From Auanema rhodensis (taxonomy: Eukaryota; Animalia; Nematoda): a stretch of 64,000 nt of DNA. Position 1 is the stretch's first letter; every line of letters begins with the position of its first letter. Below are positions 1 through 64,000 of this stretch, in pieces. The stretch lies in assembly GCA_964057225.1 (NCBI GenBank), contig OZ059898.1:9300001-9364000 (forward strand), in the 5' to 3' direction. The notes under the pieces are model-generated. The model made no database searches, was not told the DNA's origin, and was given only the letters and a program-made list of their open reading frames with translations. The position numbers and the translations under genes were made by a program.

Positions 1-976
1 CTTCCAATAGAACTCACACCAAAATATCATTTCGTATTCAATCTCATGATTTATCACATAATGAAACATTCAAATTATTTTGTATTTAAGCTTGACCGAG
101 ATGCATGTATCCTGCATTTAGCGAACAACAAACACAGTTACTTACCTATTTTTCTTTCTTCCCAAACGCTTTCTCCTCATTTTGCTCTTTATACCTTTCT
201 TGTTCTCCTACTCTTCCTATGCCTCTATTTCAACCCATTTTCGTTCTCTAGTTCTCTTAGTTTGCTTGTTTCCGCCTGATTTCTTTTCCATTTTCTGATG
301 CTGCTAGCCATTTAAAATTCTTTCGAGATCTATGGAAACGGGGGACCTTCGTGTCGTCTTCCGCTTCACAAAAGCATGCCGTTCAAATAATCGAACCTTT
401 ATAACTTTATTCCTTTTACTATATGTATATACTTTTTCCATATTGGTGATTAAACATATGAAAATCATTACTGTAATCGTTTTCTCTTATTCATTTCTAC
501 GTGCAACTGTCTTGTCATTTCAGCATACTCTTTGTAAATCCTCATTCATTTATTCTTCAGCTCTTGATTTTCTCTTGAAAAATAATGCCATTTCTATTGC
601 GTATCCGATTTCCGAAAGACGACGTTTTGAGCATTCAGAGTTGTGAGCTCAAGCTGTCAGATCTGTGCACCCTCGCATTTTTCTCCCCTTTCTGCTATCT
701 TTCCATGTTCATTGGATGGCTAGACGAAAAGACAAGCCAATCGAACATCTATCATGCCAATCCTAGCATCACGTTCATAGCCATCGTCAGATTCTAAATC
801 TTATAATTAATTCATTATTCTTCGTACGGTGGAATCTAGTGGATGCTGCAGTTCCGGAATCTTTATGATGGCTTTTTTCAGGCTGCATAAGCAACTGCGG
901 GGGCTCTAGCCGTAGGAGCTTAGCCTCGTACGGAGAAGCTCGATGTTCCGTGTGCATCAGAAGACAGTTTTCTTCA

Positions 977-3900
977 ATGTGGCATCTCGTCGACGGCAGA
1001 TCCCTCACATCCGAGGCTCTCGCAAAGGCTGCCGTAATTGTTGCTGTCGAGGTATTATTTTGGAGTTGGAAATTTCTAGGAATTGCTGAAAGTTGAAAAA
1101 AATGAACAAATACATAATTTTGAAAGCGAATGAGTAATTTCAATTTAACTTTTAATGTTTCAAATTATAAAATAAAATTCAAGCTTTATGATAATTTGTA
1201 TAGCAACCTTGCGCAGTAAAACTTAACTTTTAAGATTATTCTGAAGCAAACCACAAAAACTTAGTACAAAATAATATAATATTATAGTTTAATTTTCAGA
1301 TTTTGCTACTCGGAACTTCTCTTCTCAATATATGCGTAATATCAACAACTTCGGAGCTATACGATGTCATAGGCTGTTATTTGGTAATTAAATGTTTGTT
1401 TAATGTACAAAAATACTGCGAAATTAGTAAGAACAAGACTAAGGGTAATCTCTCTTTTTTTTTTCGAAAAATTCTTAAAAACAATCGTTGATGCTACTTG
1501 ATAATTAGAAATGGCTTTCTAATTTGTCTAATTGATTCGAGTAATGCGGTTTTCTTTTTATCTATTTCCCTTGAGAAAAGTGAATTTTATGCTTCTAAAA
1601 CATAAATTTTTTTCATCCATGGAAAGCGATATTGGAGAAATATAAATAACCTGAAGCTGAAAAAAGCTTTTTTTTATAAGAAAAAAAGAAAAGAATGAAC
1701 AAGGGAATTTGATCATCCAATATCTTTGAAATGTTTTTCATTGATGAAATATGTTATTTGTGTTGTCAACAGCATATTAGTATTTTATTCTTATATAAGG
1801 TTTTTATATGTCATAAAGTTGTAACGGTCAGTAAAGAGATCAAAAAAAAGTGTCAAAGTGAGGAAACATAAAGAGTGAATAAATGAAATGAAGAGAGATA
1901 AACGAAGAGAGGTAGGTAATTTAAGAGTTGAACTGCTCCAAAATGTTTAAGTGGGAAAAACTTAATGATCTCTATGGTGACGAGACAAACGAAATAAGAT
2001 AATGTCAATGAAATTATACTTATTATTGATGAATATATATATATTCGTTTAAATATTGTACTTGAATATATGAAATATGTGTGTATGTATGTGTGTGTTA
2101 GATTCTTTTTTTCACTATTGGAGGCAATTGGAAATTACGAAAGCCAAAGAAGTGTTGAAAGCAGGGCTTCTCATGTTTCATTACATGTGTTTGCTTATAG
2201 CACAAAGATTTATATTTATACATATACCACTATGTTTCTTTGATTCTATTTTTCGTTAACGAGATAGTTTTGACGAGAAAAAAAAAAGAAAAACAATATG
2301 AAGAAGACAACTTTAGTAGTCGTTCTAATTGAAGCAATAGTAGAAAAATCTGCATAATGAATCACGTACTTGTGTATTCCGAAAAGTTTTTTTTCTTCAG
2401 ATATTACATATACTATTTATATATATTTATACATATAAATAGGATATTTATATATATTATTAACTATTTTATGATATTAAAGTTTAGTTATTGAGTGAAT
2501 TTCAGATTTCCTTATCGGTTGCCGATCTGTTAGCAGCCTTATTCATCATTCCTCTAAGCCTCTATTCAACGCTCGATAGTGAATGGAGATTTTCAGGTTG
2601 GCATATTACTCATTATTTTGTTTTTATGCAATTTTCTGAATTTTTTAATATTTTGTTTAAATCCTGCTATTCTGCACTTTCTCTATCTTTTATTGGAATT
2701 ATTCTTGATTTTTATTTCAGGAGACAATGCTTTATTATGTAAAGGTTCCACATATCTTCAAGTTGCTCTATTTTGTTCCACGGTATACACATTTGCTTGG
2801 ATATGCATTGATAGGTTAGTATCACAATTTCAAAATGTTTTTTTTTAAATATGAAATTGGGTTAATGGTTATATCTCTCTATTACTCAAATTTGTCGTTT
2901 ATATTCCTGAATGACGGAGTATGTATAGAAAAAAATAATTTTACATGACTTTGAGCGTTATATACAAATTGGTGTCTTTGGTTCTCAATAATTTCATTAA
3001 AAAAGAAGTCAAAAAAGGCATAGAAAGAAGTATTGGAGAATAGATAAGGAAGGAGAGAAAACTAGAATCAGAGAGAAGAAGATTGAGTTCCAAATAGAGG
3101 AGCAGGAGCACGGAAGAAAGAGACTCTTCGTTTCCTGCCTGTCATTTCTCTCTCTCCTTTCTCTTTCTCTTTCTCTATATATCTCTCATTTTTTCTATGG
3201 CTATAAATTTACTTTTTCTTGCTCCCAACACTCTTTATGCAGCATTCTGAGTCGTTTCTATTTCTCTTACCCGTCTAGTTTTTTCTTCTAAAGCTTCGAT
3301 ATTGAACATGGACAGCTTAGATGTACATCTGAAACTGCTGATTCGCCTTAAAAGATTAATGAAGAATCAATCAAAAAAATTTAAATCATATATGACATGA
3401 AAACTAAATAAGATTACAACCTTTTTCTTTTTAACTGTCTTCTAAGTTTAAAATTCAATTTGGGACAGAGACAATTACTAAAATATTATGATTTTGAATG
3501 TAATGCAGCAAAAAGAAAAAGAAAAATACTTGTGTTCGGCTTGGCCCGCCATAATCGTTTATTTTACTTCAATTTTCTCTTTTTTTTTCTGTTTGATTGA
3601 AAGAATACCCAAAATTTATCTGAATACTTAATTAACCCACCCATTAATGACGTTATTACCAACAATATTTTACGATGTCATAATAGTCTTAAACTGTTTA
3701 TCTATTCAATGAGTTATATATATATATATATACTTTTTTTTTAAATATATAACTACGTTATATATGAAAAAATTGGATTCTAAAACCAAAACTAATCGAA
3801 GCGGCTTTTGCAGAGAGAGGGGGGGAGGGGGTAAGGTAGGAATAATGAAAAAATATTCATGTTGTCATTTTTCTTTTTTTTTTTTCAATTTATACTAACT

Positions 3901-6221
3901 ATTTTGATATTTATCTAGAGATTAGTTATGCATATATATGTATATACATACATATCTATACATTATACATGCATACGATATATGTACATATTGATGTATA
4001 TCTACATGTGAATTCGATAAGTTTTTTGATACTTATGTTTTTGGATGAATACGACGACTAAAATTGTGTATTCACAATACACGAATTTTCTTTCACAAAC
4101 AATAGGCTTATGAGCATTGTAAGGATCAGATTATACTGATAATTAACATTTTTATTCCGGCTTTTCTGCAGTCATGGCTGAAGCTGCCATCTGAAATTAA
4201 CGAATTGTTAATCCTAAATCCTCCATTCCAGTATATTTGAAATACATATTTTTGATATTATCCTGCTCAATTTTTTATGGGGAATAGTAAAAAACATGTT
4301 GTTAAACACAAAAATTAAAACATTTATAATTAAGAATATTTGTTTGAAAGAAATATTAAAAATATGAATAAAAACATATGTGAACTTCAATCAACGTTTC
4401 ACAACAAGCTATTTCATGTATATGAAATGTTTCAAAATTTCAATTTTACTGTTCTTCTGGCTGTTTCTTATTATATTTCATCTTTTTTTCTTCTTTTTGG
4501 TCATCTTCATTTTCTTTTTAGCGAGCATCTGCTTAAGCCTAATTAGGTTCTAAGCTGTGAGTAGCCCTCTCTCACTCTGTTCCTCTTGTTTTACTTTTCA
4601 CTTCACTACTCAACCAGGTTGCTTAAAGTTTAGCATAAAAAAGAAGGGAAAGCCGACAAAAAGTCTAAAACCATGCTATATATATACTATATAAGTGTAT
4701 AACTAAAAGAAAATTAACAACCATTGTATTAAACTTTAATTTCAGATATTCTGCAATGATGAAACCATCTCGATATGCTGACCAGTCGTTAACAAGATGC
4801 AAATGTTGGATTGTATTTAGTTGGATAACATCTTTGTTATTATGCTGTCCAATAGTTGTAGCTCAAATGCAGGTAAAATAATATTTTCTTATTTTTCTTC
4901 TAATTATTGAAGTTGAAATCTTCTTTCAATTTGTTTCATAATTTTCATTACAATTTCTTGTGAGAAAGCAGATGTTTTAAGCATTTTCACACAAACAAAA
5001 GTTGTAACTCTTGTGCATAATTTCTCTTTCTCTCTTCTTCCATCACGTAGTCCATGTCCTCAACTACTGGAATGCCCGCCACCCCTACACAAACTAGGGA
5101 ACATAGTGATGATACCTTGTTGCAAGGGGCGTTGTGGGGACTAGAGCTGATTGAATTTATTTATTTATTTCGCAACTATAATTTGTGGATTATGAGCAAA
5201 AACAATATTTTTAGAAAAGACTAGTTGCTGAACTCGTTTATAAAGAAAATCATGATAATGCGTTAAAGCAATTTTGAATAAAAATTCAATGTTTTTATTA
5301 TTTGCTGTGTTTATTTATAAAAATAACGAAATAAACATCATTGATAAATGTTATTATAGGTTGTCTTCTATGAAGATGCTCAGCTATGTGTATTAGATTG
5401 GACAGCAACTTCAGCATACAGTTTAACTATAATTTTACTTGTCTTTCTACCAACTTTAGTAACTGTTTTCAATACTGGATATAAGATTATGAAAGCTATG
5501 AGATACCCAGATGAGGTAAGAACTGTTACTCAACTTTTTTTCTTGAATTCAAATAGTTCTGAATGATACAATTTTTGGGATACACATATTGAATAGACGC
5601 AAAAGTCTTCTATTCCAGTTTTGCATCAGATGATGATGATGATGCAGACTCATTTAGAACCAATGTTTCCAAATAGAGCAATTTAATAAACTTTCACATT
5701 CCGGCTCCACTAGTATGTGTGCGATTCCTTCAATAAAACAAATATTATAAAAGAAAAGCATATGCAGCTTATATTTAAAAAGCTTGTTTAGTGTATAGGG
5801 AAAGAACATACGAATAATATTAAATAAATATTAATAAAGCATATTTTAGTTAGAAGATAGTCAACGTATGGTAATTGAAACAGATCCAAACTTTGTTTTA
5901 ACCATGTTTCTTCTGGTAGCATTTGTGATGTCATGGATGCCTCTGTTGTGTTTGAAAGTATTTGAATACATAGTTCCTCCACAGCCTGATACGGATCTAT
6001 CATTGGTACTTTACATTCATATTACTAATCATAATTTGATTTATCTTAAGGTTACGTTTATCTTCTGTTGGTTAGCACTAGCCGGTCCATCATCAAAATT
6101 TCTTATTTATATGTTTATCAATAGTTCATACCGTAGCAGCTTTTTTAACATTATTTCTTGTTGCTGTTTCTTTCGACGTCGTCAAGAGTATCGAGATATT
6201 GGATTCAATTCCTATTTATAG
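977..6221 (+). CDS. Orphan class A (rhodopsin-like) GPCR, about 317 aa, 8 exons
   Basis: Exons 977-1051, 1300-1383, 2506-2596, 2721-2814, 4746-4872, 5360-5515, 5850-6005 and 6051-6221 join in frame through GT-AG introns. Motifs: TM2 [10 protein letters not shown]3 CIDRY, TM4 W, TM6 SWMPL, TM7 KFLIY, and a C-terminal Cys cluster. Confidence 0.9.
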
Positions 6222-7509
6222 TTATTGATTACCAATACTATGATGTCCTTACTAATTCTCAATTTTTACATTGAAAGATGTTGATTGCCCTGAGGGTATC
6301 ATGTCCAAATCAAGTTATAATCACGATAGGCAGCAAACACTGGCCTATTTAGTTCTATTTAGTTTGCAAGCTATTCGGTTTTATTTCTGAGAATGTTTAT
6401 AAACATTTTCGGGATCTTTCTTTGAACACAGTGATGTGCTAAGAGTTACTATCACGAACAAAGTTTAAGCTAATCCAAACTGAATTTTGGTTTTTGAAGG
6501 AAGTTATTTGAACTATTTCTATATCCTGTTCGTCTACTTTTCTTTAGTTCTGGACTGTTGGGTACAGTCATAAAAATTTGTTTCGGGTTTTCTACGAAAA
6601 AGACCACCAAACCACACAACTTTAGTTTTGCTATTTGCTTTGATTTCCATAATTTTTTATTCTAAAAACAATTTAAATGCAATGTCATATATTAACAACG
6701 CATTCTGAACTGTTTTTCAATTATATTATGAGATTGACTGCTCATAATTATTGACTGACAGAAAGAATCATTTCATTACAACGCAATTATGAATAAACTT
6801 CTGGAACTCATTCTATCGCCTCTTTTCTCTTTATTTTCTTTTTGTTTTCATTCTCTTCTCCCTACATCTTTTATGCTCTTTCTCTCTTCATCTTCTATTG
6901 TTGCACACATTCGTGCTCTCCCTAATATTTCTATTTCTCTCATATTCTTTATCTATCAAGGTGTTTATTATACTGTTTATTAGATATTTTGTGGGACAAA
7001 ACAAAACTACTATATTGCTCATATACAAATGCTCCTCAACTGTATCCTTTTATCTGTTATTCATTTAATCCTGTTTTCACAACATATTCAAGAAAACTAT
7101 CTATGTGGAATTTTGTCAAAAGAATAGAAATAATTAAGAGCGTATAAGAACTTTGATGAAAAACAACAAAATGCTTTACGTTGAAAATTATATTTGAATC
7201 TCTTGTTAATTTTTATTATATTTATTCATTTAAGAAAAAAAAACTGTTATACAAATTCTTATTTACTGTTTATCATCACATCCCACATAATGCTCATTAC
7301 AAAAAGAAATGATACAATGAATTTCTTATTTTGTAAAATAGCTATTGGGATTCAAAAAGAAATGTATTATTAGTTAAGAACCTTTATATTTGTATTAACA
7401 GAATTCTATTAATTTTTAATAAATATATATGTATTTAAATAAATAAAAAAAAACTATTTTAAAGTATTTTTTTATATTCTTATATATATAATGAGTAGCA
7501 AAATTTTTA

Positions 7510-8780
7510 TTAAGTATGTCTCCGAGTAGGTAATTCTAATCCTGATGGCAGTATATGTGAGGGAGCAGTAATTGATTTCCAACAGGATTTGATTGTATTG
7601 TACTTCACATTTTTCTGAATCTGAAAACAAATTTATTCAACCGGTAATGAATAGGAGGCTTAATTTACTTCTTTGTTTCTACATAGATAAACCATAGAGT
7701 TAACACCACTGTATGCTATCAGCATCATAATTGTTAAAGCATCGAAATATTCTGAATCGTGCAGTCCAAGAAATGGAAATCCAAAGAAACTCATCCAACT
7801 TATGGCATATGTGAGAAATATTAATAAGAAATGGAAACAAGCCCTGAATAAATTAAGTATTTAAGAAACTTCGTATTGAGTTCTCACCAAATCTCTTGCT
7901 TAGTAACGTCTAGCTTACTTTCACGTCTAAGCCGATATATATGTGAGAAGATCTGAATAGAGATATATGTTCATTCTCCATATTTCAAATTTTTTAATAA
8001 ACGAACAGCTATATATGATGATGAACTTATTACAGTTGCTATTACATCAATTGGAAAATCAAATATCAGTAAAGAAATATTTGTTTCAGTAGCATTATGA
8101 GGCATAAAGGTATAGCCAATATGATTTGGGTTTACAATTAACCTAAATTTGATCTGAAAAGTGAATAATTTGCTTTTATTAAACCTGCAGCAAGGTGATA
8201 AGAATTGAGCATATATGGTCATAGTTGATGATGATATGATTACAGCTAATAAAATGATATAAACACGTTTTCTTGTAAATATTTGTGATTTAGGAATTAC
8301 AATTATACAAAATCTAGTATGATAACATATAAATGACATCTTAAAGTTAATACCTATTAATGGCCATAACTATCTGAATGTAACTTCCAACAAACCAAAA
8401 TTGAATAAATAGAACTGATAAAACGGTAACAACGAAATAGTTCGTACTAGAAAAAATTTTATCCTGTGAAAGAAAATATTTAATTATTATCATTTTAAAG
8501 TATGAAACTTCGTGAAGTACCGCCATAGCTATATAAAATGAATGAATAAATAATTGTAAAGTATCAACAATCATATTACTTCCAGTAATCAAATATACTG
8601 GATTATCTTTTAAAGCATATAATTTTCCCCTTAAAAATATTTTAAAATTTATTTCTTATTATATATTATAATTATTTTTTACTTATATATGCTGTAAAGA
8701 CATAAAAGATTAGTACAAATAAATGTCCATATTTCTAAATTCAGGATAAGCGTTAATCCCATGCGTATTACAGGTTCCAT
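7510..8780 (-). CDS. Nematode serpentine chemoreceptor, Srx-like
   Basis: Spliced hydrophobic 7TM product starting MEPVIRMGLTLIL. Contains QIVMAINR|F, IFTRK and PCC, plus NISLLIFDFP, all typical of the Srx family. Confidence 0.75.
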
Positions 8781-10142
8781 TATGCAAAATTGGATCTAGA
8801 ATAGATGTAGATATGAATATTGATAAATCTATAAACAAGAATTTTAAAATTTTAAAGAAAATATGAAACATATCTTCAAGATGTTATAAAATAGGTGTTA
8901 ATATTAAAAAAATTTCATTCTTCAATAGGTACAATTATTTTATTTTTGTATTTTATATGAGAAAGAATCTAATATCTATCTCTAAGTTTACAATTAATTT
9001 TACAATTTGTCTTTTATAAACTATATATTTAATACAATACTTACAATTCATGTATATACAGATTGTATTTTTAAAAATTTTTGTAGTTAACCAAAGTTAA
9101 CATGTTGTTTTTAATGAATTTGCGTCATATTTCTTGACCAACTTAAGGATTTAGCAAAACTTGTTTGTTAAAAGTATACAAAAAATAAAGAAAATATGAA
9201 TAGTCGTGGTTAGGTGTAAAGATAACATAATGGATGTACTTTAATAGAATTTCACTAATATTTTATTATTCATATATTATATTTCCGATATTCTTAACTT
9301 CTTTTTTTACAAAAATTTCACTTTCCTTGTGGCTGGTCCAATTCTTCTTGAGTGGTGATTGGTCAAATCGTCGTCATCTGCGCCACAGGCGTTCTTCTTG
9401 CTGTCGTCCGTAAAATTTCATTCATTCACTTCGCTTCGCTTGACCCATATTACAACTATCCATATATCGTTTACATTTCGCTCATTCAGTTCGCTTTTCA
9501 TTTCTTGACAACAGTTGAAAGATTATCATTTCAACTTGTTTCACACTTTCTTTGAAGATTTCATCGTTTTGTCGTTTGTTGAACCTATCCTACTATATCA
9601 TAATCAAGATAAGTGTTTTCAAACGTTATCCAATGTAAATCATACAATAAGCAATGAATCAGTTAAGACAACTATTTTATCCATTCAGTTTCATATCATC
9701 ATTTCTAATCTAGCAACCTCATTGTCTCAAACTTGTAAGACTTTTTAACAAATTCCTTCCTGTCCTGTCTATTTTAAGCTAAACTATCCGTATTGGCTAA
9801 AACTATCCGTATATTGCAAAAAGCCTATCGCAACAACAGATTTATTAATTTCAATATGCGATCTATTCTAAAAACTTCAAAAATCGGTTAATTTGTGTAT
9901 TTTTTGTACTAATTAACTATTGTATTGCAATTTCTTCAGATACATTCTATTAAATACGACATTCGATTATACTATCGACTGACCTTTTTCGGAAATTGTG
10001 GTTACGGTCAATAGATCTATTTTCCACAATATTGCTGTCCCATATATTTCTTTCCCTTTCGTCTAATTATTTTGAATTGGAATGTAAAATTCGATAATTT
10101 TTACTTTGATTTCAATAAGTACATATGTACATATGAAAATAA

Positions 10143-10623
10143 GGCGCTGGTATTGTTTCGCCCACCCCCCCCCCTAATAATCAGAGAGTTAACATTAGAG
10201 CGCGCTTATAACATTTTGGGCACACACCAGCTTTGCATAAACTAGCGGGAGTGCTCTATCCCAGATCCGGGGGGTCTGGGGGGGTATCCCCCCCAGATAG
10301 AGAAAGCTTCAACAAAATTTAAAAGTATTAAACTCGCAGAAATGAGACTGTATTTTCGAGTAAATAACGCATGATCTAAGATAACATTTTGGGCACGCAC
10401 TAGCTTTGCATAAACCAGCGGGAGTGCTCTATCCCAAATCCGGGGGGTCTGGGGGGGTATCCCCCCCAGATAGAGAGGGCTTCAACAAAACTTAAAAGTA
10501 TTAAAAGTATCAGAGAGAGCACTCCCACTCGCAGAGATGAGACTCTTTATTTTCAGGTAAAAAACGCATGCGCTCTAATGTTAACTCTTAGGGGGGGGGG
10601 GTGGGCGAAACGATACCAGCCCC
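10143..10623. mobile_element. Non-autonomous DNA transposon (MITE), Merlin-like
   Basis: Imperfect terminal inverted repeats of about 55-60 bp: GGCGCTGGTATTGTTTCGCCCAC(C)nTA...AGAGTTAACATTAGAGCGC on the left and GCGCTCTAATGTTAACTCT-TA(G)nTGGGCGAAACGATACCAGCCCC on the right. Exact 8-bp direct repeat GAAAATAA at 10135-10142 and 10624-10631. No coding capacity. Confidence 0.9.
10208..10570. repeat. Two-copy internal tandem duplication (period 173 bp) inside the MITE
   Basis: ATAACATTTTGGGCAC starts at 10208 and again at 10381. Each unit contains the hairpin TCTGGGGGGG-TAT-CCCCCCCAGA. Confidence 0.9.
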
Positions 10624-10677
10624 GAAAATAATTATAAATACTAGAAAGTTAAAAAAGAATCTTACAGGTAAACCTCA

Positions 10678-12675
10678 ATGGAGGTTCGAAAACGATTATC
10701 TAATACAGAATTGGATGAATGTAATAATCATAAATTGATTAATTTTAATAATAATAATATAACAAAAGAAAACAATGAACTTAAAACGAATACTAAGCCA
10801 GAAAGAAAAACAAAGGATTTTAAAGAGAAAGTTTTTGTTGAACGAGAATCTCTCTTAACGTAAGTATCTAACATATTTTTAAAAAATGTTTTGATTTCCT
10901 ATTTATAGAACCCTTATTCGGGATGGAGAAATGCGCATTGTTTTCAACTTTTTTATGGCCATTTTTATTCTTTTTTTCCTTCGAGCTATGATTGATGATA
11001 TTTTTGTTCATAAAATGTAAGTTTTCTGATATCCACGTGTTTTACAAAACTTTTTCATGTTGTTCTTTGTTAAAAATATTCTATCTATCTTCTTCAGGTT
11101 GTTTCATCACACATGGCTTATATGGTGGAATTTTCAATCTTTTCCGGAAACAATGTTTGTATGGTCTATCCTTTTTGCTTCAACTTTTATTCCTTATAAA
11201 ATATTGAAAATTTGGTCTTCATATCCAGCAGATAAACAAACTATTCGTAATCAAGTAAATTAATTTTTAATCTTTTTTTATCTAAAAGGACACATTTAGG
11301 GATTTGCTTTACTATTCGCTTATTCGATTTATTTCGTTAGCTTTTTTTATTTTTCTTTGAAATTTCTTTATGGTTGGGAACTCAAATGTGCATGTTCATT
11401 CATTATAACATGTGAGACGGTAAGAAAAATCCTTTCAAACCACGATATTGATGAGAATAAACTTTCTTTTAGACAAGATTAATGATGAAAGTACATTCAT
11501 TTTTACGTGAAACTGTACCAAAAGTATTAAATAAAAAGCTTCTATTGAATTCTAATGTAAGATTTTTTAAAAATTGTTTTTAATACAAATTTATGTGTTC
11601 AGAAAGATGACAATATTACATATCCAACTGTTAACCAATATGTCTATTTTATGTTCTGTCCTTCATTCTTGTATCGAGATGAATATCCAAGGTTTTTTTT
11701 TGAAAAACACAAAGCTTTTAGTTATTTTACAACTATTTAGATCTAAAACACGCGACTGGAAAGTGGTAGGTTATTATTTTGCGCAGTGTTTCATAGTAAT
11801 CGAATGTGTAAATTTAACTTTTACACAATATGTGCAACCTTGGTTAAGTGATGTTGATGTAAGAAATCTTTTTTTTTTAATGTCATCAATCCACCTTTTT
11901 CCAGTTATCCTATATTTCTATTTGTGAAGGATTTTTGAACATCTTCGCTGCTATTCTTCCAGGAATAATATGTCTACTTTGTCTCTTTTATGGACTTCTA
12001 CACTGCTGGCTCAACGCATTCTCTGAAATGCTAATGTTTGCAGATAGACAGTTTTATATGGTATAACTGCATAACAAATTTTAATTTTAATTTCAATTAT
12101 TAGAATTGGTGGAGTTCAGATAACATGGCTGAATATTATCGTAACTGGAATCTAGTAGTACATGATTGGTTATATGCTTATGTTTACAAAGACGTATCCA
12201 ATGTATAAGTTTTTAATTTATTTATTACTATATCTAATAACATTTACAGCTTATAACTGGAAAGAAAGGATTAAAAATAGCTCAAATTTGTGTTTTCTTT
12301 TTATCAGCTATTTTTCATGAATATTGGTTTGGTGTAGCTTTCCGAGTATTCTACCCAGTTATGTTCATGTTGTATTTTGTATTCGGAGGTAATTCAACAT
12401 TTGAAATAAGAATATGAATCATTATCTATATTTCAGGAATATTTTTCTCAGTTTCTAGATTAATTAGAAGCAAAGCTGCTTGGAACACAGCACTTTGGTT
12501 TAATCTCCTTATTGGTTAGTCTTTCATAAATCTTTTTAAAATACCAACTTCATTAGGTACGGGTATGTTTGTTGCTTTCTATGGACAAGAATGGTATGCT
12601 AGAGAGGAATGCAAACCAAATTCAGGAGTTGTATCAGATAGTTTACTACCACGTCACTGGACATGTGTATATTGA
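10678..12675 (+). CDS. mboa-1: Sterol O-acyltransferase (SOAT/ACAT, MBOAT family)
   Basis: Spliced product contains [66 protein letters not shown], catalytic SAIFHEY and QEWYAR. Confidence 0.93.
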
Positions 12676-13883
12676 AAAATCTAATAACCGTAAACAATAA
12701 TTTAGATTCAAAAATAGAATAAATATTATATTTGAAAGTCTTTTAGTTTTGTTAGAATTATAAACAGTTATCTATTTGAAACGTTTTGTTTATTTTATGA
12801 ATTGATATGCAATTAATTGATAACATTGAGTCTAAATGAACTTAATTCATGAGTTTTTCTACATTCATCTATATGAAAAATACTAAAATATTCCGAAAAA
12901 AATGTTTTTGTAAGCGAAAAACATTAAATTTAAGACCTGTTTTATCTAACTTTTAACAATGAACCAACAAATTTCTTTCCTTTCACTATTCCACATGTGC
13001 CACATTTAGTTATAATGACCTTCTGATATAGTTCAGAAGATATGATATTCTTTCAGTTTTTAATATAATTTGCCTTCTCATTAAAATATTTATTTAAAAA
13101 ATAACTTTCAGCAATATATTTTATTTTGAACTTCTCAACTATAACAACTTTATCTTAAGAACCATCTCTCTCCTTCATCAGATTATTCAAATGTTTTCAA
13201 ATCTTACAATGAGAAGCAAGAAGTCATATGCGTACTTAACTTATACTCGTTTTGTTCAAATTCTTAATATATTGAGAAGCAAAAAAAATATTGTCTCATG
13301 TTAGTTTCTCAACTGGATTTCTATGCACAACCTAACAACGCATTCCTTGATGCGGTGCCGGACTGTTGAGCACAACTACAGCTAATCTTCAAATCCAACA
13401 CTTTAACTCTATTCTTTCTTAATTATTCGTTTATTCGTCTCTTCTAACGTAATTAGCTATACAAATTGGATCAATTACATAACTTTCACAACTAATTATC
13501 AAGTCCGTATTGTCACTGATCTATCATTCTTATCAACATCCCTTACAATCGCTAACAAATCAGAACACTCGATGATCAGGAAGATTGGATAGCGGTTAGT
13601 CAATCCAACTTCATCTTGGAATAAACGTTTCATCTATATTCGCTATATGCTTGTGATGAAACTCAACTAATTTTCTATCAGTTTTTATCTAATTCTTATC
13701 CAAGTTTCTAAAAGCATTTTTCTCAGCTTTGTTTATAGATTTATTCGAAGTCAATATAATTTTTTTTTATTTTTAAGAGAGACGTTCACAATTATGAAAT
13801 GTCTTTATAGTAACAGGCACATTTGCAATTCTTCGTGTCGTTTTGCAAATCTTTAATATATTATTATCTACTTTTGTGTTCAG

Positions 13884-14792
13884 ATGGCAAATAATGGTAA
13901 CCGTGACATGTACTCTACCAAACGCATTATTATTGTTTTTTTCATATTCCTATTTCTGGTTGGATTCCCAAACTCTCCAAATATAAAGGTGACTCAGATT
14001 AAACTTTTAAATGATTAACGGAAGAAATCGTATGTAATAACTCATTTTGAAGCTAAGAAATATAATACTGGATTGATCAGTTTTATTCATGACCATTGTT
14101 AAAATATAAATTTTAATATTTACCAATTCTGTAATAGTTACAGACAAAATCGTTCACAGCATATACAATCGCAGTGGCAGCAACTAGTATTTTCATAGGA
14201 ATAGCTTTTGCATTATATGTTCGCACGTTTTCGAAATATATCGGAAATAATACAGAAGTAAGTTATATCAAATTTTCTATTAAAATTTAAATTTGAGTCG
14301 TGAATTTCTTATTTTCCACTTATCAAACAGTGATTTCAATTATAATTTTCTCTATTATAAAAACCACGCTATGATTTGTCATCACACATGTACTTAAGAA
14401 AATATCAACTCTATAGTACAGAATTGTACACTTAGAAATATTCAAAACTATTGTTTAAAAATTAGATTGATTAATCCGCATTTTTTTCTTTTGTTACGAA
14501 ACATGAGAGAACTAGTTAATCTCTCAATATTCTGCAGAAGAAAAGCTAATCTCATTCCTACAGGCGAATGAAACTCCAGCAGTAGAAACAGATTTATCTA
14601 CCAACCCGCCGTCATATGATGTATGCTGTAAGGCCTCGCCCGCATGTCTTCCTACATACGAAGAAGCATTAGCCACAGCAAATCCTATTAAAGTGGTTAG
14701 TATTTTTTAGTTAATTCTAATGAAAATCAATTAATTGAATTTAGGCGGTTCAAGACGAAACAAAGATACATCAACCACCTGCAACACCGTGA
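13884..14792 (+). CDS. Small membrane protein with cytoplasmic PY motifs (PPSY, LPTY)
   Basis: Exons near 13884, 14144, 14543 and 14744 encode hydrophobic segments (IIIVFFIFLFLVG; TIAVAATSIFIGIAFALYV), then NPPSYDVCC...LPTYEEAL, and end PPATP*. The first intron boundaries are uncertain. Confidence 0.6.
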
Positions 14793-15589
14793 ACTATGGC
14801 GCTTCTAATGAGCTAGATTTGATTAGAAATTATAGACAATGTAAAAAAAATTGAGAAAAAATTGTAAATAAATTATAGCTTTAAACTATCATTTTATGTA
14901 AAAAAATATTTAAAACAATGTTTTAAAAATTTGCGTTTTGTTGCATTTCGATAAGAAATAAAGGATAAACAATAAATCAATTTCTGAATTGCGTTTATAT
15001 TTTTTAATTGATACAAATATATGTCTTCAAGATCAGATGTTTAAAAAATAGATGAATAATTATGCAATATATAGTAGAACAATGTGTAGTTAACAAAATC
15101 CAATCACTTAGGAAGCATATTATAAATCACTTTCAGTATAACAACAGGTAGAATAACTGATCCCACGCTATCATTTCATCACTTATGACATACTGTATTT
15201 TTCTCATGCTCTATTGCTAACTGCTTTGCATTAGCCGCTTCTTTTCAGTTCAAATCTGCATATATCTCAATTATCAACAAAACTTTCGGGTAATTTGCAT
15301 ACGTTTTTAAAGATTTTCATGTATTTCCCGATTTGGAGAAAATAATATTCATAATGTTCTCATTCTTGTATTTCATACATTTTTCATTCTATAACATTTA
15401 GCAGTTTATGGCAGTTGTCTTCCTGACAGATATTTCTCTATGATATTTCTATTAATTTAATCCTGGATGTTTTTTTCAGTTTTTTTTACAATTCAACAAA
15501 CGCTCTGGCAGAAGAAGTGTTTTTTATTTGAAGCTTAGAGATTAAGTGAGTTGTATATCTCATCTCTAGAATATCATATATTTTAGATA

Positions 15590-18500
15590 ATGAGGGTCGG
15601 AATTATTATTCAATTGAAAATCTTAATTTGTTCTGTTGTGATAGGTGATTTTTTTTTAATTTTAGAATAATGTTTAAATTTGAAGGTGAAATGGCGTTTA
15701 ATAAGACTTGTGATTCTAAATCTTGTGCATTCGGAAGGTGTATTGTGGATACTAATTCAAGAAAAGGTTATAGATGCGAATGTGATGAGAAATTTAAGGT
15801 TTTTGACGAATTTTCATCGGTTTTTAATTTCCTTTAGGGTGAAAACTGCGATATTGATGTAGATGAATGTTTACGATCAGATGTGTGCTATAAGGGAACT
15901 TGCCGAAATCTAATTCCAACTAATATCAATGAGAAGTAAGAAATAAATCTAGAACTAAAATTAGGTAATTGACAGAGGATACGAATGTGTGTGTCCTGAT
16001 GGCTATTCTGGGCAAAAGTGCGACTTTGAAGATAACTGTGCTAATCATACAGTTTGTTTGTTATTTTTTCATCTTTAATAATAGTTTATTTTTATGCTGA
16101 TGAAGGATATTGTAACAACGGGATTTGTCAAGATGGTTTTTGTGCTTGCATGGATGGATGGGCTGGATTTCATTGCAATCATGCTGTCCCTCCTAGGAAA
16201 TATTTTTCTAGTTGCTCATTTTATAATAATTTACTAAATAAAATTATTACTTATAGGATGCTCCCGTTCTGAATCAGTTGTTGATTTCTGCCTATCTTCA
16301 TATGGAGATGGCAAATGTGATCTTGAATGTGCCCGAGAAGAATGTTTTTATGATGGAATGGATTGTATTCTAAAAGAAACTAAAAATGGAGATGTAAAAG
16401 CAAAGTGCTTGAATACAGATTACTGTAATCAAGTTTTTGGGGATGGTCATTGCGATCCTTCTTGTAATAGTCCTCAATGTGGCTTTGATGGTGGTGATTG
16501 CAATGTAGGTCTCTATATCTCATTTTTATATTGTTATCATTTTACAGTCGGTTTATAACCTCCTCGATTTGCAACTCCTTGCTATAACCATTAAAAGTCG
16601 TAGGCATGACATTGCTAAAAGCATTAGGGATGTTCAAATTACTATTTCAAGGGTTGGTGTGAACTTATAAGCTCTACTATATTTCTATTTCTATTACAGT
16701 TGCTATTCTCTCCTTTCGTAAAGGTTGCTTCTGATCATATTGGTGATCTTATTTACGAATGGAAACCTACTGAAGGTTCAGAGTCTCTAACACTAAATGA
16801 TATTGGAGATAGAATAAATGTAAAGCCCGACCTTTCAGTATCTGTAAATGCTAGCGATTTAACAAAGTTTTATTTTTGTCATCTTAATATTTGGCATCCT
16901 ATGTTTTAGACTCGTTGTTTTCTTTGATATTGCTTCTAACGACTGCTTAATGCGAAAAGAAAGAATACAAAGTGAACTCAATTCAACTTTAAATAAGGCT
17001 AATTGCTTTGACAGGTACAATTAATGTCATATAGTATTCAATGCTTTGATTAAGTGTTAAAACTGCTTCTCGTTATTTAAAAAACGAATTAGTGAGGAAG
17101 CCGGAGAGTTTAGAATTACTTGGGGATTCAGTTCAGATCACCGATGTGAAAGTTTATAAGGCACAGGTGATATGATCAAAAAAGTAAAATATAATATTTT
17201 CTTTATTCAGGCTCCTTCATGGAGGTATCGATTATACTGGTTTTTGTTTGGATTGCTTTGTGCTGCTCTGATGTATATTACTTTGTATACTGTAATTGTT
17301 CACTTGAAAAAACAGAAGAAGCGCAAAGAATGTTACGCTCCTATATGGAACATTCCCAAACAATCTCCTATGTTTAAAAATGGTAAAAATCATATATCTT
17401 CATATTAAATGCCTTAATTTTAGAAAATTTCACTTCCTTTTCACCTCCTTCACTTTATGAATGTTCCCCAAAGAAAGATCTGGGCACGTTTCAGTCGCCA
17501 TCGTTCCATGACAATTATTGTACATTTCCGTCTTATGAAGGTAAATGGCTGTCAATTCTCTTTTGCTCTAATTATTTTGTAGAAGAGCCCCCTTTAATCC
17601 AAGCTGTTAGACGGTGCGATATTGAAGCTGTTACAAAAATGATCAGAAGCCCTGATACTGTTATTGATTCGGTAGTATCGACATAGTATCCTTAGCATTG
17701 TCACTTCTTTTGCAGGTTGACAGTCAAGGTTTGGGAGTTTTGCATCATGCAGTTGGAAACAACGATTATAATATGTTGAAGTTATTACTGGAAAGTGGAG
17801 AATTCGACGTTTGTTTATTTTGTTGATTCTGACATTGTTTGATTCTAGGTATTTGAAACTAATAATAATGGACAAATTCCCTTAGTTTATGCGGCTAGGA
17901 TTGGGCATCCTCAATTGGACTCATATGCTCTTTTGATTCATGCAATGGAGAAACGAAGGTTTAGTAGCGAATCATCTGGAGGTGACAGTTCTGACTCTGC
18001 TTATGAATCTTCAAGGTTTTCGAAAATCTTTGTTTCTGTGAATATTGCAAATTTATTAAGAAGAACCAATTTACCGTTATCCGGAGAGTTTGGTGCCGCA
18101 TGGTCATTATGTGACGATTCAGTAACATTTTAGATTAGTAGTTTTAATGTTTTTTTTCTTTAAGGGTCGAAACTCAGTACATTATGCTGCTATTAACAAT
18201 CTGCATCATTTAATTCATTATCTTGTTGCATATGGAGCTAATCCTTCCTTACGTGATGGGAAGGGAGACTCACCTCTGCATTTAGCATGTAAACACGGTC
18301 ATCTGGATGCAGTTAGAACATTATTAAATTGTAATGCAGATTTAGCTGTTGTAGACGGAGATGGTCTGATATATTTCATACCTATATCATTTTATTAATC
18401 TTAGATTTGACTCCCTTTCAAGTTTCCATGAGGTATGGACATTGGGATATCTTGCAATATATGAAGTCGGGAAGAATTACCTACACCCCGGTGTCGCGCT

Positions 18501-19087
18501 CCAGAAGAATAAAGGTAATTTTGTTTTATTTTTATTATTTTATTTGTGTCATCTTTCAGCGACCAAGAGTTATATCTTCTTTTATTTCGGAATCGGATAG
18601 TGACTATAATAGCTTTGATAAAGAAGGTGATTCTTTTTTTGTTTGTTTTTGATTTTAAAATTTGAATCAACTGTTTAGAAACGATTAAAAGAGCAAGGAC
18701 TTTGGTTGTTCCATTATCGAGCAAAAAAAGTTTACCCCTTTCTCGAGGCCCTCCACTTTATAGTATAGAAAAGTAAATTCTTACATATATCTTGGAACAT
18801 TCACTTTTTTTCAGCGAAGTTGATACTTTAATAAATAACCGATACGACTGTCTTAATGATTCTCAAAGTACTGAATCTAATTCTGCTGTATATAATCCCT
18901 TTATTTTGACACCGCCTGCTCAGTTATTAGGACTGAGTAATTCGACATGCCGTTCTAATACGTTACCATCCTGTGCTAATGCATCGAATTACTGTTAGTT
19001 TTTAGTTTTTTTTTTATTCAAATGGGATTTTTAGATTATGACTACACGAACTCACTGAGTCAGCCGCGAAGTTTTGATTTACACTAA
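15590..19087 (+). CDS. Miniature Notch/LIN-12/GLP-1-family receptor (signal peptide, 3 EGF, 2 LNR, NOD/NODP-like, TM, RAM-like, about 6 ANK, PEST)
   Basis: Signal peptide MRVGIIIQLKILICSVVIG. EGF repeats CDSKSC..GENC, DVDEC..GQKC and DNC..GFHC. LNR repeats C..YGDGKCDLECAREECFYDGMDC and C..FGDGHCDPSCNSPQCGFDGGDC. NODP-like VFFDIASNDC...CFDSVKTASRYL. TM, then KKRKECYAPIWNIP. Ankyrin repeats such as GRNSVHYAA and GDSPLHLAC. C-terminal LTPP. Confidence 0.88.
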
Positions 19088-19600
19088 AGAAAAAATTTAT
19101 TTAATTCATATTGTTATTATTTTTTTGTTTTTGTTATTCCGTTAGAAATGGATTCAATAAATAATAAGTTATAGTTGATATTTCAACTTTTTTGAAGATG
19201 ATTTGATTAATATAGCTGTTGCCTTTTTTTTCAGAGTAATGGTTGTCTTCTCAAAAAATTGCTGTCTTGATGTACAATTGGCAAAATGCAATATAAGTGT
19301 CGCTTATAACATTTCTATTCAGAAAAATGGAGCACCGTCGGGACTTCAGTTTTGAGTAGATTAGGAACAGTACACGACAAAAATTAAGTAATTGTATATA
19401 GAAAGAAAAAGATGTTACAAGTTTCCAAATTTTTATTCATGGTTCTGTATTTTTTGGTTTGTTTAGAATGTGAAAAAATTAAAATAAATTGTTGAGTATT
19501 TTCCCTTCGGCCACTTAAACTAGTCTACATTAGAAAACATTTGTTTATATTCGTTCAAATATATCATACCCTAAAACAAAATATAATGATCAAATATAAA

Positions 19601-19720
19601 TGTTAAGCAGCGGCATGAACTAGGGAACGAACCCTACTACGTCAGACAACATGATTTTTGAGCGAAAATCGTCTTTGATAGCCAGTGAATTGAATTCTAA
19701 ACCAGATCTCACTGATTTTT
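19601..19720 (+). ncRNA. Candidate Pol III-type (tRNA-like A/B box) box C/D snoRNA locus
   Basis: A-box-like TAAGCAGCGG and T-arm-like hairpin TAGGG-AACGAA-CCCTA, followed by a degenerate C box (ATGATT, 19651), then CTGA (19712) and a T run. No convincing rRNA target identified. Confidence 0.25.
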
Positions 19721-20115
19721 AAATATTTTTTGTTCAATTATTGATATGGTTTTCACACCTTAAAAAATGTTCTAAACATATAAATACATGTTTCTGATTT
19801 GGCGCCATGACTTCAATCAGTTTACTGCAATAAAATGAAGAATTGTCGGTTCTATAGCAAAAGAATATGTGTAGAGAAAATATTGATTGCTACCCTCCAT
19901 GTTCAACACGAACAGTGTCCTATTTTTAAAATACAGATTAGATTTACTTATTGAATGGTGCGAAGACTTTACGTTCTTCATACACTATACAATAATTTAT
20001 CAAAATTCGTGAGATTATCTTGTTTTGTTTTTAAACTAACGAGCATGAATTTTTCTAAACTAATTTTCATTTATTCTTGCTCGTTCTAAATATCTTGTAT
20101 TTCAGAACTGTAATA

Positions 20116-21807
20116 ATGAGCGTTGATGAATGTCCTTATGAACTATCAAATGAAGAAACTGTTTTTAATGGGCGATGGCTCAAAACTAAACAAGTGCAAT
20201 TTAAAGCTAAAAATGGAATTGAAGGGGTGAGATTCGAAATCGAATTTTATATATTTGAAACCACTGAGTAAATTCAAACGTTTAGGTATGGCAATCATCT
20301 CATCGAGTCACAAAACCTGAAGGTTCGGAAGTGGACGGGGTTGATATCATAGCTATTTTAAAGAAACAGGATAAGAAATATATCATTCTCATCAAACAAT
20401 ATCGAATTCCTATGAGGGGATGGTGCATCGAATTTCCTGCTGGTATATGTCCTTGATTAAGATCAACATAAAAACTTTGAGCATCTTAGGACTTGTTGAT
20501 AAGGGTGAAACCGTGGAACAATGTGCTATTAGAGAACTGAAAGAAGAGACTGGATATATAGCCACTAAAGAGGATATTGTACATAAGTTAGTTTTACATT
20601 GATATATTTTTCTAGTAATTCATTGAAGAAGTAACGGGATTCAAGGGTTGGACCCAGGCTTAACTGACGATTCGGTTCAATTTGTGACTGTAATCATCAA
20701 TGGAGATTTAGCCGAAAATCTTGATCCAAAGCAAAAATTGGATGGCGAAGAGGTTTGCTTTTCTATGCTATTTAACGTTTTAAAAATATAAATGGGAATT
20801 GTTCTACTGTACGTAGAATATCTGATTTGTTCTTCTTTTTTCATATCGCGGCGCAAAAGCACACTATTTGAATTGATTAAACATGTATGCGTGACAGATA
20901 AGAAGCATTATACGTGCCCCTTCAAATCTAATAATTATCTTTTTATTATCTTCATCTTTGGACTTCGCATCGCTCTGTTCATGAAGAGGAGTCTTATTGC
21001 CATATGATGTTTGAACTTTCAATTCAAATGAATATCCATATTTGGCTAACTTTAAGACCAAATTGAATTCATTTTTAGAAGTTACTTACTTGCTTCTCCT
21101 ACCAAATAGTGAATCTCTTTGGATTACTTGGAGAATATTGTAACTTTAGTAGTTTTTAATATTACTCACGTTCATTTTTTCAAGATCTTTATTAAAAAAA
21201 ACTCGTAACTTATTAAGAATGATAATAAGCTATTTATTCACAAAATTTGATGAATGATTCTAAAAAATAATCGAAACTTTGCTTACGTTTCACTATTTAA
21301 CCTAATGAACTCTTAGAAAGATACATTTTCCAAAATTGTTGTCAATGACAAGTACGTCTGATAAGAGCTCTTGATGATATTAAAGTCAGTCACATAAACA
21401 TTTCTCCATTTGACTACCACCACTTTCAGAATTCATTAATAATTTTATGAAAGTATGTGACTATCAGTTCTATATATTAAAATAGAAAATTTGTATGACT
21501 CAATGTATAAATGCGCTATTAAGTTGAAATTTTTATGAATCTATATGAAAGCGAATGATAAGATTTCGTTTTCTTTATTCGTAGTTTATCTCTCGTATCT
21601 CTAATATTATTATTTTTTAAATAGTTGCTTACTGCAATGAGATACTATCAATAATCCTCTAAATATATGTTTTAGGCAATTGAAGTTGTAATTGTAGAAA
21701 CTTCGAAGCTCCTTGATTATATCAAATCAATCGAGAAAGAAGTTCATGTAGAAGCTATGGTGTATACTTTTGCTTTAGGTTGCAATCTTTCACATATGAT
21801 ATTATAA
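20116..21807 (+). CDS. ndx-2: Nudix hydrolase, ADP-sugar pyrophosphatase (NUDT5-like)
   Basis: [37 protein letters not shown] Nudix box, plus DPGLTD and QKLDGEE. The last exon follows a long intron at about 20753-21676. Confidence 0.88.
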
Positions 21808-22110
21808 AAGTTGTTTAACAAGAATGATTTATATATTTATATCTTAATAAACATTTTGGAAAAGTATTAATAGTACATTGGACACGTGTAGTACGGGAGA
21901 TGCGTGAATATAATTGGAAAAAAAAGAAAGAATTATATTTGAATAGTTCTGTGAAAAACAATGAATATAATACATCTATTGTATGGAATGGCTGACTAGA
22001 AAGCAACATGCATCAAAGTTTCAAATACTATTGTTAAGCTCATACTCTATGTTGCACGTTTCTGCTCTCGAATAGAATTAATATCTTGACGAGCAGATGA
22101 GGTTGACTTA

Positions 22111-24427
22111 TTATGACAAAAACACCTTGACAGGTTGAGGAGGAGCGTTGAAATACTGAAAAAAAAATATTTAGAATGAATACTTGTTTGAATCTTAAAA
22201 TTTGATCGTATGTCTACTGATTTAATATACATAGAAAGAGATCAGACTAGTTTTTGTGGATAGATCACTTTATATGGTATTATCGTTTATGTATACGGTA
22301 ACTACGATCTTATCTGATTCGTCGTCATATGACGGAAATGAAATGTAATAAGATGTTGAAGCACTGACCGGCATTGTTGTTGCTGGTAGATAGGACTGAT
22401 ACGGTGGAAGCATATTTGGTGAGCTAGATGGTGGAGATCCGGAACTAATATTGATTAATAGCTGTTGATTAGCCATCAATTGAGCCATGATTGCATCTGT
22501 TGCTGCCTTCATGGTATCAGATGGTGAGACGTCTATTTGTGGGGATTCACATTTAGGGGCACTTTCCTCTTTTTTCTTCTCGCCCATTCCAAATATTTCC
22601 GACAAGCCCAAATTGGCTTCTATCGAAAGACTAACTGAGACAACTGCCGGAATAATCATGAGTAGAGATGATACCCTACAATAGATACTTTAGGTAGGGA
22701 ACTAAACATTTTCTCTACCTCAGTGAAGCATCCAATGGAGCGAATGTTTGTGATAAATAAGTGAATAAAGCCTTGAGCAAGGCATCTCGGGCTTCTTTCA
22801 GTTTTTCTTTGCTGCCAGAACTCATACCAACTACATCAGGGGATAAGAGAATTAATGCCTGAATTAACCTTATGTATACAGTTTTCATAAATGGAAATTA
22901 CCTTCAGGCAACTAAACTCAGCTTGATCTGCATGAATTCTACGTAATGGTGTCAGTAATTCATCAAGGATTCTGGAGAGAATTCTATGTAGGTCTGGTTG
23001 TTGAAGCGACGATAAGCTAAGTAATTGATCGTTCGGCAACACCAAATGAGACATAGATATACTGCGTTGTAGTATTGACAGCAAAGCGAACGATGGTCCA
23101 GCTTCTTTCAGCAGAAGTCCCTACAATTACCGGAAATTACAGTATGCCGTTTTTTTGTGATGAATACAGATTGTGAGCTGTAAGAAATTCAAGCACTATT
23201 GGATTACGGTAGCAATATTGTAACATCTTTTCGTGTTTTTATACTTGCGAATGTTTTTGAAAAGCTGCTTATTCAACTTTTGGTTCCAAATTATTTTGTT
23301 CTTTTAATGACGATATGTCTATTGGTTACGGTATTTCGTCGAAGAAGATTGATAAATTAGTAAGCTTACAAATGAACGCGTCTGTTTATTTTCTTTTATA
23401 CTAAAAGATTTCTGATATTAGTTTTCTCTGTTTATCATGGCTATATAATTTAATAAATTTACAAGTTAACAAACCTTATCTCCAAGAGAAATATCTGGCA
23501 AAGGGTGTAGCATACTCGTCCAACCCACTAAGTGATTCACCGATCGTTGCCGACTGGATTGCTCCTGGCCATCTCGCAATAAAGCGCTCATACTTTGATT
23601 AGAAACGAGACGGTTTTCAATGTCCATTAAAACTTCAATTAATCGTCGAGAGGCAGCCGTATTTCCTAAATCCTGAAAATATGGGTTTTGTTTATTATTT
23701 CCTGATTGATAAACATACGGCTTTGGGACTTGGAGTTCTCTCATAATCAGAGGCATTATCTACTGCTCCAATGCTTCGTTTTCTACGCTTTGTGCTTCCT
23801 ATTCTATCTCTTTCATTTTGGATTGCTAAATATTACAATTTCCAAATGATCAACAGTTCAAAAATACCTTCTGGTTTCATGCCATCTGCCAGGCATTTTT
23901 GAAATCTGCAGTACCTGCAAGCGTTTCTGTGATCTTTGTCAATGTTACATTGCTTGTTAAAACGACACGTGTACTGTAGATTCTGCCAAACACTATAATG
24001 AAACAACATAAACACAATAATCTATAAATTAAAGTTATATATTTGTTTCTCTTATATATATCTCATTGTAATAGTGTATTACTCACATGCAATATGTTTT
24101 GTTCGACTGTACAATTGAAAAATGGTAATCATTCTCTCTCTCTTACTAGTCTTTATGGTTATATTTTTGGGAGCTTATTCTTGATAATATAAGTCATTTC
24201 ACACGACAAAAATAATCCCTGTTCTCTCTGTAGAATTGTTCGAAGTTTTGATTTATAAATTTACGAAGTTCAAGGTTTACCAACCTTCGTCTGAAAAATC
24301 CTTTGCAACCATTACATGCTACCGCACCATAATGTTTTCCAATTGCTTTATCTCCACAAACGACACAGAAGTCGGTATTAGACATCTGAGAGTCGCACGA
24401 AACTGAAGGGCTCATAAGTATGGCCAT
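22111..24427 (-). CDS. nhr-14: HNF4-derived nuclear hormone receptor NHR-14
   Basis: DNA-binding domain [87 protein letters not shown] matches NHR-14 as I recall it. LBD exons follow. The 3' end is ambiguous: stop at 22270 or at 22111. Confidence 0.88.
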
Positions 24428-26266
24428 CCTCTAAAAAATTTTGATTGAAACAAAGAAATAGGAAAAACACAAATACGAGATAGTGTAGATGTAATATTTA
24501 ATATATATTGTGAGCTTATTTCTTATAATAAAATGGTGGTAGAGCGTTATGGAACTTGAGAAGGTCAGTTAGACTTGAAGACAGATAGAATAAAACAATA
24601 CGGTTCACTGCAGCAAACCTTTAAAAAATTCTCCTGTGAAGATAACTTTGAAATTTGATATAAGACAAAATGAGAAAAAACACTTTTCAACCTTTTCAAC
24701 CATAAACAATAAAAAAGTCGAAAAAAACAATACAAAACAGTTTTAAAAGAAAATCGCTGCTTACGCATGCATAATGTGTGCAAATGAAGCTTAAACGGTA
24801 CGTAATTACAAAAAAAATGAATTAACGAATATTAACAACGATTCCGTGAAACGCTTACTGGGTGAGACTATCTAGAAAAGCTTGAAGGGGAAAGGTATGA
24901 TGTACAAACCAATTTTCTGTTATCAAACCATGAATTGAGCACGTCTACTGCTCTTATCTGTGTTTGAAAAGTCACGCAAAGAATGATGATAGATAAAGCT
25001 GGAGGAAGGGGGGCTGTTGAACCGTGTCTTTTTCAAAAATGTGTATGTGACGAAATAAATAATAATCAAAGAAATTTGAAGTGAACACCTTCGTTTCCTA
25101 ACTTAATTATTTATTTAAGAAACAAGCTGAAAATAGATACTGTGAATATATTAATATAATAAGCAAAGCTGTGATAATAATCAAAATTATTTCTGTGTTG
25201 AACAATTTGTTCATTGTTTATTTTTCTAACTCAATTATTAACAATAAAACTGAGAAATGAAAAAACAAATAAGGCAAAAGCCAGACGATTTTCGAGTGAA
25301 CATATGAAACGACGCGCTCAATGAATACTGAAGATCATGGTTCACGTCGAATTACGTCACAGGCATCGGTCGGGCGGCCAAGTACTGACCCAGAGACAGA
25401 ATAGCATACAATATTGAGAGAAGCGATGAGAGATGAAATAGTGTATTGAATTGTCAGACAGATCGGGTACAGAAATAGAAGGGAAGCGCGCTTGTTGGAC
25501 ATCAGTAGCAAACGACGACGAAAATAATACTTTGTGACATAATGTTCAGAACTAAAGAAAAAATATCAGATGATATTGTGGAAATCATATTTAAACTGCA
25601 GGAAGTAAACGCTTATCTGTACTATATGTTATATCCGAAACAAAGTATAATTTTTCAAACATTAAACTTTTTTTCTAAATAAAGTACTCGCACAAAATTT
25701 GACTGTAAGAGCATGAGGAAAAAGCCAGATACAAATTTTTCTTTTAAATTATAGTTGAATTGATGACAACTGAAGAATGAAAGAAGAGAGAGAAATAAAA
25801 AGAGATGACAGCGTGTTGCATGAGTAGAGACTGTGGGCGGGTTGGTGAACTTCGAAAGTTGAATGACAACATGCATTTATCAAAGAGCTGATGACGAACT
25901 ACGATAGTCTCAAAGATAACTTTATAAAGTAAAAAATGTGTAGTTAATATGAATATGAAATAAATAAAAAATATAATAAGAAAAAGATATAGAATATTTA
26001 GAATAATATATTTTCATGTTTATTCTTACTTGTTTATAAACAAATAAACAAATAATCTAATAATCAAATTTAAATAAATATAATAATATAGATGTTATCA
26101 TTTTTTTCCAAAAAGGTATATTGTTTCAAAAAGGAAAAATTGGTTTCACTAAGCCCACCAAATGTAAACTAATAATATTTCAAATTTATCAATAGTCTGG
26201 TTATTTCGACTTTGTTGCCATTAGAACATATACAAATGGTAAAATTTGAAAAATTATAAGTAAGAC

Positions 26267-26297
<31 letters not shown>

Positions 26298-28620
26298 GCA
26301 TGTTTAAAAATGTTAGAAAAGAAAGGACAAGAACTGAAGAGATTTTGCTGATTTAAAAAAACGAGAGACGCAGAACGATGAGAGCCTGAATAGCATGAGG
26401 CTCAGCAAAAGAGAGTTAGATGGCTTGTTGCAGCAAAGAAACACGGAAGCAGCTTGGTGAAGAAATGGACGGACCTGGTTTTCGAGATAGATCTTTGAAC
26501 CATTGTCCTTTCAGTCCCTTTAGAGACAATTTCTCAAGTTTTCGACCTCTTACTTTCTGTATTAGATTTCTCACATGGATTAAGGGAGGTGGATACGAAA
26601 TTAGAAAAAATATTTTTAATATTTTGGATAGAGCAATACCAGTTATATTTCTAAGTGATGTGTGGATTAACTAACACCTTTCAAAATAAATATTGAAAAA
26701 TCAGTGATGTTTTCAGCTTATCAAATTTCTTTATTTGATGAAGATTTTATTGTTATAAAATATGTTAAATTGATGTTACTTGCCACCTTTTTGGAAAATA
26801 TACCCCTTTTCTTTGGTATATTAGGTGTATTTCTCTTTCTAATTGTTTTTCATCTCACTCTATTTCCTTCCACTTTTTTTCGCCTTCTTAGTAACGACAA
26901 CCAACTGTCATTTGCTATTAGATGTTTAAATGCGGAACAAGAATCCGTGAGCATTTCATTGCTTTTTGGACTCAAACTTCAGTGCCATCATTTTCTCTTA
27001 AGATACTTATTACATTTACTTTAATTTAATTCAATTTTTCAAAAACACTTCAAAGTCTCACGTTTTCCCAACATTAAGAAAAGAAAAATAATCATAGGTT
27101 CTGAATATGACAATACAAGCATATAGTCAATTTTCTATTTTTAATAAATTTATCAATTTTTCTTTTTTTTATGTAAACGATTTTCGAAGTAGTGGACCCT
27201 AAAAGAGGATTTCGAGTGCAAAGCGAGGAAATGCTGATCAATGTTCACTCACTGAAACATTTTGTTCAACTGAAAGATCAGAGGAAAGAGCATATCCCAA
27301 GAAGAGACAAACCCGGAAGTATTAGTCTACATAAGCAAGGGATGTCTGAGGCAGCAGAATAAGAGTTGAGACGAGTTCAGCGATTAGATGCAAACCAGAA
27401 ACTTTAAAAAAAAATGATAAATTAGATATGCATATTTTATAGTGCTTTATATCGATTCACATTGAACCTTCCCTATTTTCCTGCTCATTAGGCTTTTAAG
27501 AGCTGGAGAAGAATTTATATTATACCAAATTTTCAAATTTTTGTTTTCTGCGAGCTGAAATCTATTAAAAGTCAACCTACAACGACTTTGATTTTAAAAT
27601 GATACGTTTCAATTCAATTAGCGTTTTGCATAATTTGAAAGTATGCTCAATGCTCAGTAATCAAATGCTTAACAAAAAAAAGAAAGAAAAAAGTAAATGT
27701 TTGGGCTTTCCGAGCAAGACGAAGCTTTTGCCTCAAATTATATATGTCTTGCTACTTCCTTGTGTTAGAAAAAGGTTCATTTGAGTAAGTAGGTACATTC
27801 GACCACTGATGTTTCAAGCCGGAAGTCTTGTCCAAGAATGATGCAAAATGCCTAAAAGATTCCAAAAACGTTTTGAATGAAACAAATAGTAGAATAACGA
27901 ATAAAATAATTTTAACATGTATATAAACAATTTGTTCTTTAATTTGGTTCAGGAACAATCTTCATTTTGAACATGATGTATATGCAATAACTTTTAAATT
28001 CGAAATTATTTCTCTTTTCGATATATGACTGATTTTTGGATTAAGAGAAAGATAGAATAGAAAGGGAGTAATACAACGAACTAGAGAAAACAGAGAAAGT
28101 GAGAGAACAGCATTAGAAAATGGCAATAGAAAAAGTATTGAAGTTTAACTATTCTATGGAAGTTGGGTTTTGTGAAGTCTTATATTCTGATTTCTGATGT
28201 CTATATGCTCCTTTTCAAGCGTTTATTAATGCAGCCCAATCGTTCTGGTACATATAGATTTATTGCAGTTACTAATGTAAGAAAGAGAACCAAAATAGAC
28301 CAGGAAGCAAAAAAGATAGAAAGATCAGATTTGGCGAGAAGGGAATAAGACATAATGTGAGAGCACGTAATAGTATATTGACTAAAGAGTAGAGACCATC
28401 GAATGAAGGAAGATTGTTGCCTCCAAAAGAGTAGGACATCGCCCCAAACACAAATCAGAAGAATTTCTGAGAAACAGTGTAACAGGCTGAAAGATTAAGT
28501 AATAGGATATAAACATTCTTAACAACAATTGTAAGCCAATTATTTATTGCTATGTTATAAACAAGTGACATGTTATACTTTAGTTAAACTAGGTACGTTT
28601 GAGCAATTAAGAATTATTAA

Positions 28621-29375
28621 CTAGATCAATTTGGATCCTATTATACATTTTCGTAATTCATTGATCTGAACTTGTATTAATTGGTAGAAAATACTTAAGC
28701 AAACCTTAGTTTTTTCTTCGGTCGATAAACTACTGTTTAAATTCTGTTTTCCAAGATTTTCCCGTAGCTCAAATGAATTCATAATCTTGATTTTACTTGC
28801 GACATATTTTGATAGACGAAATTCCAAACTACTAATGTTCAAATATTGGCAAGCCTATAACACACTTCTTAGCGCAAAATGATTACATAATATCCTCATA
28901 CTTCTATGATTTGAAGAATATTTGAAATATCTATATCATCGAAAACTTTTCCGAATAAATCATCTTTTCTTTCCTTCGTTTTTTCACAAGTCCTTATCCA
29001 TTCCAGTATCTTAGTGTTACTGATTTATGTATGAACATATTTTTATACCTTGGATACTATAAAAAAGTTATACGGTAATGTTATATCACATGGCCAATCA
29101 TTGGAAATACTCAAATCTGAAAACAAAAGTTTTTAGTATAATTATACATGTTTTTCTACCTGTTGCCATTCTCTCGAGTGTTCCAAAAAAAATTAATTCG
29201 GACTGATGAACTATAACTTCTTTTTTATCAGAAGTAATTAATATGATGTGCTTTTTCGATTCGAGTTCAGATTCTTTCAAAATATGCTAAATTACATAAA
29301 ATACATATGAAGAGATTACATCACTTGAATATTAACTTGATCTTGGTAAAATAATTTATAGAACCAGCCAATCAT
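28621..29375 (-). CDS. Divergent Skp1-related protein, about 180 aa, 6 exons
   Basis: Clean GT-AG assembly gives HIILITSDKKEVIV..GTLERMA..LPYNFFIVSKILEWI..DIDISNILQIIEACQYLNISSL..YVASKIKIMNSFELRENLG..LSTEEKTKI. This aligns by eye with Skp1 (IKLQSSD, ILKKVIQWC, LFELILAANYLDIKGL, VANMIKGKTPEEIR, FTEEEE). Confidence 0.8.
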
Positions 29376-29543
29376 GATTCAACAAAGTAGAATAAATACG
29401 TTCACGTCACGTAATAGTACACATGTGAGTTAATATATAATTTAATATTTTTATTGAGTTCTGCAAATCGCAATAAATTAAAAAAGTAATAAGTATTTAA
29501 AAATAACGTGAAAAAAACAAAAGAATAATGTATAATAGTCTTC

Positions 29544-30324
29544 TCAATAAGTCATAAATTCTTCTAATTCATTATGAGGTTTAGGTTTAGCAACTTCAGG
29601 AATTGCTATTTGATGAACCTTTTCTCTGAAAATTCCATAGAATAATATTAGTGGAAGTCGTTGAAGAAGCTTACAATGGCGAAACAACAACATCGTCCTT
29701 TGATGTTTCTTCAATCGTTTTCTTTCGAGCTACATTTAAATCACTAAATAGAAAAAAATCAAAAAGACTAACAAAATCAAGAATATCATTACGTTGACTC
29801 ATTTCCTCCCTTGTAAGGTATTGCATTTCTGGATGGAAAAATAATGTTTAATAACGAACATGTTAACGATAAAATTAACGATACAAATGATATATACTGA
29901 AATTTTTTCGGTAAAGTAATTTCAGGAGTGCAAATGTAAAAATTATGAATGTACCAAAGCACCACGGATCATGTAAGAAAATGGAACAAAGTTGCCAGTG
30001 TAGACTTGCAGAAATTTAGACTGCATAATTAGAAGGATAGCTCCCATTGTGTTCAAAAAACAGTTAAATAATGATAATATTATAATCTGTAATATGATAA
30101 ATGATCCGCTTAATATATGAGTATTTTGCCCTTACCAAAATAGGTGGAGCTGCTTCATATAATTTTTTTATATCCAACAAACATATACATACAGCGGTAC
30201 ATAACAATGAGAGTCCATGCGCGATTGATGAACCAATAGCCTAAACCTGGTTGAAAGTTATAATTGACTATCCTTTCGATACAATGCCCAAATCCAACAG
30301 CTCTTCTCTCATTGTGCTATTCAT
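29544..30324 (-). CDS. Hypothetical small membrane protein with about 3 TM segments and a charged C-terminal tail
   Basis: Six exons join in frame through GT-AG introns: MNSTMREELLDLGI|AIGSSIAHGLSLLCTAVCICLL..|IIILSLFNCFLNTMGAILLIM..|YISFVSLILSLTCSLLNIIF..EEFMTY*. No family recognised. Confidence 0.65.
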
Positions 30325-30789
30325 TTTTTTATCTGTTATTTTCCAAGACGCACGTGCGTTTCGTTGACAGAAGTCAAAAATACACTCAGCAAACACAATT
30401 ACATAACAAGTCTATAATAATTAATAAAAGTAAATAAATATATGAAAGTAAACCATCAGGCTATAAAATATATGACTATGAATAGTTGACCATTTAAATA
30501 CGAATTTTTTTTTTATCATATTGGACTCAGCCATTCTTCTAAACACACTTGTTTAAAATAAACAACACGTGATTACGTGGAAGTGCAATATTATTTCTTT
30601 AATTGAAATGATTTGTTTAATTTGATTTAATTGAAATATTCTAAATATCCAATATGCAATAGCAAAATAAAATTTATATTATTATTGTTCCTGACAACTT
30701 CACCCTCTTGAAGAATAAGGCATATATACATGTACAAATCTATATAAACAGAAAAATCAAAAACTCTGTAAAAATATCATTTGTAGATA

Positions 30790-32708
30790 TCAACTTGTTA
30801 CTTTTCTAGTCCCGAAAAAATTTGAAGACTCTGTCTCAATAATATTTGAATACTTTGTTTTAGCTAACTCGTCCAAAGTAGTTTTTGCTAATTCTCCTTC
30901 ATGAACTCTGAAATTGATCAAATTATTCAAATGATCTACTTAAGCAACGATCATGTTTTACTCACCTCCGCATAAATGCTATAGACAATTCAATTGAAGC
31001 TTCCATCAAATCTTCTGGTGGAACATCACCTTGCAACCCAAAACGTTTTCCAATAAAATTGGACACCAAGAACGGGAAATCAGAAAAAGTTTGATGAACA
31101 CCATCACTGAAAAAATATTTACTTTTTTATCAAGTCGTATAGGCTTTATATATTCAATAAGCATTTTTATCTCTAATAATTTGTTTTTAGTTAAAAACGT
31201 GCAAGAATGTTTCTCACGTTAAGGTATATGTTAATCGTTCACATTCCTCCCCGAACCGTTGCATATTTTGCAGATTTTCTTTCCATTGCCATCTGGAAAA
31301 CAAATTACAATTGGAATTTGAAATTTTTAATACTTTTTCGCATTTAGGAATAATGTTGGCTGGCTAGCCCGAATATAATGATCCGCTTCTAATGGAAACA
31401 TCCAACCATCCAGCACAATACTTGCCTAATTAGTAAAAAATGATCACAGATAGTTGTAGAACAAAGAAACAGAAGAAAAAATTCTTAGAGAAAAATAAAT
31501 TAAATGTCTCATTTACCTGAAAATCGGTAGAGAAAGCTGTGGCTGCCATAGCCGTAGCTCCGCCAAAACTATGACCAACAATCGCTGTTCTTGATAAATT
31601 TAACCTATCCTATATATATATATATATGTATTGCTTGTATTAAAAGATATGTCAATAAAAATACTTTGAACTGGGTCCAATCAAAATCATTCCCATCCAT
31701 AATATGTTGAGTGTCTAAAGTTCCCATGTGTAATTCTTCTAAGACGTGAAGAGCTTTAACGCTTTCAGAAACACGTTTTCCAAGCTTTTAATAGGAATAA
31801 TAATTTTCAAATTAAAATAAAAGATATACCTGCTGACTTCTAATTTTGAATTCTTTATCTCCTGGTTCTAATAATTTCATCTGTATTGAACGTTCTTTTG
31901 CTCTTCCAGAAAGTACATCAGGTAAAAGCTTATACGTCCAACACGCTGAATAATCTCTGAAAATTCATATTTTTATTTTAAAATCTATTTAGCTCACCTG
32001 TGTTCAATGGCAGCGACAACATATCCATATGATGCTAAGGAACTACAATACGTCGAATAAAAATGTCTGCATCCTGCAAGGCCATGAGAAAACACGACAA
32101 CAGGGAAAGTAGACTAAAATCAAATGAAATAAATAAGGCCAATTTTGTTTCCATTACCGTTGGCACTGAAAATGATCTTGATACAGAAATTTTACGCTCA
32201 TTGTGCGACATAACTGGTAAAGACGTTGACGTTGGCATAGATTTCACTGTTCCCGCCAACGGCAGATGCCATAGAGCAGAAGTTCTGAAATATAACGGAA
32301 CAAAGGTATAAACCCTTGAAAAAATGTATTACCGTTTCTCCCCAATAATCCAATTTGAGAAAAATTGAAGTCTCCGTGAAGACTGTTTTAGATATGCAGC
32401 TAAACCATTCAAATATTCCTTTCGAGGCAACCATAAAGGATGAGTCATATCTTCACGTGTTTCATTTTCGAGCTGCAAAATTCAATAATGATGTACATAT
32501 GATCTTTTCTAATTATAGAATTCAACATGAATGCTAATGATTCAATTGATACCGGATGATCCACAGGATAATATATCCTCATGAACACTCCAGAATCGCC
32601 ATCTTTAGAGTCTTTAAGCATCAAATCAGAGCATCCCACGCGGTATGCCCCAGTGCCAATTCGTGGAAGTATAGAATTTTGATCAGAACAAGACCATGTT
32701 AAACCCAT
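30790..32708 (-). CDS. Platelet-activating factor acetylhydrolase (PAF-AH II / paf-1/paf-2 family)
   Basis: Motifs [40 protein letters not shown], nucleophile GHSFGGA, LDGWMFP and [10 protein letters not shown]-terminal MGLTWS fits a myristoylation consensus. Confidence 0.92.
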
Positions 32709-33632
32709 ATCTAAATCTTGGTTGATGATCACAGTTCAGGCAAGGAATGAAATATAAAAGCAATACGAAAAACTCAAAGTGATAAAGCAATTGCATAAAA
32801 AATTCGTATCGTAAATATCGTATATAAGCATTTGTGTAGCAGTCATGACTACAAAGCTTGTCACGTTTTGGCAATTTGATGGATAAGTATAGAATCACCA
32901 AGGGACAGAAGGAGCAGAGGCGACCTTTCAAATGTTAGAAAATTTTCGTTACTATAACTACACTTAATTTTTTAACTGTTAACCGCATAAGTGGAAATAT
33001 ATAATTTTTTCGTAGAAATACTTCAAACAAATTGTCATATGATTATCGGCAGTAATATTTATTAAGAGTGGTAATAGGTATAAAAATAAATTTTTCATAT
33101 TAATCGAAATAGAGTATTTGAACAATCTAAATAATTTTATAACAGTCCACGACTCGAAATTGAAAGTCCGATTGTAATCTTAATTTTCTTTGTATATGAA
33201 TATATGAAAACTAAAGAAGCTATTTTTGAATCCGAAGCTTCAGAGCGTGTTAACGCTTCGCATCAGGATGATTCTCAATCGAGCGCGATTAAGATTTCAG
33301 AACAGATTATTGCTATCTTTTAAAATATCAGAGACCACAGAGCCTAGATGAAAAATTGATAAACCTCATTTTTTACAACTCTATGGAAAGGGAGACTCAT
33401 ACTCACATTTATATGCATATTGAAGTTTGCTTAATTTTCTATACAGTACTAATAGAATTCCGCAGGATAAATATTCGTTTCATATGCTCATCAGTTTCAA
33501 GGGAATGTGAAAACAAGTAAATAATATCTCTGTTTTTTTCTAAACTCTAGTTCTTTTCATATAATATGTTGAATATTATATTCTCATTCATAAATTTTGA
33601 AAAATATACAGACTTTGTTAGTATTAAAAGGT

Positions 33633-35078
33633 TTATGCACGAACTGATTTATCCCAGTTGTCATATCCAGAAATCAGATTTTCTTTACTGCAAAAACAAT
33701 TCTTTGCAATGTAATAAAAAAATTCTTAACTGAAGTATATATCTTGGTACAGATAACTTGATGGAAATGGAAGATCGAATTGGTACCGATGTGATGTGAA
33801 GAGAGGGTAAGGATTTGCTCTGATAAAGTTGTACCTGTGATATAAAATAAAAATAATACCATTTTGAGAAATTAAACATACATTATTACTTTTCTTAGAA
33901 ATTGGAAGTGGCACACGCTTCGAATGTTCAGATATATTTTGAGTGATATTACTATCAAGAGAACACGAACTTGCGTCTTGTAATTTCATTCTACCCTCGA
34001 TTTTGTGTCGTAACATTTCTACAGATCGATAGCCTTGACGAATACTTTGGCTAAACAATCAGAGGAAGTATTAAACCAAAAGAGCACAATGCATACATGG
34101 AATCTAATTCAGTGCTTAATGGACATACAAATAATCCTGAATTTGTTGAAGTGGACAGAGACTGAATATTTGGTTTATCTTCTTTAGAAATTACGGTCTA
34201 AAACAAACTATATTTTTTTTTCTATTAATTATAACGTACCGTTAGGGAACTACTACTATCTGATACATTACTTTCTGTAGTACTTACCCAAGTTAGCGCG
34301 TTGTAACTGTGTATAGCTTTTTCAACAGGAAGGTCTTTTTTTTCACTGAGTCCTGATAATGGTTCAAATGTAGAATAAGACATTTCTCCGTTAGCTTCTA
34401 AAAATTGCTAATGATGATATTCATTTTTATATTGTTGTCAAACCATATATGGCAAATGACTCATCTGTCATTGTTGAAGATGCTATAGTTTTACATATTA
34501 CTCCTTCATGAATACCACAGAACGCTTGTTTCCATAAAGAAAATTGGTCACTAACAATGAAAATATTTATAGACCCGAACGGGTATTTTAATTTAACATG
34601 ACAACGCCGCTGAAAATAGAAGTAAAGCACCGGTAACTAAAAAATACTAACTATTTTTTTTCGTCTGGATACTCCATTTTCAGTTCTAGTTCGAGTAGAA
34701 GTTGCTTTCTTAACATTAAACACGAATCCTTGAAAATATATTCTGTTCATGCAAATTACGAAGATATAATATACCTTTGCATTCTGACTCATATATTATC
34801 AAGAATCCTTTCTTAGTTAAAGCTATTGTTCTACATTTGAAAGCAGAATTTTTTCTAAAACCCAGAAATGACTAAAAATAGACTATGTTCCTAAGCTTTT
34901 AATGAAAAATAATCATGCCTTTGATTTCATATAGCTGGGTAATTTCTCAGCTATTAATATATCATCTTCGTGAACTCTCCATTGATTACAATTAGGTAGA
35001 TTCTGAGGCTGAAAATATAAATCTCCTATGGAAAAAACGTTTTTCAAAACAATTAAAACGAGTAAAGAAAAGTGTCAT
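33633..35078 (-). CDS. Hypothetical protein with an N-terminal PH-like domain and a Ser/Thr-rich tail
   Basis: In-frame exons read ..KCRTIALTKKGFLIIYESECKG|FVFNVRKQ..|RRCHVKLKYPFGSINIFIVSDQFSLWKQAF, a beta-strand pattern ending in a Trp-containing helix. Start and end are approximate. Confidence 0.5.
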
Positions 35079-35741
35079 TCAAAAAATTGCTTCATTTGCT
35101 CCATCTGATACGTGACCCACATTAGGAAAATTGTTTTGCACATATTTAATAGTTGGTTATTTTGCTTTCTTCAATACTTCTCATCAGATTAACATTCACT
35201 ACTTAGGAAAAATCAGGAACAACAACAAAGTTTTTTCTCTTTCTCTCTCTCTGTGATACTTCCTCTCAATACAGTATGAAGGTGCTAATAAAATAGTAAC
35301 CCCGCAGTTTATATAAATTTATACCTGGTTCAAATTAGTTGTAAGTGAAAATGTTAATATTTGCTTTTGTAAGCTCATAACTTAGTAGTATAAGAAAAAT
35401 CTTATAAAAAATAAGTCGGCTGCTTTGCAGCTGAACAGACAGGAAAATGAAAATGAAATCGAAACGATTATCACGTGGAACTCACGTAATGTAAAATATG
35501 ACGTTTAATACTTTAAGAATTAAGGCACTAATATATTACATACTTTAAGTATATACCTATATATCTATATTTTAAGTATCTTGGTCTTAATCTGCAGCAT
35601 TCCAGAGCTTATATGATACTCAATAATTTGGAACCTTTTATGTTGAAGTTTCTTCAAAACTGTATTCATTTGTACTAAAGAAAAAAATGTTGTATCAAGA
35701 GGTTTCAGTTGATTACATAATTCCAGAAAGAGCTTTCTTAT

Positions 35742-36205
35742 TTATATTTCAGTTGAACTGTCATACTTAAAATTCCCATATCGATAATTGTCCATTCATA
35801 CTACATCCGTTATTGAACAATTGATAAAATATTTATTTAATTGTGCGTAATGATCTTTCCAAGAGTCGACAATTTTCTCAAAGTGAATCAGATGAGATAC
35901 CGTGATCTGGAATTCCACGTTTGTAAGCGTCGTACTGCAGGCTCACCAAACAAGGGATATCGAAATTCCTGGAAGAATAACAAACTATTAAAACAATTTT
36001 GAAACCAATTGATTTCAAATCAGTATAACCGAAATATATATCTTGGTACAATATTCTGCATATTAACACTATTTGTTAATTCTCTTACCTGTGGCCTGTT
36101 CATATGCAAATTTTTAAGAAACATCATAGCACGATCTCCGTCCATTTGTGATTCAGCAATGATGCAGCTTACAATAATTAAACAAATGAAGACTATACGC
36201 AACAT
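35742..36205 (-). CDS. Hypothetical small secreted protein
   Basis: Signal peptide MLRIVFICLIIVSCIIA. Exon 1 splices in frame to NFDIPCLVSLQYDAYKRGIPDH. The 3' exons are uncertain. Confidence 0.4.
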
Positions 36206-37375
36206 TTTCCCTAAAATAGGCAGCTATCTTTATATGTTATGAAAAATTATCTATTCAGTATAATCTCTCAACAATTGTAATCTTCTTCTAATGACAAAGT
36301 CTACGTTCGAAGGAATAAAGGGAGCAATACTCAAAAAATCTTAAATCAACCAAAAAAGATACATTTTCAGTTTTACAAAATTTCTGAAAAATGAAGAATA
36401 CATATATTAAAAGTTGGTAGATTCCAACAGCGTAAAATAGTTGTATAATCTGAAAACACTACTGAAGAGAGGAAAACTAAATCTAATACCGCCCTCTTTT
36501 ACTCCACCCTCTTTCGAAAATAAAAGAGGAGAAAGAGCTCTACTCAGGAAACTGCTAAGAAATATTTCAATGAATACCATGGATACTAGAATGAAATTAA
36601 GATGCGCTAAGTAATTCTTCGAATATTCTGCATCAAATAATAAATATTACTACAAGACAAAGATATTTTATTGAAACAATTGCAGTAAATGAGCCTGAAA
36701 CTAATTATAGTCCGTATAATCAACGGAAATGTCACCCACGAATATCTGGAAAAAGAATCGTGGTTTGAACAATTTTTAACAATTGAAGTTTGAAGATCTA
36801 ACATGGCTTTAATGCTAACATCTGCACAGATAGATAAATTAATTTGTTCAAATAAAAACTCTAAAAATGCTTGTGTTTTCATGGTAAACTAGAGTTTGTT
36901 TTATTACAATTTGCTTAATTATATGTGTACTATAATAGGAACACTAATTCAATTTTTTTCAGCATCTTTCAAGCAAATGACTTTTTTTTAAAATCAAATT
37001 TAAAATAGAATGATCATGTTCATTTCGCATGCCTTTTCACATTTCGGTGCAGGTGAGTGAGAAGGAGCAATGGTCGTACACAACTGAACATAGTCATTTC
37101 GAATTGATTGCAGTCCGAGAAACAGTGTTTTATTCTAAATTGATCCTCACGTACATCATAGCTTGTTAACTTCCACATTTTCACAGTGTTATGATTAATG
37201 AACATAAACAGTTCATAAATGTTTCGAGCATTCGAGGAATTCAACGTGTTTTCTGTTTACGCAGTTTTCATTGCAACGTCTTTTTCATTTGTTTTCTGAT
37301 AATTACATTTTAAGTTTTAAATTTAAGTGTTTCAATCTTAAAGTTATATTTGTTTCTATAAATCTGAATAAATAA

Positions 37376-37378
<3 letters not shown>

Positions 37379-37422
<44 letters not shown>
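37379..37422. repeat. (TA)n microsatellite
   Basis: About 21 TA units. Shorter TA tracts occur near 3715, 26272, 31611, 58060 and 62228. Confidence 0.95.
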
Positions 37423-37423
<1 letters not shown>

Positions 37424-37503
37424 GCATATTAATCTATTAATCTTTTTATGCATGCATGTATATATATTTATTTATATATATAGTGAATTGAGTATATTGC
37501 AGA

Positions 37504-39004
37504 ATGAAGCTGAGGTGTTCACTGGAATGTGGAGTGGTTATTCACGCCAAACCAATTGAAAATAAAGACAGTGCAAGCGGTATAAATGAAAACTGAATAA
37601 ATTAACTTTTTATAAAAACTGCAGATGCAAATAGCTATAGAATATCTTTGTTCTCATCTGCCGATGAAAATAAAGAACTTGTGGGAAAGGATATTCCTTG
37701 GCCATCTCAGGAACAACATCCCAATGAGGTAACTTGTGTCGAATAGCCTGCGATATCTTGAACCTCGTTATATTATTTGCAGCTTTCCTATGTAATGGAG
37801 GACAATAGTGTAGTTCTGAAGAGTCCTACCACGGTCGCAGTAATAGCTGTGAAGTAGAATTTATAAAATATATTGAACTTAACATTTTGTCTCAGGCTGA
37901 ATTCCTTGTTTGGAGGTTCTTCTATAGTACTTAATGATAATACTCGTGTATACAAAAGTTTTTCTTCCAACCCTGTTACGTCATTCAATGCACATGGTTT
38001 GATCAATGCTTTACAAAAAGCAATCCAAAATAAGGTTGGGTATTACTTCTTTTCACTGCTAGGAAGTTAACATGTGCAGGAAAGTATCAAATTATGGAAA
38101 ACTGTGCTAAAAGAGCTTTCTTCCTATGATGGTCAATTATGTGGAGTTGTTCCTAATTCGGAACAGCTATTGTTACTTTCAGTATTGGATGGAATACAAG
38201 ATCATTCTTTATTAAAAGAACTTTGTTCCCAATTTTCATCTCGTAGACTTTTTAATTATCGGTGAGGGTTATTGATTTTAACTGTATTTGAATTTTTTTT
38301 AGATACCAGGAGAAGTTTTATACGACGTGTTTGGAACTGAAATTTTTCAATGTTTTAGCTGATACACTTGAGAGTAACACTATATTGCCTGAACAGGTTT
38401 TCGGACATCTTTTGAAGTATGCAACTAGGTATCCTTATTTTGTTTTGCCTTTACTGTTAATGATTCTGCTTAGTCTTCCCGATCATGAAGGTCTTAAAAT
38501 TGTGGTGGGTCTATTAAAGAAAGGGTTTTCCGAGACTGCAATGAGCTTGTCGGGAGTATCGTTCAATTCCACAGAATTCGCCATGTTTGTTCGTTGGTTA
38601 AGGTTGATTTTTAGTGACAATGGAAAAATTAATTTAGTTGATAAGGTTCGCTTTCCTCTCTCTCTTCGACCCTAATTAAATATTTTTTTAGTTACTGTCT
38701 TTATTAGGATCTTTGATTGATGCCAATAGTTCAAGATTAATTTGGGATTCTGAAACTCACCCCCATGTTTTAGAACTTATGAAAGATGTAGAAGATATGG
38801 TTAGCTATCAACATTTATGTTTTATCTTTTTTTTAACGAGAAAAGTGTCTTTATGTAGCTACAAAAATATTTCAGGCAACATTGTGCGATTCATATTTCA
38901 ATTTCGAAGTAGAACGTAAAAAAAAGCATGCTGTGCAGGAGGATTCGTTACCTCTCTACCGATTAAAGAAAGTTGAATTAAAACTCCGAAAGGTTGCTTG
39001 GTAA
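37504..39004 (+). CDS. Probable nucleolar protein 11 (NOL11)-like protein
   Basis: Multi-exon ORF. The C-terminal LIDANSSRLI...PLYRLKKVEL resembles the NOL11 C-terminus (LLDANF...GLYSIEVLEL). Family call made by eye. Confidence 0.5.
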
Positions 39005-39237
39005 ATTTCTTGAACGTTGGATGAAGTTGTTATGTCTTTTTGTTTTTACTGTTAACCGATTACTAAAAAATTCTTTGTTGGCCTTGTTATGTTGTTTCGA
39101 AAAATGTATCTTTGTATTTGAATAAATAAATTTATATATGCATATATCTATATGTAGGAGTTTGTTCTCCGCTTATATATTACTTCTTTGTTTATTGTTT
39201 ATATGCTTTCGCTAACAGTTTATAATACAGATATGAA

Positions 39238-42200
39238 ATGACCAAAAAGCTTTTATTTGTCACTCTATTTTGCATATGTCGCTGTGACAAATTCCTCTTG
39301 GAACCTTTCGATGTATGATATATTAATTTCTATTGAATATAAGTTGATGTTGCAGAAGGCAGGGGAAGTGCCTTGTGACATAGATGGCGGTGAACCCTGT
39401 GGAGTTAATGAAGTATGTATAGCGGAACAAAACACTGCTAGAGTAACTTCACAATCATTTTATCGTTTAATAATGATAATTCTTAGTTTGGACAATGCAA
39501 ATGTGCTAGTGGGTTCACAATGGAGGATGGGTTATGTGTTAGTATTGAAGAGAATGATGTTCACTCCAAAAATAATGTATGCTTGTAAACTTTAAGTTTT
39601 GATTTTGTGCCAATTTTATAGTCTATTATGTTTGAAATCGAGGGGCCCTCTACTATACATCTTCCGATGTCTTTTGTAGATTTCAGAGTATTACTTGATA
39701 CGAAGGAAAAAAGTAAACTAATGTTAAAGTTATTTTATATAAATTTGTTCAAGATCATAATTATAAGATACATTGGGATTTAGTGCGAGGGAACGGACTA
39801 GCTAGTTCCCTTTCATACAACGATGAAGTTCTACATTTAACTAATGTAATACGTGTAGTTAATGCCATAATTTATAATTATATCTCTTTTCAGTTGCTTG
39901 AAGGGACTCTGGAGTTCCGTGTTACAGTTTTGAGTTCTACACGTAGTGGACAAAAAGAATTTGTTTTACATGTCTTACCAGCCGAAAAAGAGAACATTCC
40001 TCCCAAAGCTATAATAAGACCGGAATCTCCCGTTCGTGGCGTTGAAGGCAACCAAATAGTATTAGATGCTGAAGGTACTATTTTGTTTAAATGATTCACA
40101 CAGAATGTTTAAGGTAGCTCTGACGATAAGCCCATTGCTTCGTATAAATGGTCGCAAGATAACGGACCCTCTGTTAATCTTCCAGCTTTGGATACTCCTG
40201 TTTTGAAGCTCGATAATCTTGTAAAAGGTGTTTATACCTTTAGGTATTTCGTATATGCATATATTTTGTGTATGTTGTGTATTAGCGTTGTTGTTTTCGA
40301 CGGAAACCATCTATCTTCAAATGCATCCGTCAAAGTTATTATTGAGGAAGAAAGAGATGACCCTCCGAAGTCAATCATTACTTTGTGTGGAAGCACCAGT
40401 ACAGGGTCAATTACGGTTAGATTACCCTTTCCTGATCTTAAACTATGTGGAAATTCCTCTACCGATGATAAGGTGCGCGTAGTGTATTTCTATTGATATT
40501 AGATGCATTTAAGGGTATAGTATCGTTCAGTTGGTACAGAGTTGATAAACTTACAGAAAAACTAACTGTAGATTCAGCTGGTTATTATCTCTTTTTTTAT
40601 TTTGTTTTTTCATTTTATTTTTATAGGATCTTCGACAAACATTTTAGTTTTAACAAATGTGCAAGCCAATGAAAAGTTGGGTCCTTATGAGTTCCAACTA
40701 GATGTGTCGGATTCGAAAGGGCAGAAAGACTCTTCTAGAATGACAATATTTGTTAACAAAGCTGATAATTTACCTCCAGGTTTGCTCGCATAACTGTTTT
40801 CTTATTTTTTGGTTTAGTTATTAAATCTGGAAGTAATCGAACAATATATCTTCCCGATACGAGCTTGGTTCTTGAAGCTTTTGTTAAAGATGATGGTAGT
40901 ATTGTCTCTTATGAGTGGTCTCAGATAAAGTACGATATCTTTTATTCATATAATTCGAGTCAATGTTTAGTGGCCCGAATATTGCCGTGATATCTAATAA
41001 GAATAAAGCTAAGTCAACTATTTCTGGACTTATAGAAGGAGCGTATACATTCCAATTTGATGTAGTAGATGATGGAGGTCTAAAAGCGTTTGATAAAATT
41101 AATGTTTATGTGCAGCGAGGTATTTTTCTTTCTTAATCAGCTGTGTCTCTACATTCTCAGGCAATAATGAGCATCCAATTGCAATTGCGAGTAACGTTAC
41201 TATTCGTCTTCCATTAGCTGTAGCTATTTTGAATGGAAGCTTGTCCACAGATGACGCAGGAATTGTTTCATACATGTGGGAGCCATCGGAATCTGTGCCA
41301 GCACAAATGGTAATTATTCTTATAATCAAAACTAACTTTAAATACGTGGATAGATTATACTTGACAATAGTGATACGAAACCAGTACTTTTCATTACGGG
41401 ATTAGTGAAAGGACATCATCTTTATACCCTGACTGTTAAAGATCAACAAAAAGCTGAAAATTCTACAGTTGTTTCGCTAGATGTTGAGCAAGGTGCGTTT
41501 TTCATTTAGTAATCAAAACATGAATTTGGTTGAAGGAGCTGAAGATTTGGAGTCTGTTGAACTGTTTCTTGAAAAAACATTAAAATGGAATCATCGAATG
41601 CGATCAAAGCTACAATCTAGAATAGAAGCAGTTATTTCTAGCGCAATTCCAGTTAATAAATATTTTAATTTTTTGAAATATCGTTGAGAATGTGTTCAGG
41701 AAATTACAACAGTCGATGTCCATTTTTCATCATTCGTTGAATCTTTTAATGGATTTCTTCGAGCTGTTTTCTGGATAACAACAGATCAAGGTTAAATTTT
41801 TTAAATTTTCAATGTCATCTTTATTTTATAGCTAAAAGATTGAAAAGGAACATACCCTTTACTCAAGATAGTGTAATGATAGCTAGTGAGGCAGTTACAA
41901 TTCTAGAGCAAGAATGGAGCATGTTTTCCGAGTTCAAAATAATATCGGTTCAAACATTGTGTTAGTTTAAAGAAACAAATTTTTTTATTCAATAATCTAG
42001 ACTGCAAATTGAATTGCTCCGGACACGGAAAATGTAGTGATTTGAGTAAGGAATGTATTTGCGATAGGTTTTGGATGCCTAATTTCTATTCATTTCTTTT
42101 TAATGGTTTGCGTAAATATGATTGCTGTAAGTTATAGAACGTTTAATCTAAAAAATTACATTTTCAAGCCTGGTCATCTTTATATGTTTTTATGTTGTTG

Positions 42201-42876
42201 TTATTTACCTTAATCGTATCAATTTCGTGGGTATTAACGAAAAAGCGTGTCATTTGGTTTGGACGTATAACCAAGCGAAGGTTCAGGAGAAAAAAAAGGT
42301 TTGTTTTTTGTTTTAGGTTAGTATCACATTAGTTTTAGGTATTCTGTTCTTCGGACAGATTCTGACGATGAAAAGGGTATTAGAAGAGGTCGAAATGGTT
42401 AGTCTATTTGAATTTAAGCAAGGCGGTGTTCTATGGGTATTATTTCTGTTCGGGTTCAGTAAACTTTAGACACCTGATAAATGATTTGAAATAATTTTAA
42501 ATTATCTATTATTTAGCATAAAAATAGCGTTAAAAATTTCAAACCATTCATGCGGTTATGTTCGGTTCTTTTTGAAATTGTTCCTTTTTTTGATGTTCAA
42601 AATTCTACGAATACATTGCGAATAGAGCTAAAAAGACATGACAGTTACAGTAGAATTACTGACACAAACAAATCGAACAGTGAAGGATGTATAATGAAAT
42701 TTGTAATATCGAACTCGTTTTCATTAGAAAAATAATCTTTTTCAATTATATTATGACGAAAATTGTTTATAGAACCTCGATTGATGCCATTGCCCGTGCC
42801 TTCATCAAGTGATTCTTATAACTCTGAAAGTGACGAATTATTACGTGGACCCAATTGGAAGGAATCAAATAATTAG
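39238..42876 (+). CDS. KIAA0319/KIAA0319L (AAVR)-like PKD-repeat type I membrane protein
   Basis: Signal peptide, a Cys-rich module, and tandem PKD repeats (LDAEGSSDDKPIASYKWSQ, GNSSTDDKGIVSF.W, LNGSLSTDDAGIVSYMW). Juxtamembrane CSGHGKC..CICDRFWMPN..DC.WSSLY, then a TM segment and a basic/acidic tail. Confidence 0.88.
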
Positions 42877-43203
42877 AGTTACGCGAGTATTAATTAAAAA
42901 AATATTCATAATCTTTTTAGGATTCATTTTTTCTACGTTATAAACGATTTCGGAATGAAAAATTCTTTCAAAATATTGGAATTGGGATATTATTACGGGT
43001 TAATTACAAATGTGATATTAGCATTTTTAGTATTAAATTAATTATAATAATAAATATAACTGATTTGAACTGTTTTCGATAATATACTTCGTTTGTTCGA
43101 AGGTTTTCAGTTATCTCTGATTTTGCTCTAGTTATCATTTTTTAATTGTTTAGATTACGTTATAATATATAGCTAATGTTGGATGCAGAATATCCTAAAC
43201 GGC

Positions 43204-46200
43204 ATGGAGTGTGTGCCAACACCTGAAGATCACTGCAAAGTAGTTATTCTTGTACGGCAGGTAATGTTGAAGCATTATATTTCTTATGGAAAAAGTTTTA
43301 TTCTAGTTGGGGTCGAAAAATTCTGTATTATTCAATAGATTGTTTGATAGATTAACAAGACAAAACACTATACAAGGTATGCTTCGCCATGTTCGAGTAT
43401 TTGAGTAATGTTTTTTAGTCGCAGAAAATTCTCGTCGATTTTTCCATGCTAATTTTATAACAACTGTTAATACTGAACTTTCAAAGTTTGCTGAACTTCA
43501 TGTTGGTCATAACGTTTTTCTTTATTATACCACATGTTTTAGTGCTATCATCGGGTTCTAGGTGTCATTGGTGTTGGTTCTGCTTCAGCTTCACAGCCGG
43601 AAGAGCAAAAAAGGTCAAGCGAAGAGTGTACTGCAGATAATCTTCGTAAATATTCGTCTGTAAACAATTGTTCCTTAAATGAAGTAAAAACGAACTATGA
43701 AAAGTTGAAGAGTGAATATTCAACTCATCTTGTAGACAGTCGATGTATTCTTGTAGGGTATAATTCGGTGAGACAACTTAATTTAACTGCGAATTTCGGT
43801 GGTTGTAGGATGAAGTTAACTCTACTTTCGCCAGCCGTGATATTTTTGCTTTCTCTTCCTTGGAAGAATCAGATGATTTGGAAGTTGGCATAAGAGACTA
43901 CTTAAGATCAATTTACTTTGTCCTTGAAAGCAAAAGAATGGATCTTTCATTTGAAAAAATGGTTTTTTAAAGATTTTATTATTTTTTAATCTCAAGAAAA
44001 TGTTAGGAACCGCCTCCAACGATTGTGCTACCTGAAGAAGAGAAATTTAGAATTGGATTAGAAAATAAGGCTTCTAAGTCCTACAGGTATGAAGCTCTTT
44101 ATATTTATTTTCGTTTTCTTTTCAGAAAAAAATGCATTGGGAGATGTCGCAAACAACACGCGGACTTCACTATGATGGCTGGCTTACCTCAAGTTGCTCT
44201 TGAATCCTACCAAGCTGCAATTGAGCTGCTTAAATCATCAAATGATCTTTTGTGGCTTGCAGGTAAGGCAGTTATGGAAATATTGGAGTTACTTATGTCT
44301 ATAACAGGTGCGTATGAAGGTTGGGCATGTGCAGCAATGACAGTAAAATTTGAAAGCTACAACGATCTGTGTTCTGTATCTATGTCTAGAACTACAAGTA
44401 TGACGCCCCAGCAAATGCGTGAAGCGCAGGAGTGTCGCTCAAATGGACCTACTTTACCAAATGTGTAAGTGATTTGTGTTATTGTTCGGTGGAGGGAGTC
44501 CCATCTCGGTTCCACTTCCTGCGCATGTATGTTCCTCCTATTTCTCCCATATATAGCTCTGCGCATGCTCTACAAAGACACCGACCAGAAAGTAACGGCT
44601 CTATTTGTGATGAAGAAAAGAAGAAATCCAGACTGTGGCAAGGGCTCAGATCTGAAAGGTGTGATGTATAATTTGATAATCAATATCCTTATTTCCTTAT
44701 TTATTCTAACAGATCATTGTTTTATAAGATAAATGGTTGACGTAATACCTTTTTCAGATCGAAAGAAAGAATCGAATTCTCACATATCTTAGAGCGTTTT
44801 GAAAATGCTCTTGAAAACTACAGTAAATTTTCTTTCGCTGCTTTGATAGAATACAATTGCATGATGAAAGCAGTATCTCTTTTTCAACGTCAACGTGAAT
44901 ACATTCAAATGGAGGTAGAACATTTTTGTCTGATTTGAACTGTATGTTCTTTAGGCGTTTCACAGAGACCATGTAGGCAAGTACCTGGATGACAGCTTCA
45001 CACGATTAAATCACTATGCGAAGTCAATGATTTGCAATAATTCAGCTGTTCTATATAAGCACGTATGAATATTGCTAATTTTATTAAATTCTAGCCGAAA
45101 TTTAGATTGGATTTCATAGGAAAAGTTCTTTTTTTGCTAGACTTGGAGTATTATTTCGTTTGCATGTAGCTGATGGAGAGCAGCGAACAGTTCACGATTA
45201 CAGATCTGTTTATCCTGTTTTATACAAGTAATCTTTATCTATATTTTATAAGTACCTTTTTTTCAAACATTTAAGAACACTAGCGGGATATGGGATTCCT
45301 GATGACGTCCGTGAGCATAAGACCTATTGCAGTTCTAAGGGGCCTGTGCAAATGCAAATTAAAGCTCTTCATGAAGTCTATACAGCAGCAATGAGAGCAG
45401 ATCTTTCTCAAGCTGCTATTCGTCATTTATGTTGTTTAATTCAAGTAAGTGGTATTGTAGTAGTTCTGAACAACATATTCATTAATAGGTGTATCATGAT
45501 GATATGGAACATTCTATGCTCACTCGGTTATTCGAAGATTTAATTTCACTTGTAAAAAATGATCAAAGTGGACATATATTGGGACAACGTATTTCTCTAC
45601 AACTAGGCAATATAATATTACCACCTTTACAATTGACCCGCTTTCCTTCGATAACGTAAGCCAATCTCAAAAATTTTTTGGTAATTGTCTTCTAGTCAAC
45701 CCGAGCTTTGTTCTCTCCCTCCTCATCTTTCGCCCAATGTGATCAAGAGAGAAAGTGCTCAGCCTGCTATTTTTATTTATTCGCCCTTTCAATCAAAGAA
45801 AAGCAGCAATGGTTTACACATATTAAAGCAATATTAAAAAAAAATTTTTTTTAGATATTACTTGGGTAGTTAATTGTCCATGTGAAGTATCCGTATTGGT
45901 TTACAATTGTCGGAATGTCGAGCTAACTGTCAGGTAATTAATTAGCTTTTTTCGTATATGCTATAGATGATTCTTTAAGAGAATTATGTTTGGTCTCAGA
46001 AGGCTGTTCCTTTGAGCCTGTTCCTGTTCGCTTAATCTTGCCTGCGGCAGGAATAGGAGTTTCACCTGCACGTATCAAGCTGATAGGTGTACCAAGGTGA
46101 TAGTTCTATTTTAAAATGATAACTATTTCTTACCTTTAGATCTCCAGGGAAATTAACTATTACAGGGTATACTTGTGAAGTTTTTGGTTTGAGAAATGTG

Positions 46201-48082
46201 TGTAGATTGGAATCATCATGCCATCCTTTGACGGTACTGAGATCTATGCTACTCAGTTTTATTTGATTTTTAAAGGTGAATGTATTGCCACCCTTAGCAT
46301 CTATGAAAATACGCAGTTCTTTACCTCGAGCTCCTATTCAAGAAGACGAAGAGGAGCCTAGCTGTGAATCCACAGTTTATTCAGGACAAATGTTGGTATC
46401 TTACCCTTATGAATGTTAAAATTATATTATAGATTTGAGCATTCTCTCTCTGTTAGTAATCCGAGCAATATTCGAATACGCAAAGCACGATTGCAAATTT
46501 GGCAGCCAAAAGTATAATTTATTTCCATATGTGCATGTGCATTTTATACTACTATTGCAGGTGTCGGGAGGACCTCATTTAATTGAACTGTTAAATTCAG
46601 GAGACAATTCCGTGGAAGAAGATGTTGTGTTCAGCCTCGACCCTCTGGAAGTTAGAGAGATTCGATTTAAGATTTTCGGAATTGATCCTACTGCAACCGC
46701 TGATGATGATAATGGAGAAGATAAGGTTTTTTGTTTATATTTTTTATATCTCATTTTTAACGCAATTCAGATTGTTGAAACTGTTTTACCTCTCGCGTCA
46801 ACTGCCGCTGAAGAAGTTTTGCCAGATGGGGGGCAACATGATCTAATTCCATATATTGGTCGTTTGTTAACTTGTCAATTTGTAATTCAGTACGAGTCAG
46901 ATGTGAACGGAGAAAATGGCGAAGTGGAGTCTCCTATCTATTTTCAGTATATAATACCTGTTTCAGGTTTATGAACGATCTTCCCGATTATCACTTGCCG
47001 TTTGCATAGTTCCTGCATTAACTGTTTCGGCCTGGCATGTATTGCCGGGGGATGGCCCATTCTCTCGTTATATTGTTGTCGATGTTACTAATAGTACAGA
47101 ACACGATGCTGAACTTGTATACAGTCAAACGCGTCGTATGAATGTTTTACCCAAAGAAACATGCAGGTTTAGTTTGCATTATAAAACTATTTTTTAATTT
47201 TTATATAGAGTGCCTCTGCTTTCTCCTTGCTGTGCTGATGTGGCAGGACGTGCTTTCTATGCGGCTACTCAAAAAGACAGCCATATGATGCAGCGAATTG
47301 AGGTAATTTCCATTTATAATCTTTTAAAATTGTTTCCATATAGGTGGAACGTTTAAGAAGAACACTTGAGCGGCATGTTGCGAGACATCTGGATATTAGA
47401 TGGACTATACCGGCGATGGCGGTATTATTTTTGGGCTATATATTATTTTATTTCAAGTACTTCAGTTAGAAGGTTTAGTTCCTGTCGGTGCACTCCTTTC
47501 GTCTGTATCCTTGCTAAAACAACTTGTTTTACCTGCAATCTCTTTAGGTAATACAAGATCATCTATTGAATTAACGGTTTTTTTAATGTAGATATTACGG
47601 TTAATGGAGTTCCATATCTAAGTGAAGATGATATTAATGTAGGAATTGGAGAAGTGATTACACTCAAAGTTGCTATAATTTCGTCTTTGGAATGTATTTT
47701 CCCTTTTCTGTATTTGTGCATTTAATTTCTATTAGATAACTTCGATGGGATAATGTCATTGGGCTGTTATCAAGAAATTTCGAATCAGTTTGGTACCATA
47801 GATCGCTTGGAAAATGTACTGCTTCTTGGGGGGAAAAAAGTTCCATTTTCGGTACCTAGTTGCGTAAGTCAAATTTTAATATAAATGCATATATTAATAT
47901 TCCAGGCAACTAAATCAATTCCTGCTCCACAATCTATAGTTAATTTTAAATTGATGTTCCGAGTTGAGGGTAATCATAAATTGCGCCCTGTTATCGTCAG
48001 CAGAAACACCTCTGATACTCTTTTTTCCGATGATGTTTTTGTTACTCCGATTGGGTTTAGTGTATGTACGAAAAGTCACTAG
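43204..48082 (+). CDS. trpp-9: TRAPP II complex subunit TRAPPC9/Trs120
   Basis: Motifs HRVLGVIGVG, GRCRKQHADFTMMAGLPQVALESYQAAIELLKSSNDLLWLAGAYEG, IGFHRKSSFF, IFIYSPF and WVVNCPCEV. Long multi-exon gene. Confidence 0.9.
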
Positions 48083-48551
48083 TGCAAAATACGAGTTTAA
48101 ATGTATTCATTAATAAGCACCTGACCTATTCCTTTTATTTTTAAAACTCTAGTTTTTTTATCTAGTCTTTCCTGCATTTATTTTCACATGCTCCCAAAAT
48201 TATGCATTCTAACCTTTCTTTTCTTAATTGCATACTTCTTATTCAAGCATTTTATTTATGTAAAAAAAGTGGACACTCATAATTTTATATGCATTTTTTG
48301 GTTTTTCTTTAAATTTCATCTATAATACTTTACCTATATAATATAGATGATTTTTTAAATAGTATGTTGCCAGTTATTTTTTGTGTTTAACGGTTGCATT
48401 ACCGCACAATATTTTGTTATTTTTAATATAAGCATGTAAAAAATGTATGCATACAGATTGAAGGATCCAATAGAGACTGGTGGTAATAGGTTCAAAAACG
48501 AACAGGTCGGATAACTATTGGATCAAATGATACTCGAGCATAGAGAGGCAC

Positions 48552-50732
48552 ATGGAAGCACAATGCGTTCACAATGCCTCGGAGCAGATTGCTCGGGCGG
48601 AGGTACTTAATAATTAATATATTCGGGGTAGTTTTTTATTTAGCTCGAAGCGTGCACTGCTCGTGTGATGTTCCAAATAGGGTTTAGCCATGCTAGCGAA
48701 TCTTCCGTAGATATTTTAAGCGATCTCACTAGAAAGTATATTCAGAAAATGTGTGCTACTCTGCGTTGGGTTTCTGAACATTGTAAGATCTTTTTCCAAT
48801 TCATTTTTGTAACTAATTGTTGTTTTAGGTGGGCGAACAGAAGTGAGTATGGGGGATGTAGAATATGCATACCGTCAGATGAATATCAATGTAGATGAAA
48901 TGAATGATTATATGAACCAGGTTCGCAACTATATGCCCTTACGAGTTGTGAGTTTGATGTTATCCTTAGCTTAGTTTTATAAAATATTTTCAAGTTGCCT
49001 CACTTAAAATCGAATGTCACTCTGCGACAATTTAAAAGTCGAAATGATTTACCCTCTCCTAATCGACATCCAGATTTTCCTTCATGGGTTCCTACAACTT
49101 GCACCAGTTATAACTCAGGCAAGCCATCTTCACCACGAGAATCTAAGAAGTATGTGAAAAAAACAGTGCATTATCTCTACGATTTATTCCAGTGTTGCGC
49201 AACTTGTTCGCGCTCCGGCTTTGCCTGATTTTTCAGATCAAAATGCAATATCTCTCGGTCTCTGTAAATTGAAGAAACATCAAGATCAAGGCAGAAATGT
49301 TCTAACTCAGCGAGTTTGTTTCGACTATGAAATAATCAAAATTGACCAACTATTTTAGCCTCTATATCATAATCAGAATTTAATGAAGCGTACTCAATCA
49401 TCGTGTTCAGTATCGCAACCACCGTCTAGGCCTCTCTCCAGAATTAGCGTTCCAAAAACAGGTGTTTTTCTCAATACTATTCATTTATATTTATTTTGTA
49501 GAAGTCGAAAGTGACAAAAGTCATTCACCTGACGTTGACTTGCCTATTTCGAACACTCCCAGTGTTCCAATGTTCAAGAGGCGTTTAATCAAAAGGCGAA
49601 GCGATGTATTTTTGTTTGTGTGAGCGCTATTAAAATGTCTATTTAGGAGACTCCAACTCCACCCCTTTGTGCTCCAAGCCCTTCTGCACTCGGGAAAATT
49701 CGCTCTGATCACTTTAGTGTGCTTGATATTCTGCAGAATGCCTCATCATGTCCTGTTTCTCCTGCTCCACAATCTGTTCCAGCTCCTGCAGCTTCCCACC
49801 CTCTACTCACTCAAAACCATGCCATTACAAAAACACAGGTAAGTGAGACGTAAGGGAAAAAATATAATATGTTTCTTATCAGCCTAATAGTTGTATTCAA
49901 CATGGGAGTCTACTTACGGTTGCATCTGATTTGATAAGTGGTATGTACTTAATATTTCAAGTTTCCTCATCATTTAAATAAATTTTAGATCCCGGAGGAG
50001 TCGTAAGTGCTGCTCTGGCTGGTAGATCTGCGCCATCACTCCCTCCGCCTGTAGCACCTATTCCAAGGAACAGCATGAATTTATATGAGCCTCCTGAAGT
50101 TGACGAACAGCCTACGAGACTGGTCCAGATGGCAATTTTGCGTCATCTGTTCACATTAGATTCTAATCTACCTGTTCAACTTTCTCAGGTTTGTTGCTTT
50201 GTTTGATATATGTATTAGCTGTAAGCAGGCTTTTAATCAAATTGCTGGACACCGTGAAAAGTCACCCGCTCAAGAACATCGGAACAAGCCAATCTATCAT
50301 ATTGTGCGCAGTGAATCGTCAGCTGGTGAAGAGCCGGTAATTTTCGATTAGTGTCGTGCGCATTGCATTTTTAAGGTTCGCGTTTTACCGCCGCTGAAGA
50401 TTAGAATCAGTCGAGGTTTTGAAGAGGGAGAAAGTGTGGAACCTTCACCAGTGAGTGTTATTAGTCATTCTCCGACTGACACCGATGACTCTGATGATGG
50501 AATAGAAAGGGTAATATTTTGTGTACATTCCTGATGTTACCTACACATTCAATTGTTGCAGAAACGCCGCCATAAAAAGAAAAAGAAAAAGAAGAAGAAA
50601 CACAAGCAAATGGATGAAGCAGATTTGGATTCTAGTCAACCTTCGCCTTGTGAAATAAAGGATGATGGTGGTGGTATTCGTTTAAAGATTAGATTGAGAC
50701 CACCTTCCAGACCGTCATCGAACGCATCCTAA
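48552..50732 (+). CDS. Bromodomain-associated (BTP) histone-fold protein, TAF3-like
   Basis: N-terminal ARVMFQIGFSHASESSVDILSDLTRKYIQKM..SEH.GRTEVSMGDVEYAYRQMNI fits a TAF3/TAF8 histone fold. A Pro/Ser-rich linker and a poly-Lys tract follow. No PHD finger seen. Confidence 0.7.
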
Positions 50733-51007
50733 TGTTTTTGCACCATCATTCCAAATATGTTCTAACAATGTTTAATTATTATATTATGATTATCTTATGA
50801 GTCTCATTTCATCATCTCATTCTTGTTTTCTGTATCTTTGTTTTTTTTTTGAGTTTTGGTTGGTTTTGCCTCCCGAGTCGGGTACCTTTTAAATCTCTCA
50901 ATGATCCCTGTTTTGTTCTTTATATTTATTGGGCAATAATAAATGATAATTCAAAGTTTATTTGCTGAACTTAAAATTTTGGACGCAGGAAGATTTTTAT
51001 GCATCAT

Positions 51008-52274
51008 TTAGCAAGTTTTGTAGGTAGATGATAAGCTCATTGTAAATATCTGAAACAATGTGTTTAGAGCTATGAATAGGTCTATAAACAAACTATGGAG
51101 TAAATTGTTCACCGATGACAATAAAATTTTAGTGACACTTATTTTATCGGTTTCGTGAAGTTTCTATAGTTTAAAAATTTTTTTAATTAAGAAAAAATAG
51201 TGGAATCACCAAGAATTCTTTATAAGACCTATGTAATGTAATATTCATCAATTCTTGTTGTGGCTTGTTATAAAAACGGTCCATTGTCTACAGAGAAATA
51301 TTCGATTTTAATTTCATAGAGATCTTACCTTTGTTATAAAGATTTGAGCGTTTTTTGTACTAATATCATATTGCTTTTTAACATCACTATGAATAATATG
51401 CAAACGCTCTGCTAATTGACGATCCCTATTGAACACAAAACTGATCGCCTCAAAAAGAATTTAATTCACTAATCTACTGAAAGTAAACAATACCGAATCT
51501 GTATCTGTCAAAATGTTAAATTTAGTAAGCATTTCAAGAAGTATATCTTTTTGAGTATTATTTATATATCCAGTAAAAATATCTATAACAAAGTCATATT
51601 TTTTAACGTTTTGAGAGTTTCAATAAGATCGAACACCACTAACATAGTAAGGGTAAATTACAACCATTATTTCAAACCTTCTAGATTTATAATTATTTTT
51701 ATATATTTAATTTAATCTTTAGATGTCCGAATAACAGATAAGGATGAAATTATGAGCGGTATAGTATAGTATAGTAAAACATTATTCTTTCTATTTTCCA
51801 TCATTGTGTTCAAAGTAAAATATTTTCTCACCTACCAATTGTTTTTCTCACAGGGGCAGTCTCAATAAATTTTTTTTGAACATTATAGCGTATGTGTGGG
51901 GGTAAACTCTGAAAATAATGTAAGATTTTCATTGAAGATACTCTTGCCAGATATCTTGCTCCAATGTCCGCTAGGAGGGAAAAATAAGCATTGTACGTTG
52001 GTACTCCAATGAAAAAAGACTCAGCCATAAAATATCCCACTTTAGAATATGACTAAAAAATCTAGAATTACAGACAAATGAAATTAATCTTACGCTCTGC
52101 AAAAATTTATCTACATCAGTATTATTATCCGAAACAAAACTCTGTAGCTAAATATCGATGATGAAATAAATAAGAATGTGTCTAGCAAACTTTTCTAATA
52201 TCATTAGGCGACGTTGCAGAAAGTGAGAAAAGCAATGAGAATACCCACAATAACTTAGAAGCTGAGAATACCAT
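51008..52274 (-). CDS. Secreted protein with a divergent fatty-acid/retinol-binding (FAR)-like helical domain
   Basis: Signal peptide MVFSASKLLWVFSLLFSLSAT. The C-terminal half INNTQKDILLEMLTKF..DTDSAISFVFNRDRQLAERL..VKKQYDISTKNAQIFI..KLHETDKISVTKIF follows the FAR helix pattern. Confidence 0.55.
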
Positions 52275-52785
52275 GATAACTTTTTAATTACAATTTGCAA
52301 AATAAAGTATATATAGTATATTTCAAATATACTATAAATGTTTTATAGTTTATATTAACTAATGGTAACGAAATTGTTTAACAGACATTGTATAAGGATA
52401 ATATTTCAATCATTCGTTTCCAATTTTTTAAAATAAATCAAGAATGCCTTTTATCATAAATACTTCTAAACATTTTCTTCTAGTTCATTTCCAATCATTA
52501 CTCCCAGTTTGTACTACAGTACGAATTCTTACAGCTCATATTATAATATTAACCATAAATTCCAACATCAATATTTGAAATAATGTTTTCTAAACAATGA
52601 ACACTCCTGTAGTCATAGTTCGGGTCAACGTGTTCGTCCTAGCACATAAACAGTGCTGACGTTTTAATTGTTTATCATGCGTGTAGCTTTGGTTTTTCTT
52701 AGTTTAGTATGCATCAATTCTTGTTATTTGAAATTCTATATCGTATTCGCTTGTTAAAAATCGTTTAGTAATTTTCTGCTTTCAG

Positions 52786-54666
52786 ATGGGTCTGTTTTCT
52801 GATAACGCTTCACCTTTTGATGAAGTAGTTGAGAAAGTAACAGCAAGTGACCTAACAACTGAGAAATGGGATCTAATTCTGGATATATGTGATACTATCA
52901 ACCGTGACCCGAAAGTAGCATCGAAGCTAGCACTTCTTTCGATTAAAAAAAGGTTTTGCTTAGATTTTTTGTGTTGCATGATCCTGTTGTTGCAGACTTA
53001 ACAATCGAGACCCACATGTGGTAATTCTCGCTCTATCAGTACTTGATTCATGCTGGAATAATTGCGCTTCATTCAGAAAAGAAGTTTCATCTGCCAATTT
53101 TATCAATGAGCTACAATCTAAAGCCACACATGTAGTTTAAAAATATTCTGATCTGTATCATCTAAATTATTTAGAGTGTTCGACAGGTTGCCGAAAAAAC
53201 TCGTTTGATACTTAAAAAATGGGTTGATACAGAATGCAAATCAGATGCTTCACTTTCTCTTGTTGTTTCTTTATATAGGTAATTATTCATGTATTTTAAT
53301 GTTTAAAAATTGATTTTAGAACATTACTGGAAGAAGGATATACTTTTGAACAACAGGAAAACGTTAAAAAAACAGTTATTAACAATGATCCTAATGTGGT
53401 TTGTTACATCAGTTGTTATTGTGTTAGTTTGTGTTCCAGGTAAGTTCACAGGAGGAAGAAGATGATATAGCAAAGGCTATTGCTCTTTCGCTACAAGAAG
53501 CCGAGAAAACTACTAAAATAAAAAGTATATATCCTGCTGGTAATTCACTAGTTGGCCCAAAGTTGAATCAAAGCTCTATAAAGTTAACTGTCTACGTATT
53601 AATAACAATAATGCAATATTATTCACAGGACAGCTGAGCGCACTGTTAGAGCGCTTTATGACTTTGAGGCAGCTGAAGATAATGAACTTTCTTTCATTAC
53701 TGGTGATTTTATTGTAGTAACTGATGATTCGTAAGTTGGAATTTATTATGTGTTGTTGTAGATTGGAGCTTTTTGATAAAATTAGCTGTTGAAACTTTTT
53801 TTTCGCAGAAATCCAAATTGGTGGCAAGGAAGAATCGGCGTTCAACAAGGTTTATTTCCGTCTAGTTTTGTAACATCTGATTTAAATGAAATCAAGGTTA
53901 GTTAAAAACTGTTACGTTTTCCCTATTTGTTTAGCCTGAAACATCACGTACTGCTGTTACTACTATTCCCATTTCGATCATTGATGAATCTGTACTTTTA
54001 AAATGTATTCAACTTCTTGAAGATTGTGATCCTACTGGTGAAACGTCAGATAGTCCTGATTTAGCTCAGGTATATAGGTTTGCTCTTGATTTTTTGGATT
54101 TTGATGCTTTAGGCTGAAGCGGATTCTCTAGCACAAGCTAGCCTAATTGATGCTCGCCTAGCTGCAGTTGATCGACAAAGTAATGCTTTGGCTCAGGTTA
54201 TATGCTTTATGTTTTTAACAATTTTCTCATACCTTCAGATGGATATTGCTATACGTGATGTTCTTGCCCTGTACGATCAAGCTGTTCAACAAGCAAATCC
54301 ATATCAAGTATTTGTTTATCAAATCTTCTTTTAAAAGTATCTGAGCTTAGAGTGGAGTTTACCATAATGCACAAGTGTCTGTTTTATCGCAACAACAATT
54401 ACCTGGTCCTCCACAACACTTCGGTTTTTGTGTAAATACGGTTTTTTAAAGAGTATTATTTTATATAAACCTTTTTATGTCTTCAGCAACAAACGCAACT
54501 TTCGCAGCCGCACATGCCTCAAAATCCAGTAAGTTCTTCGACATCTTACATTGCTCCTCAACAGCATCAAACGACATATGAATATAATCAACAGTACTCA
54601 AACATTGGTACGCGTGATTGGAATCAACAATCTGCTAACAATATTGCGCAACATCAACCATTTTGA
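52786..54666 (+). CDS. stam-1: ESCRT-0 subunit STAM (VHS, UIM, SH3, GAT, Q-rich tail)
   Basis: [43 protein letters not shown]3 [30 protein letters not shown], and [20 protein letters not shown]. Confidence 0.93.
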
Positions 54667-54810
54667 GGTAATGCATGCTTCGAATTTAATTGTGATTTAA
54701 AATACCTTTCATTGAGAGGCATTCTACTGTATTTTTCTGTACAATTTTGTTCTGTTTTGTGAATTAACGATGTAAATTTGTCTTAAAATAATTATTAACA
54801 GCATAAAGAT

Positions 54811-55271
54811 TTATTTTTTCAATGTTTGCTCTTGCACCCACTTCGCATAAGGCTCTGAAGCATGATCGATTGGTAGAGATATAAATTCCGGTACTTCGTA
54901 GGGATGTAATTTGATGATTTCCTAAGTGAAGACGAAAATTGGAAAGAATATAAGAAACTCACTTGCTCCAGTGGTTTTAGTTGTGATTGTTGGGTCTTAA
55001 TGATTAATAATATCTCGTCTTCTTCAGTTACTTTGTTTTCCCAGGTGTACCTAATTAGTTACATTACTCGACATTCGAAGAAATTTAAGCTTACACTGAT
55101 TTTATATTATTAACAATATTGACGCAAGCTGCTAACTTATTTTCGACAATAAATCTTTAAGCTAATTTCACTTATGTATTTATGAAATACCAACCGAGCT
55201 ATTTTTTTCGCAATTTCTTCATTAGGCACTGTCACGTATACAACACGCAATAAGGACAGAACAGAGCTCAT
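54811..55271 (-). CDS. CutA divalent-cation tolerance family protein
   Basis: VVYVTVPNEEIAKKIAR..KLAACVNI..SVYTWENKV.E.DEILLIIKT..HPYEVPEFI. Confidence 0.92.
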
Positions 55272-57011
55272 GATGAAGCAGACTGAAAAACTAATAAAAT
55301 TAGAACAAAGAAGTAAACACCTTTGCGGCAATACTACTTTTTAAAGAGAACTGTAAAACAAACGTGCCCAAATCGTTTCAAAAGTAATTTAGCAATAGAG
55401 CATAAGATGACAAAAAAAATAATCGGAGTTTCTTTTCTATTTTATTTTTATATGAAGTGTATGATGAAAAAACACATGTAGTTTAAATGTTTGATTGATT
55501 TTCGAATTCTAAAAGAGATATATAACTAATGTCTTTAAAAAAACCAATGGGATTTTCCAACATTACATGTGTTACGTATTAAGTGGACATTGAAATTATA
55601 ATATTATAATTAAGGTAGAACATAAATTGCATATGTTGCGACAATTATATTAGCGTATTTATGAACTAAGTAAATGATTTTTGTTGTTGCTCTGATTAGT
55701 GTCGTCATAGCAACAGTTCTAATATCTTTCATGGTTGCAAATTACAAAAATGATCACATTTTTATTCTCTAACCATATCTATCTTTACTGATGTTTTTCA
55801 ATAATGATCTTATAATTGAAGTTTGAAAATATACCTTGATTTAAAATTTACTCTTTAACGTACTGCTTTTTTTTCTTCGTTGATATGTATTAGTGGTGTA
55901 TAATTTACCGACTTAAAATTCTCATATTTGAGTTTTTATATTTTTATTTTTTTTATCATTTTATATTATACAATGTAAGCTTGAATAAAGTAAGTAAATT
56001 ATCATTCCTATCATTTTGGTGTACCTATATAATAAAAAAATAAAAAAATAAATTTTAAACAAAATTTGTTTTTTGTTTTTTTTTTTAAATTCATGAGTTT
56101 TCTAGAAGAGTAGAGAGAGTACTTCTACTTAAGAATAAGCTTTGTTATTTTCTTATACAACTGTTTTTTCTAATTTTGATAACAAATTAATAATACTCAT
56201 TAATAATAGATGTATCATATTGAAATCGTGCATACCATTTTAAATCAATAGAATGTGCCTTTCTTAGAAATTAAAGTTAAAAAGTGAGAAACTCGTTCTA
56301 AATAATTTCAATAAAATGATATATGGATTATCGACACACAGTTGCAATATAAATTACAAAAATACTGATGAAGAGGAATATAAGTATAATAATAAATATA
56401 AATTAATGTGTGAAACAATAAATCTAATAAAAAATTAACCACATAAAGAATTACCTAATAGTAAATTTTAGAGTTTGAAATTTATTAAGCCAAAATTATT
56501 GACATTAGTATTATCGAAAACTTCGGGTTTAAAGTGAACATCTGTTGATAGCTCAAGTATATATGGTAACCTGCAGTACGTAATTTTATACACGACAAAC
56601 TGTCACACCGCTATTTTGCGAACCTAATCCATAACAGTATACTTGAGTGAAGAAATATATTGTCAAACTTCTTTTAACTTTTATTTACTTTTGATTTTAC
56701 CGAAAAAAAATTAAATAACTTACCTGATGAGTTTTTAATTTACGATAATATTCTTTTTTTTAATGAATGTTTTTAGCTTATAACAATAATGAAAAAAATA
56801 GCATATATCATGTCTTAATTTTGTTCATGAACGCATGTTTCATCTTTTTAATATGATAATTAAGATTAACTTCTTGTTTGCCAATGAAATAAGCATAATA
56901 CCTATATAATTATGATTGTTATTTTTATGTTTTGCAACTTTACACCATATCTTTAAAGTATAGCACCTTGATTTTAAGGTCATTTCTGTTCATTGTTGGC
57001 TATGGAATAGA

Positions 57012-58323
57012 ATGGCTTTTTTAAAGAGAAAAAAAGTAAAATTCAGTGTTGATTTACAGGCATTTTTAAACTTTTAATTTTTATATTATTATATTAAATT
57101 TGAGGTCTCAAATCTCAGTGATGTTCCATTGGTAAACGCTGTTCTATTTGCAAAAGTGCGCCTATTAGACGGTGGTACTTTTGAAGATGTTACCGAACGA
57201 GTTGAAGTTTAAATTTATTATTCTCGTTAATATAGTATATACATATGTCTAGGTAGTTTCACATAGTGCGTCATGGTCACATAGATCGTCGTTTTCCTGT
57301 AGAATTTCTTCTGATCCTTCTTCGGGAATATTGGAAAAATGCTTGTGCAGAATCTCGATTAGAAAGGTAGCAATTCATTCAAAGTCGTTTGTAACCAAAA
57401 CTTTTTCAGGAACAAAAAGGAGGAAAATCGTACGTTAAGTTAGGTTATGTAGACATAAATTTATCAGAGTTCGCCGCTTCTGGTGTAGAAGGTATATTCT
57501 TTTCTTTTTTTTCATTTTCACTCGTTTTAAGAGTTAACTTATGTTATGTTCCAGGAATAACTCGTTCATATTTATTGGATGGCTATGGTTTAAATCAGAG
57601 ACAAGATAATTCTAAAGTACAAGTAAAGGTTATAATGTGTCATCAAAGCGCAGATCCTTATTTTAGAGTGTAAGTTATGGCATCTTCCTCTTGATTTTAT
57701 TTTTTTTAGACCTAGAACTGCATGTCCAACAGAAGATAAGTCACTCAATCCGCTAGATCGCAAAGCTCCCGAAGTTTTTTCCTTTGAATCCAGTTCGTGT
57801 GGACGATTGCTAGATGATGAAGTGATTTTTCGACCGGCTTCCGTACCGGAGATAGTTCCAGGTGAGTTTTATTGTTATATTATATGAATCTCAAAAAAAT
57901 ATTTAAAGAAGTAGTATCGAACGGAGGTTCATCCGTCACTACAGATGACACTACCTCTTTAGTGTCAGATAGAAGAACCAATGCAACATCACTGAGACGG
58001 ATGAGTCAGGATAGAAGCAGCGCACCGCGGGTTCAAAGCACAAGGTTTGTTTTCGAGATTATATATATATATATATATATATTTATGTTATTCAGAATTG
58101 ATCCTGGCGGAATCATTGATCAGATGTTGGCAGAGAGCCGTTTATCGGAAGCGGAAGATGCTCCAATGGACGATTCTGAAGGATTAGCTTTGTACGTTTT
58201 TGCTTATTTATAATCACATTTTTATAAATGAATATATTATTTAAAGATATGTAGATCGTGATGGAGCTGCAGTAGTCGGACCTCAAGGTGCTGGTTTTCA
58301 AAAAGTCACTCTTGGAGATGTGA
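57012..58323 (+). CDS. sym-3: FAM102/EEIG1 NT-C2 domain protein
   Basis: [68 protein letters not shown]..DPYFR, plus RVQSTRID. The first intron is GC-AG. Confidence 0.9.
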
Positions 58324-59127
58324 CTTAAATTCACTTTTTTCCTACCCCCTTTAGCACTTTATCAGGTGATCTCTTATATACCATTCAGAAGGTGCTTTTT
58401 CATAAACTAATTTTAAGCAAAGTATGATTGAACCGAGGTATTTAATTGATCGATTATTTTAGTTTAGATCCGCGATTTATACTGTGAATTTGTTCGGGAT
58501 TTAAGAGGCATATTTATATTTCGGTACTCTATAGCTGACCAATGTTTTTAACTGAAATAGCATATCGTATTCGGGATTTATCCTACTATAGTTCGGGTTA
58601 TATTTTAAGTACTATCATTGTCACTTACTCCAATTCCTGTGTGATATAATTGGTATCATGTGTACCACTCTTATTAACGCTTTAATTATAGTTTATTTAT
58701 AATGAACCTTTTATTGTAGTTAAATTGAATTAGATACTACAACATTTCTCATTTTCATTTTTGATTGGTGTCAGTGACGCTCAGTTTTTGTTTGCGCATT
58801 TAGTTGTTCTATAGTCTAACAGAGTATTATAATTGTATTAAAGTTTTTTCATGATTTATTTTCTTACTTGTTGATATTTAGCATTGCTTCAATATGAGAA
58901 ATAGAAACAATCTCTACTTTATTATTGACGGGTTTGTGAAGTTGGTTGTAGAACACCCACTTCAGCAAAGTTGTTAATAATTTCACTTTCTCCTGTTGGT
59001 GTTTATTGGTATGCCATTTATACTGAACAACATACAAAAAAGTTGAAATTGTTTGTCGCTCAATAACAGATTGGATCGTATACCATTTTTAGGTTTTTCG
59101 GTAATATTTTTATAAATATATTTAGGT

Positions 59128-59848
59128 ATGAAAAGTTACAGTCTCATTTTCAAGAGAGAACTAGTCATATTGGTGGTTTTTTGTTGGTCCCAAAACCCCG
59201 TGGATTCAATTGTATTGAAAGATGGTTTAGGATTTGGAAAATGGATGAAGCCTCATTTGACATGGACAATCTATCGTTATCCTAATAAAATAAAACATCC
59301 AAGAATGACATATTCTGTTCTTCGCAGTTATGTCAATGAATGCATGTTTAAAGCTACACAGTAGGTTATATATAATCTATCAAGTATTTGTTCTTCTCTA
59401 GATTATGGTCTACTGCAATCGATTTAAAATTTACACAAACATTTGATGACAAGGCTCACATTAAAGTAACTATTAAATAATTTTGTTTGCCTAATGAAGT
59501 TAGGTAATTTTTTTTTCTGGAATACACGACGATGGATATGCATTTGATGGAATAGGTGGAGAACTAGCCCATACATTCTACCCTCAAGAGGCTAGAAAAG
59601 GAGAAATTCATGTAGACGATGATGAGCCTTGGTTTGAAGATTAATTACTGTATTTTATAGTGGAATTTAATTTTAGGTCTCCGAATGGAGGAAGAAACTT
59701 AGAATGGACGTTAGCACATGAAATGGGACATGTGTTAGGTATTCCACATCAACCAGCGCCATCATTAATGCAAGATGGATATAGGGGCTATCATAATAAG
59801 CCGCTTCTCACCAATATTGATATTACCGCAGCTCGGAAGCTATACTGA
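59128..59848 (+). CDS. Minimal secreted matrix metalloproteinase (M10A catalytic domain only), about 195 aa, 4 exons
   Basis: Hydrophobic leader, then [43 protein letters not shown], zinc motif [11 protein letters not shown], Met-turn SLM, and LT..DI.A.RKLY*. Confidence 0.9.
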
Positions 59849-60651
59849 CTTTTCAACAATATAGCTCTCACTTAATTTTAAAAAATTGAAATTTAATTCG
59901 AAATTTATAAAAATAATAAATATTATATTATTATTTATATTAATATCATCTTTTCCAACGACAGCAATTATTGAACAAAAAATATTCCAAATTCATTAAA
60001 TCTGTTTACATTATGCTACAATATTTAATTATAGCCGGCCAGATAACTCAAAAAAACTAAAGCTTCCTCGGAGATATGGTTTTAGTTGTCAACTGAGGCT
60101 TATCGATTACTTTTTTCACTCCTACAAGCTCTTCCAAAAAAAAAAACGTGATACCCTGCTCTACTGGTAAATTCTGCCCTTTTGCGCACTCGAAAAAAAG
60201 AGTAAGAAGAGGACTTGTATTATCATCCTAAGCAGGTGTTCCGAAGTCGATTGTTAATTGATATAATATATTATCTATTTTTCCCTACAAAGTTATCATT
60301 TAAAGATATGGCTATACTTCTGAATGCATTCTATTTTTTGACTTTCGCATAATATTTATAATAGATATGAAGAATATGAACTTGCTAATCAATTAAAAAT
60401 GCAGTCAATGATTTTATATAGTTATGACGTAGATTATTTATATACATAACAAATTCAGAATTTGTATATTACGCATGAGTCTTATGTTGTTAGTGAATGT
60501 TCATGGATTTCTTAAAAAATTTTCTAACTTTAAGAATCTGACTAATTCTTTTATTTGCTCACGGCCACGTGCATTTGATGTTTCTCAATTGGCCAACTTG
60601 TTGCGCTAGAAATATTTTCTTTAAAAATTAATAGTTTTTTTTAGGGCAGTT

Positions 60652-63000
60652 ATGACCGACGAGGGCTCCATAGATAATGAGAAGATTAACATTCAGTTGA
60701 AAGACTTAAAGGTGAGCAAAAAGACGATATCGTAAAAAGAAAAATTTGGCAGTGGAGTGTGTATGTAATCAGTGTGATTTTGACTGACTGATGCTTGCTA
60801 TTTTATATTGCTTGTTCATCTGCATTGTTCCCTACGACTATTGCCTATTCCATTTTGATAGAAAGTTCATTTTTTGATTCAATTTATTCTATTGGTATAT
60901 CCATATTGTTATACTGAGCTTGTCCACTCAAATAGTTTGACGAAGTTTTTTTATTTCGGTTCATCAGAATGTCAGTGTGTATAGTTGAGCCTGAAGAATT
61001 CGTTTCTTTGCGTTCTCTGAGTCAGGTAAAGGGTGACAGAATCAAATCTGTTATTTTCGAGTGTTTTCAATGTTTTTTTTTCAGAAAGAAGAGAATACCG
61101 AAAAGGAAGATGAACCTACTCAATTAAAGTGAGTTACACATTATTCATGTGGGTTTTTAATACGCCTATTTAAGAGTATATAAGCAACGATGGCTCATTT
61201 TAACTGTTATTGTTCTATTGAACAATACGAATACAATGTCGTGGATCGCGTATGCTCCAGTTTCAAACTTTGTCAATGCGTTTTACGGAGAAAATAGTGC
61301 AAGCTGGTTTGTAGAGATTATACATATACTTTCATTTAAATTACTATTTCAAGGTTTTCTGTTGTTTATATGATTATGACTATTCCTGTAGGATTTATTG
61401 CAATGTGGGCTGGTAGAAAATTCGGACTGCGATCGGCTGTTCTTATAGCAGGTTGTATCAAATTATTATGAACTATAGCAACATTGTACTAGGATGGACT
61501 AACGGTATTGGGGGACTTATTCGTTTGATTTCTTCTTTTCTCCCGGAACACTTGAGATTTCCTGTTGGAATTGCTGGACAAGCTATTGCTGCAATTGCTT
61601 ATCCTTTCATCATGTTCTTGCCTACCAAAGTTGAACTATTTTCTAGCATTGTAAGCAGAATATTTTTTTAGGTCGCAGGTTCTTGGTTTCCTGAAAATCA
61701 ACGAACGTTAGCAACTACTTGTGGTGTTATGTCCAATCCACTTGGTGTTTTAATGGCTAATCTAATTTCGCCTCAAATGGTTAAAAGCCCAGAGCATGTT
61801 ATTTACTTGAATATTTTTACTTTCGTTCCATCTTTTGCTGCTATGCTGCTCGCAACTGTGAGTTCATGATTTATGAAATATATTACATGGTGATTTAGAT
61901 TGGTGTAAACCGTAGCGAGCCTAAAATCCCCCCTACATATAGCGCTGGTAAGCCGCAAATGGATTTCTTACCTGGTTTAAAAGCTTGCATGCTGAGCAAG
62001 CAATATCTTGTTCTTCTTGTCGTTATGGGTGGTGGAATTGGAATGTTTAATTGCTTGTACACTGTTATGCAGGTACTTCATTGTTTTCAAAAAAGGAGTT
62101 TTATATACTTTCCTAGGAACTTTTATGTCCTTCTGGTTATTCTAACTCGTTTTCTGGAATTTGTGCTGCTCTTATGATTATTGGCGGAGTTGTTGGTGCT
62201 GCTGTTAGCGGTGACTCCCAAGTTTATTATATATATATATATATATAATTTTTTTAAGGTATTTTTGTTGACAAAACGAAGTTATATGAGGAAACCTTAA
62301 AAATTTGTATGGGGTTAGCTGTTATTTGTGGATTAATATTTATGCAGGTAATGATTCCTGATATCCTGTCTCTATATTAAATTTCCAGCTTACTCTTCAT
62401 GTTGGTCTTGCCCCTTACTTGGCTATTACTTGTTTATGCTTTGGCATTCTCGGATTGGCCACCTATCCCGTAGGCTTAGAACTAGCATCTGAGTGCACTT
62501 TCCCTGTATCAGAAGCTACTTCAACCGGTTTAATCGTCTTGTCCGGACAAGTACTATACGTTTTTGTAATAAAATGCCTATTTTGTTTTCAGATACAAAG
62601 CGTATTGTATGTTTTGGTTATGAAACAATTTGCTCGCCCCCTTCAACCTGATCGTTACAAGCATCAAGTAAGATGAACAATTAATACAAATATTTATCAA
62701 TTTTAAGGTTTGTCAATTAGACGATACAGATAAAATGAATGAGCCCAAAGACAGAACTAATTCGGTTATGGTAATCTAGTAAATCTATGAAATTTAAAAT
62801 ATGTGTTTATCACAGGTGTTTTCTGTTCTTGCTTCCGCTCTTGTTCTTATATTAGTTATCTTGTTCAAGCCTGTTTACAAACGACTAGAAGCTGAAAGAG
62901 CAAATCGTGCTCTACAGGATAAAGGTTATTAAGATTAAGAAAATATATATTTTTAAAGTTTTTTTTTTCAGAAAAGTTAACTGAACCTTTAAATGCTTAA
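60652..63000 (+). CDS. MFS transporter of the SLC49 (FLVCR/DIRC2/MFSD7) family
   Basis: VYKQRWLIL..NTMSWIAYAP, GLRSAVLIAGWTNGIGG, GQAIAA, LPTKVAGSWFPENQR, PKIPPT and ELASECTFPVSEATSTG. Confidence 0.9.
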
Positions 63001-63203
63001 TGTGAAAGCTTTATTCAGAATAGGTAGGTCCCATTCGGGCAAAACAAGCAAACTGGCTAAAAGCTATCTATTTCGTTTACTTTAAGCTTTCTGGTTATCA
63101 AAACAATAGTATAACTGAAGTGTTTAACTACATTTACTTCTAATTTCGACGCTTTCTTATGTTAATATTATGTTATTAATAAATCATTTGTTATTAGTAT
63201 AAA

Positions 63204-64000
63204 TCATTGCTCATTGCGCTGACCTCTAACTAAAATTTCTTGAGCTGTGGACAGCACTAGTCTTCCATCTCTGGTCCACATTTTTCCATGAATCAGAGCC
63301 CGTCCTCCACCTGCTATTGTTGATTCAGTCTCGTATAAAACCCAATCGGTATCAATCCGAAAATCGGGACGATGGAACCACATTGTGTGATCCAGGGAAG
63401 CGGCCATTCCTAATTAATCTGATTAGAAAAAAATTAACTGTTTTTCAAGGAACCTAATTTGAATCCAGCGGCAGCATGTGCAGCTATCGGTGTACCTACG
63501 GGCGCAACATCACTAATAAAAGCAGCAACACAATGATGTAATTGTTCATCAATTCCTGAGTAATGTATTTTTCGATTTTTATTGAATGGGAAGAACAACC
63601 TATATCAGTATTATTCTTGACCCAGCATGCGAATTTCATTGGCTGATTTAAAGGAACTTGAATATATTTCAGTGGAGTAATCAGTCGCACTTGAAATGTT
63701 TTTGGGATATCGAGCACCTACATTTGTTAATAAGAAAAATAATAAGAAAGACAATTACTTGCTGATAAGCGGCAGCGGCTCGTTTTCCTTGCTCCGTAAC
63801 ACTATTTGGATTATTTAAGAGTCTGAATATATATATAATTAATATATGTATCTTAAAAAAGTGCATACCTTTCCATGAAATCTCTTGCATTTTCACATTC
63901 CTCAGGCTTTGGTACAATAGGCATTTGATGTTGGTGAGAAATAGAATCATCTTCTAATTTCTGGAAACTATCTAGTTCGAAGAGAGAAGAAAATGTATTC
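63204..64000 (-). CDS. Acyl-CoA thioesterase II (ACOT8/TesB family), 5'-truncated by the window edge
   Basis: LHHCVAAFISD, MAASLDHTMWFHRPDFRIDTDWVLYETES..GGRALIHGKMWTRDGRLVLSTAQEILVR. Confidence 0.9.

What the first reader, a model, noticed from the sequence alone, without database searches (positions are those of the whole stretch)
15590..19087. Mini-Notch receptor with only 3 EGF and 2 LNR repeats
Seen in sequence: an apparently intact spliced ORF with signal peptide, 3 EGF, 2 LNR, a heterodimerisation-like region, TM, RAM-like segment, ANK repeats and PEST. The signal peptide abuts EGF1 and the upstream gene ends at 14792, leaving little room for hidden EGF exons. Established: Notch receptors have 3 LNRs, and even the short C. 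elegans GLP-1 and LIN-12 have 10 and 13 EGF repeats. Inference: this is a radically reduced paralog. With most of the ligand-binding array and one LNR missing, it could be leaky or ligand-independent, use a non-DSL ligand, or act as a modulator or decoy.
Basis: partly seen in the sequence, partly recalled or inferred. Interest (0 to 1): 0.85.

Follow-up and report, generated by a model that had tools for sequence, protein, structure and literature searches.

The report
Natural mini-Notch receptor in a nematode
A free-living-type nematode genome carries, next to its normal 20-EGF Notch gene, a second expressed and evolutionarily conserved Notch receptor stripped down to 3 EGF repeats, 2 LNR modules and 6 ankyrin repeats, which gives a natural test case for how little of Notch is needed to work.

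Summary
Window 15590-19087 (+) is a 22-exon gene whose 2.7-kb spliced transcript is present in four public runs. It encodes an intact 864-aa type I membrane protein with these parts:
- signal peptide
- 3 EGF repeats (the middle one calcium-binding)
- 2 LNR modules
- an HD-like region
- a transmembrane helix
- a W-containing RAM-like motif
- 6 ankyrin repeats
- a short tail

No further EGF or LNR motif exists anywhere in the 64-kb window.

The organism is a nematode with SL1 arrays. The same contig carries a canonical Notch (~20 EGF, 3 LNR) 73 kb upstream.

A syntenic ortholog with the same 21 introns exists in Auanema sp. JU1783 (869 aa, 70% identity). Synonymous sites are saturated and dN is 0.24, so the gene is under purifying selection.

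Alignment shows LNR-A, the furin S1 loop and ANK1 are missing. The RAM WxP is changed to W-N-I-P. An AlphaFold model of the ortholog's LNR-HD region matches human Notch NRR crystal structures.

The premise needs softening. Strongylid nematodes have unnamed 4-EGF Notch paralogs, and Pristionchus Notch has 2 LNRs.

Verdict: a real, new, extreme variant of Notch. Its mode of signalling is untested.

The parts
15470..15545 (+). Non-coding 5' exon, spliced to 15587. It contains no ATG.
   Evidence: joint 15545->15587 (GT..AG) in all four contigs. Sequence read.
15590..15644 (+). Start codon and signal peptide (MRVGIIIQLKILICSVVI).
   Evidence: first ATG of the transcript. The hydrophobic N-terminus is conserved in kind in the Auanema ortholog.
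15706..15849 (+). EGF1 (aa 26-60), interrupted by intron 15799-15837.
   Evidence: Six Cys with the CxC...C pattern. Weak Pfam hEGF match. Joint.
15850..16021 (+). EGF2 (aa 61-104), a calcium-binding type (D-I-D-V-D-E-C ... N ... Y), interrupted by intron 15936-15975.
   Evidence: EGF, EGF_CA, cEGF partial matches; EGF signature at 15986-16021; joint.
16037..16176 (+). EGF3 (aa 110-141), a short teneurin-like EGF.
   Evidence: EGF_Teneurin E 2.1e-6, above cut-off; signature at 16141-16176.
16052..16095 (+). Intron 4, with non-canonical GT..AT ends.
   Evidence: joint 16051->16096 in all four contigs; the Auanema ortholog has TTTTTAG at the same place, the window has TTTTTAT.
16259..16366 (+). 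LNR1 (aa 154-189). It aligns to LNR-B of canonical Notch. It is preceded by a retained A-B-linker-like 'PRKYFSRC'.
   Evidence: PF00066. Alignment.
16403..16504 (+). LNR2 (aa 202-235). It aligns to LNR-C.
   Evidence: PF00066, 47.8 bits. Alignment.
16505..17166 (+). HD-like region (aa 236-398, five exons). It has no R-x-K/R-R furin motif and a 16-residue insert between the two conserved HD-C cysteines.
   Evidence: aligns to NOD/NODP of other nematode Notch; no Pfam NOD/NODP hit; the model of the ortholog matches human Notch1/2/3 NRR structures; no furin motif.
17232..17306 (+). Transmembrane helix (aa 406-430), followed by the KKQKKRK stop-transfer cluster.
   Evidence: nearly identical in the ortholog; aligned to the TM of other Notch.
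17337..17357 (+). RAM-like motif A-P-I-W-N-I-P (aa 441-447). Canonical nematode Notch has A-P-x-W-x-P-P.
   Evidence: Alignments. Conserved as APIWKIP in Auanema.
17583..18472 (+). Ankyrin domain (aa 496-720). Six repeats align to ANK2-ANK7 of canonical Notch. ANK1 is absent.
   Evidence: Ank, Ank_2 E 1e-12 to 3e-13. (ortholog). Alignment.
17930..18121 (+). Serine/acid-rich insert between ANK4 and ANK5 (aa ~583-631), including the 61-nt exon 18061-18121.
   Evidence: absent from all other Notch in the alignment; the same 61-nt exon occurs in Auanema.
18497..18571 (+). Basic NLS-like cluster SRSRRIKRPR after the ANK domain (spans intron 18515-18559).
   Evidence: identical in the ortholog. The NLS role is inference.
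18897..18917 (+). P-F-I-L-T-P-P motif in the tail, resembling the L-T-P-P phosphodegron of Notch tails.
   Evidence: conserved in the ortholog. Long forms have PLTPPHSDG. The degron role is inference.
19085..19087 (+). Stop codon. The transcript contig continues to about 19141.

Best explanation
SHOWN. This is a functional, selectively maintained member of the Notch/LIN-12/GLP-1 receptor family that has been reduced in every module. It keeps:
- 3 EGF repeats (one calcium-binding)
- LNR-B and LNR-C, but not LNR-A
- an HD that still folds like a Notch negative regulatory region
- one transmembrane helix
- a tryptophan-containing RAM-like motif
- ANK2-7
- a basic cluster and an LTPP motif in the tail

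It coexists with a canonical ~20-EGF Notch. It arose by an old duplication followed by a burst of change (stem branch 2.6-3.3 changes per site). It has since evolved only slightly faster than the long gene.

INFERRED mechanism.
1. The small ectodomain binds a membrane-bound ligand, most simply one of the at least 4 DSL proteins encoded in the genome. It would do so through EGF1-3, much as two or three EGFs (11-12) are the core ligand-binding unit of fly and human Notch.
2. Pulling on it opens the two-LNR/HD lock.
3. An ADAM protease cuts near the conserved 'ITDVKVYKAQ' strand, and gamma-secretase then releases the intracellular part.
4. That part enters the nucleus and acts with the single CSL/LAG-1 protein, probably with altered affinity because RAM and ANK1 are changed.

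It would reach the surface as a single chain, because it has no furin site.
For: Expression and intact ORF.

Ortholog: CAI4227407.1 (Auanema sp. JU1783), 869 aa, 69.6% identity. It has the same 21 introns and nearly the same exon lengths. Four upstream genes are collinear.

Selection: dN 0.24 overall and 0.11 in the ANK domain, with dS saturated.

Domains: LNR x2 and ANK by Pfam.

Homology: residue-level alignment of LNR-B/C, HD-N, HD-C, TM, RAM and ANK2-7 to 36 Notch proteins.

Structure: an AlphaFold2 model of ortholog residues 108-402 (pLDDT 74, pTM 0.72) has human Notch1/2/3 NRR crystal structures as its only significant hits (E 1e-11 to 7e-9, TM 0.64-0.70 by target).

Phylogeny: the pair sits inside nematode Notch (95/83; 100/100 for the pair).

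Constraint pattern: the best-conserved stretches are HD-C and the juxtamembrane region, the TM, the RAM-like segment and ANK. That is what constraint on regulated proteolysis and nuclear signalling would predict.

Pathway partners: the genome encodes at least 4 DSL loci and one LAG-1/CSL locus.
Against: - No experiment and no binding prediction supports ligand binding, cleavage or CSL binding.
- The canonical RAM tetrapeptide (hydrophobic-W-hydrophobic-P) is not intact: it reads I-W-N-I, with P one place later.
- ANK1 and most of the RAM-ANK linker are missing, and a 49-residue insert sits in the ANK domain.
- Pfam NOD/NODP models do not match, even on the whole ortholog.
- The AlphaFold model was built from an alignment of Notch NRRs, so it leans towards that fold.
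- The EGF part is the least conserved region (dN 0.35).
- The O-fucose and O-glucose consensus sites are not conserved between the two species (read).
- The transcript data are assembled contigs of one study. They give no tissue, stage or level.
Confidence: 0.5

Rival explanations
1. Modulator, decoy or CSL-independent receptor. The protein is made and conserved but does not drive CSL transcription. It could titrate ligands or pathway proteases away from the long Notch, or signal through other partners of its divergent ANK domain and serine-rich insert.
For: The RAM WxP is altered. ANK1 and most of the linker are missing. There is a lineage-specific 49-residue insert in ANK. The post-duplication branch is very long. 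Only about 2 intron positions are shared with other Notch genes.
Against: The tryptophan and its flanks, the basic cluster after ANK and ANK2-7 are strongly conserved between the two species. A pure ectodomain decoy would not need them.
Confidence: 0.25
2. Ligand-independent or tonic receptor. Loss of LNR-A and of most EGFs leaves a weak lock, so the receptor is shed and cleaved at a basal rate set mainly by its expression level.
For: LNR-A is precisely absent, while the A-B-linker-like segment and LNR-B/C remain. There is no furin loop. In C. elegans and human disease, activating mutations cluster in the LNR/HD region (established knowledge, from memory).
Against: HD-C and both LNRs are under strong constraint (dN 0.17-0.23), and the model keeps the NRR fold. 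As I recall, published deletion work on human Notch NRR found that removing LNR-A alone was not enough for activation. Three EGFs with all cysteines conserved argue for a binding function.
Confidence: 0.15
3. Incomplete gene model. The real protein has more EGF or LNR exons, through alternative 5' exons or an assembly collapse.
For: Only assembled contigs, not raw reads, were available. Eight of the joints were not listed by the tool.
Against: The contigs start in a non-coding exon with no ATG and have zero coverage upstream. No EGF or LNR motif occurs on either strand of the 64-kb window. The independently annotated Auanema ortholog has the same start, exon count and lengths. The locus is single-copy in the genome.
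Confidence: 0.03
4. Decaying duplicate (pseudogene) that happens to be transcribed.
For: A non-canonical AT acceptor in intron 4, and a very long branch.
Against: The ORF is intact over 22 exons in two species whose synonymous sites are saturated, with 70% protein identity. The AT-ended intron is spliced in frame in all contigs.
Confidence: 0.02

Closest known systems
[quoted passage not shown]
   Same: Same overall order of parts: signal peptide, EGF, LNR, HD, TM, RAM, ANK, tail. LNR-B/C, HD, TM, RAM tryptophan and ANK2-7 are homologous residue by residue. The mini form is placed inside nematode Notch in the tree.
   Different: - 3 EGF instead of 10, 13 or ~20
- no LNR-A
- no furin motif
- W-N-I-P instead of W-x-P-P
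- no ANK1
- RAM-ANK linker about 45 instead of about 110 residues
- insert in ANK
- 864 aa instead of 1295-1625
- almost all intron positions differ
Strongylid 'short Notch' predicted proteins: Haemonchus contortus V3C99_013911, Nippostrongylus brasiliensis Q1695_002870, Necator americanus RB195_014629, Ancylostoma ceylanicum Y032_0025g1253
   Same: A second Notch paralog beside a long one. It has a very short EGF array (4), and most members have no furin motif in HD. Length is about 1005-1016 aa. A tree joining them with the mini pair is not rejected (AU p 0.0585 and 0.085).
   Different: They keep all 3 LNR, Pfam-detectable NOD/NODP, the canonical A-P-V-W-I-P-P RAM, ANK1 and the long linker. 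They share most intron positions with long Notch, which the mini form does not. The best tree does not join them to the mini pair.
Pristionchus Notch (P. pacificus PRIPAC_73428, P. entomophagus PENTCL1PPCAC_27416)
   Same: Also only two LNR modules.
   Different: The missing module there is LNR-C, not LNR-A. They have about 9 EGF and a canonical RAM.
Engineered minimal Notch receptors (synNotch-type cores; own knowledge, not tested here)
   Same: They show that the NRR plus the transmembrane segment is enough for force-dependent release of an intracellular domain. The natural mini form keeps just that core plus a very small binding head.
   Different: Engineered receptors keep all three LNRs and replace both the binding head and the intracellular domain. 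Here the parts are native, and one LNR is gone.

Membership tests
Notch / LIN-12 / GLP-1 receptor family | Array of EGF repeats including calcium-binding ones in the ectodomain | tested here: met
   Three six-cysteine EGFs. EGF2 has the D-x-D-E-C ... N ... Y pattern. The number is far below any described member.
Notch / LIN-12 / GLP-1 receptor family | Three LNR modules (A, B, C) | tested here: not met
   There are two PF00066 matches only. Alignment shows that B and C are present and A is absent.
Notch / LIN-12 / GLP-1 receptor family | Heterodimerisation domain (NOD/NODP) forming the negative regulatory region with the LNRs | tested here: inconclusive
   There is no Pfam NOD/NODP match. However, the region aligns to the HD of other Notch. 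The AlphaFold model of the ortholog matches human Notch NRR structures only (E 1e-11, TM 0.64-0.70). The model was built on a Notch alignment.
Notch / LIN-12 / GLP-1 receptor family | Furin (S1) site in the HD loop | tested here: not met
   There is no R-x-K/R-R between LNR2 and the TM in either species. It is present in the long forms. This feature is not universal in the family.
Notch / LIN-12 / GLP-1 receptor family | Single transmembrane helix followed by a basic stop-transfer cluster | tested here: met
   aa 406-430 plus KKQKKRK, aligned to the TM of other Notch.
Notch / LIN-12 / GLP-1 receptor family | RAM motif hydrophobic-W-hydrophobic-P shortly after the membrane | tested here: not met
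   A-P-I-W-N-I-P, against A-P-x-W-x-P-P in all other nematode Notch aligned. The W is kept and the P is displaced by one place.
Notch / LIN-12 / GLP-1 receptor family | Seven ankyrin repeats | tested here: not met
   Six repeats align to ANK2-7. There is no counterpart of ANK1.
Notch / LIN-12 / GLP-1 receptor family | Descent from Notch genes (tree placement) | tested here: met
   The pair lies inside the nematode Notch clade (95/83 and 88/86), on a very long stem.
Notch / LIN-12 / GLP-1 receptor family | Ligand-induced S2/S3 cleavage and CSL-dependent transcription | not testable with these tools
   This needs experiments. The genome does encode DSL ligands and one CSL.
Strongylid short-Notch subfamily | 4 EGF + 3 LNR + canonical RAM + ANK1-7, with introns shared with long Notch | tested here: not met
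   Architecture and intron positions differ.
Strongylid short-Notch subfamily | Common origin (one clade) | tested here: inconclusive
   They are not joined in the best trees, but a joint clade is not rejected (AU p 0.0585, 0.085). Long branches are involved.

The most novel reading that the evidence does not exclude
The mini form is a fully working, ligand-gated Notch receptor. Its 3-EGF head and two-LNR lock would then define the smallest natural unit able to bind ligand, stay autoinhibited and signal. It would run in parallel with the canonical receptor in the same animal, for example as a dedicated channel for one ligand or tissue. Alternatively, it has become a tonic, ligand-independent source of Notch-type nuclear signal. 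Either would make it a natural counterpart of engineered minimal Notch receptors. Together with the strongylid 4-EGF paralogs, it would reveal an unrecognised second class of Notch receptors in rhabditid nematodes that the C. elegans lineage lacks.
Probability: 0.3. Interest if true: 0.8.

Novelty: new variant of a known kind. Interest (0 to 1): 0.62.

Why it matters
Textbook Notch receptors carry 10-36 EGF repeats and three LNRs. How many of these are truly needed for ligand binding and for keeping the receptor locked has so far been explored mainly by engineering.

Here evolution has made and kept a receptor with 3 EGFs, 2 LNRs, no furin site and 6 ankyrin repeats. It has done so for long enough that synonymous sites between the two known carriers are saturated.

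One carrier belongs to Auanema, a culturable genus used for genetics. Knockouts, tagging and reporter assays are therefore realistic.

The finding also shows that nematode Notch diversity is larger than the C. elegans pair suggests:
- strongylid parasites have a 4-EGF paralog
- Pristionchus lacks LNR-C

Tried and rejected
- Hand splicing of the EGF3 junction with canonical GT-AG sites failed. The transcript contigs showed a GT..AT intron instead.
- Pfam on single exons, and on the whole ortholog, gave no NOD/NODP match.
- A full-library HMMER search with the LNR exon found only one close relative, P0003.
- Other hits from that search had LNRs near their N-terminus (P0135, P0192, P0141, P0062, P0150, P0125). 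They lack signal peptides, start inside EGFs or have longer cluster mates. I rejected them as 5'-truncated ORFs of ordinary Notch.
- A word-index search with P0003 found no further mini form.
- A numerical dN/dS could not be given because dS is saturated.
- AU tests of a common clade with the strongylid short forms were inconclusive.
- Intron positions gave no support for that clade.
- A literature search found no paper on Auanema Notch or on short nematode Notch paralogs. The Caenorhabditis study PMC6457397 infers a 13-EGF ancestor for that genus.
- The scan's earlier notes held nothing on Notch in this genome.
- I did not attempt a complex prediction with CSL. No CSL protein of this species was available by reference.
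- The spliced 864-aa protein has no reference. It was therefore used only inside scripts. Tools that need a reference were given single exons or the ortholog P0003.
Full report
**What the sequence is.**
The window has 31.9% G+C and many 39-47-nt GT-AG introns. The whole assembly is 181 Mb in 112 contigs, and the window is contig 6, 9,300,001-9,364,000. It contains about 3,450 exact copies of the nematode SL1 leader in tandem arrays, so the organism is a nematode.

**Gene model and expression.**
Four public runs of one 2019 study each hold a single 2.67-2.73 kb contig that lies on the gene in spliced form without any mismatch.
- The 15 listed joints match a hand-built model.
- The remaining junctions follow from the positions of the listed pieces within the contigs, and from the exon lengths of the annotated ortholog.
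- The transcript starts in a non-coding exon (~15470-15545, no ATG) spliced to 15587.
- The first ATG is at 15590 and the stop is at 19085-19087.
- There are 22 exons, and the CDS is 2595 nt, giving 864 aa.
- Contigs give no coverage between 14968 and 15468.
- A motif scan of both strands of all 64 kb finds no EGF or LNR pattern outside this gene.
- The gene is single-copy in the genome.

Hidden exons, assembly collapse and lack of expression are therefore not supported.

**Domain content.**
- Pfam on the exon translations gives two LNR modules (E 6.5e-21), EGF-type matches and ankyrin repeats.
- A CxC...C count that returns the known 10 and 13 repeats for GLP-1 and LIN-12 returns 3 here.
- EGF2 has the calcium-binding pattern.
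- The rest of the protein follows in this order: an HD-like region, a transmembrane helix (aa 406-430) with a KKQKKRK cluster, the motif A-P-I-W-N-I-P, six ankyrin repeats, a basic cluster SRSRRIKRPR, an acidic serine-rich stretch and a P-F-I-L-T-P-P motif.

**What is missing, by alignment with 36 Notch proteins.**
- The two LNRs align to LNR-B and LNR-C. LNR-A is precisely absent, while a segment like the A-B linker (PRKYFSRC) remains.
- There is no R-x-K/R-R furin motif in the HD loop.
- The canonical W-x-P-P of nematode RAM is W-N-I-P.
- The RAM-ANK linker is about 45 instead of about 110 residues.
- ANK1 has no counterpart.
- A 49-residue serine-rich insert, partly encoded by a 61-nt exon, sits between ANK4 and ANK5.

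**The HD fold.**
Pfam NOD/NODP models do not match, even on the whole ortholog. An AlphaFold2 model of ortholog residues 108-402, built on a 35-sequence alignment (pLDDT 74, pTM 0.72), has human Notch1, 2 and 3 NRR crystal structures as its only significant matches in the PDB (E 1e-11 to 7e-9, target TM 0.64-0.70). This supports an NRR-like fold. The caveat is that the alignment consisted of Notch NRRs.

**A canonical Notch is present.**
PF00066 matches only two loci in the genome: this gene, and one 73 kb upstream on the opposite strand. That gene has about 20 EGFs, three LNRs, a TM, A-P-T-W-Y-P-P and ANK repeats. In trees it is sister to the long Notch of Auanema sp. JU1783 (100/100), and both are sister to strongylid long Notch (97/98). 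The genome also encodes at least four DSL loci and one LAG-1/CSL locus.

**Conservation.**
- A full-library HMMER search with the LNR exon found one close relative, CAI4227407.1, an unnamed 869-aa protein of Auanema sp. JU1783.
- It is 69.6% identical overall and has the same 21 introns, with nearly identical exon lengths.
- It lies downstream of the same four genes in the same order.
- Synonymous sites are saturated. dN is 0.24 overall, 0.11 in ANK, 0.17 in the LNRs and 0.35 in the EGFs.
- The most conserved parts are HD-C and the juxtamembrane region, the TM, the RAM-like segment and ANK.

The gene is therefore under purifying selection and is not a pseudogene.

**Origin.**
- In two maximum-likelihood trees of the LNR-to-C-terminus part, the mini pair is monophyletic (100/100). 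It sits on a stem of 2.6-3.3 changes per site, inside nematode Notch, but unresolved among rhabditid lineages.
- Since the two species split, the mini gene has changed only about 1.3 times as much as the long gene (path 0.37 against 0.28).

So there was a burst of change followed by constraint.

**Context that tempers the surprise.**
- Strongylid parasites have a second, short Notch: Haemonchus, Nippostrongylus, Necator and Ancylostoma all carry one.
- It consists of a signal peptide, 4 EGFs, 3 LNRs, NOD/NODP, a canonical RAM and ANK, in about 1005-1016 aa.
- Pristionchus Notch has only LNR-A and LNR-B.
- A clade of mini plus strongylid short forms is not in the best trees, but it is not rejected (AU p 0.0585 and 0.085).
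- The Nippostrongylus short gene shares most intron positions with the long form. The mini gene shares only about two.

A common origin remains open.

I found no paper describing any of these short forms.

**Mechanism.**
What is shown is an expressed, conserved, minimal Notch-family membrane protein with an NRR-like core. That it is activated by ligand, cut by ADAM and gamma-secretase, and acts with CSL is inference from homology and from the pattern of conservation. I put this at about 0.5.

The main rivals are a modulator or CSL-independent role (0.25), suggested by the altered RAM and ANK, and a tonic, weakly locked receptor (0.15), suggested by the loss of LNR-A. An incomplete model (0.03) and a pseudogene (0.02) are essentially excluded.

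**Verdict.**
The 'reduced paralog' reading is supported, and the functional guesses remain open. This is a new, extreme variant of a known receptor family. As far as I could find it is undescribed, and it is experimentally approachable in Auanema.

Noticed in passing
window 16052-16095: Intron 4 of the gene ends in AT instead of AG (TTTTTAT|G). All four transcript contigs splice exactly there and keep the frame. The Auanema ortholog has TTTTTAG at the same place. This is either a true non-AG acceptor or a single-base difference or error in the assembly.
   Followed up: partly
G000 contig C3, 6.74-6.77 Mb and 14.13 Mb (loci L006-L008): About 3,450 exact copies of the 22-nt SL1 leader in tandem arrays of 252-bp and 341-bp units. 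This far exceeds the ~110 copies known from C. elegans (own knowledge).
   Followed up: no
G000 contig C6, about 9,240,000-9,248,000, minus strand (L005, L009), 73 kb upstream of the gene and outside the window: Canonical long Notch gene with about 20 EGF repeats, 3 LNRs, a furin-type site, APTWYPP RAM and ANK repeats. Its closest relatives are the long Notch of Auanema sp. JU1783 and of strongylids.
   Followed up: partly
proteins P0237, P0246, P0317, P0318, P0346, P0316 (Haemonchus, Nippostrongylus, Necator, Ancylostoma, Trichostrongylus): Strongylid parasites share a second, short Notch paralog with a signal peptide, 4 EGFs and 3 LNRs. Most members have no furin motif. In the databases these proteins are unnamed or 'hypothetical'.
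   Followed up: partly
proteins P0283, P0284, P0280 (Pristionchus pacificus, P. entomophagus): Pristionchus Notch proteins have only LNR-A and LNR-B. LNR-C is absent in the alignment and in Pfam.
   Followed up: partly
window 5800-14800 compared with locus L011 1-9150: Four genes upstream of the mini-Notch are collinear with the Auanema sp. JU1783 contig: a 7TM receptor, an unnamed gene on the minus strand, an MBOAT acyltransferase and a small 113-aa gene. Nothing downstream of the gene matched.
   Followed up: partly
window 18061-18121: A 61-nt exon encodes part of a lineage-specific serine-rich insert inside the ankyrin domain. The same exon length occurs in the Auanema ortholog.
   Followed up: partly
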